From Candidatus Gottesmanbacteria bacterium (GTDB lineage: Bacteria > Patescibacteriota > Microgenomatia > UBA10105), in contig JAHFKJ010000005.1 in NCBI GenBank assembly GCA_023245415.1, forward strand, positions 7,535 to 68,825: a DNA stretch of 61,291 nt, in the 5' to 3' direction. Under the pieces are notes generated by a model. It did not search any database and was not told the origin of the DNA. It worked only from the letters and a program-made list of their open reading frames with translations. Of this stretch, positions 1 to 61,291 are shown in pieces. The position numbers and the translations under genes were made by a program. The stretch's first letter is position 1. The number at the start of each line of letters is the position of its first letter.

Positions 1-1
1 C

Positions 2-790
2 TTTGAATCAAGCGATCTAACTCATGCGGAATTTGAAAAATTCACGCGAGAATTAAACCTGCTCACCCTACTACCTACGCAAAATCGTATCGAAAACATG
101 CGTATCATAAAAAATCTAGATGAAATTACGAAACTTAAAAAAGCGATCCAGATCACCGACGAGTGTTTTGCAAAAATTCTTACACATCTAAAATCAGGAG
201 TTTCGGAATCTGAAATCGCCTGGGACATAGAAACATATTTTCGTAACAATGGCGCCCAGTCGGCGTTCCCCCCCATCGTTGCGTTTGACGTAAATGCCTC
301 TCAACCTCACTACGCGTCCTCTGAACGCTATACGTTAAACGCTAACTCGCTCATTCTCCTTGATTTTGGTGCCAAGTTTAATGGTTACTGCGCAGATATG
401 ACACGAATGGCATTTTTGGGTTATCCAAATCCTGAAATTGAAAAAGCATATGAGGCTTTAAAAAATGCCCAACAGAAGGCACTCGATTTATTAAAAGCAG
501 GAAAAAGAAATGGAGCTCATCTTGATAAAGCTACACGAGATGAATTGGCTATAGCGAGTTATCCACCCTACCCTCACAGTTTAGGACACGCTGTAGGGTT
601 GGCAATTCATGAAGCACCCCGTCTAAGTATACGCCAGGATGAAATCCTAAAACCCGGCATGGTTGTATCTGTTGAACCGGGAATTTACGTAGAAGGCAAA
701 TTCGGAATGCGCATCGAAGATTTGGTCTTGATAACTGATACGGGAATTGAAGTATTATCAAAATCTCCGAAAAACCTTACCGTATTATAA
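2..790 (+). CDS. Xaa-Pro aminopeptidase-type M24B metallopeptidase, 5-prime partial (runs off window start)
   Basis: Frame of ORF 98..790 stays open back to nt 2 (FESSDLTHAEFEKF..IENMRIIK). Pita-bread motifs HSLGHAVGLAIHEAP and VEPGIY..G.RIED are present. Confidence 0.85.
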   Translation, partial: FESSDLTHAEFEKFTRELNLLTLLPTQNRIENMRIIKNLDEITKLKKAIQITDECFAKILTHLKSGVSESEIAWDIETYFRNNGAQSAFPPIVAFDVNASQPHYASSERYTLNANSLILLDFGAKFNGYCADMTRMAFLGYPNPEIEKAYEALKNAQQKALDLLKAGKRNGAHLDKATRDELAIASYPPYPHSLGHAVGLAIHEAPRLSIRQDEILKPGMVVSVEPGIYVEGKFGMRIEDLVLITDTGIEVLSKSPKNLTVL

Positions 791-802
791 TTAGTCAACT
801 GT

Positions 803-1102
803 ATGGACAAAAATCAATCTTATCCCACGCCCGAAATGACACAGTTATTTAAAGCCATCTGCCAGCTTAAATCTGAAAATGAAGCTGAAAAATTCTTTAG
901 GGATCTACTGACGCTCCCAGAACTTAAAGAGTTCGCCAATAGATGGCAAATTGTTAAATTACTGATACAAAGAAAACCGTATACAGAAATTGCCCAGAAA
1001 CTCCAAGTTTCGACGGCGACAGTGACCCGCGTCGCCCATTGGCTCCATCGGGGCATGGGTGGTTACCAACTCATTGCTTCTCGAATTTTAAAATCCCGGT
1101 AA
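803..1102 (+). CDS. TrpR-like YerC/YecD family DNA-binding protein
   Basis: 99 aa. FFRDLLT..E...ANRW.I..LL and the HTH YTEIAQKLQVSTATVTRV are typical of the YerC/YecD Trp-repressor-related family. Confidence 0.75.
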   Translation: MDKNQSYPTPEMTQLFKAICQLKSENEAEKFFRDLLTLPELKEFANRWQIVKLLIQRKPYTEIAQKLQVSTATVTRVAHWLHRGMGGYQLIASRILKSR

Positions 1103-1347
1103 AACAAAATGTAAGTCAGTAGCTGGATAAAATAAGCATTGACGTGCGATATTATTGGCAAATTTTAGGGATACTTTTTATATTTTTTGGTCATGAAGAT
1201 CGCCGGACTGCCCGGCTCACGATATGACGTATTTTCACTCACATTTTGATCAATGCACACGTGACCTACTATAGTTATATTCATAAAAATTGAGAGTAAC
1301 AATTATTACTATCATTATACAAAATATGAACACAGGCCTGCCACCTC

Positions 1348-1376
1348 TTGACAGCTTTATATTAGTATGTTAATAT
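1348..1376 (+). promoter_or_regulatory. sigma70-like promoter (TTGACA, 17 nt spacer, TAATAT)
   Basis: TTGACA at 1348-1353, a 17-nt spacer, TAATAT at 1371-1376. It lies in a 530-nt ORF-free gap. Confidence 0.6.
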
Positions 1377-1420
1377 ACTAATACAATGAAGTGCAACTGA
1401 TTTCTTGAGTCTGCCTTCAT

Positions 1421-1510
1421 ATGGTCGACTTAAAAATACGTATGAAAAAATCTAACAGTTTTACTAAACATCATTCAATCCCCTTCGTTGGTGGGTTGAT
1501 TGTCGTGTAA
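1421..1510 (+). CDS. 29-codon leader ORF (MVDLKIRMKKSNSFTKHHSIPFVGGLIVV), candidate leader peptide
   Basis: ATG..TAA ORF lying between the promoter at 1348 and the terminator at 1534. No homology is recognised. Confidence 0.2.
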   Translation: MVDLKIRMKKSNSFTKHHSIPFVGGLIVV

Positions 1511-1533
1511 AGGAAAATCGAACAGATATTTTC

Positions 1534-1559
1534 AAACCCGCTAGCTAGCGGGTTTTTTT
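1534..1559 (+). terminator. Rho-independent terminator / attenuator hairpin
   Basis: AAACCCGCTAGCTAGCGGGTTTTTTT: a GC stem CCCGC/GCGGG with A/U extension and a 7-T tract. The alternative partner GGTGGGTT (1490-1497) can pair with AACCCGCT (1535-1542). Confidence 0.8.
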
Positions 1560-1632
1560 GTGGATTTTAAGAACAACGAGAAAATCAACAGGCTATTTAA
1601 GAAAAAATAAGAAAATAGATTATTACAGAACT

Positions 1633-2451
1633 ATGAAAATAAATAAACTTTTTATATGTTACCCAGGAGGCAATATTAATGCGGTCGTGGCTGATTTAAT
1701 TCCCAAATCAGAACGTACAGTGGTAGCAGAAAAACTTTTAAATACCTACAATTTAAATAAATCTATCGACAGGCAAATAGAACAAGTGCTTTTCTTAGAA
1801 AGGCCTCATAATCCAAAAGCAATGATACGATTATGTCTGACTGGTGAAGAATTTTCTGGAAATGCCTCTTTATGTGCTGCAAGATTAGTACTTTTAGATA
1901 AAAGTTCAGGTTTTATTGAAATTTCCGGCAGTAAAAGACCATTACTTGCTAAAAATTTTGGCAAAGAATACATAAGCTGTGAAATACCATTTTCTAATAC
2001 CCCTAGTTTACAATACAGCAGTGAAAAATATCCGCTTATCAGTATGGAGGGTATCAATCATATCGTTGTTATAATTGAGAAGCTTACATCTTCATTAATA
2101 CTTAGAAAACGCGCCAAGTTAATTATTGAAAATAATAGGCTTAATCAAAAATTAGCAGTTGGTGTATTGTTTGTACTAAAATCCGGCGCAAAAATATTAC
2201 TATTCCCATACATTTATTTCAAAAAAGGGGAAAGGTATGAACTTGTTGCAGAAACTGCATGTGGAAGTGGCAGTGTTGCTGTCGCTATCTATGAGCTGTT
2301 CAACAGTCCAATGATAAATTATCTGACAGTTCCAATAATGCAACCGTCAGGGTATAAGCTCAACGTCAATCTTAAAAAGAAAATCAATCAAATTAATTGT
2401 ACTCTTAAAGGTAAGGTAAAAATACTCTACGAAGGAACATATTATTTATAA
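1633..2451 (+). CDS. DapF-fold (diaminopimelate epimerase-like) protein with first catalytic Cys replaced by Ser
   Basis: It aligns by eye to DapF: GGNINAVVAD ~ GLGNDFMVVD, FSGNASLCAARL ~ QCGNGARCFARF, ETACGSGSVAVA ~ ETQACGSGACAA. The start is taken at ATG 1633, because the TTG at 1558 lies in the terminator T-tract. Confidence 0.7.
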   Translation: MKINKLFICYPGGNINAVVADLIPKSERTVVAEKLLNTYNLNKSIDRQIEQVLFLERPHNPKAMIRLCLTGEEFSGNASLCAARLVLLDKSSGFIEISGSKRPLLAKNFGKEYISCEIPFSNTPSLQYSSEKYPLISMEGINHIVVIIEKLTSSLILRKRAKLIIENNRLNQKLAVGVLFVLKSGAKILLFPYIYFKKGERYELVAETACGSGSVAVAIYELFNSPMINYLTVPIMQPSGYKLNVNLKKKINQINCTLKGKVKILYEGTYYL

Positions 2452-2513
2452 TCAATTTTCCAAACTTCTTGTTTCCATAACAAGAACTTGATACGATACG
2501 AAGGTTACTTAGT

Positions 2514-3737
2514 ATGAATAAAATTCAAAACTTAAAAGGCTTTCGGGATTTTTTGCCCGGTGAAGCGCTCAAACGCGAGTGGCTCAAAAAGAAAATTTCA
2601 GATACGTTTAAACTCTGGGGGTATGATCCTCTGGAAACTCCCACGCTTGAACCACTCGAACTTTTTGCCGGGCAAATTGGTGAAGATGAAAAATTATTTT
2701 TCAAATTCAAAGATCCCGGTGGTCGCGATGTAGCCCTTCGCTACGACCAAACAGTCCCTACCTGCCGTGTCGTAGGTCAATACGGCGGACAATTGGTCAT
2801 GCCTTTCAAACGCTTTCAAATCCAATCAGCGTTTCGCGCCGAAAACACTCAAAAAGGACGCTACCGTGAATTTTTGCAGGCTGATGCGGATATTTTTGGC
2901 ATTGATTCCCCGTTTGCGGATGCCGAGGTGATCGCTTTATCTTTGGATATATACAAGCAAATTGGTTTTAAACGGGCGAAAGTACTCATCAATGATCGCA
3001 CACTCCTTAAAGATTTTCCCTATGAAGCAATCGTGGCAATCGATAAAATCAAAAAAATTGGCGCAGACGGGGTGATAAAGACTATGGAAAATAAAGGTAT
3101 AACTTTTGAAGATGCAAAAAAATATCTGCAGACGATAAAAAATCTCCAACCAAATGAGACGATTAAAACAATTCTGAACTACTTAAAATCAGCCGGGTAC
3201 CCGCCAGATTGGTACGAGTTTGACCCAACGATCGCCCGCTCATTTTCATACTCTTCCGGGGTTATTTGGGAAGTGGAAATTCCTGACTATCCGGGGTCTT
3301 CAATTTTAGGAGGTGAACACTACGACAAACTAATTGAAAAAATCTCCGGCGCTCAAATTCCCGGAACCGGATTTGCTGTCGGTTTTGACCGCACGTTTGA
3401 GGCGGCAGTATCACTGAATTTAATTCCTCAAGTCACTACGAATACTCACGTTTTAGTAACCATATTTGATTCAAGTTTACAAACTAAATCACTTGAAGTA
3501 GCAATGACACTGCGAAACGCTCACATTCAAACTGAACTGTATCCTGATCCCAATGCCAAGCTGGAAAAACAACTAAAATATGCTGACCGTAAAGGTATTC
3601 CCTTTTGTGTGATTATCGGACCCCAAGAAGCTGGCACTAATAAAGTAAAACTTAAAAACATGAAAGAAAAAAGTCAAGAAGTGATAAATATGGAGGAACT
3701 TATTAAGAATTACGCACATAGGGTTCAACCCTTTTAG
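2514..3737 (+). CDS. hisS: histidine--tRNA ligase
   Basis: GFRDFLP, LRYDQTVP and FKRFQIQSAFRAE..QKGRYREF are class II HisRS motifs, with a C-terminal anticodon-binding domain. Confidence 0.93.
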   Translation: MNKIQNLKGFRDFLPGEALKREWLKKKISDTFKLWGYDPLETPTLEPLELFAGQIGEDEKLFFKFKDPGGRDVALRYDQTVPTCRVVGQYGGQLVMPFKRFQIQSAFRAENTQKGRYREFLQADADIFGIDSPFADAEVIALSLDIYKQIGFKRAKVLINDRTLLKDFPYEAIVAIDKIKKIGADGVIKTMENKGITFEDAKKYLQTIKNLQPNETIKTILNYLKSAGYPPDWYEFDPTIARSFSYSSGVIWEVEIPDYPGSSILGGEHYDKLIEKISGAQIPGTGFAVGFDRTFEAAVSLNLIPQVTTNTHVLVTIFDSSLQTKSLEVAMTLRNAHIQTELYPDPNAKLEKQLKYADRKGIPFCVIIGPQEAGTNKVKLKNMKEKSQEVINMEELIKNYAHRVQPF

Positions 3738-3768
3738 CTATATAAAATTGAAATTAGGGTTGAACCCT
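3720..3768. repeat. R1 repeat: AGGGTTCAACCCT / AGGGTTGAACCCT inverted pair, 25-nt spacer
   Basis: GGGTTCAACCC at 3721-3731 and GGGTTGAACCC at 3757-3767. The same architecture recurs at 22030-22078 and in shortened form at 53024-53056. Confidence 0.85.
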
Positions 3769-3784
3769 TTACAAACTACCCAAC

Positions 3785-4711
3785 ATGAAATGGTTTAAGT
3801 CTTTAAATAATAAACAAATCGCGATTATCGCCCTGATTATTGCCAATACGATATGGGGCGCTGCCTCACCGATATTTAAATGGTCGTTGCAAAATATTCC
3901 TCTTTTTACGCTGGCTTTTTTTCGCTTTTATTTCGCTACGCTGCTTTTGCTCCCTTTTGCCATCAGACAAAATTTACGTTTAACCGGAGAGGGAATTATC
4001 AAAATAGCCAGTCTGACTTTTTTTGGAATCACCGTCAACATAATCTTCTTCTTCCTGGGACTAAAGTTTGCGCCCTCAATTAACGCTCCCATCATCGCTT
4101 CCTCTGGTCCAATTCTATTAATCATAGCTTCGATACTAATACTTAAGGAAAAACCGGCAAAAAAAACTATAATCGGCACCTGTGTGGGCTTAATTGGTGT
4201 ATTTATCATCATTCTGCGGCCACTGCTGGAAAATGGATTTAATTTCTCGGCAATTCTAGGTAATAGTTTTTTTGTACTAGCAACGATTGGGGCAGTCGGT
4301 CACACGATCGTAAGTAAGGAAATTCTGGGTCGTTATTCTGCCCTGTATATCACCTTCTGGTCTTTTCTTCTGGGAAGTATCTCATTTTTCCCATTTTTTC
4401 TAAGTGAAACTTTTGCTAATAATGGAATTTTGCGATTGGACATCAGAGGCTGGACAGGTTTAATATTCGGCATATTTTTATCTTCAACACTTGCCTATCT
4501 GATTTACGAATGGGCAATAGAAAAAATGACCGCTTCCGAGACTGGGATATTTACCTACGTTGACCCGGTGGTAGCTACAATTATCGCCATTCCCCTACTT
4601 CATGAAGTAATTACACCTTTGTTTATTCTCGGATCTTTTTTCGTATTCTTAGGAATTTTTGTGGCTGAAGGCCGCTTCCACTGGCACCCGCTCCATATAC
4701 TTCATAATTAA
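3785..4711 (+). CDS. EamA/DMT-family transporter
   Basis: 308 aa with about 10 TM segments in two EamA-like halves. Confidence 0.8.
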   Translation: MKWFKSLNNKQIAIIALIIANTIWGAASPIFKWSLQNIPLFTLAFFRFYFATLLLLPFAIRQNLRLTGEGIIKIASLTFFGITVNIIFFFLGLKFAPSINAPIIASSGPILLIIASILILKEKPAKKTIIGTCVGLIGVFIIILRPLLENGFNFSAILGNSFFVLATIGAVGHTIVSKEILGRYSALYITFWSFLLGSISFFPFFLSETFANNGILRLDIRGWTGLIFGIFLSSTLAYLIYEWAIEKMTASETGIFTYVDPVVATIIAIPLLHEVITPLFILGSFFVFLGIFVAEGRFHWHPLHILHN

Positions 4712-4791
4712 GTAAATTTACTAAAAAAATTGCATTAAGTTAAACAATACAACGATTTTGTGTAATTCTATAGCAAAAAGTGCTGAAACTG

Positions 4792-4800
4792 TGGTATAAT
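4792..4800 (+). promoter_or_regulatory. extended -10 element TGgTATAAT upstream of rpmE
   Basis: TGGTATAAT ends 6 nt before ATG 4807. There is no good -35, which implies a very short leader. Confidence 0.4.
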
Positions 4801-4806
4801 ACCCTA

Positions 4807-5118
4807 ATGAAATCGAATATTCATCCCCAATGGTACCCGCAAGCACTTGTCAATTGCGCCTGTGGAAACACATTCAAAATTGGCTCAACTAAAGATGGTT
4901 TTCGGGTTGAAATTTGTTCGAAATGTCATCCGTTTTTTACCGGTGAGATGCGTTATGCTGATACCGAAGGTAAAGTAAGCAGCTTCATCAAGAAGCAGGA
5001 AAAAGCCAAAGAACAGGCGCCAATACTTGCCAAAAAGAAAGCTAAAAAGCAGGGCCTCAAACTGCAAAACGAAGTCACCGGTCCGAAATCCCTCAAAGAA
5101 ATGCTCATGGGAGCTTAA
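4807..5118 (+). CDS. rpmE: 50S ribosomal protein L31 (Zn-ribbon type) with Lys-rich C-terminal extension
   Basis: MKSNIHPQWY..CACGNTF..CSKCHPFFTG. The start is taken at ATG 4807, because the GTG at 4780 overlaps the -10 box. About 35 extra C-terminal residues. Confidence 0.9.
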   Translation: MKSNIHPQWYPQALVNCACGNTFKIGSTKDGFRVEICSKCHPFFTGEMRYADTEGKVSSFIKKQEKAKEQAPILAKKKAKKQGLKLQNEVTGPKSLKEMLMGA

Positions 5119-5198
5119 GTAGTAATTATAAAACTAAAATCCCAAAACTAAAAGACCTTCTTCACGAGATTTTTGATCGAAATTAATGGAAAATTAGT

Positions 5199-5915
5199 GT
5201 GGTTATTAATATTGATATGAAAACTGACATTGCAATTTTAGAATTTCGACCCGGCCCGGGAGGCGAAGAGGCCAGAATTTGGGCCCAGGATTTGCTGCGT
5301 ATGTACACCCGCTACGCCAGCATATCAGCGTGGAAAGTCGAACAACTCAGCGATACAGCTTTACGAATCCGCGGACCGGAAGTTTTTACAAAGCTACAAT
5401 ATGAATCAGGAACTCATCGGGTCCAGCGCATTCCGATAACTGAACGTTCGGGACGCATCCATACTTCTACCGCCACCGTGGCAGTTTTACCCGATGTTCC
5501 CGAAACTGAAATTAATATCCGGCCCGAAGACCTGGCGTGGGAGTTTTATCGCTCGGGTGGAAAAGGCGGTCAAAACGTCAACAAGGTTTCTTCCGCTGCC
5601 CGGGTCAGACATACGCCCTCCGGGATTATAGCTTCTGCTCAAACCGAACGCGACCAATATCAAAACCGTGCTGTTGCCTTATCCATCTTACGCAGTAAAC
5701 TCTGGGAACAAATGGAACTGAAAAGAACACAAGCCTTAGGTGAAGCACGCAGTGTAATTGGCAAAGGCATGCGAGCCGAAAAAATCCGTACGTATAATTA
5801 TCCCCAATCTCGAGTCACTGACCATCGAATAAATAAATCCTGGCACAACCTGGAAGATGTGCTGGATGGAAAAATGGCAAAAATTACGCAAACTTTACTT
5901 ACTTCTCAAGTTTAA
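5199..5915 (+). CDS. prfA: peptide chain release factor, RF1-type (PIT tripeptide, GGQ), lacking N-terminal domain 1
   Basis: RVQRIPITERSGRIHTSTATVAVLP (PxT type), GGKGGQNVNKV and RTYNYPQSRVTDHRI. Only 238 aa, and it begins at the equivalent of about residue 105 of E. coli RF1. An alternative start is ATG 5217. Confidence 0.85.
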   Translation: MVINIDMKTDIAILEFRPGPGGEEARIWAQDLLRMYTRYASISAWKVEQLSDTALRIRGPEVFTKLQYESGTHRVQRIPITERSGRIHTSTATVAVLPDVPETEINIRPEDLAWEFYRSGGKGGQNVNKVSSAARVRHTPSGIIASAQTERDQYQNRAVALSILRSKLWEQMELKRTQALGEARSVIGKGMRAEKIRTYNYPQSRVTDHRINKSWHNLEDVLDGKMAKITQTLLTSQV

Positions 5916-5926
5916 CATTTATAATT

Positions 5927-6733
5927 ATGAAGACTACTTTACAGTTACCCCAAATCAACCCAGAAAAAGAAACTCAAAAAATCACCCAGTTTATTAAAGA
6001 CACTTTAAAAAAACAGAGATTTAAAAAAGCGGTGATTGCTCTCTCGGGCGGAGTTGATTCCACAACGACATTGTATTTAACCCTCCAAGCTCTGGGTAAG
6101 CAAAATGTCGATATACTCTTGCTACCCTATGGAACAATGAGTGATGAGGCAACTCGAGATGCTACAGTTGCCTGTGAAATCGCAAATGTTTCAAAAAGTA
6201 ATATTCAGACAATTGATATCAGAAGTGCGGTTGATACTCTAGTTACATCCCTGAATATTCGCAATAACGACATTTCTGCCGGACATCGGGTCGGCAACAT
6301 TATGGCCCGGATCAGAATGATCGAAATTTTTGATCAGGCTAAAAAAATGAATTCGCTCGTTATTGGCACTGAAAATAAAAGCGAACATTATTTAGGATAT
6401 TTTACGCGTTTTGGCGATGAAGCGTCTGACATCGAACCAATCCGCCACCTGTATAAAACTCAAATTTTTGAACTGGCTCGCTATTTAGGAGTACCTGACA
6501 AAGTTGTCACCAAGGCCCCAACTGCAGAGTTATGGCAGGGACAAACCGATGAAGGCGAATTTGGATTTACCTATACCACTGCGGATCAAATTTTGTATGG
6601 ATTAGTAGAAAAAAAACTTTCGCCAAAACAGCTTCTGAAATCCGGCATCAGACAGTCCGATATTAATCGCGTCATGAAACGGGTGGAAGCAAATCAGTTT
6701 AAACACCATGTACCGATACTGCTAAAGAAGTAA
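5927..6733 (+). CDS. nadE: NH3-dependent NAD+ synthetase
   Basis: PP-loop ALSGGVDSTT, plus GTENKSE..GYFTRFGD and the C-terminal KH.P motif. Confidence 0.9.
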   Translation: MKTTLQLPQINPEKETQKITQFIKDTLKKQRFKKAVIALSGGVDSTTTLYLTLQALGKQNVDILLLPYGTMSDEATRDATVACEIANVSKSNIQTIDIRSAVDTLVTSLNIRNNDISAGHRVGNIMARIRMIEIFDQAKKMNSLVIGTENKSEHYLGYFTRFGDEASDIEPIRHLYKTQIFELARYLGVPDKVVTKAPTAELWQGQTDEGEFGFTYTTADQILYGLVEKKLSPKQLLKSGIRQSDINRVMKRVEANQFKHHVPILLKK

Positions 6734-6771
6734 CTGTCTTGATAAACTTGGTAAATCCTATATTTTGAAAT

Positions 6772-7965
6772 CTAGCCTGAATATTCGGAGAGGGTTATTG
6801 TTATCGTTGCATCTTTTCCATCTCTCCAATATGTCACAGTTATAGTATCGCCGACTTTTTTCCTGCTGATAATCTGTGCGACTTCGCCATCAGTTCCCGC
6901 TACACGCTGGTTATCTATTTTGGTAATTATATCTCCTTTATCAAGACCTACCTTTTCCGCCGGACTGCCTGAAATCACCGCGACGATATACGCTCCTTCC
7001 GGTACATCGTTTAAAAGTGCGATTCTTTTGTCGATACTTTTATATTTAACTCCCAAAAATGGCCGTGAAAATTGACCAGTATTATTAAAGTTTACCAATG
7101 CTTCTTTTACTACATTTATAGGCAGGGCAAATCCGATGTTTTGTCCTCCTTGGGCAATAGCAGTATTTACGCCGATCGCCTGACCCGATGAATTAAGCAA
7201 TGGCCCACCTGAGTTACCCGGGTTGATTGCTGCATCAGTCTGAATAACGTTATCCAATTTTTCACCAACTCCATCAAATGGACCCCCGGCAGTAATTCCC
7301 CGGCCTAAACCTGAGATCACACCGGTCGTTACCGTATTGCGAAATTCTCCCAAAGCAGTACCAATCGCGATTGCGAATTGTCCCGCTTTAAGTTTTGACG
7401 AATCTCCCATTTCAATCGGCTGTAAGCCAGTTGCGGTGATCTTAAGTATAGCCAAATCATTCGTCGGATCACGATATATTTTCTGCACATCATAAGTTTT
7501 GTCATTTATAGTTATCACCCGATATTTAGCATCGGTTTCAGAAACGACATGCTTATTCGTTACTATGAGTCCATCACTTGAGACAATAAAACCGCTACCG
7601 ATATCCTGTTCTATTTTTTCCATTTTTCCCGGCTGTTGCTGACGAAATACATTAAAAGGATCATACGGGTCAATTTCAAAAGGCCTGCCAGTAGATCGGG
7701 TTGTGGAAATCCCTACTGTAACGACCGATGGCGATACTTTATCTACAACGTCAACTACCAGCGATTCTTCATGTACCACGCGTACATTTTCATCTTTTAC
7801 CGTACTTGGGAAAGACGACTTATTACTTGTAAACGCGGGAAGTTTAATCCGCTGCCCAATGTCTTTCCAGGTTATACCAAAAACTCCGGAAGAAACTCCA
7901 ATCCAGATCGAAATAAGCAAAGCACCAATAAGAAGTATATTACGTGATTTATTCATCGTTATCAT
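6772..7965 (-). CDS. HtrA/DegP-family serine protease with PDZ domain
   Basis: N-terminal TM, TNKHV, DLAILK and GNSGGPL catalytic-triad contexts, and a C-terminal PDZ. Confidence 0.9.
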   Translation of the reverse strand: MITMNKSRNILLIGALLISIWIGVSSGVFGITWKDIGQRIKLPAFTSNKSSFPSTVKDENVRVVHEESLVVDVVDKVSPSVVTVGISTTRSTGRPFEIDPYDPFNVFRQQQPGKMEKIEQDIGSGFIVSSDGLIVTNKHVVSETDAKYRVITINDKTYDVQKIYRDPTNDLAILKITATGLQPIEMGDSSKLKAGQFAIAIGTALGEFRNTVTTGVISGLGRGITAGGPFDGVGEKLDNVIQTDAAINPGNSGGPLLNSSGQAIGVNTAIAQGGQNIGFALPINVVKEALVNFNNTGQFSRPFLGVKYKSIDKRIALLNDVPEGAYIVAVISGSPAEKVGLDKGDIITKIDNQRVAGTDGEVAQIISRKKVGDTITVTYWRDGKDATITITLSEYSG

Positions 7966-8030
7966 CCCTTAAATATTATTGTAACATTAGCGCTACTAAC
8001 TGAAAAATAGCTGAAGATCAATCAGAAAGT

Positions 8031-9287
8031 TTATTTTGTCAATTCTTCGATTGCTTTCTCAAGCTGCAAATCAGCTGATCCGGTACTCGTTTTCACCTCA
8101 GTATCAGGCTTAATGCCTTTGCCATGAATCCATTCACCGCTGGGAAGTATCCAGCGTGCGGTAGTGATATGAATTCCGGATTTATCAGGCAAATCTTCAG
8201 GAGATTGAACCGTACCTTTCCCAAAAGACGTTTCACCAATTAGAACTGCGCGCTTATGATCTTTGAGTGCACCAGCGACAATTTCTGATGCTGAAGCACT
8301 ACCCTTGTTAATCAGAACGACAAGGGGTATATCTAGTAAATTTCCTTGACGGTTGACGTTAAATGTTTCTTTGGTTCCATCACTATTTTCCTGAAGTACC
8401 ACCACTCCGCTTCGGATAAATTCGGAAGCCACGTAGATTGCGCTCTGAAAATATCCGCCTGAGTTATTCCTTAAATCTAAAATGATTCCGGAAATTTTAG
8501 GCGAAGAGCGTATGTTTGACTTAACTTCATTTATACTTTGATTCCATTCGGTGTTGGTAGCATCACCGAATCTGGAGAGTTTGATATAACCAACATTGGG
8601 GCAATTTCGCAGCTTACAAGTTTCGCTTGTAGACTGTTTTACTTCATACTCGACACTTTTTATCGTAATTTTTTCCCGTGTTACTTCGATCTCTACTGCC
8701 GTTTGGGAATTTTCATGCATTATCGTCAACGTCACTTTGGTAAGGTTGGGTCCTCTGATTTTTGTGACTGCCTGAGGCACTGTCCAACCAGCAGTATCTT
8801 CGCCATTAACCTTGATAATCCAATCGCCAGGTCGTATCCCCATCTTTTCGGCTGGTTGACCTTTTAAAGGCGCAATGACGATAATTTTATCGTCTTTACT
8901 TCCCAATTGCGCTCCAATACCTTCAAATGATCCATTAAGATCATCTTTAAATCCAGCGTTATCTTTTGGCGGTAAAAATACCGTATACGGATCAGCGAGC
9001 GATGCTACCATACCTGAAACCGCGCCATAAACCATTTTTTGCGGATCCAGGGCTTTTTTATCCAAATAACGCTGCTCCAAACGATCCCAAACGTCCCAAA
9101 AAATGGAAAAATCAACTTCGCGATTTGCTGGAGGGGACGTTCTAGACACTGTAACAATTGGAGATGGAACTGATGCATCTTGAGAAACTGTAATAATTTT
9201 CTTTTGCCCGAATCTAAACCCAACATAACCTGCAAACAATATGAGACAAGCGGTAATGACGAGTCGACGGAATTTTTCAAGAGTCAT
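8031..9287 (-). CDS. S41 carboxyl-terminal processing peptidase with PDZ
   Basis: N-terminal TM, FEGIGAQL, a PDZ (GDWIIKVNG), LDLRNNSGGY and SASASEI. Confidence 0.88.
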   Translation of the reverse strand: MTLEKFRRLVITACLILFAGYVGFRFGQKKIITVSQDASVPSPIVTVSRTSPPANREVDFSIFWDVWDRLEQRYLDKKALDPQKMVYGAVSGMVASLADPYTVFLPPKDNAGFKDDLNGSFEGIGAQLGSKDDKIIVIAPLKGQPAEKMGIRPGDWIIKVNGEDTAGWTVPQAVTKIRGPNLTKVTLTIMHENSQTAVEIEVTREKITIKSVEYEVKQSTSETCKLRNCPNVGYIKLSRFGDATNTEWNQSINEVKSNIRSSPKISGIILDLRNNSGGYFQSAIYVASEFIRSGVVVLQENSDGTKETFNVNRQGNLLDIPLVVLINKGSASASEIVAGALKDHKRAVLIGETSFGKGTVQSPEDLPDKSGIHITTARWILPSGEWIHGKGIKPDTEVKTSTGSADLQLEKAIEELTK

Positions 9288-9292
9288 ATGAA

Positions 9293-10036
9293 TTATTTTT
9301 TGCCGGGTAGATGATCTTCTTCTAAAACCAGGAGCTGCAGTTTGTCTCCATATAGAAGAGCTTGTTTTTTATTATGGGCATGAATTTTAGTTATATCAGA
9401 AACCAATAAATATGGCAATGAAAAGTTGGGTGAGTGCAGTACTTCACATACGATCGCCACCGCTCCCAATACATCAGCTTTCACGATGACATCACTTACT
9501 GCTTCTTTTACCACTAAAATTGCTCTGTCTAAATCTATCGGCATTGTCAGCGTAGAAATATTCTCTGTTACAACTTTGAGAATACCTGAGGCCAGCTTTC
9601 CTTTTCCCTGTATTCCCTCAATCATACAGCCCTGGACGCTAAAAACAATTTCCTCCTTATTCACTTCTTCAACTATTCCATCAAACCAGGCAGCTGTAGT
9701 TTTCTCATCCGTTTTTTCTTTGATACCCACAAGTCCCCTTAGGGCGTCCAAAATTATAAATTCTCCTGCAACCGGCGTTTTTACCAGTTGTGAGCTAAAA
9801 ACTCTTTTTTTTCTGGCAATTGCTTGTCCTTGTTTTACAGACTGGTTTTCTTTCACCAGAAGATATGATGTAATTTTTTGCCCAGGTATATCTAGTATTT
9901 TTGCTAAATCAAATTTATGAATACTTAGCGGATTAGAAACGATCAGCGGGTCACCGTATAGTATATGAAAACCTTTTTCCACAACTGGTTTTTCGTAAGT
10001 CTCAAGATGAATTGAAACGTGTGTTTTCTTATGCAT
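9293..10036 (-). CDS. hypothetical protein
   Basis: The 247-aa ORF fills the gap between rpsR and the S41 peptidase on the same strand. A barrel-hairpin-like segment (VKQGQAIA..VKTPVAGEF) is the only hint. The antisense 164-aa ORF is judged a shadow. Confidence 0.6.
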   Translation of the reverse strand: MHKKTHVSIHLETYEKPVVEKGFHILYGDPLIVSNPLSIHKFDLAKILDIPGQKITSYLLVKENQSVKQGQAIARKKRVFSSQLVKTPVAGEFIILDALRGLVGIKEKTDEKTTAAWFDGIVEEVNKEEIVFSVQGCMIEGIQGKGKLASGILKVVTENISTLTMPIDLDRAILVVKEAVSDVIVKADVLGAVAIVCEVLHSPNFSLPYLLVSDITKIHAHNKKQALLYGDKLQLLVLEEDHLPGKK

Positions 10037-10054
10037 TGGCAGGTTAAATGAAAA

Positions 10055-10294
10055 TTAATTTGGTTTGAGCATAAACGGCATCAGAGCTAAATGCCGCGCA
10101 TGCTTGACGCTTGTCGTCAGATGGCGCTGATGTTTGCTGCACAGTCCGGTACGCATATGTGATAGAATTTTACCGCGCTCTGAAACGTAGGGTGTAAGAA
10201 ACTCTATTTCTTTATATGATGGCTGGGTATCATTTTTACAGAATGGACAATTTTTGGGTACATTTTTGATTCTTCTTGGCGATCTTGGTTTCAT
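10055..10294 (-). CDS. rpsR: 30S ribosomal protein S18
   Basis: CPFC...Y.E...L..YVSERGKI..R..TGLC.KHQR.L...VK.AR.LALMPF. Confidence 0.93.
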   Translation of the reverse strand: MKPRSPRRIKNVPKNCPFCKNDTQPSYKEIEFLTPYVSERGKILSHMRTGLCSKHQRHLTTSVKHARHLALMPFMLKPN

Positions 10295-10309
10295 AATATA
10301 CTCCTTAGA

Positions 10310-10837
10310 TTAGAATGGTATGTCGTCTGGATTTATATTTTCAGTTACAGTTTTTGTATCATCCGGTTTACTGACATGAACCACTTCTGCCGATGTGGTT
10401 GCGACGGCTGGGACATCTTGAGTCGGTGATACATTTGTAACAACAGACCTATTTAATACCCCTGCTACTCCTTCAGTAGGTTGGATGCCTGCATCAATGC
10501 GTTTTGAGTCTAAGATAATCATATCTTCAATGACAATCTCGGTAGTCGTGCGCTGTTGACCATCCTGGCCCTGCCAAGATCTGGTTTGGAGTCTACCCTC
10601 AACATATACTTTGCGTCCTTTTGCCAATAGCTGATTACACAGCTCTGCCAGCTTATTCCATGATACAACACGGTGAAATTCAGTTTCCTCTTTTTTCTCG
10701 CCGCTTTCGGTCGTCCATCCTCTGTTGGTAGCGAGTCCAAATGTACAGACTGCGGTCCCATTTGGTGTATAACGCAGTTCCGGGTCCCTGGTTAAATTGC
10801 CGATAAGTATGACTTTATTAAGTGACCTTGCCGACAT
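10310..10837 (-). CDS. ssb: single-stranded DNA-binding protein
   Basis: OB-fold N-terminus LNKVILIGNLTRDPELRYTPNG and an acidic tail ending DDIPF. It sits between rpsF and rpsR. Confidence 0.93.
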   Translation of the reverse strand: MSARSLNKVILIGNLTRDPELRYTPNGTAVCTFGLATNRGWTTESGEKKEETEFHRVVSWNKLAELCNQLLAKGRKVYVEGRLQTRSWQGQDGQQRTTTEIVIEDMIILDSKRIDAGIQPTEGVAGVLNRSVVTNVSPTQDVPAVATTSAEVVHVSKPDDTKTVTENINPDDIPF

Positions 10838-10855
10838 AAAAACTTTAACGAGCAG

Positions 10856-11161
10856 CTAATTACTAGCTGCCTTTTTAACTTTCTTTTTTCGCGGATTTTT
10901 TATTTTAACAACTAAATGCCGCAGGATCGCTTGGTCAAGTTTAAATTTTTCGTTGAGACTATTAGGATTGGTTCCGGATAATGTAATCGAGATATATATC
11001 GCTTCTGTCTGCTTTTTTATAGGATAGGCAAGCACGCGTTTTACCCATCCTATTTCACTATCTACGTTAAGTCCTGCTTTTTGCAGCAATTGCGTAAGTT
11101 TTTCCGTAAATGCTTTTTGCTCGGTATCTTTATTGACTAAAACTACTAATTCATATTGCAT
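10856..11161 (-). CDS. rpsF: 30S ribosomal protein S6
   Basis: MQYELVVLV.., about 100 aa, first gene of the rpsF-ssb-rpsR arrangement. Confidence 0.88.
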   Translation of the reverse strand: MQYELVVLVNKDTEQKAFTEKLTQLLQKAGLNVDSEIGWVKRVLAYPIKKQTEAIYISITLSGTNPNSLNEKFKLDQAILRHLVVKIKNPRKKKVKKAASN

Positions 11162-11257
11162 AAATACTCAGTGATTATATCATGAAATTATCAACATTAC
11201 CAGAAATTTGATTTTTTACAGTGTTTAACATTATAATAGTTAAATTATTGTATACGT

Positions 11258-12022
11258 ATGGGATTTTTCATTGTTATTATTGTCATTATCTTAGTCATGA
11301 TTCCGATGGCTATTCGCATTGTCCAGGAGTATGACCGCGGAGTAGTTTTTTTCCTGGGCCGGTGCACCGGGATTCGCGGACCTGGACTCATACCTCTGAT
11401 TCCTTTTTTTGAACGCATGGTTCAAGTCAGTCTGCGAACTGTCACGATGGAGATTCCTTCCCAAAAAATTATTACCAAAGATAATGTCTCCATTGACATC
11501 GCGGCAGTAGCCTACTATCACATAGTGGATCCCAAAAAATCAGTTTTGGCGATTGAAAATATTTATGAAGCTGTCAATCAAATCAGCCAAACAACGGTTC
11601 GCAATGTAGTCGGACAATTTGTCCTGGATCAGTTACTTTCCAAAACAGCCGACATCAACACCCAAATCAAGAATGTGATCGACTTACACACTGAACCCTG
11701 GGGTGTACAAGTCACGGCAGTTGAGATCAAAGACATAACGCTACCTGACAATATGCAACGGGCAATGGCAAAAGAAGCGGAAGCCGAACGTGAACGCCGG
11801 GCCAAAATTGTCGCAGCCGAAGGAGAATTTCAAGCTGCTGTAAAACTCGGTGAAGCAGCCGACATTATCTCCAAACATCCAGTAGCACTGCAGTTGAGAA
11901 CTCTCCAGACTATGTCGGAAATAAGTACTGAAAAAAATTCCACCATTATATTTCCGGCTCAATTTATGAATACAGTATCCGACGCCATCAAAACACTCAG
12001 AGCTGATTCTTCAGTCAGATAA
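11258..12022 (+). CDS. SPFH/Band 7 (stomatin/slipin-like) protein
   Basis: N-terminal [26 protein letters not shown] and [21 protein letters not shown]. Confidence 0.88.
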
Positions 12023-12104
12023 TCTTTTTATATTATTTACATTAATTAGCAAAATCTCCTCTTGCCAGTTTCTAAGTAGTCCATTAAGATAAAATTAGGA
12101 TTAT

Positions 12105-14219
12105 ATGTTTTCAGGATTATTTTTAAGTTTCCCACTATTTTATGTCATTGGCTTGGTATGTTTTATCCGTTGGTTCATTTCACTTTTTAAGTCAACACCC
12201 AAGCCTGACCGTCAGACCATACTCAAAGCGCTGATTGCCGAACTTACAGCGTCGCAAAGTATTTATCCCGATAAAAAAATTCCTGAGCTTATTGAAGAGT
12301 ATAAACATGAATTAAATAAAGCTAACTCTAGCGCTGTAGCTTTATCTTCAACTGCCCAAAAAACCGATTTGTTACATCAAGACGTTTCAACACTTGCTTC
12401 AAACTGGTATACGGATAATTCAATAAATTTACTGCTGTATATTGGCGCTTTTTTGATAGTTGCATCTGCCTCTATCTTTGTTGGATTTCAATGGGAAACA
12501 ATTAGCGGTATCGACAAGGCGATGATCATCTCAGTTCTGACCGGATTGTGGTTTATATTTGGCATCTGGTTTTACGGTATCCCCAAAGTCCGTAGTGCCG
12601 GCCTCACCTTTATCGGAATTGGCGCTCTACTTATCCCATTTTCCGGATTTGCCTGGCATAATTTTGTACTAATAAACCTCGGAGTGAGTTTGGGAACATC
12701 CTGGTGTGTAACTTCAATTATCGGAGCTCTTGTATATATTTCACTTATCTGGGTAGTTAAAAAACCGTTTTTTGCCTATTTATTTAATTTTTCTTGTCTT
12801 TCGCTTGTATTTTCACTGATTGAGCTAAATCATCTGGTTACAAACTATTATATTCTGGGGTCTATATTCACCGCGCTTGTTATGCTTGGCGTGAGAATGT
12901 TTATTGATCAAAATTGGGCAGACGAAACTTTATATTCACAACCGCTGGAATATTCCGCCAATCTGCTATTACCAATAGCGCTTGGGTTTGGTTTAATAAC
13001 GCTGCTGTCCCAATCTCTTAATTTATTTTCGTTTGAAAATACAAGCGCTTTATTTTTAGCCAGTTTTTACTACGCGCTATATTTTTTTTATACGAAGAAA
13101 TCCGTCTATTTAGCTTTAAGTGAATCGCTCATAATAATCACCTTGATATTTTTCTTTAACTGGCAAGATTTAGCTACACAAACTAAGTTTTACGGCTTAG
13201 AACTGACGTCACTGGCACTTTTCTTCGGTGCATTCATACTAAAAAAACTCCATACGAAGGAATCTTCCGAAATAACAGTAACTCTTGCTCTTATATCCAG
13301 TGTATTCTGGTATGTTTTCGCGCAATTTCTAAATGTTGCGATTTCCGACGTCGTAATATTTGCTGCTATGGTAACAGGTCTTTCATTTTTAACCGCGATC
13401 TATCTGGAACATTCCCGAACTCGAATTTTAGGCATCCTGTTCGTATATATTCTGCTTAATCATATTTTGCAACTTGTAGATATCGACAGTATGTACCTAC
13501 CGATTGCGTTTACCACCCTTTCATATGTCTTTTACTCTATATCATTTTTATTTGACGCCAACGAACAAAAAGTCGCTAACATCTACAAAAATTCAGTGTA
13601 TATCGCATTAATTTTAACTCCCTTAATATTTGGATTTACGAGCAGGCTAAGTTATTCCAGTAAGTTTTATGAAATTTATGCACTACTTTCTGGTTACGGT
13701 AGTCTCGCGCTATTTGCGTTTGAAAGCTATTATCATAATAATGAAAAACTCCGATATTTTACCTCAGCGATTGCCATGTATATGTATGAATGGCAGATAT
13801 TTTATTGGAAATTTAGTGAACAACAATTTTATTCCTTGCCACTGGCACTTTATCTTTTGGTACTCGCCTTTTTGCGTTATCGCAAAGGTGATGAATCCAC
13901 ACGAAAATTGCTTGATTTAGCTGCTACACTTTGTTTAATTTTTCCGACATTAGGTCAGGCTTGGGAAGTAAATGGAGCTATCTACGCCTTAATTCTTGGA
14001 GCCGAAGGAGCTGTACTTGTACTACTGGGCAATTCTCTTGCCTATAAAGTGTATACGTTTGCCGGCACAGCTGCTATAATTCTAGCCGTAGTCTCACAAA
14101 CGTACAATTATATTCTATCCCTTCCCCGCTGGATAATTACCGGTATTGGCGGACTGGCATTTTTGATTTTGGCCGTATATCTTCTCGTCTACCGCAAAGA
14201 CCAAAACCCAAATTCCTAA
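12105..14219 (+). CDS. large polytopic membrane protein (about 18 TM), function unknown
   Basis: 704 aa, with hydrophobic repeats after a roughly 90-aa soluble N-proximal segment. Any resemblance to DUF2339-type proteins is recollection only. Confidence 0.7.
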   Translation: MFSGLFLSFPLFYVIGLVCFIRWFISLFKSTPKPDRQTILKALIAELTASQSIYPDKKIPELIEEYKHELNKANSSAVALSSTAQKTDLLHQDVSTLASNWYTDNSINLLLYIGAFLIVASASIFVGFQWETISGIDKAMIISVLTGLWFIFGIWFYGIPKVRSAGLTFIGIGALLIPFSGFAWHNFVLINLGVSLGTSWCVTSIIGALVYISLIWVVKKPFFAYLFNFSCLSLVFSLIELNHLVTNYYILGSIFTALVMLGVRMFIDQNWADETLYSQPLEYSANLLLPIALGFGLITLLSQSLNLFSFENTSALFLASFYYALYFFYTKKSVYLALSESLIIITLIFFFNWQDLATQTKFYGLELTSLALFFGAFILKKLHTKESSEITVTLALISSVFWYVFAQFLNVAISDVVIFAAMVTGLSFLTAIYLEHSRTRILGILFVYILLNHILQLVDIDSMYLPIAFTTLSYVFYSISFLFDANEQKVANIYKNSVYIALILTPLIFGFTSRLSYSSKFYEIYALLSGYGSLALFAFESYYHNNEKLRYFTSAIAMYMYEWQIFYWKFSEQQFYSLPLALYLLVLAFLRYRKGDESTRKLLDLAATLCLIFPTLGQAWEVNGAIYALILGAEGAVLVLLGNSLAYKVYTFAGTAAIILAVVSQTYNYILSLPRWIITGIGGLAFLILAVYLLVYRKDQNPNS

Positions 14220-14220
14220 T

Positions 14221-15378
14221 TTAACTACCAATCTTAAACTCCACCACTTCCCCATCCCTGATTACATATTCTTTACCTTCAAGGCGCAATTTTCCTAAGT
14301 TCCGCGCTTTATTCCAACCGCCTACTGCCACAAAATCTGCATAAGTAACAATTTCAGCTTTAATAAACTTTTTTTCAAAATCGGTGTGAATCACAGAGGC
14401 TGCCTGAGGAGCTTTGGTCCCATTTGTAATCGTCCAGGCGCGGGCTTCCAACTCACCTCCGGTTAAAAAAGATACTAATCCAAGTCTGGCATAAGCTTTT
14501 TGAATAAGCCGATCTAAACCAGTTTTTTCTAATCCAAGCGATTTCAGGTACTCTAACTGCTCCGTTTCAGTTAACTCAGCAAGTTCGGACTCAATTTTTG
14601 CTGAAACAAGCAAAATATCGCTTTCTTTTATGTGTTGATCTGTTTCGCCAAATTGCGGTTTAGTTAATTTGAAAATTAGTTGATTAGTTGAATTTTGCAA
14701 TTGGTCTTCTCCTACATTTACTACATAGAGAGCCGGTTTCATTGTAAGTAAATGAAGATCTGCCGCACATATTTTATCCGTCTCATCCACAAGAATTTCA
14801 CGTGCTTTTTTACCCCTCTCAAGTTGTTGTTTAAGTAATTTAATTAACTCCCATTTTTTTAAGGCTTCTTTTTCAATCTTACCGCGCGGTTCTATTTGTT
14901 TTTCCAATGTTTGTAAATCCGCAAGCATCAGCTCCGTATCCAATATTTCCAAGTCTTTAATTGGGTTGATGTCTCCAGAGACGTGAACTACGTCAGAATC
15001 CTGAAACTGGCGCAGTACATAGCAAATAAGGTCTACTTCTCTGATATGGGCTAAGAATTTATTACCCAATCCTTCTCCCTGCGCGGCACCAGCTACAAGA
15101 CCTGCGATATCCACAAATTTTACTGTGGCGGGAACAATCGGCGGCAGTTTTATACCGCCGTCCTGAGCTTCGCGAAGAGAAGCGTGAGGATTCCCCCCAC
15201 CAATAATAATCGCTATTTTTTCAAGCCGCTCATCTGGCACCGGCACAACTCCTACATTAGGCTCAATCGTCGCAAACGGAAAATTCGCTACAAATGCTAC
15301 TTGCTTTTTTAGAAGAGCGTTAAAAAGCGTCGACTTGCCGGCGTTCGGAAGCCCAACAATCCCAACCGATAAATTCAT
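14221..15378 (-). CDS. ychF: ribosome-binding ATPase YchF (with about 17-aa insertion)
   Basis: [36 protein letters not shown] and a C-terminal TGS-like region. It carries the extra segment [19 protein letters not shown]. Confidence 0.92.
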
Positions 15379-15450
15379 AATGGTAATTGTATCATGAACA
15401 TGTAGATGAACATGTATAGTCTAGAAGGATTGTTAAAACAATCTAATTCT

Positions 15451-15484
15451 ATGCAAAGCTAAGCTTTGCATAGCTTTGCATAGA
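15451..15484. repeat. R2 repeat: ATGCAAAGCTAAGCTTTG plus tandem AGCTTTGCAT x2
   Basis: Palindrome TGCAAAGCT-A-AGCTTTGCA (15452-15470). The 18-nt core is identical to 17738-17755. Confidence 0.85.
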
Positions 15485-15532
15485 CGTTTACATGAGATTA
15501 CTAGACTATTCAGCTATAATGATTTAACACAT

Positions 15533-16462
15533 ATGACCAATGATGTTATAGAAGTACGTAATCTGGTAAAAGATTATGGCTCTTTTCGGGCAGTAGACGA
15601 CATAACTTTTACCGTACCAAAGGGTAAAATTGTCGGATTTTTAGGTCCCAATGGTGCTGGCAAAACCACAACCATTCATATACTCCTAGGAATTACGACC
15701 GCGACAGCCGGCCATATTTCATTTTTCGGCAAAGACTTTAATCACCATAAGCAACACATATTAGCCCGCATTAATTTCGCATCAGCATTCAACACCCTAC
15801 AAGGACGCATCTCGGTATGGGAAAATCTAGTAGTATTTTCACACATCTATGAAGTAAAAGGCTATAAAAAGAAAATCACCGATTTAATTGACTATTTCGA
15901 AGTTTCTAATATGCTTAACTCACTATATCACGATTTATCCGCAGGACAAAAAACGCGCGTAAATCTTATTAAGTCGCTCTTAAATGATCCGGAAATCCTC
16001 CTGATGGATGAACCCACTGCCTCACTTGATCCAGATATCGCCGATAAAACCTTGACACTCATTGAGCAACTCAAAAAAGATCGCAACCTGACACTTTTGT
16101 ATACAAGTCACAACATGAGTGAAATTACGCGAATTTGCGATGAAGTCATATTTCTAGATCACGGCAAAATCGTGGCCCACGATACACCTCTTGGACTAAC
16201 CAAAAGAATCCGCTCCGCCCAACTACGTCTCATATTTAATGACGATAAAAAAATACTTGAAGACTACTTAACTCAAGAAAATCTGCAATTTACATTTGAA
16301 GATGAACACACAGTAACGATAAAAACAGAAGAAGAACTGATTCCCAAACTCATTTTTAGCATCAGTAAAACAGGCATTTGGATGACAGACATCGAAGTCA
16401 AAAAGCCTACCCTAGAAGACGTATTTTTACAAATTGCCCGAGGAGATGTCCATGAATCTTAA
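15533..16462 (+). CDS. ABC transporter ATP-binding protein
   Basis: Walker A GPNGAGKTT, signature LSAGQKTRV, Walker B LLMDEPT. The start is taken at ATG 15533, because the TTG at 15476 lies inside repeat R2. Confidence 0.9.
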   Translation: MTNDVIEVRNLVKDYGSFRAVDDITFTVPKGKIVGFLGPNGAGKTTTIHILLGITTATAGHISFFGKDFNHHKQHILARINFASAFNTLQGRISVWENLVVFSHIYEVKGYKKKITDLIDYFEVSNMLNSLYHDLSAGQKTRVNLIKSLLNDPEILLMDEPTASLDPDIADKTLTLIEQLKKDRNLTLLYTSHNMSEITRICDEVIFLDHGKIVAHDTPLGLTKRIRSAQLRLIFNDDKKILEDYLTQENLQFTFEDEHTVTIKTEEELIPKLIFSISKTGIWMTDIEVKKPTLEDVFLQIARGDVHES

Positions 16463-17243
16463 TCGCATCAAAGGCATACTTATACAAGAGTTTTTTATTA
16501 CACTTCGTTCATTCGAGGTCATTTCGGATATCATCATATTCCCTGGTACAACACTTATTCTATTCGGTCTGCTCGCGACCTATTTGGCCGGAATAACAAA
16601 TATAACTGTGGCGTACTCTTTACTTATGGGCATGCTGCTGTGGCATATTATTACTATCGTTCAATACTCTATTTCAGTAGGAAGCCTATGGAATATTTGG
16701 TCACGTAACTTAAGCAATATGCTTATCACTCCTATCTCACTATTTGAATATATTTGTGCTTATACATTTTCCGGAATTCTTAAGGCAATCATAATGATTA
16801 CCTCATCCGCATTTCTGATCAAGATTGTTTTTCATTTCAATATTTTTGACCTGGGCATTGCAAATTTAGGACTCTATACATTTAATTTAATCCTGTTTGC
16901 AATCTCTTTTGGCATGGTCATGCTCGGCCTCATCTTTCGCTATGGTACTCGGATTCAAGCATTTGCCTGGGGAATTTTACCTATCGTTCAACCATTAACT
17001 TCAGTTCTCTATCCTGTAAGCGTATTACCAGGCCCTTTGCAAACTATCGCTTACTTAATGCCACCGACATATGTCTTTGAAGCATTGCGTGCAAATGTTC
17101 TAAATCCCCATATTATCCAGTGGAATTTGTTTACTATTTCACTTGGCGAGAATATTATTTATTTTGCATTAGCTACTTGGTTTTTTATCGCGATGTTTAA
17201 TCAGTCCAAAAATTTAGGCCAATTTGCTCGACTGGAAGGATAA
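16446..17243 (+). CDS. ABC-2 type transporter permease
   Basis: Six TM segments. It overlaps the stop of the ATPase gene, the typical exporter pair arrangement. Confidence 0.85.
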   Translation: MSMNLNRIKGILIQEFFITLRSFEVISDIIIFPGTTLILFGLLATYLAGITNITVAYSLLMGMLLWHIITIVQYSISVGSLWNIWSRNLSNMLITPISLFEYICAYTFSGILKAIIMITSSAFLIKIVFHFNIFDLGIANLGLYTFNLILFAISFGMVMLGLIFRYGTRIQAFAWGILPIVQPLTSVLYPVSVLPGPLQTIAYLMPPTYVFEALRANVLNPHIIQWNLFTISLGENIIYFALATWFFIAMFNQSKNLGQFARLEG

Positions 17244-17297
17244 CTTAAGCGATGACATTGAAGAATCAAACTTTATGCTGCCATTTTGCGTAAAGAT

Positions 17298-17489
17298 TTA
17301 ACCCCTAACAATACTGGAAATACGACAAATCCCTCTATAATGATAAATCCGATAAATATCATGCGATCGGTAAATTCGTCCAAAATGATTTTCCAGCATA
17401 AATCCTAAACAGAAAAAAAGTGCTGATTCACTAATAATCATCAGTAATCCCGGTACAAAAATCTGTACAATTTGTCTGTATGGCAACAT
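17298..17489 (-). pseudogene. possible frameshifted small membrane-protein gene
   Basis: The 63-aa ORF starts hydrophobic (MLPYRQIVQIFVPGLLMIISESALFFCLGFML) and then becomes implausible. The adjacent frame continues LDEFTDRMIFIGFIIIEGFVVFPVLLGVKSLRKMAA from a T-run at about 17383-17386. Confidence 0.25.
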
Positions 17490-17737
17490 CGTCGTGTTTT
17501 CTAATTTTTTTAAGTAGAGGCACGTATAATATCACATACAAAACACACTACAACACACCAAGTAACATCCATAACTGCTGACGGAATGTATTTTTTTGGA
17601 TGACACGCGAATAATAGGCGTATTCTTGCAAGAATATATTTACGCTTCTATTCCAGCAGACAAATGTGAACATTGAGTTGGATAATTTACGGAATATAAT
17701 GATGCCTTAATTTTCGTTGTCAAATCAACTTAAATCA

Positions 17738-17773
17738 ATGCAAAGCTAAGCTTTGAGTTAAAGCTTTGAGTTA
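17738..17773. repeat. R2 repeat copy 2: ATGCAAAGCTAAGCTTTG plus tandem AGCTTTGAGTTA x2
   Basis: The 18-nt core is identical to 15451-15468. It abuts the stop codon of the 17771..18163 gene. Confidence 0.85.
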
Positions 17774-18163
17774 CCGCCGTAGATTTGTCACACACGCTCC
17801 ACCTAAAGTTCCTGCTGCTGCATACATCCCAGAATGCGTAAAGACTGGCTGATGTGTCAACTGAGTCAGTATTAATCCCAAAGCAGCTTCACCGCCTAGA
17901 GCACATATTACCAATCGCGGGTTTCTCGCTATTTTGGCACCTACCCATACTCCTGCAGTAAAACAAAGTGTTATAAAAATAATGTCTTCAGAACCAATTC
18001 CACTTTGCGCAAAAAAAGCTGCAGGAATCGCTTGTGCAAAAAAACTATCCAACGAGAATCCTTGACTTATTAAAGGTTCAGTTACATTTATCGGTATAGA
18101 TCCTATAGCTTCATGTCTGGCCGGAGAATTCATTCCCAGTCTCATATGGAAATTATTTATCAC
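17771..18163 (-). CDS. hypothetical small membrane protein (Gly/Ala-rich TM segments)
   Basis: 130 aa with 3 predicted TM segments (IIFITLCFTAGVWVGAKIA, LVICALGGEAALGLIL, GMYAAAGTLGGACV). Confidence 0.55.
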   Translation of the reverse strand: MINNFHMRLGMNSPARHEAIGSIPINVTEPLISQGFSLDSFFAQAIPAAFFAQSGIGSEDIIFITLCFTAGVWVGAKIARNPRLVICALGGEAALGLILTQLTHQPVFTHSGMYAAAGTLGGACVTNLRR

Positions 18164-18236
18164 AAATTAGACTTTAACGCAAAATTTTCTGCAAATTTAT
18201 CTTGTCTTTGTATCGCTAACCAGCTAAAGTATATAT

Positions 18237-19403
18237 ATGTACAAGATGACAAAAATTAAATCTTTCATAGTATTTACGTTAATCCTTATAATTATTTCGG
18301 CATCCCTGTTTATTGGCTGGTACACGGGATATAACCGTCTGGCTTTAACTGCAAATCGCAGCAATTCTATTAACCTTAGCGATATCAGCTTTGTTTATGA
18401 TTTGATAAACAAAAACTATATTGAAAAAATCCCACCCCAAATTCTCGATCAAACAATTGCCGGGATGGTATCAGCGCTTAACGATCCGTATTCGTATTAT
18501 CTAAGTCCCCAAGGCTACCGTCAGTTACGGCAGCAGGATCAAGGTCAATATGTCGGATTGGGATTTTTCTATAGTTACACTCAAAAAGATCTCAAAATCA
18601 TTGAAGTCTTTCCTGATACACCAGCCCGAGAAGCAGGACTTAAAATCGGAGATTTCATTCTCACTCTCGACCAGATTCCCCTTTCGGGCTTTAAAAATGA
18701 AATTGAAGTAAAAAATAAATTGCGGGGAGAAAATGATACTTCAATCACTCTGACCGTCAATCGCAGTCAAAAGATTTTAAACTTCAATTTAAAGCGCCGA
18801 CCAATTCAAATACCTACCCTTACTTATAAATCGCTGTCCAATGGCATCGGCATACTAAAGGTGTACCATTTTAACCCCGATTTAAAAGCGGAGTTTATGA
18901 AAATTGCTCCACAAATTACTCTCGATCAAACGAAAAAACTTATAATTGACTTAAGAAATAATGGTGGTGGAATTGTCGGTATGGATACTTTTTTGGCAGA
19001 CCAATTTGTGTCTTCTGGGATATTAAACCAGGAAATTTATAAAGACACATCGCTTTCACGCTCTATCAGGGCTTCAGGAAATGCTCAATATCAAGATTTG
19101 AAACTGATACTTCTGGTAAATCACGAAACCGCAAGTGCAGCAGAGATATTTACTGCAGCAATTCATGATAATAATCGCGGTCAAATCATCGGCGAAACTA
19201 CTTATGGTAAAGGAGTTTTCACTTCAATATATGAACTGCCTGATGGTTCGGCAATACAACTTACTACCGGCCATTGGCTGACACCCAAAGGCGTTTCAAT
19301 TGACAAAATTGGTATCAAACCGGATTTAGAATTAAAAGATGAAATAATTAATGCGCAAGATATAATTTATAATAAAGCAGTGGAAACACTAAAAACTGAC
19401 TAG
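18237..19403 (+). CDS. S41 carboxyl-terminal processing peptidase with PDZ (second copy)
   Basis: N-terminal TM, a PDZ (GDFILTLD), DLRNNGGG, ASAAEIF and GETTYGKG. Confidence 0.88.
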   Translation: MYKMTKIKSFIVFTLILIIISASLFIGWYTGYNRLALTANRSNSINLSDISFVYDLINKNYIEKIPPQILDQTIAGMVSALNDPYSYYLSPQGYRQLRQQDQGQYVGLGFFYSYTQKDLKIIEVFPDTPAREAGLKIGDFILTLDQIPLSGFKNEIEVKNKLRGENDTSITLTVNRSQKILNFNLKRRPIQIPTLTYKSLSNGIGILKVYHFNPDLKAEFMKIAPQITLDQTKKLIIDLRNNGGGIVGMDTFLADQFVSSGILNQEIYKDTSLSRSIRASGNAQYQDLKLILLVNHETASAAEIFTAAIHDNNRGQIIGETTYGKGVFTSIYELPDGSAIQLTTGHWLTPKGVSIDKIGIKPDLELKDEIINAQDIIYNKAVETLKTD

Positions 19404-19409
19404 CATATC

Positions 19410-19453
19410 GTCTCACCTCGAGGGGGTCCATTCGGCCACCCCGAAGGAGAGAC
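19410..19453. other. GC-rich imperfect hairpin (GTCTC..GGGG..CCCC..GAGAC)
   Basis: GTCTCACCTCGAGGGGGTCCATTCGGCCACCCCGAAGGAGAGAC lies directly after the peptidase stop. No U-tract follows. Confidence 0.4.
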
Positions 19454-19552
19454 TTCATGTTGAAACAAGTACTAAAAATAAATGCTAAAGTTTAATCACT
19501 AAAACTGGATTGATCCTTACATTAATTAGATCGATATGATATAAAATTTCTT

Positions 19553-20131
19553 ATGGACTCTGTACCATCAAATTTAAAACTCTATAATATTGAGCATATT
19601 AATCAAATTTCCGCTGGCGACTTAGCAGTCGGTTATTTAACACATATTGCAGATGTTCATGACACGTCGCCTCATCCGGGGCGTGCAGTGAATCAAAAAA
19701 ACTTATCTAAATACCTGGAATATTTGAATGGATTAACAGCAAACCCGATTCTCGACACCAGACTCGATAATGATGAAGGACAAATTAGACCTTGCAAGGT
19801 TGTAAAAGATTTAAATAAAAACTCAGCTTCAGTAACGTTTCCTATAGGCTTTGATGGTTTGGGTAATACAGTGTTAAATGCATATACACTTTTGGCTGGA
19901 TTATGGCTTGCTGGAATTTCAGGTGCTCAATATGGTCATACAGAATATATGTCATCTCAAACACAGGGTGATAATGAAGTGATAACGATACCTTATTTAG
20001 TGCGTCAGGGAACAATTAAACCCTACGTGCAACAATTTCAGCTAAGCAGAGGAAACGCGAAGCATTTAGCAAGTAAAATAGAGCGAGTATTATTTAAGAC
20101 GGAGGTAGTAATTCCAGACGAACGAATATAA
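19553..20131 (+). CDS. hypothetical protein
   Basis: 192-aa ORF with ordinary composition and no recognisable motif. Confidence 0.55.
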   Translation: MDSVPSNLKLYNIEHINQISAGDLAVGYLTHIADVHDTSPHPGRAVNQKNLSKYLEYLNGLTANPILDTRLDNDEGQIRPCKVVKDLNKNSASVTFPIGFDGLGNTVLNAYTLLAGLWLAGISGAQYGHTEYMSSQTQGDNEVITIPYLVRQGTIKPYVQQFQLSRGNAKHLASKIERVLFKTEVVIPDERI

Positions 20132-20138
20132 ATTAATC

Positions 20139-20813
20139 ATGGACCAAACAAATTATACCTACCAGACTTATAATCTCATTGCCAAGCAGTATGTCGATAA
20201 ATATTACGTCGATCTGACTGATGTTCCCTATATCAATCTACTGCTTAAAGATTTGCCCAAAGGTACAAAAGTCCTGGATGCAGGCTGCGGAGCTGGTCAA
20301 TTTACTGCATATATGCAAAAACAGGGGTTTGACGCACTCGGAATTGATATGTCTGACGCAATGCTCGACTTCGCCCGCCAAAAATCGCCTGACGCGGCTT
20401 TCAAAAAAATGGACTTTACGCAAATGTCTTTTGCCCCAAAGTCATTCGGGGCGATATTATCTGCGTACTCACTCATTCATGTGCCCGAAAAAGAAGTCGT
20501 AACTACACTCAAAGGATTTGCCAACGCGTTGACTGACGCTGGGAAAGTTCTCATCATTGCCCAAAAAGGTGAATCAGACCATGTAGTGAACGAACCTTAT
20601 CAACTCGGGGGGAAACTATTCCTGAATTTTTTTACAGTAGACCGGCTTAAAAACCACTTAATTCAAGCCGGCTTTAATGTGGTATTTGTACAGGAAATTC
20701 TCACTGTTAAAGCTTATTCCTTAGCGGATCATATAATTTATATGATGGGCCAGAAAAACCTGGTAGTATCCACTGCTGCAACTTTTACCAATCCAAATTC
20801 TGGTGAACATTAA
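20139..20813 (+). CDS. class I SAM-dependent methyltransferase
   Basis: Motif I VLDAGCGAGQFT, followed by GIDMSD..L. Confidence 0.85.
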   Translation: MDQTNYTYQTYNLIAKQYVDKYYVDLTDVPYINLLLKDLPKGTKVLDAGCGAGQFTAYMQKQGFDALGIDMSDAMLDFARQKSPDAAFKKMDFTQMSFAPKSFGAILSAYSLIHVPEKEVVTTLKGFANALTDAGKVLIIAQKGESDHVVNEPYQLGGKLFLNFFTVDRLKNHLIQAGFNVVFVQEILTVKAYSLADHIIYMMGQKNLVVSTAATFTNPNSGEH

Positions 20814-20817
20814 ACGC

Positions 20818-21960
20818 TTAATTTTTCCAGTACATATTTAACAACCCAAAATCGAAAGAATTTACCGATCCGCTGCCATTTGTATCAGCTCTCAAATTTG
20901 CAGGAAATATCCAGTTTGCTATCTGCAACTTTATATCATCCGCTGTCAATCCACCCGTTCCGTCAAGATCCACATCTCTTGGTAAAAAACACAATCCGCT
21001 CAAAGACGCATCAATTTCCGCATCGGTCATGAAATTATAGGCAAACCCCTGATCCGGATTCGTTCCAAATGAATCAAATAATAAAAAGCCTTTTATTTTT
21101 GGATCCAGACGCATGATCTCAATTTGATCTTTTAGATTGATAAGTGCCTGCGAACGCGGAACTTTCGTACCACTCCAGGCAGGATTTTGGTCCGATTCAA
21201 ACATGCCGATTTCAGTGAGATAAATATCCTGGTTGGCAAATACGTTACTTGCCACGCTGCGAAGTCGAGAAACCTGACTTGAAATAGTTTCACGCAACAC
21301 CCCATCAACCACATAGCCTTTGAGGTTGTAGCCATTTCCGGCAATACCTGCGAGCTTGTCAAATTGTGCCCCTGCTCTGACCATAGTTGTCACTTCATCG
21401 TTAAGATTGGGATGAGTTAAATTAAAGGCCGGAGACAATAATTTCACATTGGGTCGGGTCACATGAGCAATCACCTGATTCATATAAGTCGTAACCAGAG
21501 GCGCAATTACCCACCATTCACCCGGATTTCCGCCTAACCAGGTTTCGGAAATCGGTTCATTGGGACCAGCGATGGCGTAAAAAGTCCGTCCGCCAACCAA
21601 ATCTGCGATCCGATCCAACACTACGGCATATTTTACCGGGTCTGTAAATCCGCAGGTATTGCCGTAGCAGATACGCAGTATCGGCGTCATCCCATGATCC
21701 AGTGCATATTTAAACGAATCGCTCACTCCCCATTCCTGACCCTCAGCTGTCATCATTTCCAGAGTGTAGCCCAGTTTGTGAGATGCAGCCCGGTCATGTT
21801 GGTTGTTAGCCACTGGACCGACGATCGCGTAATTGATTCCCAGTTTTTTACAGGAAATCTGCCCTGGTTCATTGGCAAAAACCTTCGCTAATTTTAAACT
21901 CCCGATTAAATAGAATAGTCCGGCAAAAATAAAAAATTTAATTATCTTATTTTTTTCCAT
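20818..21960 (-). CDS. secreted clan GH-A-like glycoside hydrolase with C-terminal dockerin-like module
   Basis: Signal/TM N-terminus. GPNEP (acid/base context) and IYLTEIGMF (nucleophile context). Two Ca-binding dockerin repeats, DVDLDGTGGLTADD and DTNGSGSVNSFD. Confidence 0.65.
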   Translation of the reverse strand: MEKNKIIKFFIFAGLFYLIGSLKLAKVFANEPGQISCKKLGINYAIVGPVANNQHDRAASHKLGYTLEMMTAEGQEWGVSDSFKYALDHGMTPILRICYGNTCGFTDPVKYAVVLDRIADLVGGRTFYAIAGPNEPISETWLGGNPGEWWVIAPLVTTYMNQVIAHVTRPNVKLLSPAFNLTHPNLNDEVTTMVRAGAQFDKLAGIAGNGYNLKGYVVDGVLRETISSQVSRLRSVASNVFANQDIYLTEIGMFESDQNPAWSGTKVPRSQALINLKDQIEIMRLDPKIKGFLLFDSFGTNPDQGFAYNFMTDAEIDASLSGLCFLPRDVDLDGTGGLTADDIKLQIANWIFPANLRADTNGSGSVNSFDFGLLNMYWKN

Positions 21961-22029
21961 TATATATATTATATATATTTAATACATAAACCGAATTATA
22001 ATTCAAGCCATACTCCTTTAAACTGCTTT

Positions 22030-22078
22030 AGGGTTCAACCCTTTTGATCAGCAATCCTGGCTAATAGGGTTGAACCCT
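22030..22078. repeat. R1 repeat copy 2 (GGGTTCAACCC, 25 nt spacer, GGGTTGAACCC)
   Basis: 22031-22041 and 22067-22077, in the divergent region between the starts of the GH/dockerin gene and a methyltransferase gene. Confidence 0.85.
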
Positions 22079-22120
22079 ATTAATCATCATGAAGTATAAA
22101 TTTAGTATACTGTATCCTAC

Positions 22121-22882
22121 ATGCGGATTAAGAATACATCCTGGCAAGGGGTAGGCAAATGGTACAATCAATTGGTCAATTCCGATGGCCATTATTATCA
22201 TCAACATGTAATCATTCCAAAAGTCCTCCGGCTTTTAAATCCTAAGTCGACTGATTCTGTTTTAGACTTGGCCTGTGGCCAAGGGGTTTTAGCCCGCAGT
22301 TTGCCCAAAAATGTGACTTATACAGGTTTAGATAATGCATTTAATTTGATTGATACTGCAAAAAAAATTGACCCCAATTACCTACACACCTTCATAACAC
22401 ATGATATCACCCAACCTTTTCCAGCCAACGTTCAACAGTATGAATTTGTAACTATCATCCTCGCACTTCAAAATGTCGAGCATCCCCAGCAAATTCTGGA
22501 TAATGCTTTTAAACACCTTAAACCTCACGGAAAATTTATCATCGTTATAAATCACCCCATGTTTCGCATACCGCGTCAAACATCCTGGGGAATAGATGAG
22601 AAAAACAAACTTCAATACCGCCGGGTCAACCGCTACCTCTCACCCCTAAAAATACCGATAACGACGCGCCCCGGAAAAAGTCAAAGTCCGATCACCTGGT
22701 CGTTTCATTATCCTCTTTCAAGTTTCAGCATAATGCTCAAAACGGCTGGTTTTGGAATAGAACTTCTCGAAGAATGGACGTCTGACAAAGTAAGTGCTGG
22801 AAGTAATGCGAAAATGGAAAATCTAGCCAGACATGAATTTCCTTTATTTATGGCAATATGTGCACTGAAGCTGACGAAATAA
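22121..22882 (+). CDS. class I SAM-dependent methyltransferase
   Basis: Motif I VLDLACGQGVLA, followed by GLDN. Confidence 0.8.
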   Translation: MRIKNTSWQGVGKWYNQLVNSDGHYYHQHVIIPKVLRLLNPKSTDSVLDLACGQGVLARSLPKNVTYTGLDNAFNLIDTAKKIDPNYLHTFITHDITQPFPANVQQYEFVTIILALQNVEHPQQILDNAFKHLKPHGKFIIVINHPMFRIPRQTSWGIDEKNKLQYRRVNRYLSPLKIPITTRPGKSQSPITWSFHYPLSSFSIMLKTAGFGIELLEEWTSDKVSAGSNAKMENLARHEFPLFMAICALKLTK

Positions 22883-22887
22883 TCAAA

Positions 22888-23448
22888 TTAAGCTTCGGAC
22901 GGTGGCGGTGGTTCTTCGGCAGGTGGAGGCTGATTTTCATTTGCCTGAGTCGGATATTGGCCAGATTTTAGCCATTCGATATAGGTACAACCGGTTGCCT
23001 GACGTTTCTCCCGATCCCATCCAGATGTAGAGCATTTTTTCATTTTTTTGCCGTTGGCTGTGGTGTACAATACCAATTTCGCGCTACATTCAGGACACTC
23101 TTCTTCCAAAGGCTCAGTTGTACCGTTTATCCATTCGATAAAATCACAACCTGTAGCCGTTCGCGTCAACTTATCCCAACCCCCGGTTGAACATTTTTTC
23201 ATTTTCTTGCCAAAACGCGTCACCGCAAGCACGACTGGAGAACCGCACTTGGGACATTTCTCATCCAATGTTTGCGGTTCAACCGGAAGCCATTTTACGA
23301 AGTCGCAACCGGTTGGCTTAGTATGCGGATCATAAGGACTTGCCATAGTACACCTTTGCAATTTCCGGCCGGTTCTAGTCACTTGGATCGGACCTAGGGG
23401 GTTCTTGCATTTAGGACATAATTCCTGAGTCTGTGTGCTGTCAGTCAT
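22888..23448 (-). CDS. stand-alone protein with three topoisomerase-type C4 zinc-ribbon repeats and a Pro-rich tail
   Basis: Three copies of CP.C...L......G+K...C......(D/W)......TGC.(F/Y)(V/I)(K/E)W, about 60 aa each. The tail is QPPPAEEPPPPSEA. Confidence 0.7.
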   Translation of the reverse strand: MTDSTQTQELCPKCKNPLGPIQVTRTGRKLQRCTMASPYDPHTKPTGCDFVKWLPVEPQTLDEKCPKCGSPVVLAVTRFGKKMKKCSTGGWDKLTRTATGCDFIEWINGTTEPLEEECPECSAKLVLYTTANGKKMKKCSTSGWDREKRQATGCTYIEWLKSGQYPTQANENQPPPAEEPPPPSEA

Positions 23449-23484
23449 AAATTAACTATACCAAATATATAATCTAAAATAAAG

Positions 23485-23952
23485 TTACCTAATAAACTGC
23501 TCCGTATATTGAATTTCTAGGCCTAATTTGGATGCGACTTGGTGTTCGTTTCTTGCCCCTTTTGACAATTCCCATCTGGGAGTCATAAAAATGTGAGTTA
23601 TAAGCTCACTTTCCAGCACACGTTCCCAAAAAAAATTGAATTTCTGCTCGCGTCTTGATACATCGAGATTTTTCACTTCGTCTAACTTTAAATAAATATG
23701 CGGTGGAAATACATCAGTCGGAGAAAATACCGGAAATTGACTAAATGTGCGGATCTTGAGGGTATGCTTTCTTAAAATTTTTAGGTTAGTCCTAATATTA
23801 TCCGGCCCATCGGAATTAATAATTCCTGAAATGTAGCCGATGTGTGTCCTGGGTTGTCCATTTTTAAATAAACTCAAAACATATAGCAGATTTTTCTGAA
23901 CTTGATTTAGATTTGTAACCCCCTTAAGCGACCTCTGAATCAGTACCTGCAT
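23485..23952 (-). CDS. DUF4406 / nucleoside 2-deoxyribosyltransferase-like protein
   Basis: YISG...DGPDN...N and the C-terminal MTPRWELSKGARNEHQVASKLGLEIQY match the family pattern P.We.S.GA..E...A..lG. The start is taken at ATG 23952, because the 24084 start would overlap thyA. Confidence 0.55.
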   Translation of the reverse strand: MQVLIQRSLKGVTNLNQVQKNLLYVLSLFKNGQPRTHIGYISGIINSDGPDNIRTNLKILRKHTLKIRTFSQFPVFSPTDVFPPHIYLKLDEVKNLDVSRREQKFNFFWERVLESELITHIFMTPRWELSKGARNEHQVASKLGLEIQYTEQFIR

Positions 23953-24057
23953 ACTTTCTAACAAATATAGCAAATCTGGCAATCTATTTGCAAGTGGGTT
24001 TCTGCCTTTACTAAAAAAATCAGAGCGTCTATACTGATAAAGTTTTAAGGAGGATTT

Positions 24058-25056
24058 ATGACCAACACTCACCCCGAGTACCAATATCTAAATCTGCTCC
24101 AGGATATTTTGGACAATGGTACTTGGAAAATCAGTCATTCTACCGGCGTAAAACTCAAAAGTGTTTTTGGCCGGCAGATCCGGTTTGATTTGAATCAGGG
24201 ATTCCCGCTCTTAACCACCAAAAAAGTTTTCGTTAGAGGCATTATTCACGAGCTGATCTGGTTCTTGTCAGGCGAGTCAAATATTAAATATTTAGTAGAT
24301 AATAATGTTCATATTTGGGACGAATGGGCTTACAAAAAATATGAGTGGGCGGTCAAAGACGGTAAAGCTAAACAAATCACGTTTGAAAAATTTATGGAAA
24401 AAATAAAAAATGATAAAAAATTCTTAAAACACTGGGGTGAATTGGGACCAGTTTATGGCGTCCAATGGCGACGGTGGCCCACCTTCGCTAATGTTTCGGC
24501 GGGCAATCCCGCACCCAAAAAAACTGCCCGTGGTGAGCGAAGTCGAACCATTGATCAATTGGGCTGGGCGATTGAAAAAATCAAGAAATATCCGCAAAAA
24601 AAACATTACATCATTTCCGCGTGGAACGCCGGATGTATCTATGAAATGAGCGGTAGCCATGGGGCATCGATGGTGATCGCTCCGTGCCACACGATGTTTC
24701 ATATTAATATTTCCGGTGATAAACTGTCCCTCCTTTTATATCAAAGAAGCGCTGACATGTTTTTGGGTGTGCCGTTTAATATCGCCAGTTACGCGCTGCT
24801 AACGCTGTTACTGGCGCAGGTGACGGGATACAAGCCTGGAGAATTTATTCACACTTTCGGAGATGCCCATATTTATGAAAATCACTTTCCACAGGTCAAA
24901 GAACAGCTTGCCCGAACCCCGCGCCCATTTCCGAAAATTAATTTAAACTCTTACGTCAAAAAAATTGACGATTTCAAATTCGCAGACTTTGAAATTGTTG
25001 ACTACAATCCATACCCGCCGATCAAAGGCGAAATTACGGTAGTCGGAGGGTTTTAG
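24058..25056 (+). CDS. thyA: thymidylate synthase (ThyA) with two insertions
   Basis: GFPLLTTKK, LGPVYGVQWR, SAWN, PCH..F and YQRSADMFLGVPFNIASYALL. Confidence 0.95.
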   Translation: MTNTHPEYQYLNLLQDILDNGTWKISHSTGVKLKSVFGRQIRFDLNQGFPLLTTKKVFVRGIIHELIWFLSGESNIKYLVDNNVHIWDEWAYKKYEWAVKDGKAKQITFEKFMEKIKNDKKFLKHWGELGPVYGVQWRRWPTFANVSAGNPAPKKTARGERSRTIDQLGWAIEKIKKYPQKKHYIISAWNAGCIYEMSGSHGASMVIAPCHTMFHINISGDKLSLLLYQRSADMFLGVPFNIASYALLTLLLAQVTGYKPGEFIHTFGDAHIYENHFPQVKEQLARTPRPFPKINLNSYVKKIDDFKFADFEIVDYNPYPPIKGEITVVGGF

Positions 25057-25058
25057 AA

Positions 25059-25616
25059 ATGAAACCAACCATTTCCATCATCGCTGCAATTTCTAAGAAC
25101 CTCATCATAGGTCAAGAAAATAAACTCCTGTGGCATATACCGGAAGATCTGCGCCGGTTCAAGCAACTGACTCTCAACCACCCAGTCATCATGGGCCGCA
25201 AAACATTTGATTCAATCGGTAATCCGTTACCTAACAGAACCAATATCGTTGTTACCCACGATAAAATTTATTCAACTCGGGGTTGTATTGTAACGCATTC
25301 TTTGACGGAAGCCATCGAAATAGCCAAAAAAAAACTTGAGAAAAACATCCCGTGTCATCCTGAATTTATTTCAGGATATAAAAAGATGCTAAGTCAAGTT
25401 CAACATGACAAAATAGAGGAAATATTTATTATTGGGGGAGGACAAATATACGCCCAAGCTATACATCTTGCGGACAAATTATATTTAACTATCGTTAAAG
25501 GAGAATTTACCGGTGACACTTACTTTCCTGACTATTCGCAGTTTACCCATATAATTTCACGAGAAGATAAAGCTGATGCAAATTATCAATACGTCTTTTT
25601 GGAATTAACCCGTTAA
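25059..25616 (+). CDS. folA: dihydrofolate reductase with about 25-aa insertion
   Basis: IIAA..N..IG..N.LLW..PEDL..FK..T...VIMGRKTF.SIG.PLP.R.NIV and IIGGGQIY. It is coupled to thyA with a 2-nt gap. Confidence 0.92.
   Translation: MKPTISIIAAISKNLIIGQENKLLWHIPEDLRRFKQLTLNHPVIMGRKTFDSIGNPLPNRTNIVVTHDKIYSTRGCIVTHSLTEAIEIAKKKLEKNIPCHPEFISGYKKMLSQVQHDKIEEIFIIGGGQIYAQAIHLADKLYLTIVKGEFTGDTYFPDYSQFTHIISREDKADANYQYVFLELTR
25353..25410. repeat. P1 palindromic element (TGTCAT...ATGACA) embedded in frame in folA
   Basis: Terminal TGTCAT (25353-58) and ATGACA (25405-10). Internal perfect hairpin ATCCTGAA-tttat-TTCAGGAT (25357-25377). It encodes CHPEFISGYKKMLSQVQHD. Confidence 0.75.
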
Positions 25617-25621
25617 TCCCC

Positions 25622-26158
25622 TTACATCGGATATCCTTTTAGCCCCTGAATTCCTTTAAGAACGGAAATCTCACCCGTCATATCATGTATATGACCTATA
25701 AGCAAAATACCAATCATCCACGCCAGCGTTTTTTGTCCTATTCCGATAATTGTCATATCAATTGGCTTTTCCAAATCTTCATCAGTGAGTTCGGAAATAT
25801 AATCTTCGCTTGCCCCAAATACTGCTTGAGCATATTTATGCAGTTCCTGTAAATTAATTTTCACGTCCTTCGTCCAATCGCGATAATGCACCCATTCCGG
25901 TCCCGGCATCGGCATCGGCTTATCGGCGCCAAACTTTCCTTTGAATGTCGTCGCCATCAGGGGCATTTTACCTTGAAGCGTCCCGCAAACTATGCCATCT
26001 TCTGCCAAAACTGCATGTGCGTATGTTGCACCCAATGGATTTGCCGTTCCCGGAGGCGTTACATAAAGATGCTTATCCTCAACTCCTACAATTGTGGCTT
26101 CGAACCAGCCATGGGCTTCTTTGACCTGATCACGCAATAACTTAATTGTTCTGGTCAT
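25622..26158 (-). CDS. DinB-family (four-helix, metal-binding) protein
   Basis: 178 aa with His-containing helices (HGWFE.., YAHAV.., GHIHDMTG) resembling DinB_2. Confidence 0.55.
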   Translation of the reverse strand: MTRTIKLLRDQVKEAHGWFEATIVGVEDKHLYVTPPGTANPLGATYAHAVLAEDGIVCGTLQGKMPLMATTFKGKFGADKPMPMPGPEWVHYRDWTKDVKINLQELHKYAQAVFGASEDYISELTDEDLEKPIDMTIIGIGQKTLAWMIGILLIGHIHDMTGEISVLKGIQGLKGYPM

Positions 26159-26185
26159 AAATTCACTTCCTTGAGCAGGTATAAT

Positions 26186-26557
26186 TTATTTATTTTCAGA
26201 CATCGGCGACATCAACTGGAAATAATTTCCATCAGGATCAGAAAAGGTCGCGATCCACATATCGTGCGCTTCTTTGGGCTGATATGGCTTAGCGATTATC
26301 CTGGCGCCTAATTTTCTAATTTTTTCAAACTCTCCTTTTACATCAGCAGTTTCCCAGTTCATGATAATTCTCGGGGCGTCTTTATTTTTTCCTTTTACAT
26401 CGGTATGTGGACCTACTGCTATAAATCCGTCACCGATTTTAAACCCAAACCAGTCGTGTTCCTGCCACTCGGGTTTGTGTCCCAATATTTTTTCATAAAA
26501 AGCTCCCAAAGTTTTGGGATTTTCCGAGCCCACCAATATGGAATTAAAATTCAACAT
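26186..26557 (-). CDS. VOC (glyoxalase/bleomycin-resistance) family protein
   Basis: FYEKILG, then a beta-alpha-beta module, then FSDPDGNYFQL. Confidence 0.75.
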   Translation of the reverse strand: MLNFNSILVGSENPKTLGAFYEKILGHKPEWQEHDWFGFKIGDGFIAVGPHTDVKGKNKDAPRIIMNWETADVKGEFEKIRKLGARIIAKPYQPKEAHDMWIATFSDPDGNYFQLMSPMSENK

Positions 26558-26686
26558 ATTTTTATAATCTCCTTCTTATAATTAATTTTATTCTAAGGCC
26601 ATCAAAATGTCTATAATCAATTATTTCTCTCACACCCCTTAAAGGAATAGTTTTTAACCGGCGTTTTTTGTACAATATACGAAAAG

Positions 26687-27073
26687 ATGAGTAATCCTTC
26701 TGATGACATGAAGCAAAAACTAACCGCAGAGCAGTACAACATCTGTTTTATGAAAGGGACCGAGCCTCCCTTTAGCGGTAAATATTACAACAATCACCAG
26801 TCAGGCATGTATGTCTGCGTTGCCTGCGGTCAAGTACTATTTCCTTCTGCTACCAAATTTGATTCGGGAACGGGTTGGCCTTCTTTCTGGGATTTAGCCG
26901 TAAAAGCAAATGTTAAAACAAAAGAAGATTTAAGCCTAGGAATGAAACGAACCGAAGTAATGTGCAGTAGATGCGGCGCCCATCTGGGTCACGTGTTTAA
27001 CGACGGCCCTACTCCTACTGGACTTCGATACTGCATTAATTCATTGGCATTAGATTTTCAACCCAAAAAATAA
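26687..27073 (+). CDS. msrB: peptide-methionine (R)-S-oxide reductase
   Basis: Two CxxC pairs (CVACG, CSRCG), GTGWPSF, HLGHVF.DGP and RYCINS. Confidence 0.93.
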   Translation: MSNPSDDMKQKLTAEQYNICFMKGTEPPFSGKYYNNHQSGMYVCVACGQVLFPSATKFDSGTGWPSFWDLAVKANVKTKEDLSLGMKRTEVMCSRCGAHLGHVFNDGPTPTGLRYCINSLALDFQPKK

Positions 27074-28039
27074 TCAACCCGATCTATATTCTTTAAGTGC
27101 CTGGTCTACCTGGTCAACTGTATTTGTCTCCATTAGTTTCGCTCGTAACTCACTTGCTCCGGAAAAACCCGAACAATAAATCTTAAAAAACTTTTTAAGT
27201 ATTGCGAAATTTTTGCGATTCCCCCAGGTTTTTTCAAACAACTGCGCGTGCTTAAGCAATAAGTTTAATTTTTCGTCAGGTGAGGTTGATTTATTTGTTA
27301 CCTGCAGGTTAAACAACCAGGGGTTATGGAAAATTCCCCGACCTATCATCACGCCGTCCACTCCATACTGCTTTACTTTTTCAGAAGCATCAGCTAAATC
27401 TTCGACATCGCCGTTGCCAATGATTAAAGTTTTCTGATTTAACTTATTTCTAACATACACTGCTTTCCCAATTTCTTCCCAATGAGCAGGAACATCTGAC
27501 AGTTCTTGAGCAGTTCGGCCATGTATGGTTAGAGTAGCCAAATTAAACTGGAGAAGAAATGTAATCCAATCTTCAGTTACGATTTTTTTAATGCCGATAC
27601 GCGTCTTGATACTTACAGGCATTTTTTGGGCTCCTTCCTGAGTTGCCAAAATAATTTCTTTGGCCAACTCCTGATTTTCTATTAATGCTGCACATGCCCC
27701 ATGAGTCATAACGCTTTTTTCCGGACAACCAAAATTTAAATCAATTCCGTCAAAACCCATACCGGCAATTTCCCGAGCTATTTTATAAAAATTCTTAGGG
27801 TTAATCCCCCAGACTTGAGCCACAATCGGCCGTTCTATTTCCGTAAATTGTAAGCGGTAAATTACATTACTGCGACCAATTGAACACATGCCTTCAACGT
27901 TGACAAACTCGGTAAAAAACACGTCCGGTTTACCAATTCCTGAGATAATCTGCCGAAAAACAGTATCTGTCACATCATACATCGGTGCCAGAATAAAAAT
28001 CGGTTTCGAAAGTGTTGTCCAAAAATTACTATTCTGCAT
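27074..28039 (-). CDS. tRNA-dihydrouridine synthase
   Basis: LAPMYDVTD..FR, GFDGIDLNFGCP, SIKTRIG and TIHGRT. Confidence 0.88.
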   Translation of the reverse strand: MQNSNFWTTLSKPIFILAPMYDVTDTVFRQIISGIGKPDVFFTEFVNVEGMCSIGRSNVIYRLQFTEIERPIVAQVWGINPKNFYKIAREIAGMGFDGIDLNFGCPEKSVMTHGACAALIENQELAKEIILATQEGAQKMPVSIKTRIGIKKIVTEDWITFLLQFNLATLTIHGRTAQELSDVPAHWEEIGKAVYVRNKLNQKTLIIGNGDVEDLADASEKVKQYGVDGVMIGRGIFHNPWLFNLQVTNKSTSPDEKLNLLLKHAQLFEKTWGNRKNFAILKKFFKIYCSGFSGASELRAKLMETNTVDQVDQALKEYRSG

Positions 28040-28066
28040 ACTTACACCCCGGTCGTGGACTTGACC

Positions 28067-28723
28067 CTACACATCAGGAGAAATAATCGTATCTGCTACT
28101 TCAAGAAGTGAATTAAAAATTTTATCAGCTTGGGAATAGTCTGCATCGTAGTAATGAATGTTGGGAACACAAATTACCTGTAAATTTGCTGCTTTAGCTG
28201 AAGTGATACCGTTTACCGAATCTTCGATCGCTACCGCTTCGTGCGCTTGTATTTTCAGCGATTCTAGAACCTTTTTGTAAATATCCAGATAAGGTTTGCC
28301 TCGCAAAACATCATCACCAGTCACAACTGTTGAAAAATAAGATGAAAGCAGAGGAAATTTATGAAAAATAAGTTGAACATACATTGAATCTCCACTGGTA
28401 GCCAAAGCAAGTTTTAAGTGCAAAGACTTAATTTTTTGCAGTAGAGCGTACGCTCCTCTCATAAGCTCCAATTTTTCCCTAGCCAGGGAAAAATATATTT
28501 CCTGGCGTTTCTTATACAACTCGTTAACAGTCCCCGGAAGATCATATATATCTTTGTAATCGGAAATAATATCGATAATGCGCATACCTTCACGCCCGGA
28601 TTGAGGTTGGCTATACACTTTGGAGAATGAGGCAATAAATATCCGCATCGCCTCAATCTGCAAATCCGTTGAATCAACCAAAACCCCATCCAAATCAAAA
28701 ATCACTGCTTTGAGCATAAACAA
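28067..28723 (-). CDS. HAD-superfamily hydrolase (beta-phosphoglucomutase-like subfamily)
   Basis: Motif I FDLDGVLVDS, motif II LATSG, motif IV EDS.NG. Confidence 0.8.
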   Translation of the reverse strand: MFMLKAVIFDLDGVLVDSTDLQIEAMRIFIASFSKVYSQPQSGREGMRIIDIISDYKDIYDLPGTVNELYKKRQEIYFSLAREKLELMRGAYALLQKIKSLHLKLALATSGDSMYVQLIFHKFPLLSSYFSTVVTGDDVLRGKPYLDIYKKVLESLKIQAHEAVAIEDSVNGITSAKAANLQVICVPNIHYYDADYSQADKIFNSLLEVADTIISPDV

Positions 28724-28853
28724 ATTGTAAACTTAATGCATATTGCAGTGCAAATTTAAGTTTTGCCTAAAAATAATGAAGATACTTCTGATAACTCAAA
28801 ATGAAACTCCACTGATTTCGGAGCATTTTCAAATACAGAGGTTATTATGAAGA

Positions 28854-29231
28854 CTACATCGATTTTCCACGTTCAAGAATTTGGCGAATTTCTTCAACTA
28901 TTTGACTAGGTTTATACGAACCTTTATCGATAAATTTGACAGCTCCTAACGAATTCACTTTTTCTTCATTTTCGCGACTGCTATAGTTACTCATTGCAAC
29001 AACTGGAACTGACTTAATTTGATCATCTTTTTTTAGTTGACGCAGCAGAGAAAATCCTAATGTCTTGGACAGGATAATGTCAAGTAAAATAATGTCAGGA
29101 TTGGTATTTTTCGCTTGCTCTATTCCTTCTAACCCATCATGAGCCAAAACTACTTCAAATCCTGCTAATTCAAACTCAGTATTGAGTAAATTTATATAAT
29201 CGTCATTATCTTCAACTATCAATACTTTCAT
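28854..29231 (-). CDS. single-domain response regulator (CheY-like receiver)
   Basis: MKVLIVEDND, phospho-acceptor context IILLDIIL, and a conserved Lys in FIDKG. There is no output domain. Confidence 0.88.
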   Translation of the reverse strand: MKVLIVEDNDDYINLLNTEFELAGFEVVLAHDGLEGIEQAKNTNPDIILLDIILSKTLGFSLLRQLKKDDQIKSVPVVAMSNYSSRENEEKVNSLGAVKFIDKGSYKPSQIVEEIRQILERGKSM

Positions 29232-29273
29232 ATTTTAAGGTCAATTAAAGTATAACAATTTAAATTATTCAAA

Positions 29274-30950
29274 TCAATTCTCAATCGGCAAAGTAAAATT
29301 AAAAGTTGAGCCGGCGTTGACTTCACTCTCAACCCAAATTTTACCACCATGACTTTCAACGATCCCCCGAGCAATAACCAATCCCAATCCTGTTCCACTA
29401 GCTTCATGTGCACTTGTAGTTATTTGGCGAAACTTGCTAAAAAGCGTGGGTATATCTTTTTCAGAAATTCCCAGTCCCGTATCACGTATCGAAACCAATA
29501 CGTCTTGAGTCTGATTTTTGGTTGTGATGACTATTTCGCCTTGAGTCGTATATTTAATCGCGTTGGATATTAAATTTTGCATCACCTGACTGATACGCAT
29601 TTTATCTATTTCAAGTAACGGCAATTTATCATCAAAAAGTACTCGAATATGCAAATTTTTATCCTGTGCTTGATTTGTAAAAACTGAAATAACGTCTTTA
29701 ATGATATCATTCAGGTTTTCCATTTTTTTGTACACCGTAAATTTACCCGACTCAAGTTTGGCTACATCTAAAAGATCATTAATAAGGGTCAGCAAGTGGT
29801 ATGATGTTCGTTCCAGTAAATCCAGAGAAGCGCTGACTTTTTCGGAAGATAATTCTTGCATCCGCTTTTTGAGCAGCTCGCTGGTCCCCCTTATATTCGT
29901 AAGCGGTGTGCGCAGCTCATGCACGATCATCGAAGTAAAATCTTCGCGCATGCGTTCCAGTTCTTTTTCATGAGTAATATCATGAAAGATTACCACTCCA
30001 CCCAAAATTTCTTCTTTGCCAAGTACTTTAGTTTTGACTGGAGATACGATAATTTGATAAAAATGGTCTCCGATAAATACTTCATCGGCTGTTAAAATCT
30101 TGTTAAGTTTCACGCTTTCTTCAAGTTTTCCCCGTATATCAAATCTGCCGCTTAAATTATCAATAAAGTTAAAAATTGAAACTTCACCGACTTCTAGAGC
30201 ATTAATCATCCGACGTGCAGCTGAATTTACGACTACAATTCGGTAGTCATTATCAGTCATCACAACTCCTTCGGCCATACTTGAAACCATCGCATTCAAT
30301 TTACGCTGTTCTGTTTTTACTACGTCACCAAGTCTGGTCACAGCCTGTGACGCCTGTCGAATAATTTTGTAAAGTATCGTCATTTCTGCTTCTTTATACA
30401 GTCCGTTTCTCGTATCGGCAACTGTCAGAACTCCTACAGCTTTTTCACCGATAACCAGTGGAATATGAAATATGGATCTGGCAGGATCTTCAAGTTCTTC
30501 AACAAGAATTGCCCCAGAAAGTGTTTCTTCCACTTGATTTTTGATCAATTTTTTATCCAAAAGCGCAGATAATGATTCCAACATCGTATCGCGAACATTA
30601 TCGATAAATTTGCGGGAGACTGATTTCTCAAGATGAATTTTATAGACGACTTTTTCAGGTTCTATCAACATATAGGCGACACCGCAGTATTCGATAAATT
30701 GACTTAAAGAACCTGTAATGATATCGATAATTTTCTCTATATTTAGCGAATAACCGATACGTTCGCCCAGTTCTTTTAAAATAGCCAGCTCATACATCCG
30801 CCGGTTAAATTCCTGTTCGCGTTGTCTGACCTCTGCTGTCAATTTCTCTTCATGCAGACTGTATAAGCGATGCATACGTTCCCGCTCATAGAATGCGGCA
30901 ATTACCACTAATATTAAAATTACTAGTAAAACTCCTGCGAAAATCGTCAT
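29274..30950 (-). CDS. sensor histidine kinase (TM, GAF-like, PAS-like, HisKA, HATPase_c)
   Basis: H-box HELRTPLTNIRG, N-box NLISNAIKYT, DTGLGI and GTGLGL. The start is taken at ATG 30950 (MTIFAGVLLV.. TM); TTG 30992 is also possible. Confidence 0.9.
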   Translation of the reverse strand: MTIFAGVLLVILILVVIAAFYERERMHRLYSLHEEKLTAEVRQREQEFNRRMYELAILKELGERIGYSLNIEKIIDIITGSLSQFIEYCGVAYMLIEPEKVVYKIHLEKSVSRKFIDNVRDTMLESLSALLDKKLIKNQVEETLSGAILVEELEDPARSIFHIPLVIGEKAVGVLTVADTRNGLYKEAEMTILYKIIRQASQAVTRLGDVVKTEQRKLNAMVSSMAEGVVMTDNDYRIVVVNSAARRMINALEVGEVSIFNFIDNLSGRFDIRGKLEESVKLNKILTADEVFIGDHFYQIIVSPVKTKVLGKEEILGGVVIFHDITHEKELERMREDFTSMIVHELRTPLTNIRGTSELLKKRMQELSSEKVSASLDLLERTSYHLLTLINDLLDVAKLESGKFTVYKKMENLNDIIKDVISVFTNQAQDKNLHIRVLFDDKLPLLEIDKMRISQVMQNLISNAIKYTTQGEIVITTKNQTQDVLVSIRDTGLGISEKDIPTLFSKFRQITTSAHEASGTGLGLVIARGIVESHGGKIWVESEVNAGSTFNFTLPIEN

Positions 30951-31042
30951 TATATTATTTGTACCTAATAAATGTGCACAAATCAATCTCAATTTTTACT
31001 CGTACTTGACAGACGCTATGATTTATTGTCAATATAGATTTA

Positions 31043-31942
31043 ATGAGTCAAAAACTAGCACCAGTTAAATTTAAACATATTTTCAGCTGGATATTTTTAT
31101 CACTTGTTATTCTACCAAATATGTTTCCGGTATATGCTCAACAAATAACACAACAACGGTGGGTAACAGACCCGATAATAGTTGAAGAAGTCGATAAGAT
31201 CGTTCTAACAGGAAGCATGATCTGTTTTCTACTTTTGGCACTAGCCTTCATCATGGGATTGTATGTGGTGAAAAGTGTGGGTAAAGGCGCAATAAATGTG
31301 ACATTTATAAGTTTTACATTTGGCATATTTTTTACCGGCTTGTCGCGGTTATTTATGTATTTGACAGATATAAATATTTACAGCCTAGAAGAAGTAACTC
31401 ATCATATCTGGTGGCACCTTTTATTTTATTTTTCATTATTATCATTCATCTGGGGCGGGTTACGGCTCAAAGAAATTTCTGTAAAAATGGAAGGCGTTCG
31501 TTTGAGAGACGGTCTGGTATGGGGCTCTATGGTTTTTTTGGGAGTAATTATTTTTGTAGTTGCCCAACCATTAGAAATTGTACTGGGACCGGCTTTGAAA
31601 GGTACGATTATTGAAACCTGGGGTTTGTATCATTTTGTGGCTTTTGCACTGGCTGCAGTTGCAGCGACTTATCTTTTTTACATAAAAACAAACTGGGGGA
31701 AAATATTGAATGTCAGTGTCACTCCGATACTCATATTCTTGCTGCTTATGAGTCTGCAGCATTTATGGGAACTCTTAACAGAAAGCTGGAAAATACTTTC
31801 ACTGGAATCCTACATTATTGAACGGGTTGAGCTAGTAATAGTTCTTTGCGCTTTAGTCTTTCTAAATATAGCTGTTGTACGCATTATCCAATTCATCCAT
31901 TTACAAGCTGCACCTGCTAAAACTGGATTACTCCAAACTTAA
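31043..31942 (+). CDS. hypothetical polytopic membrane protein
   Basis: 299 aa, signal-like N-terminus, about 8 TM segments. It is divergent from the kinase operon. Confidence 0.6.
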   Translation: MSQKLAPVKFKHIFSWIFLSLVILPNMFPVYAQQITQQRWVTDPIIVEEVDKIVLTGSMICFLLLALAFIMGLYVVKSVGKGAINVTFISFTFGIFFTGLSRLFMYLTDINIYSLEEVTHHIWWHLLFYFSLLSFIWGGLRLKEISVKMEGVRLRDGLVWGSMVFLGVIIFVVAQPLEIVLGPALKGTIIETWGLYHFVAFALAAVAATYLFYIKTNWGKILNVSVTPILIFLLLMSLQHLWELLTESWKILSLESYIIERVELVIVLCALVFLNIAVVRIIQFIHLQAAPAKTGLLQT

Positions 31943-31946
31943 GAAG

Positions 31947-32219
31947 TTATTCCGGGTTTTTAATAGAAGGATACTTGGCGAAGACGCTACTTAAAGCGTT
32001 TTTCACAATTTGTCCTGATAAAGCCACATATTCATCAATTAACTGCTGTAAAACTTGAACGGGATCGGCCTGAATATCAGTGACTTTGCCTTCAGGGGAG
32101 ATGATAAGTCCGCGAACATTTCGGGCTTTTAACAAAGCTATTTCCGGTCCTAAAATGACTGCCTGTTTAGCGATAACTTCAGTAATTAATGAAACATATT
32201 CAATTTTGTTTTCAGACAT
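31947..32219 (-). CDS. hypothetical protein (90 aa)
   Basis: Clean ORF with ordinary composition and no recognised motif. Confidence 0.5.
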   Translation of the reverse strand: MSENKIEYVSLITEVIAKQAVILGPEIALLKARNVRGLIISPEGKVTDIQADPVQVLQQLIDEYVALSGQIVKNALSSVFAKYPSIKNPE

Positions 32220-32412
32220 AAACTATTCCTTTCAAAATGTGTTCTATTATTTTAGAATAAACGGTTATGTATATCTTGTCAAGTAAGTTCTACATATATT
32301 TTCACTCTTAGTGACAACGCTGTCATATTCAAGCGTAGCAAAAATTCTCACTGGGCAATGCGTACTTTTTTTATAGCTTTGAAATAACATCTTATCAGTG
32401 AAGAGTTAAAAC

Positions 32413-33171
32413 TTACACTTCTGTAAATGGAAAACTTGACTCAGATAGAAATTCCTTCACCTGGTTGTTTCGAATAATCGTAGTCTTCCCGACTCCTTTT
32501 ACGGAAATAAGTTTATTAACCGGATCAAAAAGCAGGGCAGTTTGCTCATCAATACCTATGATGACTACATCATGAGGAAGTAAAGAAATAAGCTGAGCAA
32601 AACGCTCTTTACCCATCCAACATCTCGTAGTATCAAAGTCCTCGCCTTCATGATTATTCCAGTGCGGAATGATCACTAATTTAAGACCAAATTTGCTAAA
32701 AAAATCTAAACCGGGAGCCCAATACAACTTATGACCGGCTTTAAATATTTCGTAGACAGGAAGCGTGTATTTACTTATCGCAACAACTGTAGCAGAACCT
32801 AAACACAAGACACATCCTTCCTGGTGTGCTTCCAGCAGTCGCCTATATGCCAGAGAATTTTGTAAATGCTCTACAGTATACGTCGGACTGCCAGCACCCG
32901 CATACACATAATCTTGCTGCAGAATGGTATCGACAATCTTTGGATTATTCGTAGAATGCGGTCCGTTTTTTTGCCAGGCTCTGATTCGTGTGATTTGCGG
33001 TTTAAAGTTACAGAGTGATGTCTCGAAAAAATTCTGCATCTTATCCGGCCATGCATGTAGTGCATTGACTTCAAATCCGGTAGGTGTTTCCAGAATTCCG
33101 ATACGAATAGGTGATGCTATACCTGCAGCTTTAATAACCTCTTCCTGTATCTTGCGGCCGGTTGGCGACAA
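32413..33171 (-). CDS. hypothetical protein, possibly peptidase S51 / class-I glutamine-amidotransferase-like fold; true N-terminus probably upstream
   Basis: The coordinates are for the TTG-bounded ORF. The frame stays open upstream to beyond 33300 and encodes ..PREALEKPGKILLFGSGE.. with no ATG/GTG/TTG. Confidence 0.45.
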   Translation of the reverse strand: MSPTGRKIQEEVIKAAGIASPIRIGILETPTGFEVNALHAWPDKMQNFFETSLCNFKPQITRIRAWQKNGPHSTNNPKIVDTILQQDYVYAGAGSPTYTVEHLQNSLAYRRLLEAHQEGCVLCLGSATVVAISKYTLPVYEIFKAGHKLYWAPGLDFFSKFGLKLVIIPHWNNHEGEDFDTTRCWMGKERFAQLISLLPHDVVIIGIDEQTALLFDPVNKLISVKGVGKTTIIRNNQVKEFLSESSFPFTEV

Positions 33172-33269
33172 CTCACCGGAGCCAAAGAGGAGTATTTTGC
33201 CAGGTTTCTCTAATGCCTCGCGTGGAATATAATCATTGGTATGAAATTTTGAGTTATGACTGAATAAAA

Positions 33270-34706
33270 TTAATTTTTTTTTACGGATGAAGACTCCGGT
33301 TCATCAATGACAGTATACCCTTTATTTTCAATATCTTTACGCACTCGATCGGCTTCATTAAATTTTTTTTCGGATCGAAGTTGACTTCTCAGTCGCAAAA
33401 GTTTCTCAATTTCCCCAGGAATCGGTTCAATGTAAGAACTAGCAGACGCCACTTCTAGTAAACCAAGCCCCAAAATTTCATCGCAAATCATGAGTAACTC
33501 ATATTTATCAATCACTGGCACATTGCTTTTGAGAATTTGCCAGACACAGGCTAAAGTTTGCGGAGTATTTAAGTCCATGCGGATGACATCCTTAAACTCT
33601 TTGCGCAGATTATTGACCTTTACCAATTTTTCCTCAGACAAACTTTGCCGTTCACCTTTTTCCACTTGAGTTTTAATAACTGCAACCTGACTTTTTAGCT
33701 CACGATAAGCAGTCTGAGCTGCATCTAATGCTTCCCAGGTAAAATTGCTTTCCTGGCGATAGTGAGTCTGTAAAAATAAGTATCTTAATGCCACTGGCAT
33801 AAAACTTCGTTTCACTATATCCTCAAGCGTATAATAATTGTCCAACGATTTGCTCATTTTTGTCCCGTTTACCAGCAAAAAATTGTGGTGAATCCAATAC
33901 TTAACAAATTGTTTACCGGTGGCAGCTTCAGACTGGGCAATTTCGTTCGTGTGATGAATGGGTATATGATCAATGCCTCCGGTATGAATATCGATTGTAT
34001 CACCCAAAAATTTCATTGACATCGCAGAGCATTCGATGTGCCACCCCGGGAAACCTTTGCCCCACGGACTCTCCCATTCCATATCACGTTTTATTCCGGC
34101 TGATGTCAACTTCCATAAAGCAAAATCAGTCGCATGTTTTTTGCCTGCCACCTGTTCCACCCGAGCTCCGGCGAGTTGTTTTTCCGGTATAAAGCCGGCT
34201 AATTTGCCATAATTTGCAAACTTAGTTGAATCGAAATATACGCCATCAGAAATAGTATAGGTAAACCCAAGAGCTTCTAATTTTTGAATAAGACTAATTT
34301 GTTCGGGAATATATTCCGTTGCCCGGCAAATGACGTCCGGCCGACTAACCAAAACCTGATCCATAGTTTTAAAAAAGTAATCTTCATAAAATTTGGCTAC
34401 GTCCCAGGCAGTCTTACCTTCACGTCTGGCGCCTTTTTCCAGCTTATCTTCGCCTGTATCAGCATCGGATACCAGATGACCAACATCGGTAATGTTCATC
34501 ACATGCGTCACGTCATAGGCTAGATAGCGTAATAATCGGACCAGAACATCATCAAACACATATTTACGTATATGTCCGATATGGGTGTAATCATAAACCG
34601 TAGGACCGCAGGCATACACTCCGACTTTCCGGTCATTGCCGGGAACGAAATCTTCAATTTCCCGGGTTAATGTATTGTAGAGCCGCAGTGTATTCTTTAT
34701 TTGCAT
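33270..34706 (-). CDS. cysS: cysteine--tRNA ligase
   Basis: HIGH (THIGHIRKY), KMSKS and the Zn-binding context WHIECSAM. Confidence 0.95.
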   Translation of the reverse strand: MQIKNTLRLYNTLTREIEDFVPGNDRKVGVYACGPTVYDYTHIGHIRKYVFDDVLVRLLRYLAYDVTHVMNITDVGHLVSDADTGEDKLEKGARREGKTAWDVAKFYEDYFFKTMDQVLVSRPDVICRATEYIPEQISLIQKLEALGFTYTISDGVYFDSTKFANYGKLAGFIPEKQLAGARVEQVAGKKHATDFALWKLTSAGIKRDMEWESPWGKGFPGWHIECSAMSMKFLGDTIDIHTGGIDHIPIHHTNEIAQSEAATGKQFVKYWIHHNFLLVNGTKMSKSLDNYYTLEDIVKRSFMPVALRYLFLQTHYRQESNFTWEALDAAQTAYRELKSQVAVIKTQVEKGERQSLSEEKLVKVNNLRKEFKDVIRMDLNTPQTLACVWQILKSNVPVIDKYELLMICDEILGLGLLEVASASSYIEPIPGEIEKLLRLRSQLRSEKKFNEADRVRKDIENKGYTVIDEPESSSVKKN

Positions 34707-34763
34707 AAATTTATCCGTATAGTCAGCAGTGTACAGTTAATAATTTTACTTCATAAGTATAGA

Positions 34764-34789
34764 CTATACGCTATAATTACTATACGCTA
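34764..34789. repeat. R5 repeat: CTATACGCTA x2 (16-nt period), preceded by palindrome GTATAG-A-CTATAC
   Basis: Copies at 34764-34773 and 34780-34789. The reverse complement TAGCGTATAG occurs twice at 50233-50255. Confidence 0.75.
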
Positions 34790-34790
34790 A

Positions 34791-35279
34791 TTATTGTGAT
34801 TTTACATTTTTTCCCTGTTCGCCGCCGAATTTCTTGGCTTTTAAACCAAATAAATTTCCGCGTTTGGCTTTCGTACTCGGCTGTTTCAATACTTTTTCGG
34901 CTTTTTTCCGTTCTTCCTGAATTTCTTTTTTCTGTTTTTCCATCTCCTCAAACTCCTGCTTCTGCGCGATTGTTCCTTCAGTTTGAGGCTTTGAAAACTC
35001 CCGGATCATTTGCCGGGTAAAGGCGAGTTCTTTTTGTTTTTTGATCTCATCCTGCTGTTTCAGAACTTCAATCAGATTGAAATCCTGCCGGTTGCTTGTC
35101 TTTTGCGTCGGTAAACTTTTCTGTTTTTGTCCCCCCTTACTACCGGAACCGCCACCTTTTTTTTCATAAGGAGCCTCAAATCCGGTTAATTTGGCTGGCA
35201 GCTGAGTCACTTCCTGAACAATTTGCTTGCCAATACCTCCCAACTGATCACCAATCCCTTTGGAAATTCCGTCTGACAT
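34791..35279 (-). CDS. hypothetical Lys/Gln/Glu-rich, probably disordered/coiled protein
   Basis: 162 aa, low complexity (KQK, EEMEKQKKEIQEERKK), no TM. Confidence 0.5.
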   Translation of the reverse strand: MSDGISKGIGDQLGGIGKQIVQEVTQLPAKLTGFEAPYEKKGGGSGSKGGQKQKSLPTQKTSNRQDFNLIEVLKQQDEIKKQKELAFTRQMIREFSKPQTEGTIAQKQEFEEMEKQKKEIQEERKKAEKVLKQPSTKAKRGNLFGLKAKKFGGEQGKNVKSQ

Positions 35280-35387
35280 AATTCAACAATTTAAGAATAT
35301 TTAAAATATACTTATATCATAAACCAAATACTTTCAATCGTAAATGTCATATTTCTGATCTTAGTACTTTGAAATTAAGAATAAATA

Positions 35388-35687
35388 TTATGCCAGGCCG
35401 AGCTGAATCTTCGCGTCTTCACTCATTCGCTCCGGGCTCCACGGCGGATCAAAAGTGAGGTTTACCTCGACATCTTTAACTCCCCGTAATTCTTTGACGT
35501 GAGAAATAATCGGCTCGGATATCAGGCTAAAAAGCGGACAGCCAATCGTAGTCAGCGTCATTTTCACTTCTACTTTCGTGCCTTCTATGACAACGCCGTA
35601 AATCAGACCCAAGTCCACGATCGATATCCCCAGTTCCGGATCCAATATCGGGCGAATCTTAGCCATAACCACTTCTTTATTGAGCAT
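35388..35687 (-). CDS. DUF59/MIP18-family Fe-S cluster assembly protein (SufT-like)
   Basis: DPELGISIVDLGLIYGV and TLTTIGCPL. Confidence 0.85.
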   Translation of the reverse strand: MLNKEVVMAKIRPILDPELGISIVDLGLIYGVVIEGTKVEVKMTLTTIGCPLFSLISEPIISHVKELRGVKDVEVNLTFDPPWSPERMSEDAKIQLGLA

Positions 35688-35753
35688 TGCTTATATTAAC
35701 AAATACTGCTATACTAAGACCTATAGTAATTATTCGAATAGGTTTTATATACT

Positions 35754-36059
35754 ATGGGCATTGAACAAAGACCTGAAACTAACGATTTTATCTATCGATT
35801 TGATGATCCACGGGAAAAGTTACAAGTTCACCGTGTACATAATGAATTAGCAAATGATCATTATTTCGCACAAGTACAACAACTAGATGATGACAGCGTA
35901 GGTCCATTTCCTGATGAGTTACATGCTGAAACATTTAGTCATTTATTAAAAAATTATGTTGCGCAGGCTCAAGCCGGTTACACACAGCCTATTATACACG
36001 ATCATGCGGGAAGAGAAAAAAGATTTACACCATCTAAAATTCACAGAAGAAGAAAATAA
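35754..36059 (+). CDS. hypothetical protein (acidic body, basic tail)
   Basis: 101-aa ORF with no recognised motif. Confidence 0.45.
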   Translation: MGIEQRPETNDFIYRFDDPREKLQVHRVHNELANDHYFAQVQQLDDDSVGPFPDELHAETFSHLLKNYVAQAQAGYTQPIIHDHAGREKRFTPSKIHRRRK

Positions 36060-36069
36060 TTATATTTAC

Positions 36070-36660
36070 CTATTTTATCAACTTAACTCCTGGTATCGCA
36101 AAAACTTTTTGCAGCGCATCTTTTCCCCCATTTCCAAAACCTATTCTTATATCTGTTGTTTCAGAACCAGGTTTAAATGTAATATAACTTACTTTACCGT
36201 CTATATTCAGTTCTAAAGCGGCTGATGAAGTTGGAGGACTGTCATCATCCAATCCTTCTATAGCTGTGCTAAAAATAGCATCCACAGGAGAGCCCATTTC
36301 ATCCATTAAATTATTATGCATAGGAGGCTGATACTTACTATTAGTCAACATGTAGACTCTGATTGATGCCGGATCATCTGGATCGCCTGTTCCGACAAAA
36401 GGAATTCTTGAGACACCTTTGCGCATAAGATGCAACAATATATCTAACAATTGCTGTGGGTCTCTTGCCGGAAATCCTTCTGTCACATCCACATATGGCG
36501 CATTTAATAATTCTTGAGCAATCATTTCAGCGGTATTATTCGGATCATTAATAAATTCAGGCGTAAAAACTGTCGGAGATGGAATCGCAACTTTCATGTC
36601 CGCCATATTAGTTACTTGTGGTTTTAAATCTACTGTTTCAATTGTAGAATCTGAAATCAT
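36070..36660 (-). CDS. hypothetical protein
   Basis: 196-aa ORF with no recognised motif and no TM. Confidence 0.5.
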   Translation of the reverse strand: MISDSTIETVDLKPQVTNMADMKVAIPSPTVFTPEFINDPNNTAEMIAQELLNAPYVDVTEGFPARDPQQLLDILLHLMRKGVSRIPFVGTGDPDDPASIRVYMLTNSKYQPPMHNNLMDEMGSPVDAIFSTAIEGLDDDSPPTSSAALELNIDGKVSYITFKPGSETTDIRIGFGNGGKDALQKVFAIPGVKLIK

Positions 36661-36911
36661 ATGGATATTACTCGCCCTCCTAAAGCTGTATACCGATCAG
36701 GTTTTATTTTATCAGAAATTACTGAATTTTATCCAGTAATCAATAACTTATTACGCAATATCTTAATCATATATATCTAATCTATATACATAGTACCACT
36801 TTTTCGATCATTTTTTTGAATTGAGTACTTTTGCATGACTTGTTTATAGAAAATAAACCTTGCTACATAAAAAAAGATCGCTAAAATCATAATCTTAATC
36901 CTACTAATTTT

Positions 36912-37673
36912 ATGGTTTCATCTCAATTAAAAGAAGTCGTCATCATCCACCAAGATTCTAATTTATCCTCTCAACTGCAAAATACGGCATTTTTGGGCGG
37001 CAATACAAAAGCACGCAGCTACCGCTCTTGGGTAAGTGCGTTACCCGCATTGGCTGTCAGAAAAACTATACCAGATCAAGTGATAGTTGATAATGTAAAC
37101 TTTAATCCGTCACTGTTCTTCGGCTTTCCCCCAAGCACTCTTATAAGTGCATTCCCAAAAGATGCTGCGCAAGTTCTAGAACTAAAAAAAACAAAATCCG
37201 GACGATTAGTAAGTGTAATCCCGTTGACTGATAGGAGAAATGTCGTTCGTGAACTCACAGGTGATCTTGGAACAAACGGTAAAGTCGTTATTTTTGAAGA
37301 AACTGGCAAACGCGGCCAAATTATCGAAAAAGCTGTCACAACCGCAGGTTGGCCGGAAAGCAATCTCAGAGTTTTTTCCGGATCCCACAACGGGTTATCC
37401 CAGGCGTGTCTCTATACCCATCAAACACCGGTGTGTGCGGTAATTACAAGTTCACCTGTAGCCTATGATGCACTTACTCGTGATACACCCTATTATGCTA
37501 CCGACTTGCAGACACGAGAATGGTCAGTACCACGATCTCAGACAACAAATGAAATTATTGTTCCGCAAGCTGTATTATTTGAATGGGGCCGGTGGACTGA
37601 ACTTGAACAGGTGATGTCCTCACTCGCAGTTTCATGGTTAAATTCTGAAAAATTTCAAAAATATATAAATTGA
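36912..37673 (+). CDS. hypothetical protein
   Basis: 253-aa ORF ending in TGA, with no recognised motif. Confidence 0.5.
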   Translation: MVSSQLKEVVIIHQDSNLSSQLQNTAFLGGNTKARSYRSWVSALPALAVRKTIPDQVIVDNVNFNPSLFFGFPPSTLISAFPKDAAQVLELKKTKSGRLVSVIPLTDRRNVVRELTGDLGTNGKVVIFEETGKRGQIIEKAVTTAGWPESNLRVFSGSHNGLSQACLYTHQTPVCAVITSSPVAYDALTRDTPYYATDLQTREWSVPRSQTTNEIIVPQAVLFEWGRWTELEQVMSSLAVSWLNSEKFQKYIN

Positions 37674-37685
37674 GTATCGGTGTTA

Positions 37686-38309
37686 TTAAAACTCTCTTCT
37701 TCCTTCTAAACTTCGGCTTAAAGTGATTGCGTCTGCATATTCGATATCTGCTCCCATCGGCAAGCCATGGGCTAAACGTGTCACTTTCATGATCAGCGCA
37801 AGATCGGTCTTAAGCTTATTTAGTTCACGCTGTATGTACATGGCTGTCGCCTCTCCTTCCATGTTGGGATTGGTCGCCAAGATTACCTCAGCGATCGGTG
37901 TACTTTGCATTTTTAACCGACTTAGCAGTTCTGCAATTCTGATTTCATCCGGTCCAATATTCAAGAGTGGATTTATCGATCCATGCAGTACATGATACAC
38001 GCCATTAAATTTACCGGTTTTCTCAAATGAAATAATGTCCAGAGCCTGTTCTACGACACAAATAAGTGATTTGTCCCGTGAAGGCTGAGAGCAAATATAA
38101 CAGGGATCTGATTCACCGATATTAAAACACGCGCTGCAAAATACCGTCAGTTTTTTTAAACTGGCGAGAGATTGGCCAAATTCCTCAAGCATTTCCTGAG
38201 GCACATGCAGCAGGTAAAAGGCGAGCCGCTGGGCAGTTTTGGGACCGATTCCCGGCAAACGCTCGAAACTTTCGATTAACTTGACGATTGGTTTGGGAAG
38301 AGAAAACAT
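37686..38309 (-). CDS. recR: recombination protein RecR
   Basis: LPGIGPKTAQRLAF, a C4 zinc finger (CSAC..C.IC) and a Toprim segment. Confidence 0.93.
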   Translation of the reverse strand: MFSLPKPIVKLIESFERLPGIGPKTAQRLAFYLLHVPQEMLEEFGQSLASLKKLTVFCSACFNIGESDPCYICSQPSRDKSLICVVEQALDIISFEKTGKFNGVYHVLHGSINPLLNIGPDEIRIAELLSRLKMQSTPIAEVILATNPNMEGEATAMYIQRELNKLKTDLALIMKVTRLAHGLPMGADIEYADAITLSRSLEGRREF

Positions 38310-38334
38310 GAGGATAATTCTAACATATTAAAAA

Positions 38335-39243
38335 CTATACCATTTTCTTTATCTTTTCGCTCAAAAGTGTACCCAGGCTCAGAATTGATAATTTGGGAAA
38401 GCGATACCCCTCGGGTAAATAGATCGAATCGGATACATACACGTGATCGAGCGGACTATTTTGCAATATTTCGCGGGTACCATCGACAAAGTCCGCATGA
38501 GTAACGCAAGCTATCACTTTCTTAGCTCCTTGATCTTTGAGTGCATATGTTGCTTTTACAAGTGTTGAACCAGATGTAATCACATCATCGATTAAAACGG
38601 CGGTTTTACCCTTAGCATCTCCAATCAGACGCAAACTTTCTATCGTGTGCAATTTATCTAATGAACGCTTTTTTTCAATTAGCGTTAGCGGCGCACCCAA
38701 CATTTCCGCGAATTTTTGCGCCCTCTTTACGGCTCCGGCATCCGGGGCAACTACAACGATTTCCTCTTTATGAGACTTAAGTTTATCAACAAAGATACTT
38801 GCTCCATGTAAATGACTTATCGGTTTTTGGAAAAACCCACCCACTATATCACTGTGTAAATCTACTACAACAATTTTGTCAAATTCTACGGCTTCGATTA
38901 GTCGAGCCATAACTCGGGCCGATACACCCTCACCTTCACGATGGGACTTGTCTTGGCGGGCATAACCAAAGTAGGGAACCACGGCGATCATTTTACTACA
39001 GTCATTGGCTTTTAAGGCATCACCAATTAAACATAGTTCCACCAAATGAGAATCTACAGGATTGGATAATGAGGCTATGACGAGCACTGTTTTGTTAATT
39101 ACCGATTCTTCGATGCGTACACGTTTTTCACTATCGGCAAATGTCACAATCTCCATTTTTCCTAAACTTTTTTTAAGAAGTTTTGCTGTCTCGATGGCTA
39201 ATACGCGGTTGGCGCTACCTGAAAAAAGCAAATAATTTTTCAT
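38335..39243 (-). CDS. prs: ribose-phosphate pyrophosphokinase
   Basis: ARQDK, and the PRPP-binding loop VLIDDVITSGST. Confidence 0.92.
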   Translation of the reverse strand: MKNYLLFSGSANRVLAIETAKLLKKSLGKMEIVTFADSEKRVRIEESVINKTVLVIASLSNPVDSHLVELCLIGDALKANDCSKMIAVVPYFGYARQDKSHREGEGVSARVMARLIEAVEFDKIVVVDLHSDIVGGFFQKPISHLHGASIFVDKLKSHKEEIVVVAPDAGAVKRAQKFAEMLGAPLTLIEKKRSLDKLHTIESLRLIGDAKGKTAVLIDDVITSGSTLVKATYALKDQGAKKVIACVTHADFVDGTREILQNSPLDHVYVSDSIYLPEGYRFPKLSILSLGTLLSEKIKKMV

Positions 39244-39248
39244 ATAAT

Positions 39249-39283
39249 CCCACCCCCGGGGGGTGTCAGCTTGACACCTAAGG
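39249..39283. repeat. R3 motif: CCCACCCCCGGGGGGTGTCAGCTTGACACCTAAGG, directly 5-prime of the prs start
   Basis: Palindrome ACCCCC/GGGGGT plus hairpin GGTGTCA-gct-TGACACC (39262-39278). Near-identical motif at 59104-59139, and related termini at 43991-44040. Confidence 0.8.
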
Positions 39284-39302
39284 ATTCTACACTACTTGAT
39301 TA

Positions 39303-40454
39303 TTATTTTTGTAAAAAAAAGTTCGCTAGTCTATCTAAACCTTCATCAAGTATTTGATCATCAACAGCGTACGAAATCCGTATATGTCCTTCACCAGTTT
39401 TTCCAAATGCAACTCCGGGAACTACAGCGACATTTACTGTTTTTAGAATCTTTTCACTTATTTCCTCTGATGACCGGGAATTTTGAAGTTTGGGAAATAT
39501 ATAGTAAGCACCTTGAGGTTTTGCAAAGGTTAAAAAATTGGTTAAAGTGTCTAATTTTTTACAAATCACTTCGCGCCTTCTTTGTAAAATATGCTGGTAC
39601 TTACTAACAATCTCCTGCGGACCCGAAATAGCAGCTAGAGCAGCCCGTTGAGATATTTTGGCTACACATCCGACTAAAGCGTCATGAGTCCGGGAGATGA
39701 GCTTAACTGTTTCTGGCCTGGCAACAATATATCCCACCCGCCATCCGGTCATCGCATATTCTTTCGAAAATGAACGAATTGTGATCAATCGCTGGCACTT
39801 TTCATAAAATTTCAATAAACTTGTAAATTTCATGTCATCATATGTCAAAAACGAATAGGTTTCGTCAACCAGCAGCCAAAAACCATACTGAGTGGATAGA
39901 TTTACCAGTTCCCGCAACTGCTCATGTGTAAGTACCGCGCCTGTCGGATTACTGGGGTTCGTGACAATAAGAGCTTTGAGGCCGATTTTCGCTGCTGCCT
40001 GCACATTCTCCACATCCAACTGCCACACATCATTTTCTCGCATCGGGATCTCAACTACTTCGCCTTTTGTAAGGAGGGCTGCTGGAAAATGATTGCAGTA
40101 ATCAGGTGTTATTATGCCGATTTTTTCTCCCGGGTTTATTAAGGATAAGATACTTGAAGCTACCGCCTCCATTGCTCCAACTGTAATCAATATCTGATTA
40201 ACACTCGTAGGTTTTCCGAGTTCTTTCGTAAATTTATCTGCGATTTTCTGACGCAGATCGTTATCGCCTAAAAAATTGGGGTAAACTCCAATATCTTTTT
40301 CATCCAAAGCTTGACGGGCTGCTTCGCGAATGTGCTCGGCTGTAGGGAAGGAAGGTATTCCTTGACCAAAGTTAATACCGTCTTGTTCTTTAACTCGAAT
40401 GGAGAGTTTTTTTATGATAGAGTCAGGTAAATTTTGCGCAAATATATTTGACAT
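39303..40454 (-). CDS. PLP-dependent aminotransferase, class I/II (aspartate/aromatic type)
   Basis: NFGQGIPSFP, NPSNPTG, and the PLP Lys in SFSKEYAMTGWRVGY. The start is taken at ATG 40454. Confidence 0.88.
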   Translation of the reverse strand: MSNIFAQNLPDSIIKKLSIRVKEQDGINFGQGIPSFPTAEHIREAARQALDEKDIGVYPNFLGDNDLRQKIADKFTKELGKPTSVNQILITVGAMEAVASSILSLINPGEKIGIITPDYCNHFPAALLTKGEVVEIPMRENDVWQLDVENVQAAAKIGLKALIVTNPSNPTGAVLTHEQLRELVNLSTQYGFWLLVDETYSFLTYDDMKFTSLLKFYEKCQRLITIRSFSKEYAMTGWRVGYIVARPETVKLISRTHDALVGCVAKISQRAALAAISGPQEIVSKYQHILQRRREVICKKLDTLTNFLTFAKPQGAYYIFPKLQNSRSSEEISEKILKTVNVAVVPGVAFGKTGEGHIRISYAVDDQILDEGLDRLANFFLQK

Positions 40455-40511
40455 AAAACCAAAAAAACTTGATAGTATACGAATCAAGCGTAAGAATAAC
40501 AGAAGATGTAG

Positions 40512-41297
40512 TTATTCTTTTTGAATCACAAATTCATCCTCAATATGCGGCTTGCCGAATTCTTTCCAGGCTGAAAGTCCACGTAAAAAGATTTCCATGA
40601 ACCGATCTTCCCCGCCTGATGATCCGGGAGCAAATGCCAGTTCACCTTCACGCACATTAAATGAACCGTCAGTATAGAACGCGGTCCGTTTCATTCCGTT
40701 TAAAGTCACGAGCAAAGCCTGTCCCACTTTATAACGACACTGGGAGACACGGACTGTTGATTTCAAATTGCCATAACCATCAATCCAGGCAATTCGATGT
40801 TGGGGGGTATCAGGAATTGAATTAATATCCAATTCATCTCCTAAAAAACCGGATTTTTTCTGAGCCAAACCCACGACTGCTTCAGGATAAAAATCACGCG
40901 AGCGAAATTGTGAACCTTTATTAGCCACATTTACCACCCGAAACGATTTTGTGTATGGTTTTACGAACGAAAAACAATAACCCGCATTCACGCCAATTAT
41001 TTCTATACCGTTTCCTAGCTTTGTATAAACCAAGCGTTCGCCCTCATTTTTCTGACGTATTTCTTTGTTGTCCTTTCGTGGTGCGGTATTGGTGTAAATC
41101 ACCATTCCCCCAACCTCATTAACTTGAGCTAGTTGTGCGGTCCAGAAACCAGTGGCAAGTGTGGAGAATTTCGGGACACTGGTGCAAAAAACTTCGCACT
41201 CTGGATCAAGTAGTTTTAACTTCTGCACCACTTCTGCAAACGCTGGGTCACCGACACCATAATCAGCAATCAGTTGGATAAATAGTTTTTTAGACAT
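40512..41297 (-). CDS. DUF62-family protein (SAM hydroxide adenosyltransferase / SAM hydrolase-like)
   Basis: The N-terminal LIADYGVGDPAFAEV and the C-terminal barrel (GELAFAPGSSG..MEIFLRG) resemble PF01887 proteins. The assignment is from memory of family patterns. Confidence 0.5.
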   Translation of the reverse strand: MSKKLFIQLIADYGVGDPAFAEVVQKLKLLDPECEVFCTSVPKFSTLATGFWTAQLAQVNEVGGMVIYTNTAPRKDNKEIRQKNEGERLVYTKLGNGIEIIGVNAGYCFSFVKPYTKSFRVVNVANKGSQFRSRDFYPEAVVGLAQKKSGFLGDELDINSIPDTPQHRIAWIDGYGNLKSTVRVSQCRYKVGQALLVTLNGMKRTAFYTDGSFNVREGELAFAPGSSGGEDRFMEIFLRGLSAWKEFGKPHIEDEFVIQKE

Positions 41298-41332
41298 GAA
41301 ACGATTTTTTATCAAGAGAAGTCAGTAGTATT

Positions 41333-42691
41333 TTACGTATAATGTTCAATTAAATCAATCCGTGAAATCACGCCAAGCGGTTTATTTCTATTGTCAATAA
41401 CCACTACAAAATTTTCTTTCGTCAATAATCCAGACACATGTTCCACAGATTCATCACGTAAAACTGTAGTTACGTAAGAGTCAACTAATGCTGAAATATG
41501 ATTAGTTGGACCAATACTTTTATCATACAGTCCTGTTAAAAGTACTCGTTCAGTAATTTTACCTAGAAGTCTATTTTTATCAATTACTGGTAATTGGGAA
41601 ATTTCATGTTTTTTCATGAGATCTATGGCGGCCTTAACTGTATCTTTCGTTGAAATATAATATAATCTCTGTGTTTTACGTTTATCCAATAAATCTCCGA
41701 TTGTCATGCCTAATCCTCCCACGGGTAAAAAACCATTTTGTCTCATCCAATCATCGTTGTACATCTTGGATAAATAAGACTTGCCGCTATCAGGAAATAT
41801 AACTACCACTAATCCAGATCGAAGCGTTCTTATTACTTTAAGTGCTGCCCAGAGTACCATACCGCTTGATCCTCCTGTCAATAATCCTTCTTCTCTAGCC
41901 AAACTCCGAGCGGTCAAAAAACAATCTTTATCTTCTACCTGAATCACTTCGTCAATATAGTTAAAATCAATTGTTGAAGGTATAAAATCTTCACCAACAC
42001 CTTCGACTTTGTACGTTTTCATGAGCGCTGGAAATTTTCCCGATAGTTTGTATTCATAAAAAACTGAACCAACCGGATCTACTCCTATAATTTTTACTTT
42101 AGGGTTTTTCTCTTTCAAAAATTTTGCTACGCCGGTAATCGTTCCACCAGTACCCATACCAACTACCAAATGCGTAATCTTTCCCTCCGTTTGTTCCCAG
42201 ATTTCCTGTCCTGTAGTTTGATAATGAATTTCGGGATTAGCCGGATTGTGATATTGGTCAGGTTTATACGCACCTTGTATTTCTTTGGCAAGTCGGTCTG
42301 ATACTTTGTAGTAACTGCGCTCATCCTGAGCCATTACGGCTGTAGGTGTAATCACCACTTTTGCACCATATGCCCGCAATAAATTGCGTTTTTCGTCGCT
42401 CATTTTATCCGGCATTACAAATATGGATTTGTAACCGCGGATAGCTGCAACCATAGCCAACCCGACGCCGGTATTACCTGAAGTTGGTTCAACTATTGTT
42501 CCGCCTGTTTTTAACTTTCCTTGCTTTTCCGCTTGATCTATCATCGCCACCCCGATCCGATCTTTTACTGATCCACCAGGATTTAGATATTCCAGTTTCG
42601 CCAATAATATCACCTTCGGATTTGGGTTGAGCTTATTTATTTTAACAAGGGGTGTGTGACCCACGAGATCTAAAACAGAATTGTAGTACAT
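41333..42691 (-). CDS. cystathionine beta-synthase-type PLP enzyme (CysK/CysM fold plus two CBS domains)
   Basis: NPGGSVKDR, SGNTG and GTGGT, with a C-terminal tandem CBS pair. Confidence 0.88.
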   Translation of the reverse strand: MYYNSVLDLVGHTPLVKINKLNPNPKVILLAKLEYLNPGGSVKDRIGVAMIDQAEKQGKLKTGGTIVEPTSGNTGVGLAMVAAIRGYKSIFVMPDKMSDEKRNLLRAYGAKVVITPTAVMAQDERSYYKVSDRLAKEIQGAYKPDQYHNPANPEIHYQTTGQEIWEQTEGKITHLVVGMGTGGTITGVAKFLKEKNPKVKIIGVDPVGSVFYEYKLSGKFPALMKTYKVEGVGEDFIPSTIDFNYIDEVIQVEDKDCFLTARSLAREEGLLTGGSSGMVLWAALKVIRTLRSGLVVVIFPDSGKSYLSKMYNDDWMRQNGFLPVGGLGMTIGDLLDKRKTQRLYYISTKDTVKAAIDLMKKHEISQLPVIDKNRLLGKITERVLLTGLYDKSIGPTNHISALVDSYVTTVLRDESVEHVSGLLTKENFVVVIDNRNKPLGVISRIDLIEHYT

Positions 42692-42705
42692 AAAGAATGC
42701 CCGTG

Positions 42706-42734
42706 AGTATAAGTCAGATCATAATTTTTGTCAA
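42706..42734 (-). promoter_or_regulatory. promoter for the CBS operon (TTGACA, 17 nt spacer, TATACT on minus strand)
   Basis: TGTCAA at 42729-34 and AGTATA at 42706-11 on the plus strand. The -10 ends 14 nt before ATG 42691, giving a near-leaderless transcript. Confidence 0.5.
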
Positions 42735-42808
42735 AACTCTTAATTCCTTACAGGATTATCTTCTTCAAGCGGCTATTGGGAAAAACTGAAATCACTCTGT
42801 TTTCAGTA

Positions 42809-42836
42809 TTGACTACCGGTATATTTGTATTAGAAT
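42809..42836 (+). promoter_or_regulatory. promoter for the homocysteine methyltransferase gene (TTGACT, 16 nt spacer, TAGAAT)
   Basis: TTGACT at 42809-14 and TAGAAT at 42831-36. Confidence 0.5.
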
Positions 42837-42886
42837 TTGTTTTTCAGGAAAACTATTGTACAACAGGTTTAAAATAAAAATAAACA

Positions 42887-43942
42887 ATGGCAAATATCAG
42901 AGAACTATTAAAACGTCCTGGACCAGTAATCTTTGATGGTGCAACCGGCACAGCTCTCGCCCCTTTTATTAAGGAGGCGGGATCTCCATCTTGTTTATTA
43001 AATTTAACCGATGATGGAAGAGAAAAAGTCATGGCTCATTACGAAAATTGGGTTGAATCAGGTTCCAAAGCATTTCTCACCAATACTTTTAATGCAAATA
43101 GTTGGCGCTTGAAATTAGCAAATATGAACGACCCAAATACATTATGGGAAGCGAATTATAATGCTGCCAAAGATGCCGTTACCGTTGCCGGAATAGAACA
43201 TTGTGCCGTAGGTGATATCGGCCCATCCGGTTTACAAGTAAGAGAAGACATGGAGGAAAAACTTCTTGTAGCTTCTGCAAGACGACAAAACATACATACA
43301 GATAAAATTTCTAACCTTAATGAATATCCAACAGCTGAAAGTTTAATACCAGGCTTTAAACTTCAAGCTTCAGCGCTTATTGAAGGTGGAGTTCGAGATA
43401 TTCTTATTGAAACTATGTCTTCTATTCATGAACTCGGAGCCGCAAATAGAGCAGTACACCTTGCTATTAATGATCTAAAACTAAATAATAAACTGAGTCC
43501 TGACGAACAAGTCTCAATTATGGCTACAATGTCATTTGACGCCGGAAATGCTTTACGTCCATCGACTTTTAATGGTAATACTCCGATTGATTTTATAGAT
43601 GCAACTTATAGCTTAGGTTTTGTCGCTCGAGGAGCTAACTGTGGTAATAATGCCTATGGTCTACATCAAATACTATTAATACTTAGAGACCTCCAAAAAA
43701 TAAATCCAACAGATAAGCCTAAACGGATAATGCCAGATCTAGGTCCAGAATTCTTTATTATAAAGCCGAATGCCGGAAAACCGGAAATGACAGCATCTGG
43801 TCCGACTTATACAATTAGTCCAAAAGAAATGGCTACTATCGCTGTTATGACATGGGAAGCTGGTGCAAAAATTATTGGCGGTTGCTGCGGAACAACTTAC
43901 GCTGATATTGCAGCAATGGCAAATGCCTTAGCAAAAAGATAA
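42887..43942 (+). CDS. homocysteine S-methyltransferase domain protein
   Basis: FDGATGT, TNTF, GDIGP, GANCG and the C-terminal IIGGCCGTTYADI (Zn/Hcy-binding Cys pair). Confidence 0.85.
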   Translation: MANIRELLKRPGPVIFDGATGTALAPFIKEAGSPSCLLNLTDDGREKVMAHYENWVESGSKAFLTNTFNANSWRLKLANMNDPNTLWEANYNAAKDAVTVAGIEHCAVGDIGPSGLQVREDMEEKLLVASARRQNIHTDKISNLNEYPTAESLIPGFKLQASALIEGGVRDILIETMSSIHELGAANRAVHLAINDLKLNNKLSPDEQVSIMATMSFDAGNALRPSTFNGNTPIDFIDATYSLGFVARGANCGNNAYGLHQILLILRDLQKINPTDKPKRIMPDLGPEFFIIKPNAGKPEMTASGPTYTISPKEMATIAVMTWEAGAKIIGGCCGTTYADIAAMANALAKR

Positions 43943-43990
43943 AGATAAATCATTTTTCTTTACACCTATTCTTTCATTTAAGCTAAAGCT

Positions 43991-44040
43991 CCCACCGGAG
44001 ATGCTTGTCCGCCTTTGGCGGAGATTAGTTTGACACCTAG
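43991..44040. repeat. R3-related element (CCCACCGGAG...TCCGCCtttGGCGGA...TTTGACACCTAG) between convergent genes
   Basis: It shares the CCCACC and TTGACACCTA termini with 39249-39283. The inner hairpin is TCCGCC-ttt-GGCGGA (44008-44022). Confidence 0.6.
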
Positions 44041-44048
44041 TGTTTTGA

Positions 44049-45314
44049 TTACGTCCCTTCCTGCCAGCTGTGGAGGTATTTGCGTTGTACGGGAGTCAAT
44101 CGATCGAAACGCATCCCCATTGCCCGCAGTTTTAGTCGCGCGACCCGCTGATCAATATCTTTGGGCAAAACGTAAACTTTGGATTTTAATGTACCTTTGC
44201 GCTTGACAAACCAGGCTGCCGCCAATGCCTGATTGGCGAAACTCATGTCCATGACTTCTGCCGGATGACCTTCAGCGCCGACTAAATTTATGAGTCTTCC
44301 CTCACCCAAAGCATAAAGTCTGCGTCCGCTTGCTAAAGTAAATTCTTCAAGATTATTGCGTAGCACGCGCCGCTTTTTCGCACACTTTACTAAACCCTCA
44401 TAATCAAATTCAACATTAAAGTGTCCGGAATTAGCCAAAATCGCGCCATCCTTCATCCGCTTCATATGGGTTGTAGATATAATTTCTTTATCTCCGGTTG
44501 CACTCACAAACACATCACCATATCTGGAGGCCCGGCTAATCTGGTCGACATTAAATCCATCCATCGCTGCCTCTAAAGCTTTCACCGGATCTACCTCGAT
44601 AACTGTCACAATTGCCCCCATTCCCCGCATTCGAGAAGCAATACCTCTGGCACACCACCCATATCCGCAGACAATAACACGTTTTCCAGCAAGTAAAATA
44701 TTAGTTGAACGCAAAATACCATCTACGGTGGACTGGCCCGTACCATAACGGTTATCAAACATATGCTTGGTATCGCTATCATTTACGGCCAATACCGGTA
44801 ATTTCAACGCCCCATCTTTGGCCATGGCTTTGAGCCGGATGACGCCTGTCGTTGTTTCTTCAGCACTTCCCAAAATTTCCGGAATCTGACTACTTCTTTC
44901 CCTATGCAAAAGTGTCACCAGATCGGCCCCATCATCAGTGGTTAACTGCGGATGAAAATCCAACACTTTATTTAAATGCTGGTAATAAGTTTTTTTATCC
45001 TCGCCGTGAATGGCAAAAACCGGCACGTGATAATCTTCCACCAAAGATGCAGAGACACTATCCTGAGTTGACAAAGGATTACTCGCACATAACACCACTT
45101 TTGCTCCACCGGCAATATAGGCCAAAACCAGATTTGCCGTTTCACTGGTGACATGGAGACATGCGCCAATTGTTAACCCATTGAGAGGCTTCGTTTGGGC
45201 AAACTCCTGTGTGATCAACTTCATCACCGACATATTTTGTCCGGCCCATTCGATTTTTAATTTACCTGCTTCAGCAAGACTCAAATCTTTGACATCGTGA
45301 GATATTTTATTCAT
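44049..45314 (-). CDS. ahcY: adenosylhomocysteinase
   Basis: DDGADL, ETTTG and a Rossmann GYGWCARG, with a C-terminal KLRAMG..D.LT..Q..YL. Confidence 0.93.
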   Translation of the reverse strand: MNKISHDVKDLSLAEAGKLKIEWAGQNMSVMKLITQEFAQTKPLNGLTIGACLHVTSETANLVLAYIAGGAKVVLCASNPLSTQDSVSASLVEDYHVPVFAIHGEDKKTYYQHLNKVLDFHPQLTTDDGADLVTLLHRERSSQIPEILGSAEETTTGVIRLKAMAKDGALKLPVLAVNDSDTKHMFDNRYGTGQSTVDGILRSTNILLAGKRVIVCGYGWCARGIASRMRGMGAIVTVIEVDPVKALEAAMDGFNVDQISRASRYGDVFVSATGDKEIISTTHMKRMKDGAILANSGHFNVEFDYEGLVKCAKKRRVLRNNLEEFTLASGRRLYALGEGRLINLVGAEGHPAEVMDMSFANQALAAAWFVKRKGTLKSKVYVLPKDIDQRVARLKLRAMGMRFDRLTPVQRKYLHSWQEGT

Positions 45315-45346
45315 ACCTATACTCCTATTTAGCAGAAATTTTTTAA

Positions 45347-45374
45347 ATTATACAATTTCCAAGATTTTGTCCAA
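45347..45374 (-). promoter_or_regulatory. promoter for ahcY (TTGGAC, 16 nt spacer, TATAAT) with downstream AGGAG Shine-Dalgarno
   Basis: GTCCAA at 45369-74 and ATTATA at 45347-52 on the plus strand. The SD complement CTCCT at 45323-27 lies 8 nt from the ATG. Confidence 0.55.
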
Positions 45375-45541
45375 AGCATTAATAGATAAATTCATGGAAA
45401 AAAAACACTCAGGACAAATATATTTATTTTATTGATATAATCGAAAAATACTGACCTGTCAAATCAATCTGTAAAAGTTTTCTCAAGGAAGGCAATTTGA
45501 AAAGAAGTAAAAATTGAATTCTTTCGCCTTGGAAAAACGTT

Positions 45542-46096
45542 TTAAACGAGTGATAGGTGCATTAAGACCTGTCCAATATATTTTCCTTTGTATAAAATCC
45601 CTCCGGGACGTTCGCCTGTCAATTGAAACCCAACAGATTGGTACAATGCAATTGCCCGTTCATTTTCGGCAAAGACATCTAAAATCAGCAGCCGGTAACC
45701 CATCTTTTTTGCTTCATTTATTAAAAAATCGATTAATTGTCTGCCAATTCCCAAATTCCGATAGTCTTTGGCGACACTTATAGCCAATTCACCTACATGT
45801 AAAGCGCGGGTGCGAAATCGGGTAATTCGATGTACATCAGCGTTTGCAACAAGCTTTTGGTTTACAAAAACAAAGACGTGAATTCGATTACCGTTTTCAA
45901 TTTCTAAGAGGACTTGTTCTAAATATCTTTTTTCCTCATCCCGCGTCACTTTTTCGCCTGCCATGACTACATAGGTATCCTCTTGTGACAACTGGTTGGC
46001 ATACCGTTCTATCTCCTCTATATGCTCTCCTTGCGGACTGCGAAAAATGGCGGTTTCACCATTTCTTAAAACTATGGTTTTATATACTGATTCCAC
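45542..46096 (-). CDS. GNAT-family N-acetyltransferase
   Basis: Acetyl-CoA motif A: YRNLGIGRQLIDFLINEAKKMG. Confidence 0.85.
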   Translation of the reverse strand: MESVYKTIVLRNGETAIFRSPQGEHIEEIERYANQLSQEDTYVVMAGEKVTRDEEKRYLEQVLLEIENGNRIHVFVFVNQKLVANADVHRITRFRTRALHVGELAISVAKDYRNLGIGRQLIDFLINEAKKMGYRLLILDVFAENERAIALYQSVGFQLTGERPGGILYKGKYIGQVLMHLSLV

Positions 46097-46097
46097 A

Positions 46098-46826
46098 TTA
46101 TGATTTTAATATAAAAGGCAATACCCGTGCATCTGCAAGATTTTGCACTACTAAGTCTGCTTTTGTTGCCATTAACTGTGCATGCGAATGACGTCCGGTA
46201 GCTACAGCGATGGTGTTTGCCTGAATATTTAATCCGCATGACACATCCTGAGGTGTGTCGCCAATTACGACTATTTGTTCAGGAGTAAAATCTATCCCAA
46301 AAAAATCTCTGGCACGAGAAAATGTCTGTTTTGCTAGTTCAATTCTATTTTCCGCCTCATTCCCGTATAAGCCAAATTCAAAGTGCTGATTTAATTTAAT
46401 AAGAGACATCTTATACTTGGCTATGGGACGAAAGTTTCCCGTTAATAATCCAAGATGGACTTGATTTGAAAGATGTGTAACTAAGTGAATTGCTTCGTTT
46501 AACAGCTCATAATAGTCATCTACATTCGAGATTGTGACTTTTTTAATATAATAATCACACATCACGTTATATATTTGATCAAATCTGGATCTGATAAATA
46601 ATTCATCCAAACCAATTTTTTTCCCGAGCTCTAAAATTATTTTACGATCAATATTGCCGGGAACAATACTCCAGTCAATAATTATTTCTTTGCCTAATAC
46701 TTTTTTAAAAGCGTGATCAAAATGTCCCACAGGTTTTTTGGATCGGATAAGCGTACCATCTATATCAAATAAAACTAGTTTTCTCTCTTTAGCTGATTTT
46801 AATTTTTTGGTGGTAATTTTCTTCAT
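46098..46826 (-). CDS. HAD-superfamily hydrolase
   Basis: Motif I LFDIDGTL, motif II LLTGN, motif IV IGDTPQD. The start is taken at ATG 46826 and overlaps the end of the PfkB gene. Confidence 0.78.
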   Translation of the reverse strand: MKKITTKKLKSAKERKLVLFDIDGTLIRSKKPVGHFDHAFKKVLGKEIIIDWSIVPGNIDRKIILELGKKIGLDELFIRSRFDQIYNVMCDYYIKKVTISNVDDYYELLNEAIHLVTHLSNQVHLGLLTGNFRPIAKYKMSLIKLNQHFEFGLYGNEAENRIELAKQTFSRARDFFGIDFTPEQIVVIGDTPQDVSCGLNIQANTIAVATGRHSHAQLMATKADLVVQNLADARVLPFILKS

Positions 46827-47769
46827 AGCGGTTTTGAAAATCCTCTTTGGAAAATTTGTGGGTTTGCGTTCCGTATTTTTCGACGGTGTAAGCAGCTGCA
46901 ACCGATCCCATTTGACCGCATGTCACAAGATCAAGACCGCGGAGAAATCCTGCTAAAAATCCGGCGCGATAGGCATCTCCCGCACCGGTCGGATCTTGAG
47001 TGTTTGCTACTTTTGCTGGCTTAATTTTTAAAAACCCCGCCTTTCCTTTTCTTAATTTATGGGGAGGCGAGGACGGATTAAATTCAATTATCGATCCTTT
47101 ATTTCCTAAAGTAGTAACTACAATCGAAGTCAAATATACGAGTTTCTCGTGATTAATCTTAAGTTTTTTCTCGATCAAAGCAATTTCGTAATCATTACCG
47201 ATTAAAATCGCACAGTTTTTGATAGCTTCTAATAATTCATGGGGTGAAAAATGGTCGATTTGAAAAGCCGGATCATACATATATGGAGTATTCAATTTAT
47301 TACATTCATCGATTTGTTTAATCATCGCACTCGGATCATTGGGAGCAATCACTACAAAATCTATTTTTTCATCTATTGATTGAAGTTTAAGAACGGAATT
47401 TTGTTTCATTGCTCCTTCATAAAACGCTCCAATTTGGTTATCTTCTGTATCAGTGACCACAAAATAAGATCCAGTTACTTCACTTGCAATAACTTTTATA
47501 TAATTCGTGGATATCTTATTGCTCGAAAGGAACTTGAGGTACGGCGAAAAATCATTTCCGGCCGCAGAAAGAATCAGAGGATTCATGCCTAATAATTTTA
47601 ATGAGTAGGCAATATTTCCGGCAGTACCGCCAAACTGTTTCTTTAAACGGTTTACCAGAAAACTTAAGGATATTTTATGGATTTTGTGGGGCATGATCCG
47701 GTCTGCAATTTTACCTGGAAAATCCATAATATAGTCATAACCCAAAGAACCGGTAATGATAATATTCAT
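46789..47769 (-). CDS. PfkB-family carbohydrate/nucleoside kinase (ribokinase/adenosine kinase-like)
   Basis: N-terminal GSLGYD and GG.AGN, and a C-terminal DPTGAGDAYRAGFL. Confidence 0.85.
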   Translation of the reverse strand: MNIIITGSLGYDYIMDFPGKIADRIMPHKIHKISLSFLVNRLKKQFGGTAGNIAYSLKLLGMNPLILSAAGNDFSPYLKFLSSNKISTNYIKVIASEVTGSYFVVTDTEDNQIGAFYEGAMKQNSVLKLQSIDEKIDFVVIAPNDPSAMIKQIDECNKLNTPYMYDPAFQIDHFSPHELLEAIKNCAILIGNDYEIALIEKKLKINHEKLVYLTSIVVTTLGNKGSIIEFNPSSPPHKLRKGKAGFLKIKPAKVANTQDPTGAGDAYRAGFLAGFLRGLDLVTCGQMGSVAAAYTVEKYGTQTHKFSKEDFQNRYEENYHQKIKIS

Positions 47770-47773
47770 AAAA

Positions 47774-47822
47774 AATCAACTAATCATCTAATACTTCAAA
47801 AAATGAAAACTATTAGTTGATT
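47774..47822. repeat. R4 repeat: AATCAACTAATCATCTAATACT with inverted partner ATTAGTTGATT (hairpin, then T5, then ATG)
   Basis: The 22-mer at 47774-47795 is identical to 51479-51500. The 11-bp stem pairs 47774-84 with 47812-22. Confidence 0.8.
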
Positions 47823-47823
47823 G

Positions 47824-48102
47824 TCACTGTCCTATTCCCAGGCTCTGCGACATGGATGCGAGCTTATTGGCTGCTGCCTGTTGAGACTGGCGAATAGCAT
47901 CGTTTAAGGTTTCTACCAGTTCCGGAATATTTTGACCATCTATCATGACACTTTCTACCACCTGATTTCCGGTGATAACCACCGAAATTCTTCCTTGGGT
48001 TGAGGTGAATTTGAGTTGTCCCAATTCCTCTTGAATTTTTGCCGCTTGCTCCTGCATTTTCGCCGGATTCAAATTGGCCAAAGCTTTGAGTGGATTAAAC
48101 AT
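47824..48102 (-). CDS. ybaB: YbaB/EbfC-family nucleoid-associated protein
   Basis: About 92 aa (MQEQAAKIQEEL....G..V.V...G...V..V.ID), downstream of dnaX. Confidence 0.85.
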   Translation of the reverse strand: MFNPLKALANLNPAKMQEQAAKIQEELGQLKFTSTQGRISVVITGNQVVESVMIDGQNIPELVETLNDAIRQSQQAAANKLASMSQSLGIGQ

Positions 48103-48123
48103 ATTTATTCCTTTCTTTTGAAA

Positions 48124-48215
48124 GATATTTTGATATTAAGATATTGAGATATTAAGAGTCATGTATCGAAATTATTTACTTGCTTAGTATCACAATATCT
48201 GAGTATCTTCGTATC
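48124..48215. repeat. R6: two opposed arrays of 4 x GATAT(T) / (G/A)TATC at exact 8-bp period
   Basis: GATATT at 48124, 48132, 48140 and 48148. GTATC/ATATC at 48187, 48195, 48203 and 48211. Confidence 0.8.
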
Positions 48216-48220
48216 GTTTT

Positions 48221-49576
48221 TCAACTTCTCTTCTTAAGTATTGTTTTTATCTTTATATCTGACCCTATCACATCCTGAATTGTTTTTGCAAGTATATTTT
48301 GCATCACTGCCTCATTTAACCGTTCAGCATGAAACTTATACGCAGCTTCAATAAACAATACTCCATTATCAACGTAAAGCGGTTTACATGATCTGAGGAC
48401 GCCTGAGAGTGAATTGTTCTGAGGTTTTATTTTTTCAATAATTTCCTGCCACTTATCCTGGTAGGTTCTGGCAGTTGATTCGTCAACAACTATATCATTA
48501 CTAGCTTGTTGATGATCTTCTTGATTAATTTTAGATTTAGATTTTCTGGCTAAAGTAATTTTATCTTCTGCATATTCTATAATCGCCAACTCAAACGGTA
48601 AAGTTGAAATGACGGCGGTTTTCAGTTGGGAAAATGCTTGAGACAGAAGATTTATAATCTGGCGCAAATCTGCTTTTTCCCAGGTTGTTATATATCCCGA
48701 GTAGGCTCGGACTAATTCTTTTTCAAGACTTTGCAGTACAACCCAAAAAAACCGGTGGATATTTTTACCTTCTGCAACTAGCTGCAGAATAGTTTCTATA
48801 AGTTCTTTAGTTTTTTTGAGTCGGAGCGACTCTAGAAAAATATTTAAAGTGCCACTGTCGATACTACCGATTTTTTTTCTTACTTCACTTATTCCGATAT
48901 GGCTTACTTCTAAAGTCAGTTCCTGAAGTAATTTCGCACCGTCCCGAAACGACCCGTCTGAGGCTGCTGCGATTTCGATGAGGGCATTATCTTCGATATC
49001 TAATTTCTCTCCCAAAACGATGCGTTTCAGAGACTTAACTAAGTCATCTTCGGCAGCTCTATTAAAGGCCACTTGAATGCATCGCGACGCGACAGTTTCC
49101 GGTACTTTGTGAGATTCGGTGGTGGCTAAAATAAATATCGCATGTACGGGAGGTTCTTCAAGGGTTTTAAGTAGTGCATTAAATGCTTCAGTTGTAAGCA
49201 TATGCACTTCATCAATTATGTAGACTTTATATTTTAATTCTAGCGGAAATAATTTAATTTTCTCACGTAAGTCGCGGATCTCGTCAATCCCCCGATTGGA
49301 TGCTGCATCTATCTCTAACACATCAAGCTGTGTACCTTTACTGATACTTAAGCAAATCGGACAGATTCCGCAGGCTTCACCATTTTTTTTATTTTTACAA
49401 TTTACGATTTTAGCTACTATTCTCGCAGTCGACGTCTTGCCGGTACCTTTTGGACCAACAAATAAAAATGCGTGCGGAAACGGTTCTTTGGCTAAATACT
49501 TGGAGATCAGCCCCGCCACGTATGAATTATCCAGTTCAGATAGTGTTTTGGGGCGATATTTAAGATAAAATACCAT
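48221..49576 (-). CDS. dnaX: DNA polymerase III subunit gamma/tau (short form)
   Basis: YRPK, Walker A GPKGTGKTS, a Zn module C..C..C, DEVHML and SRC. Confidence 0.93.
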   Translation of the reverse strand: MVFYLKYRPKTLSELDNSYVAGLISKYLAKEPFPHAFLFVGPKGTGKTSTARIVAKIVNCKNKKNGEACGICPICLSISKGTQLDVLEIDAASNRGIDEIRDLREKIKLFPLELKYKVYIIDEVHMLTTEAFNALLKTLEEPPVHAIFILATTESHKVPETVASRCIQVAFNRAAEDDLVKSLKRIVLGEKLDIEDNALIEIAAASDGSFRDGAKLLQELTLEVSHIGISEVRKKIGSIDSGTLNIFLESLRLKKTKELIETILQLVAEGKNIHRFFWVVLQSLEKELVRAYSGYITTWEKADLRQIINLLSQAFSQLKTAVISTLPFELAIIEYAEDKITLARKSKSKINQEDHQQASNDIVVDESTARTYQDKWQEIIEKIKPQNNSLSGVLRSCKPLYVDNGVLFIEAAYKFHAERLNEAVMQNILAKTIQDVIGSDIKIKTILKKRS

Positions 49577-49676
49577 ATGCGAAGATGAATACCAAAAGGT
49601 ACAATTGTCTCCTCCAAAGGCGGATCAACAATTAGTTAAAAATGCGACAATTAAATTGGAATTTATTTTATTTATA

Positions 49677-50093
49677 TTAATCATGATGCTTACCCATAAG
49701 ATGATCAAGTCCGTGTGTAATCAATTCTTCTATCCTTTGATCTACCAGCTGATTGTCATATGCTGCTTCCAAAATTGTCTGGGGAAAAGATATGACCACA
49801 TCTCCTAAACGCAAAATCTGGTCTGGAGAAGATTTCTCCGGAGAAAAACCCACCATGATATCTTTGCGGGTTGAGGCGCTCGCATCGTCTATCGGGAAAG
49901 ATAAAACGTCAGTTGTTTCGTTCAAATTCCTAAACTTAAGATTAAGCATTTTCATTTTTCGATCCCCGATAATATTAATTCCTACTTCGACGTCGTTTTT
50001 GATTTTATCTGCAAGGTAAGTTTCCACGAAACTCCGTATCTTTACCCGATCAGCAGGAAACCTTGACTCAATATAAATTAATACAGAAATCAT
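49677..50093 (-). CDS. ybeY: rRNA maturation endoribonuclease YbeY
   Basis: Metal motif HGLDHLMGKHH at the C-terminus, 138 aa. Confidence 0.88.
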   Translation of the reverse strand: MISVLIYIESRFPADRVKIRSFVETYLADKIKNDVEVGINIIGDRKMKMLNLKFRNLNETTDVLSFPIDDASASTRKDIMVGFSPEKSSPDQILRLGDVVISFPQTILEAAYDNQLVDQRIEELITHGLDHLMGKHHD

Positions 50094-50132
50094 AAATAAT
50101 ACAGGACTTACGCAATTAATTTAAGTCTAGGC

Positions 50133-50205
50133 TGTCATTGCGAGCGAAGCGAAGCAATCCAGTTACATATAAGATTGCCACGTCGCTACGCTCCTCGCAA
50201 TGACA
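50133..50205. repeat. P1 palindromic element, intergenic copy (TGTCATTGCGAG ... CTCGCAATGACA)
   Basis: Perfect 12-bp terminal inverted repeats at 50133-44 and 50194-205. The arms extend imperfectly to about 26-32 nt, and outer ACTTACGCA/TGCGTAACT flanks also pair. Confidence 0.85.
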
Positions 50206-50232
50206 AAGTGCGTAACTCATGAAAATAATAAA

Positions 50233-50302
50233 AGCGTATAGGTGTTAGCGTATAGCGTTTAGCAGTATACTTTCTTGTACTAAGCTCTAATTCCTAAACG
50301 CT
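50233..50302. repeat. R5 copy (TAGCGTATAG x2) merging into hairpin AGCGTTTAG...CTAAACGCT downstream of the YqeY-like gene
   Basis: AGCGTATAG at 50233-41 and TAGCGTATAG at 50246-55. The stem pairs 50254-62 with 50294-302. On the minus strand a T-rich run follows, so it is a possible terminator. Confidence 0.6.
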
Positions 50303-50314
50303 CGTTACTGATAA

Positions 50315-50776
50315 TTATTTAAGTTCTTCTTGCACAATTTGTTTGACCTGTGCGCCATCAGCTTTTCCCTTAAGCTCTTTCATCACGACCCCCATCACTT
50401 GTCCAAAAGTAGTCATTCCTGAAGCGGTTACGTTATGAACGATTTCACGAATTTGAGCAGCTGTTAACTGCGGGGGCAAATAAGTAGAAAGAATAGCTAG
50501 TTCTGCTTCTTCCTTCAATTTCAAATCAGCTCTATTTCCTTTCGCATATGCGGCTATCGATTCTTTATGCGTTTTAACCTGCTTTTGGATTACTTTGATA
50601 ACTTCTTCATCGGTAAGTGAAGTTGTTGACCCAGGCGGATATGCATCAATTTCATAACTCTTTATTGCAGCCAGTAGAAAACGCAGCGTTCCAGTCTTAA
50701 TTTTATCTCCTGCTTTTAACGCTGTAATTACTTCTTTGCTGATATCCTTAAATAATTTGCTCACTGGTAAGTTCAA
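50315..50776 (-). CDS. GatB/YqeY domain-containing protein
   Basis: 153 aa with AMKAGDK-like ALKAGDKIK..TLR.L. and a C-terminal G.ADG..V...V. Confidence 0.8.
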   Translation of the reverse strand: MNLPVSKLFKDISKEVITALKAGDKIKTGTLRFLLAAIKSYEIDAYPPGSTTSLTDEEVIKVIQKQVKTHKESIAAYAKGNRADLKLKEEAELAILSTYLPPQLTAAQIREIVHNVTASGMTTFGQVMGVVMKELKGKADGAQVKQIVQEELK

Positions 50777-50882
50777 AGCGCACAGTCAAAAATAATCTAA
50801 TTAAATATTCGATGTCGCATTGCTTATAGTTATCCTTAGTCTTTTGTTGTCAATGATAAAAAAGTTGAAACAAAATTATGGA

Positions 50883-51080
50883 TCAATAAGATCTGCGCGT
50901 TATTTTGCGCCGTTTTAATAATTTGGCTTTTTCTTTACGGACTTCGGCTGGTTTTTGATAAAATTCGCGTTTTCTTAAATCCTGTAAAATACCTTCAGCC
51001 AAAACTTTTTTTGAGAACTTACGAATAAGGCTATCTGATGTGTCCCCTGGTTGAGCCTTAACTATTACCATTTGTTTCAA
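50883..51080 (-). CDS. rpsU: 30S ribosomal protein S21
   Basis: 65 aa with SLIRKFSKKV....L.DLRKREFY.KP.E and a basic tail. Confidence 0.88.
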   Translation of the reverse strand: MKQMVIVKAQPGDTSDSLIRKFSKKVLAEGILQDLRKREFYQKPAEVRKEKAKLLKRRKITRRSY

Positions 51081-51477
51081 GCACCTCCTTTAAAAGAGCT
51101 TGTTGTAGCATTTCAGCTAGTTCTTTATTTTGATTGATTTCGCTTGGGCGCATAAATTCCTGAATTCGCACTTTACTCAAATAGTGTGGAACAATCCATA
51201 CATGTGCATGTTCTATTTCATGTCCGAATGTCGCTATAGTCACATGATCAGCTCCCAATATTGGTATTATACCACGAATTAGACGTCCCGCAGCAGTAAA
51301 AAATTCCCCCATATTTGGCATCTCATAAATCCATCTATAGTGTATCTTGGGAATTAACTGTAGATGTCCACGACTTTTGGGATATTTATCTAAAAAAGCC
51401 AAACACAGCTTATCTTCAAAAACAACCCTCGCAGGCTCTTTTTTGGCAACGATCTGGCAGAAAACACATGTAATCAT
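51058..51477 (-). CDS. HIT-family (histidine triad) hydrolase
   Basis: CVFCQI and the histidine triad HAHVWIVPH. Confidence 0.85.
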   Translation of the reverse strand: MITCVFCQIVAKKEPARVVFEDKLCLAFLDKYPKSRGHLQLIPKIHYRWIYEMPNMGEFFTAAGRLIRGIIPILGADHVTIATFGHEIEHAHVWIVPHYLSKVRIQEFMRPSEINQNKELAEMLQQALLKEVLETNGNS

Positions 51478-51478
51478 G

Positions 51479-51567
51479 AATCAACTAATCATCTAATACT
51501 CAAATCAACCAATGTGCTTGTGGTCATTCTAAATTAGATGATTAGATAATTGAGGTATTAGATGATT
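51479..51567. repeat. R4 repeat cluster: one forward 22-mer and two inverted partial copies
   Basis: AATCAACTAATCATCTAATACT at 51479-51500, ATTAGATGATTAG at 51533-45, GTATTAGATGATT at 51555-67. The outer copies form a roughly 17-bp stem. Confidence 0.8.
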
Positions 51568-52053
51568 TTATAGTTTGTAACCCAATTTTCTCAACAACTC
51601 TTTTCGGCGCATAATATCTGAAGGAGTTTCAACGTGGGTGGGTGAACCACCATCAACCACACCCATTACCCCTGCACCTTGATCGGTACGAGCCACAATA
51701 ACTTCGACTTCATTGGCAGTCGCACAGAAAATCCGCACAACTTCGGGAACCATCTTAATCGCGTTTAAAATGTTAATGGGGAAAACATTCTCCAGAAAAA
51801 TATAAAAAGTGTGTCCGCAGGCGACTTTCTGAGCGTTTTGAATCGCTAAACTAACCATTTCATCACTCGTTCCCGAGGTTCTGATAAGCCGTGGCCCTGA
51901 TGCCTCACAAAAAGCTATACCGAATTTGATTCCCGGCACACCGCTAATTAATACTTCGTGTAAATCTTCGATAGTTTTTATAAAATGCGCTTGTCCGAAT
52001 ATAAAGTTAACTGAATTTGGATTTTCTATTTTAAACACTTCTGTTTTTAGCAT
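51568..52053 (-). CDS. PF04008-type protein (annotated family name: adenosine-specific kinase)
   Basis: GQAHFIKT.EDLHE.L....PG.KFG.AFCEASG, FPINILNAIK.VPEV and ATAN resemble the archaeal/bacterial PF04008 family as I recall it. Confidence 0.6.
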   Translation of the reverse strand: MLKTEVFKIENPNSVNFIFGQAHFIKTIEDLHEVLISGVPGIKFGIAFCEASGPRLIRTSGTSDEMVSLAIQNAQKVACGHTFYIFLENVFPINILNAIKMVPEVVRIFCATANEVEVIVARTDQGAGVMGVVDGGSPTHVETPSDIMRRKELLRKLGYKL

Positions 52054-52120
52054 AAACCTCCGTTTGATTAAAAATTGTATGAATAATATTTATTATAACT
52101 TAATTCTTGATTATAAAATT

Positions 52121-53017
52121 TTAACTCTTGAGTACGTCAATAATATTTTGTAACGTTAGAATCGTCGGTTTCATGTCGGGATTTTTAGTGGTACCGTTTA
52201 GTAAAATTTTTTTGCTCGAATGTAAGTACCAGGTTGCCTGGGCATCTTTAAGTTTAAGGATTTCATAAGCTTTTGTAAAATCGACCCGAGTACCGGGCAA
52301 ACCTTTGATGCGGACGTAACCTTTTTTGGGATCTTTACGCAAAACGACTACGAAACCGCTCTTTTGCGCATACTTTAATACGCCGTCATTTACCGTTTCA
52401 AATCCCAATCCTTTTCCCCATTGTGTCTCAAACTTAATCCCTTCATCCATTATTTCTTCTGCCCAAATTTTTTCCTGCATCGATTTATAAATAGCATCAA
52501 GCATCATAAATCCAAAATCCATAACTTGGCTATCATCATCAGGATATACAGTTTTTATACCATCTAATATACTTATAGCCTCAAACACATGGTAATCAGC
52601 TATGGCGTCAGTTTGCCCCGCTTCCCCAAAATGATCATAAAAATTGACTACCTCGCACATCCGATCCAACGCTTCATCATTCCAATTTTCACTATTCTTA
52701 TTACCCTTGCCACCATTTCCGACTTCTTGTGTAAGATACGCATACGTTTTGGTGGCAGCGCAAATATGCTCACTGGTCTGATGATGATCCAACAATCCAA
52801 ATCCCGTATCCACATGCATCACTTGCGGGTCACTATCTACGATCTCGTTTTTAAGAGTTTTGCCAGCAGGAACAAACGCGATCTTTGCGTTTTTCCAGTT
52901 CGGTAGAAAGCGCCTTATGAGCCACGTAGCTGTGATCGCATCAAGATCAGGTGCGTGGTGTGTGACGATATACATGTGAAGAAGTATATCTAGTGATAGC
53001 TTATTTCGCAACGTCAT
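52121..53017 (-). CDS. DHH-family phosphoesterase-like protein
   Basis: THHAPDLDAI (DxD motif) and VDTGFGLLDHHQ (DHH motif). The start is taken at ATG 53017, because the TTG at 53044 is formed by repeat R1. Confidence 0.6.
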   Translation of the reverse strand: MTLRNKLSLDILLHMYIVTHHAPDLDAITATWLIRRFLPNWKNAKIAFVPAGKTLKNEIVDSDPQVMHVDTGFGLLDHHQTSEHICAATKTYAYLTQEVGNGGKGNKNSENWNDEALDRMCEVVNFYDHFGEAGQTDAIADYHVFEAISILDGIKTVYPDDDSQVMDFGFMMLDAIYKSMQEKIWAEEIMDEGIKFETQWGKGLGFETVNDGVLKYAQKSGFVVVLRKDPKKGYVRIKGLPGTRVDFTKAYEILKLKDAQATWYLHSSKKILLNGTTKNPDMKPTILTLQNIIDVLKS

Positions 53018-53023
53018 CGAAAA

Positions 53024-53056
53024 GGGTTCAACCCTTAAATCCAAAAAGTTGAACCC
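53024..53056. repeat. R1 repeat copy 3 (GGGTTCAACCC, 13 nt spacer, GTTGAACCC)
   Basis: 53024-53034 and 53048-53056, in the 45-nt gap between mvaD and the DHH-like gene. Confidence 0.75.
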
Positions 53057-53062
53057 TGATGA

Positions 53063-54043
53063 TTAGAATAAATGTTTATCCGTTAATCTAGCTCCAACCG
53101 CAGGCTGATTAACAATAATCTGCTTCACGAAATCCAGTTTTTGTAATTTTAGTTTCAAAATTGCAGCATTTTTTCCTTCGCAAAGCAGGTGAATATTTTG
53201 ACCGGTGTTAATCGTAAAATAAACAGGCAGTCCTTCACTTCGCCAAATCTTAGTCAGTTTCATGAGTGCTAATGTACCCGATGTCCAGTAAATTAATGAA
53301 GGTTGTGAAGTCAACATAATTGCATGTAACTCCAAAGCTTCGGATTCAACAAGTTCTCCAAATTGGAGAAAATTACGATTTTTTATCAGCTGCTTCATTT
53401 GTGCAATTTTTTCATCTATATACCGTAGACGGGTGGCAAAAAACGGGCTAGTAGCATGAAGTTTTTGACCTTGTGAAGAAGGTACCTCTTTAACATCCTC
53501 GCTCACTACAACTGCCAGATCCACAATGTCCCAATAACCAGGCGGAAAAATTGAAATTGCATAGGAAGTTTCGTTCGTGTCCCCATCTAACCATTCCACA
53601 AAGCCGCTGGGAATTGACCGACATGCAGATCCTGATCCTATCCGGGCAAGGATTGATAATTCTTTTTCTGAAAAGTGAAGTCCAGCTGCTTTTACACCGG
53701 CTACAGTAAGAGCAGCGAACCCTGATGCTGATGAAGAAAGTCCCGTCGCCATGGGGAAATTAAAAGTTGATACAACCCGAGCTTTTTGATTCGATCCGGC
53801 TAGTTTGCGAATTCGATCTATATGTTTAATAACTCTACTTAATTGCTGGCTAGATAGTAATTTTTCATTAACGATCACTCGGTCACTTGAAAATGTATCT
53901 GCAAATTCAACGGTAGTGGTAGTTGTGAGATTTGATAAATTTATTGAAATGCTGCCATTTTCAGGGATACGCCAAATCTCATCTTTCTTACCCCAGTACT
54001 TAATTAGGGCAATATTTGCTGGACCAACTGCTGTAGCTTTCAT
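53063..54043 (-). CDS. mvaD: diphosphomevalonate decarboxylase family (MVD, or phosphomevalonate decarboxylase)
   Basis: NIALIKYWGKKDE and FNFPMATGLSSSASGFAAL (GHMP motif). Confidence 0.88.
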   Translation of the reverse strand: MKATAVGPANIALIKYWGKKDEIWRIPENGSISINLSNLTTTTTVEFADTFSSDRVIVNEKLLSSQQLSRVIKHIDRIRKLAGSNQKARVVSTFNFPMATGLSSSASGFAALTVAGVKAAGLHFSEKELSILARIGSGSACRSIPSGFVEWLDGDTNETSYAISIFPPGYWDIVDLAVVVSEDVKEVPSSQGQKLHATSPFFATRLRYIDEKIAQMKQLIKNRNFLQFGELVESEALELHAIMLTSQPSLIYWTSGTLALMKLTKIWRSEGLPVYFTINTGQNIHLLCEGKNAAILKLKLQKLDFVKQIIVNQPAVGARLTDKHLF

Positions 54044-54089
54044 AAGAAAAAATAAATTTGTAATTTTAAGTTAGTAGTTAGTATTTTAT

Positions 54090-55058
54090 TTAATTCTCTA
54101 ATCTTACACCGATTACATTCGTCTCTACCTCAATCACCTGTCCACCCGCCTGAGTTATTGCAAGCTTAACTGATTCTTTATTGTCGTCGGCAGCTACAGC
54201 GATCATGCAGTCACCGCCTCCGGCTCCGGATAATTTGGCTCCCCAGGCACCTGCTTTTAGTGCAGTTGAAATAAGCAGTTCCAATTTATCTGTGCTAACT
54301 TGTAACTGTCTAAGGAATAATTGATTAGAATTCATAAGTATTCCAAATTGTTTCCAATTTTTTTGTATAATAGCGATTTTTGCTTTTTCGACCAATTTAT
54401 TGATTTCGGAAAATATACGGTTTGTTTTTTGTGGATTTCGTCGTTTTAGATTAGCAACTTGAGCGACTTGTGTTGGTGTGTCCGCTTTAATACCCGAATA
54501 GCCTACGATTAATGGAATATCGTTAACTTGGATTGGTTCGATCACTTTTCCGTTACCAATAAAATATAAACAACCTCCCCAAATTGCGGCGGCGATATCA
54601 AAACCTGAGCGCAATCCTTCAATTTCTTGCACAACCTGATAAGACATGTCAAATAATTGTCTCAGAGTAAGAGGCTGATTAAATAATATTGAAAGACCGT
54701 AAAGCGTGCAGACTATCACGGCCGATGATGAACCAAAACCATACAGAGGTGAGAAATCTGATTTAATATTGATTTGTAAACCGCTTTTGAATTTATATAT
54801 TTCGAAATAATGTTTTACTGTGCCTTCGACAAAACGGGCACCCCTGGGAATATCTCCTTGACCTACATTTTTCAAATCTTTCTGATAATTGACTAACCCA
54901 ACCGCTTTGCTGACAATTCGCAATATTGACTCATCAATTTTTGAAACAGTCATGAATAATCGTTGTCCTACTGTAGCAACTAAACATGGATTTCCGTACA
55001 CCACCGCATGCTCACCTAGTAACATAAGTTTTCCCGGTGCTGATACAGTGATTGGCAT
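54090..55058 (-). CDS. mvk: mevalonate kinase (GHMP kinase)
   Basis: SAPGKLMLLGEHAVVYG, GFGSSSAV and KLSGAGGGDC. The start is taken at ATG 55058; GTG 55103 is also possible. Confidence 0.85.
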   Translation of the reverse strand: MPITVSAPGKLMLLGEHAVVYGNPCLVATVGQRLFMTVSKIDESILRIVSKAVGLVNYQKDLKNVGQGDIPRGARFVEGTVKHYFEIYKFKSGLQINIKSDFSPLYGFGSSSAVIVCTLYGLSILFNQPLTLRQLFDMSYQVVQEIEGLRSGFDIAAAIWGGCLYFIGNGKVIEPIQVNDIPLIVGYSGIKADTPTQVAQVANLKRRNPQKTNRIFSEINKLVEKAKIAIIQKNWKQFGILMNSNQLFLRQLQVSTDKLELLISTALKAGAWGAKLSGAGGGDCMIAVAADDNKESVKLAITQAGGQVIEVETNVIGVRLEN

Positions 55059-55293
55059 ATATTTTAGTGTTATCCCATTTGGGTGATGGTCCAATTTGGA
55101 CACCTGGAGAATAACTTTAATAACTATATTACGTCTTCGTTTTCGAAAGTGCAGTTATTAAATCCTTAACACGTTTTTTAATCCATGGATCTGCTGGTTT
55201 AAAATTAAGTATTATTAGTTTTAAATCAGCATTAATTATTCTGGGTAAAACTTTTGCAAGTTCTGTAAATTCACGACCCGCAGTTTTTATTTG

Positions 55294-55677
55294 TTAAATT
55301 AAAATTGACCGCAAAAATTCCTTATATTCATCATCTAACGATATTCTTTTGAGTATTCGATATATCTTTTCTTTCATATACCCACTACGGAAATATTGTA
55401 TCGGAATACTAACATATGCCAATGCTGTTTCAATTCGATTAGTATTCCCTTGTTTTAATTCCTCATAAATAGGGATAATCCTGTTATGAACATCAATATG
55501 GGCCTTCTGCCAAATCTTTAAAGCGGTTAAATAGACATCCTGTTTATAAATTCCTGTTCCAAACTTTGGATGATTTTCTGACCAAACCTGATGAAATAAA
55601 TCATGCGTCTCCTTCGCTTTCCTAAATAACGGTGTAAATAACTCAACCTGTTCGATTATTTTCTTAATTCGACTCAT
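55294..55677 (-). CDS. hypothetical protein; same frame continues for 54 codons past its TAA
   Basis: 127-aa ORF. After the TAA (55296-55294) the frame reads QIKTAGREFTELAKVLPRIINADLKL..SKTKT up to the TAA at 55131-55129. Confidence 0.5.
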   Translation of the reverse strand: MSRIKKIIEQVELFTPLFRKAKETHDLFHQVWSENHPKFGTGIYKQDVYLTALKIWQKAHIDVHNRIIPIYEELKQGNTNRIETALAYVSIPIQYFRSGYMKEKIYRILKRISLDDEYKEFLRSILI

Positions 55678-55720
55678 ATTTTGATGAAGTTATTTTTGAA
55701 CGGCAATCGCGTCTTCTACT

Positions 55721-55990
55721 TCAGTTTTGGGTAAACTTTTCTACCTGCAGTTTGGACAACATGTCTTTAATCGCCAGGTTTTGAGCTTTGGTTGGCACTT
55801 TGTGATCTGCGATTGCCCAAGTGCGGTCAGTACGAAAAACAGGAATACCGCGATTTCTAAATCTTGTAAATGCCTGCGGACTGGTCACTTCATGAATTAA
55901 ATGCGCATCAATACAATAGACAGCGGGAAACTGAGGTTCTTGTGTAACAACGTGCGCATCCCATATTTTGTCAAACAATGTTTTTGGCAT
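55721..55990 (-). pseudogene. leuC: 3-isopropylmalate dehydratase large subunit (leuC) N-terminal remnant, 89 codons
   Basis: MPKTLFDKIWDAHVV....IDAHLIHEVTSPQAF......G.PV......A.ADH.V.T matches the LeuC N-terminus. The remaining roughly 380 residues are absent. Confidence 0.8.
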
Positions 55991-56010
55991 ATAATTATGT
56001 CGTTAAATCT

Positions 56011-56406
56011 TTAGGTGTATACCCCCCTTGAAATTAGTTCTTGATAAACTGGCATAGCTATAGCACCTCGCATCATTATGAGTGTGTACTGTTGGTTATT
56101 ATCTTCCACCAACGGAAGCTTCTTTTGCAGAATCAATACCGCGTCAGGGCTTACACCTTGATCCAGCAATATTTCATCAATCAATTCAAACAATTCTTCG
56201 GGTGTCTGATTCAGATAGTCTTGACTATATTCCCTTTTATTGAGACGATTCACATCTACTATATCTCTAAACGGCGTATCTAATCTACCTGTCTGAAAAT
56301 ACAAAAAACGGTAAAATCCTCCCGGTAGATACCCGGGAAAATTGTTTATTGCTTTTAATGCTTTAAATTCATTAGATGCATATCTATCATGGTATCTTGC
56401 TTCCAT
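56011..56406 (-). CDS. hypothetical protein
   Basis: 131-aa ORF with no recognised motif. Confidence 0.5.
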   Translation of the reverse strand: MEARYHDRYASNEFKALKAINNFPGYLPGGFYRFLYFQTGRLDTPFRDIVDVNRLNKREYSQDYLNQTPEELFELIDEILLDQGVSPDAVLILQKKLPLVEDNNQQYTLIMMRGAIAMPVYQELISRGVYT

Positions 56407-56515
56407 GAATTTACAAAAAAATTACCATACTTTTTCATCTTTATTGATAGTAAATTTTATCAACTGATGAGATTCCATAATTACTTAGTTTCTAGGCCAA
56501 CTACAATCTACAATT

Positions 56516-56893
56516 CTACTTGCTAACAGCAATCGCTTCTATTTCTATCAATGCCCCTTTTGGTAAATTGCTTACTTCGACTGTTGCCCGGGCTGGCTTA
56601 TGGGGCGCAAATGCTTTTTCATAAATCGCATTCATGATCGGAAATTCGGCGACATTAGTCAGATAAACTGTAGTTTTAATCACATGTTGCATATCAGACC
56701 CGGCTGCTTTAACTACTGATTTAATATTAGCAAGCGTTTGCTGAACCTGGTTTTCTAGACCTTCAACCAGTGTACCAGTTTTAGGATCAATCCCAGTTTG
56801 GCCGGAACAGAATATTAATTTCCCCGCCCTGACAGCATGTGAATACGGTCCAAGCGCAAGCGGTGCATTAGGTGTAGAAACGAGTTTGAACAT
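56516..56893 (-). CDS. ridA: RidA/YjgF-family reactive enamine/imine deaminase
   Basis: APLALGPYSHAV..G.LIF.SGQ and the C-terminal PARATVEVS.LPKGALIEIEA. Confidence 0.9.
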   Translation of the reverse strand: MFKLVSTPNAPLALGPYSHAVRAGKLIFCSGQTGIDPKTGTLVEGLENQVQQTLANIKSVVKAAGSDMQHVIKTTVYLTNVAEFPIMNAIYEKAFAPHKPARATVEVSNLPKGALIEIEAIAVSK

Positions 56894-56900
56894 TCATACA

Positions 56901-56943
56901 GGTTGTAGCTAATAGCCTGTAGCTTGTAGCAAACCGGCTAATC
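56901..56943. repeat. left inverted repeat of four-helix-bundle cassette (GTAGCT/TGTAGC words)
   Basis: GGTTGTAGCTAATAGCCTGTAGCTTGTAGCAAACCGGCTAATC. Its reverse-complement partner is at 57306-57339. Confidence 0.75.
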
Positions 56944-56944
56944 A

Positions 56945-57202
56945 CTAAATTATACTTGATATTAATCCATTTAACATTTTCATTGTTTCCAACAAAAGCA
57001 AATCTGATTTAAAATAGTTCAAGTCTTTTCCAAAGGGTAATCTCTTTATAATCTCAATTTGAGTTTCAAGTTCTGCACCTGAACCATATGCTATTGTTAA
57101 AAAATGACAATAATCTGCATCAGTCCTCCGTCTTCTCCCCTCTGCAATATTAGAAGGTATTGAGACAACCGCTCTTCTCATTTGTACAACTAAACCAAAC
57201 AT
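56945..57202 (-). CDS. four-helix-bundle protein (TIGR02436; 23S rRNA intervening-sequence protein family)
   Basis: RRAVVSIPSNIAEG....D...FL.IAYGS..ELETQ. The coordinates are ATG-bounded, but family-typical residues (YKELKVWQKAIELTVEIYSLTEYLPKSE) continue upstream to 57298 without a canonical start. Confidence 0.8.
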   Translation of the reverse strand: MFGLVVQMRRAVVSIPSNIAEGRRRRTDADYCHFLTIAYGSGAELETQIEIIKRLPFGKDLNYFKSDLLLLETMKMLNGLISSII

Positions 57203-57305
57203 TTCAGATTTAGGTAAGTATTCTGTTAAAGAATATATTTCTACCGTTAATTCTATAGCTTTTTGCCAAACTTTTAATTCTTTATATGATTGTATATTTT
57301 ATAAC

Positions 57306-57339
57306 CTGCCGGCTACAAGCTACCAGCTACGGGCTAATC
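57306..57339. repeat. right inverted repeat of four-helix-bundle cassette
   Basis: CTGCCGGCTACAAGCTACCAGCTACGGGCTAATC. GCTACAAGCTAC is the reverse complement of GTAGCTTGTAGC in the left repeat, and both repeats end in GGCTAATC. Confidence 0.75.
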
Positions 57340-57340
57340 T

Positions 57341-59095
57341 CTAGCTGGTTACCGCACCTAAAGATGCACTCGATACTAGCTTAGCATATTTGGCCAAAAC
57401 ACCTCTCGTGTACTTTGATTTTGGTGCCACCCAGGTTTTTTTACGTGCTTCGATTTCAACCCGCGAAAGTGCGACATTGATTTCTCGTTTTTTAAGGTTA
57501 ATACTAATTGTGTCTCTTTCCCTTAAGAGTCCAATCATTCCTCCCACTTGGGCTTCAGGAGAAATATGTCCCACCATAATCCCGTGTGTGCCGCCGGAAA
57601 ATCGGCCATCGGTAATCAAAGCCACATCTTTGCCTAAGCCCACACCCATCAGTGCAGATGAAGGAGAAAGCATTTCCCGCATGCCTGGACCGCCATTTGG
57701 CCCTTCGTTGCGGATTACTATCACATCCCCCTTTTTAATTTTTCTCAGCAATATGGCATCAAGTGCATCTTCCTCACATTCAAACACCCGAGCTGGACCT
57801 TTGTGTTCATCGAGTTCTTTTCCGCTAAGTTTCAACACTGCGCCTTCTTCAGCCAAATTTCCCTTAATGATAATAATGTGATGTCCAGATGACGCCAGCG
57901 GCTTTTCTAAACTGTAAATGACATCCTGATTATTTGGCCTATCAGGTGCTGACCCAATGTTCTCCGTAACAGTTTTCCCGGTGACGGTTAAACACTGCCC
58001 ATGAATTAAACCAGCATTAAGTAGCATCTTCATAACCATCGGCACCCCGCCAATTTTATCCAAATGTTCCATCATATACTTTCCAAACGGACTAAAGTTG
58101 CCAATTAATGGCACATTATCACCAATCTTATTAAAATCATCAAGCGAAAACTTCACTTGGGCTTCATGTGCCAGTGATAATAAATGTAGAACTGCATTAG
58201 TCGATCCGCCTAAAGCAAACACAACCGTAATTGCATTTTCAAATGCTTCGCGAGTCATAATATCGCGGGCATGAATTCCGCTTTTCATTAAATTAAACAA
58301 TGCTTCTACCGATCCTGTAATATCCGCTTGTTTTTGGGCCGAAATTTTATTATCGCGGTCAACTGCCGGATGAGACGCGCTACCTGGCAAACTCATGCCC
58401 ATCGCTTCAATTGCAGAGGCCATGGTGTTTGCCGTATACATGCCTCCGCAGGCACCATTCCCGGGACAGGCCTGGTTTTCAATTTCATTGAATTCTTGAT
58501 TGTCCATTTTGCCGGCAGTAAATTTACCCACGGCTTCAAATACGCTGACAATATTTAAATCTCTATTTTCAAATCTACCGGGAAGAATCGTCCCGCCATA
58601 AAGCGTCAGACCAATACTGTTGTTGCGAGCTAATGGAATCAGCGCTGCCGGAATGCTTTTGTCGCAACCCGATAGCGTAAGTGTTCCATCTGCACTGTAA
58701 GCTTCATGCATGGTTTCGATACAATCAGCGATCAGCTCGCGTGAAACGAGTGAATATCTCATGCCTTCCATACCCATCGTCTCCCCGTCAGTAACAATTG
58801 GTGTGCCATAAATAATGCCTTTACCCCCCGCAGTTTCAACTTCTTCAAGGACCATGTTTCCAAGTTCCTGAATATGTGCGTTACATGGAGTGACATTGGT
58901 ATATGGACAGGCAATTGTTACGAGCGGCTTCTCAAAATCGGCATCAGTATAACCTACTGCCCGCATCATCGCTCGGGCTGGAGCGCGTTTGACCCAATCG
59001 CTATCTCCCGACTTACTCGTTAATTTCCCGCTGCGCCATTTTAATCCTCCATTTCCACAACCGCAATTTTCACACTCACACGCTTGATTTTTCAT
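57341..59095 (-). CDS. ilvD: dihydroxy-acid dehydratase
   Basis: [12 protein letters not shown], the CDKSIP Fe-S ligand context, and [12 protein letters not shown]. The start is taken at ATG 59095, because the GTG at 59131 lies inside motif R3. Confidence 0.93.
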
Positions 59096-59103
59096 ATACT
59101 CGT

Positions 59104-59139
59104 ACACACCCCCGGGGTGTAGTAGCTTCACACCTCAGG
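59104..59139. repeat. R3 motif copy: ACACACCCCCGGGGTGTAGTAGCTTCACACCTCAGG, directly 5-prime of the ilvD start
   Basis: Palindrome ACACCCC-C-GGGGTGT (59106-59120) and stem GGTGT/ACACC (59116-20 with 59130-34). It aligns with 39249-39283. Confidence 0.8.
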
Positions 59140-59146
59140 ACAATAT

Positions 59147-60391
59147 TTAGATAATGTAATGATACAGTAGATCATCACTTGTGATGATACGAAAATTTAA
59201 TTTTATTTCTTTCATTCGTTTGAGGAGAGGTTCTAAATCTTGTTTATCTTTAAGTTCTAGACTTACGAGTGCCGGGCCTTTTTCCTTGTTTGATTTCTTT
59301 ATATATTCAAATCTGACGATATCATCCGTCGGACCTAAACAATAGTCTAAAAATCGGCGCAGTTGTCCCGGCTTTTGCGCAAATTCAATAATAAAATAAT
59401 GTCTAAGCCCCTGATAGACCAGACTTCGTTCTAATATTTCGCCATAGCGGAGGATGTCGTTATTACCACCACTGATAATACACACAACTGTCTTATTTTT
59501 GATTTCTGCTGAAACTTGATCTAAAGCTGCTACAGCCAAGGCTCCTGCCGGCTCTACAATAATTCCTTCATTTTGGTATAACTCCACCATGATTGTTGCC
59601 ACTAATCCTTCCGGTACAAGCACCACTTTTTTAAGTAATTCATTACAAATCTCAAACGTATTTTCACCAACCGTTTTAACCGCTGCTCCATCAACAAATG
59701 TATCAACATGCGTTAATGTTACAACTTTCCCTGCTCGAAGTGATGATTGCATCCCGGCTGCGCCTTCCGGCTCACTTCCAATAATTGTAACTTGGGGATT
59801 TTTTGCTTTAAAATATGACGCTACACCAGAGATCATTCCACCTCCGCCAATACCGGCAATGACCACGTCAACCCGGTTATTTAACTCTTCATAAATTTCT
59901 TTGGCAACAGTACCCTGCCCAGCAATAACAAGTGGATCATTGAACGGATGCACATAGACGGAGTGCTCTTTTTGACAATATACCTGCGATGCAAGTGCAG
60001 CTTCATCAAAAGAATTTCCTTCAAGCCTGATCTCTACAAATTCGCCGCCAAAATTATTTACCTTTTCAATTTTTTGGTCTGGGGTCACGACTGGCATAAA
60101 TATAACCCCTTTTATTTTCAAAGCAGAACAACCGTATGCCACTCCTTGCGCGTGATTACCCGCACTTGCACATACCACGCCACGTTTCTTTTCATCAAGT
60201 GAAAGCTTCGCCATTTTGTTGTAGGCACCCCTAATTTTGAATGAACGCACCTCCTGCAAATCTTCGCGCTTGAGATAAATGCGCGCGTGATATTCTTCTG
60301 ATAAACGCTTATTAAACTCAAGAGGTGTTTTGCGTACGACTGATTTAATCCGATCTGCAACTTCATCAATCATTTGAGTTGTTATTTGCAT
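59147..60391 (-). CDS. ilvA: threonine ammonia-lyase (biosynthetic type, one ACT-like regulatory domain)
   Basis: PLP Lys in SFKIRGAYN, GNHAQG, and GGGGMISG. Confidence 0.9.
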   Translation of the reverse strand: MQITTQMIDEVADRIKSVVRKTPLEFNKRLSEEYHARIYLKREDLQEVRSFKIRGAYNKMAKLSLDEKKRGVVCASAGNHAQGVAYGCSALKIKGVIFMPVVTPDQKIEKVNNFGGEFVEIRLEGNSFDEAALASQVYCQKEHSVYVHPFNDPLVIAGQGTVAKEIYEELNNRVDVVIAGIGGGGMISGVASYFKAKNPQVTIIGSEPEGAAGMQSSLRAGKVVTLTHVDTFVDGAAVKTVGENTFEICNELLKKVVLVPEGLVATIMVELYQNEGIIVEPAGALAVAALDQVSAEIKNKTVVCIISGGNNDILRYGEILERSLVYQGLRHYFIIEFAQKPGQLRRFLDYCLGPTDDIVRFEYIKKSNKEKGPALVSLELKDKQDLEPLLKRMKEIKLNFRIITSDDLLYHYII

Positions 60392-60395
60392 AAAT

Positions 60396-61291
60396 TTACT
60401 GCTTCTGTCTTTCCGGTCTAAGTTCTCTTACTTTCGCTCCGGTGCGCCACATTTCACTATTTTTCAGTGTATTTAATTCTTTATCAAGCTGTTTCCGGTA
60501 GTCTTTTTGACTATTTTTCTTAATTACGATTTGAGCTTCTTTACCGGATTTAACTGATTGATATAATTTCTCAAAAGTTGGTTTGACCGCTTTTTTAAAT
60601 TTGTTTTTCCAATCCAGTGCGCCGCGTTGGGCGGTAGTGGAACAATTCGCAATCATCCAATCAACGCCATTTTCTGCCATCAGCGGAATGAGACTTTGAG
60701 TAGCTTCTTCAACAGTTTCGTTAAATGCTTCACTTGGATTGTGTCCGTGTTTACGCAACAATTCATATTGCGCTTCCATGATACCTGTTATAGCACCTAA
60801 CAAAATCCCCCGTTCACCAGTCAAATCACTAATAACTTCTTTTTGAAAAGTTGTTTCAAACAAAAATCCGGAACCCACGGCTATTCCCATCGCCAGTACC
60901 CGTTCGCGTGCGCGCCCGGTCGCATCCTGAAATACAGCAAAACTGCTGTTGATGCCCTTGCCTTCTAGAAAAAGTTTCCGGACAGATCTTCCTGCTCCTT
61001 TGGGGGCAACTAAAATCACATCTACGCCATTTGGCGGAATAATTTTAGTAAGCTTGTAATAGGTAATTCCAAAACCATGCGAAAAATACAAAGCTTTGCC
61101 TTGAGTAAGATATGGCTTAATTTTGGGCCACACTGCAATTTGCCCGGCATCGGACAGTAAATACGCGATTATCGTACCCCAGTTTGCAGCTTCTGCGATA
61201 TCAAATAAGCTGACACCCGGCTTCCAACCATCTTGCTTTGCTTTTTCATAAGAAGCTGAATTTGTACGCTGACCAATAATCACATTTAAGC
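60396..61291 (-). CDS. ilvC: ketol-acid reductoisomerase, 5-prime partial (runs off window end)
   Basis: ..LNVIIGQR..S..KA..DG, SHGFGI, and the knotted domain (ERGILLG). The frame is open to nt 61291. Confidence 0.9.
   Translation of the reverse strand, partial: LNVIIGQRTNSASYEKAKQDGWKPGVSLFDIAEAANWGTIIAYLLSDAGQIAVWPKIKPYLTQGKALYFSHGFGITYYKLTKIIPPNGVDVILVAPKGAGRSVRKLFLEGKGINSSFAVFQDATGRARERVLAMGIAVGSGFLFETTFQKEVISDLTGERGILLGAITGIMEAQYELLRKHGHNPSEAFNETVEEATQSLIPLMAENGVDWMIANCSTTAQRGALDWKNKFKKAVKPTFEKLYQSVKSGKEAQIVIKKNSQKDYRKQLDKELNTLKNSEMWRTGAKVRELRPERQKQ

Follow-up and report, generated by a model that had tools for sequence, protein, structure and literature searches.

The window analysed here, a 61-kb stretch (61,291 nt) of a Candidatus Gottesmanbacteria contig, contains a thyA gene followed after a gap of 2 nt by folA, and it is the product of the latter, dihydrofolate reductase (DHFR), that carries an additional segment (Table 1). 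Its match to the Pfam domain DHFR_1 is broken in two, the first stretch stopping at aa 94, and the solved DHFRs 3tq8 and 3ia4 cover aa 5-91 and 118/119-185 of the protein, with residues 89 and 90 of the 3tq8 chain lying adjacent to each other across the position of the insert. Given the split Pfam match and the gap in the alignment with the PDB structures, about 24-27 aa have no counterpart in these DHFRs. Within the corresponding DNA, nt 25353-25410 read TGTCATCCTGAATTTATTTCAGGATATAAAAAGATGCTAAGTCAAGTTCAACATGACA and are translated in the folA frame as ..PCHPEFISGYKKMLSQVQHDK.. (peptide CHPEFISGYKKMLSQVQHD). The DHFR reading frame is intact across this element, in agreement with the first-pass annotation of the window, which had noticed that the segment is read through in frame. 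That annotation also held the element to account for an insertion of about 25 aa; the insertion is indeed of this size, but the element explains no more than 58 of the approximately 72-84 additional nucleotides in the loop. The codons for KKLEKNIP flank the element and are not part of its 58 nt.

All columns that are invariant among the homologues are kept in the window DHFR. An AlphaFold (AF2) model based on 24 homologues gives the core block of the enzyme a pLDDT of about 77-96, and aa 101-120 are modelled without confidence (pLDDT 49-52). Apart from the window's own protein, no database DHFR exceeds 61% identity, and the databases hold no close genome relative; the best relatives of the protein belong to Gottesmanbacteria, Microgenomates and other Patescibacteria (CPR). 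A scan for promoters and terminators around folA returned consensus-level matches only, with site counts not above those in shuffled sequences; ATGACA-16-TATTAT near folA has a promoter score of 10/12.

Table 1. Positions of genes and repeat features in the 61-kb window
Feature	Positions	Strand	Description	Evidence
thyA	24058..25056	+	thymidylate synthase, 332 aa; context gene	Pfam Thymidylat_synt, E 2.8e-102
folA	25059..25616	+	dihydrofolate reductase, 185 aa; carrier of the insert	Pfam DHFR_1, E 7.8e-54, two stretches
Insertion at the protein level	25341..25412	+	aa 95-118, KNIPCHPEFISGYKKMLSQVQHDK, between helix 82-94 and strand 121-125	
Left hairpin unit	25353..25380	+	tag TGTC (25353-56), stem ATCCTGAA (25357-64), loop TTTAT (25365-69), stem TTCAGGAT (25370-77), tail ATA (25378-80)	
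Spacer	25381..25382	.	AA, 2 nt, between the units	read from sequence
Right hairpin unit	25383..25410	-	inverted, decayed; TGTC-ATGTTGAA-CTTGA-CTTAGCAT-CTT on the minus strand	
Second head-to-head dimer	50133..50205	.	TGTC-ATTGC-GAGCGAAGCGAA-GCAAT-CCA ... inverted copy ... GACA; intergenic	

The element at 25353-25410 was originally described as a single palindrome bounded by the hexamers TGTCAT and ATGACA. Both hexamers are present, as is the perfect internal hairpin ATCCTGAA-TTTAT-TTCAGGAT (25357-25377), but the whole is in fact a head-to-head pair of hairpin units, each 28 nt long, that are inverted relative to each other, with 2 nt between them and their tags pointing outward. The second, degraded hairpin of that description is real and is the right unit, whose plus-strand arms are ATGCTAAG (25386-25393) and TTCAACAT (25399-25406) and whose inverted tag is the GACA at 25407-25410. 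The left unit has an A in place of the C that follows the palindrome in the family (consensus tail CTN), and the right unit retains this C and has a broken stem. Three transitions separate the right unit from an attested one, TGTCATGCTGAACTTGATTCAGCAT, which is present in two other loci (L133 and L183), and its 3′ part aligns with the folA inserts of L065 and L078. The folA copy is a partly decayed fossil.

Folded as DNA and compared with shuffled sequences, the 58-mer reaches z = -3.4 on the plus strand and -3.6 on the minus strand, while the values for two 58-mers of folA used as controls are +0.2 and -1.4. The window contains two occurrences of TGTCAT-N40-70-ATGACA versus 0.13 expected, and a count of two was reached in 1 of 100 shuffles. 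According to a covariance model built without the window sequences, the left unit scores 39.1 bits (E 4e-7), and the right unit alone scores 15 bits, which is not significant (E 0.23); a figure of 33.7 bits for the right unit was discarded as overstated, because the model that produced it included the window units. The left unit agrees with the consensus of dispersed copies at 25 of 25 positions, the unpaired tag and loop included, and 25-mers identical to its own were found in unrelated contigs. There are no other copies of this family in the 61-kb window, where a scan for a tag plus a perfect stem detected nothing above background except the folA unit. At gathering thresholds, Rfam gave no match over the whole window, which therefore contains no known RNA family. 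No direct repeat of the kind expected for a target-site duplication is evident at the folA copy, which also shows no target motif and no continuation of the palindrome past its tags.

The folA element belongs to a widely dispersed, structure-conserving family, which we characterised on a collection of 81 units, 49 of them distinct. A unit opens with a TGTC tag; its stem strands, ATYCTGAA and TTCAGRAT, enclose a loop of 5 nt, most often CTTGT, TTTAT or CTCGT, and a CTN tail follows. The tag is TGTC in 74/81 units and CGTC in 7/81; the tail is CTN in 72/81 and CCA in 5/81 (ATA and CTT in the left and right window units, respectively), and a C directly follows the palindrome in at least 90%. Stem positions pair in 97.7% of cases over the 49 distinct units, and shifting the partners abolishes the pairing. 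Two-sided changes of base pairs fill 27 cells as compared to 5.2 in shuffles, none of 500 shuffles being as high, and the covarying pairs are 6-24, 7-23 and 9-21; an example of a compensatory change is ATCCTGAA/TTCAGGAT versus ATTCTGAA/TTCAGAAT. Read from the sequence, three of the six frames of a unit are open, yielding CHPELVSGS, VILNLFQDL and ILKQVQDD. Peptide strings that the first-pass annotation had mentioned from ORFs of other genomes proved to have this origin: CHPELVSGS and ..KQVQDD / ..KQVRHD are open frames of the unit and occur in many ORFs. In 467 kb of Patescibacteria DNA, we counted 19 tagged hairpins with an 8-bp stem, versus 0-4 in simulations.

Further copies, for which a search had been proposed, are found in other folA loci of Patescibacteria, in IMG/VR contigs and in metagenomes. 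In IMG/VR, a 20-position unit pattern, for which we estimate a chance expectation of about one match at most, has at least 50 matches in 43 stretches, often several per contig and on one strand. Some of the carriers are true tailed phages with genes for terminase, portal and tape-measure proteins and a replication initiator. The phage units occupy short intergenic spacers and point their tag end at the gene that follows, whose start codon is often 14-25 nt away. The dimer pattern is present in metagenome contigs at least 124 times, in at least 120 stretches. Among the 124 dimers listed, 13 lie within an ORF that extends for 40 codons or more in both directions and encode peptides of the CHPELVSGS...KQVRHD type; 10 of these 13 were checked, and all 10 lie in real proteins according to Pfam, namely valyl-tRNA synthetase (ValRS), MnmG, class I LysRS, PheT, PriA, a peptidase C26, a GT4 glycosyltransferase, an RsmI-like methylase, a peptidase M24 and a type III methylase. 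Over 121 dimer flanks, the palindrome ends at the tags, and there is neither an enrichment of 2-6-nt direct repeats nor a target motif. Miniature elements derived from DDE transposons (MITEs) were considered and rejected: inverted ends are present, but target-site duplications are not enriched at these 121 flanks.

The same annotation had pointed to a second element with the same termini at 50133-50205. This element exists and lies between two minus-strand ORFs, yet its 5-bp ATTGC stem, 12-18-nt loop and CCA tail place it in another family of the same superfamily. Its palindrome is far stronger than that of the folA element (-21.3 kcal/mol, z = -6.7). Kin of this type were recovered from the folA loop of L017, from within thyA of L046, and from L037 and L076. 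The two elements of the window share a superfamily and represent separate families.

We fetched 80 folA loci of Patescibacteria and aligned the encoded proteins. The loop is short in about 60 of the aligned DHFRs, where it follows the form AK-x-x-D/E-xxEIFIIGGG. In a neighbour-joining (NJ) tree, the window folA joins L001 (70% identity) and L003 (64%), whose DHFRs lack the insert residues and have the shortest loop of all orthologues. Since the shortest loop is thus found in the nearest folA relatives, L001 and L003 represent the empty site. Most orthologues, the closest ones included, have no loop insert at all, and an insert of at least 4 aa is present in this loop in 17/81. Elsewhere in DHFR, inserts of at least 4 aa occur at a second site in four sequences and at a third site in one, and those at both sites are also palindromic.

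The family of the window element recurs in the same folA loop of L065 and L067, there with an extra nested hairpin, as the right half of the dimer only in L078 and as a remnant in L024; in the NJ tree, these four belong to another clade than the window folA. In addition, a clean 60-nt dimer of the family occupies the second folA site of L045, L024 and L078 have dimers immediately before the start of thyA, and L033 also carries the family. Other loop inserts are of different origin: that of L017 is of the GTCATTGCGAG...CTCGCAATGAC type, which is the type of the window element at 50133-50205, those of L027 and L124 are of the GTCATCCTGAG...CTCAGAATGAC type, and L059, L015 and L125 contain strong, unrelated hairpins. 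When the DNA of the 14 inserts outside the window family was folded, five had z <= -2, five had z of about -1.2 to -1.4 and four were unstructured, and a stricter formulation, in which every loop insert would be a hairpin, was softened in view of these values. The comparison of orthologous loops suggested by the first-pass annotation yielded empty loops in L001 and L003 and, in other relatives, longer loops mostly encoded by hairpin DNA. Further copies having turned up as well, neither of the two findings that the annotation had set against its own proposal was obtained. Judged from their sequences, different hairpin families appear to have entered the same DHFR loop in several Patescibacteria orthologues. 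A tolerant loop would by itself account for such frequent use, although target preference or selection may also play a part. The length of DHFR varies at this loop, eukaryotic DHFRs being longer.

The architecture of the units matches that of the CGTC-tagged REPs. These repeats are described as having an unpaired CGTC tag (TGTC in many of them) and a stem of 8-9 bp that opens with complementary AT and encloses a loop of 4-5 nt, followed by a tail of 3 nt with the consensus CCA; a genome has many copies, mostly arranged as head-to-head dimers with outward tags and some of them in frame in ORFs, no transposase is known, and Neisseria dRS3 as well as RPE-6 and RPE-4 of Rickettsia conorii count among them (Di Nocera, De Gregorio & Rocco 2013, PMC3733652). 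In the window units, the TGTC tag is unpaired, the stem of 8 bp begins with AT and the loop has 5 nt, and the elements at 25353-25410 and 50133-50205 are both outward-tagged dimers. The intragenic REP peptides of that study, such as CHSRESGNP, VIPAKAGI and DSRFRGND, resemble those of the window family in beginning with CH or VI or ending in ND or MT in the same frames. Unlike these REPs, the window family has an AT-rich stem (ATYCTGAA) and AT-rich loops (CTTGT / TTTAT) and a tail CTN instead of CCA; no peptide of the window type appears in the consulted part of the intragenic table, DHFR and ThyA are absent from the decorated proteins of that study, and the hosts found here, Patescibacteria and tailed phages, lie outside its survey.

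Palindromic elements in Rickettsia (RPEs; Ogata et al. 2000 Science 290:347; 2002 Genome Res 12:808, as cited in PMC10969869 and PMC3733652) are likewise palindromic DNA located in frame in housekeeping genes, read through and compatible with the protein fold, and the expression of the decorated protein has been demonstrated for some of them. [quoted passage not shown]

A second point of reference is the hairpin known as NTS or SRM, CGTCATTCCCGCGMAVGCGGGAATCYRG (Chenal et al. 2025, Nat Commun 16:2388, PMC11893778). It is bound as ssDNA by Ssn, a single-domain GIY-YIG nuclease of the cd10448 group that cuts a few nucleotides upstream and is inactive on RNA and dsDNA; in Neisseria, the C after the palindrome is critical for SsnA binding, and NTS flank particular genes and modulate transformation (PMC11893778). 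The ssn genes are usually flanked by hairpins in an IS-like arrangement, the mobility of which was raised as a hypothesis only, and NTS are rarely intragenic, at 2% in N. meningitidis (PMC11893778). The family described here shares with SRM/NTS the hairpin architecture and the C after the palindrome in its consensus, the left window unit having an A; it differs in that the window contains no ssn-like gene and the element resides inside an essential gene. The SRM motif HGTCWYN(0-2)YYVSBRHN(0-5)WNVSBRGN(0-2)RNCYNB has no match in the window units, in the family consensus or in the 50133 units, and it does match NTS and GC-rich units of L022 and L193. Because the motif misses the AT-rich window family, this family was beyond what that study could detect.

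The bracketing of single-domain GIY-YIG genes by inverted units was recovered here independently. We clustered 1978 neighbouring ORFs from 163 loci by all-against-all comparison and found neither a recurrent transposase nor a RAYT-like gene near the repeats; the recurrent neighbours were phage structural genes, a P-type ATPase, an epimerase, a repressor and a small GIY-YIG gene. The fetched loci contain 11 small GIY-YIG genes, most of which, from a reading of their flanks, adjoin a tagged hairpin unit. In at least five loci (L236, L201, L076, L193 and L071), tagged units lie on both sides with outward tags: the bracketing units belong to the window folA element's own family in L236 and L201, to the 50133 type in L076 and to further tagged families in L193 and L071. 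L227 and L002 have a clear 5′ unit and a 3′ unit with a variant tag, and in L002 the gene and its hairpins lie exactly between thyA and folA. By a strict two-sided tag test, 4/11 GIY-YIG genes are bracketed, as compared to 56/3553 control ORFs (1.6%; Fisher p = 2e-5). The encoded proteins are single-domain, 94-102 aa long, and have a glutamate that aligns with E64 by count; their only relatives in the PDB are distant UPF0213 proteins. The 61-kb window itself contains no GIY-YIG ORF. By analogy with Ssn, TGTCATCCTGAACTTGTTTCAGGATC may be proposed as a candidate ssDNA target of the L236-type Ssn-like protein.

REPIN/RAYT systems and the palindromic elements derived from IS200/IS605 resemble this picture in their singlets and inverted doublets, the lack of a target-site duplication and the presence of one flanked small nuclease gene; they differ in their tag, GTAG instead of (C/T)GTC, and in that the gene here encodes a GIY-YIG protein rather than an HUH/Y1 transposase. 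Membership in REPIN/RAYT was rejected on the TGTC tag and the lack of a recurrent transposase among the 1978 neighbouring ORFs. A full-text literature search with the repeat sequences returned chance primer matches only, and a search on repeats of the Candidate Phyla Radiation gave no relevant result.

Our preferred reading, to which we assign a probability of roughly 0.8, is that nt 25353-25410 are a head-to-head dimer without genes, belonging to the CGTC/TGTC-tagged REP superfamily, and that this dimer was inserted in a permissive loop of DHFR and is read through. This superfamily comprises the Neisseria dRS3/NTS repeats, Ssn-related motifs and Rickettsia RPE-4 and RPE-6. The dimer probably arrived by insertion in the loop after helix 82-94 and before the next strand; the case for insertion is strong, since the site is empty in the closest relatives and the family recurs both in a separate clade and elsewhere in folA. 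The first-pass annotation had likewise proposed that DHFR was colonised in frame by a mobile palindrome, a proposal that our data support, with mobility deduced from the distribution. The dimer presumably survived in folA because three of the six frames of a unit are open and a surface loop would tolerate extra residues. It would be translated as a disordered excursion of 19-27 aa, would be neutral in DHFR and, with its right stem broken and its left unit devoid of the C after the palindrome, seems now to be decaying. As for how such units spread, they may be propagated by, or descend from, IS-like elements in which a gene for a GIY-YIG (Ssn-like) ssDNA nuclease lies between inverted units, the insertion of which might leave no target-site duplication; by analogy, Ssn-like nucleases might move them. 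Ssn is known to cut ssDNA, not to transpose. Neither transposition nor excision nor presence/absence polymorphism of the folA element was seen.

An insertion is not the only way in which a palindrome may come to lie in folA. It could be a product of the locus itself, formed in an A-rich stretch coding for the loop through template switching, hairpin-primed repair or slippage, its likeness to dispersed repeats being convergent, and the fact that DHFR indels of at least 4 aa are nearly all palindromic whatever their sequence, together with the missing target-site duplication, would fit such an origin; de novo formation of REPs is also left open in PMC3733652. We nevertheless consider it very unlikely, as the left unit equals the dispersed consensus at 25/25 positions, including the tag and loop, on which pairing places no constraint, identical 25-mers occur in unrelated contigs and the geometry of the dimer is that of the family. 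Still harder to credit is an ordinary, lineage-specific DHFR loop that is palindromic by chance: although the loop is generally variable in length and longer in eukaryotic enzymes, this explanation is hardly compatible with a z of -3.4 relative to shuffles, 39 bits in an independent family model, the absence of the segment from the closest relatives and the occurrence of the same element in other genes.

A different possibility is that the hairpins have been exapted in cis and are kept in and around thyA-folA as sites bound or cleaved by an Ssn-type nuclease that would limit the recombination of incoming ssDNA, like NTS in Neisseria, or as mRNA structures that would tune the translation or stability of folA. 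This would be in line with the occupation of the loop in 17/81 orthologues, with L078 and L024, where the remnant in folA is accompanied by a same-family dimer immediately before thyA, with the GIY-YIG gene and hairpins between thyA and folA in L002, with the fixed orientation of the phage units 14-25 nt before start codons and with the role of gene-flanking NTS in the transformation of Neisseria (PMC11893778). However, both window units are damaged precisely where Ssn matters (the C lost on the left, the stem broken on the right), the inserts of different lineages are unrelated sequence families, some of them no hairpins, most orthologues including the closest ones do without an insert, and Ssn acts on neither RNA nor dsDNA (PMC11893778). 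We therefore regard this explanation as quite unlikely. A broader proposal, in which the repeats form an unrecognised AT-rich, Ssn-associated hairpin branch in Patescibacteria and their phages, and palindromes are the main way in which small housekeeping enzymes gain length, with one DHFR and one ThyA loop struck repeatedly and independently by unrelated families, strikes us as rather doubtful. In its strongest form, thyA-folA may be a preferred or selected site and not just a tolerant one, for example because Ssn-type cleavage of incoming ssDNA would control recombination at an often-transferred operon.

The inserted dimer preferred above is a known kind of selfish DNA, and what is new is its sequence family and its host group. 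In-frame palindromes have long been seen as a rickettsial curiosity; here, the same superfamily is found in an essential enzyme of Patescibacteria, and the same family also inside tRNA synthetases, PriA, MnmG and other metagenome proteins. The link between such protein-coding palindromes and Ssn-type GIY-YIG ssDNA nucleases offers a testable candidate for the means of their spread, and the published SRM search motif is blind to the AT-rich family. For annotation, strings such as CHPELVSGS or KQVQHD in predicted proteins are a warning sign of repeat DNA, not of protein homology. Finally, the loop between helix and strand in these DHFRs provides a natural map of a site that takes 10-37 extra residues; we take the corresponding loop to be the one at which mouse DHFR is split in fragment-complementation assays.

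Inverted hairpin units with TGTC or CGTC tags bracket small, single-domain GIY-YIG genes (94-102 aa) in a set of comparison loci (see the table), and in one of these, L002, a complete unit-gene-unit element sits precisely in the gap that separates the stop codon of thyA from the start codon of folA. This arrangement agrees with the association between Ssn, which are GIY-YIG ssDNA nucleases, and SRM hairpins published in 2025 (Chenal et al. 2025, PMC11893778), here involving hairpin families that go undetected by the published search motif.

Features located in the window and in the comparison loci
Feature	Location	Context	Detail
TGTC-tagged head-to-head hairpin dimer	window 50133-50205	intergenic	TGTC-ATTGC-GAGCGAAGCGAA-GCAAT-CCA ... 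GACA
Additional 17-aa ThyA loop	window 24489-24545	inside thyA, between WP.. and RTIDQL	FANVSAGNPAPKKTARGERS
Inverted repeats, arms 17-27 nt	window 22029-22079, 15448-15484, 51479-51567, 47664-47740		repeat scan
Unit-bracketed GIY-YIG gene	L002:~2115-2490
Unit-bracketed GIY-YIG gene	L236:1083-1446
Unit-bracketed GIY-YIG gene	L201:4678-5041
Unit-bracketed GIY-YIG genes, further loci	L193, L227, L076, L071

The intergenic dimer of the window folds at -21.3 kcal/mol (z = -6.7 relative to shuffled sequences), and its hairpin family differs from that of the folA element at 25353-25410. In other loci, the same family supplies in-frame inserts in folA of L017 and thyA of L046, and its units bracket the GIY-YIG gene of L076. 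Adjoining the dimer, a short stretch at 50224-50270 contains the recurring words AGCGTATAG and TAGCGT (AAAAGCGTATAGGTGTTAGCGTATAGCGTTTAGCAGTATAC); its fold is not significant (z = 0.0). The other inverted repeats detected in the window share no sequence kinship with the tagged hairpins.

At two further DHFR positions, inserts are likewise encoded by palindromic DNA (folA of L046:~2860-2900, L020, L035 and L034), as exemplified by GTATCGATTAATCGATTAATCGATAC and by a GC-rich hairpin of -25.7 kcal/mol. In these genes, indels of at least 4 aa are palindromic almost without exception. The extra loop of the window ThyA is absent from the majority of its relatives, a few of which carry AGKPA- or SADKPA-type inserts at the same point. 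Its DNA contains 7-nt inverted arms (CTTCGCT/AGCGAAG) and an inner hairpin (GCGGG-CAAT-CCCGC); the palindromy of this segment is not significant (z = -0.8), and the loop may represent an older palindromic insert that has since decayed.

Single hairpin units are also found in short intergenic spacers of IMG/VR contigs recognised as tailed phages by their terminase, portal and tape measure genes (L104, L089, L082, L084, L087 and L114). These units lie on one strand throughout, with the tag end, ATGACA, positioned 14-25 nt upstream of the following start codon and similar to a -35 hexamer. They could conceivably act in the expression of phage genes or in DNA processing.

Among the folA loci that group with Patescibacteria, many (L003, L005, L007, L009, L010 and others) belong to MAGs whose records bear the title 'uncultured Gammaproteobacteria' or 'Bdellovibrionales'; L027 is titled 'Methylomirabilota' and L008 'Nanoarchaeia'. 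All of these are probably mislabelled.
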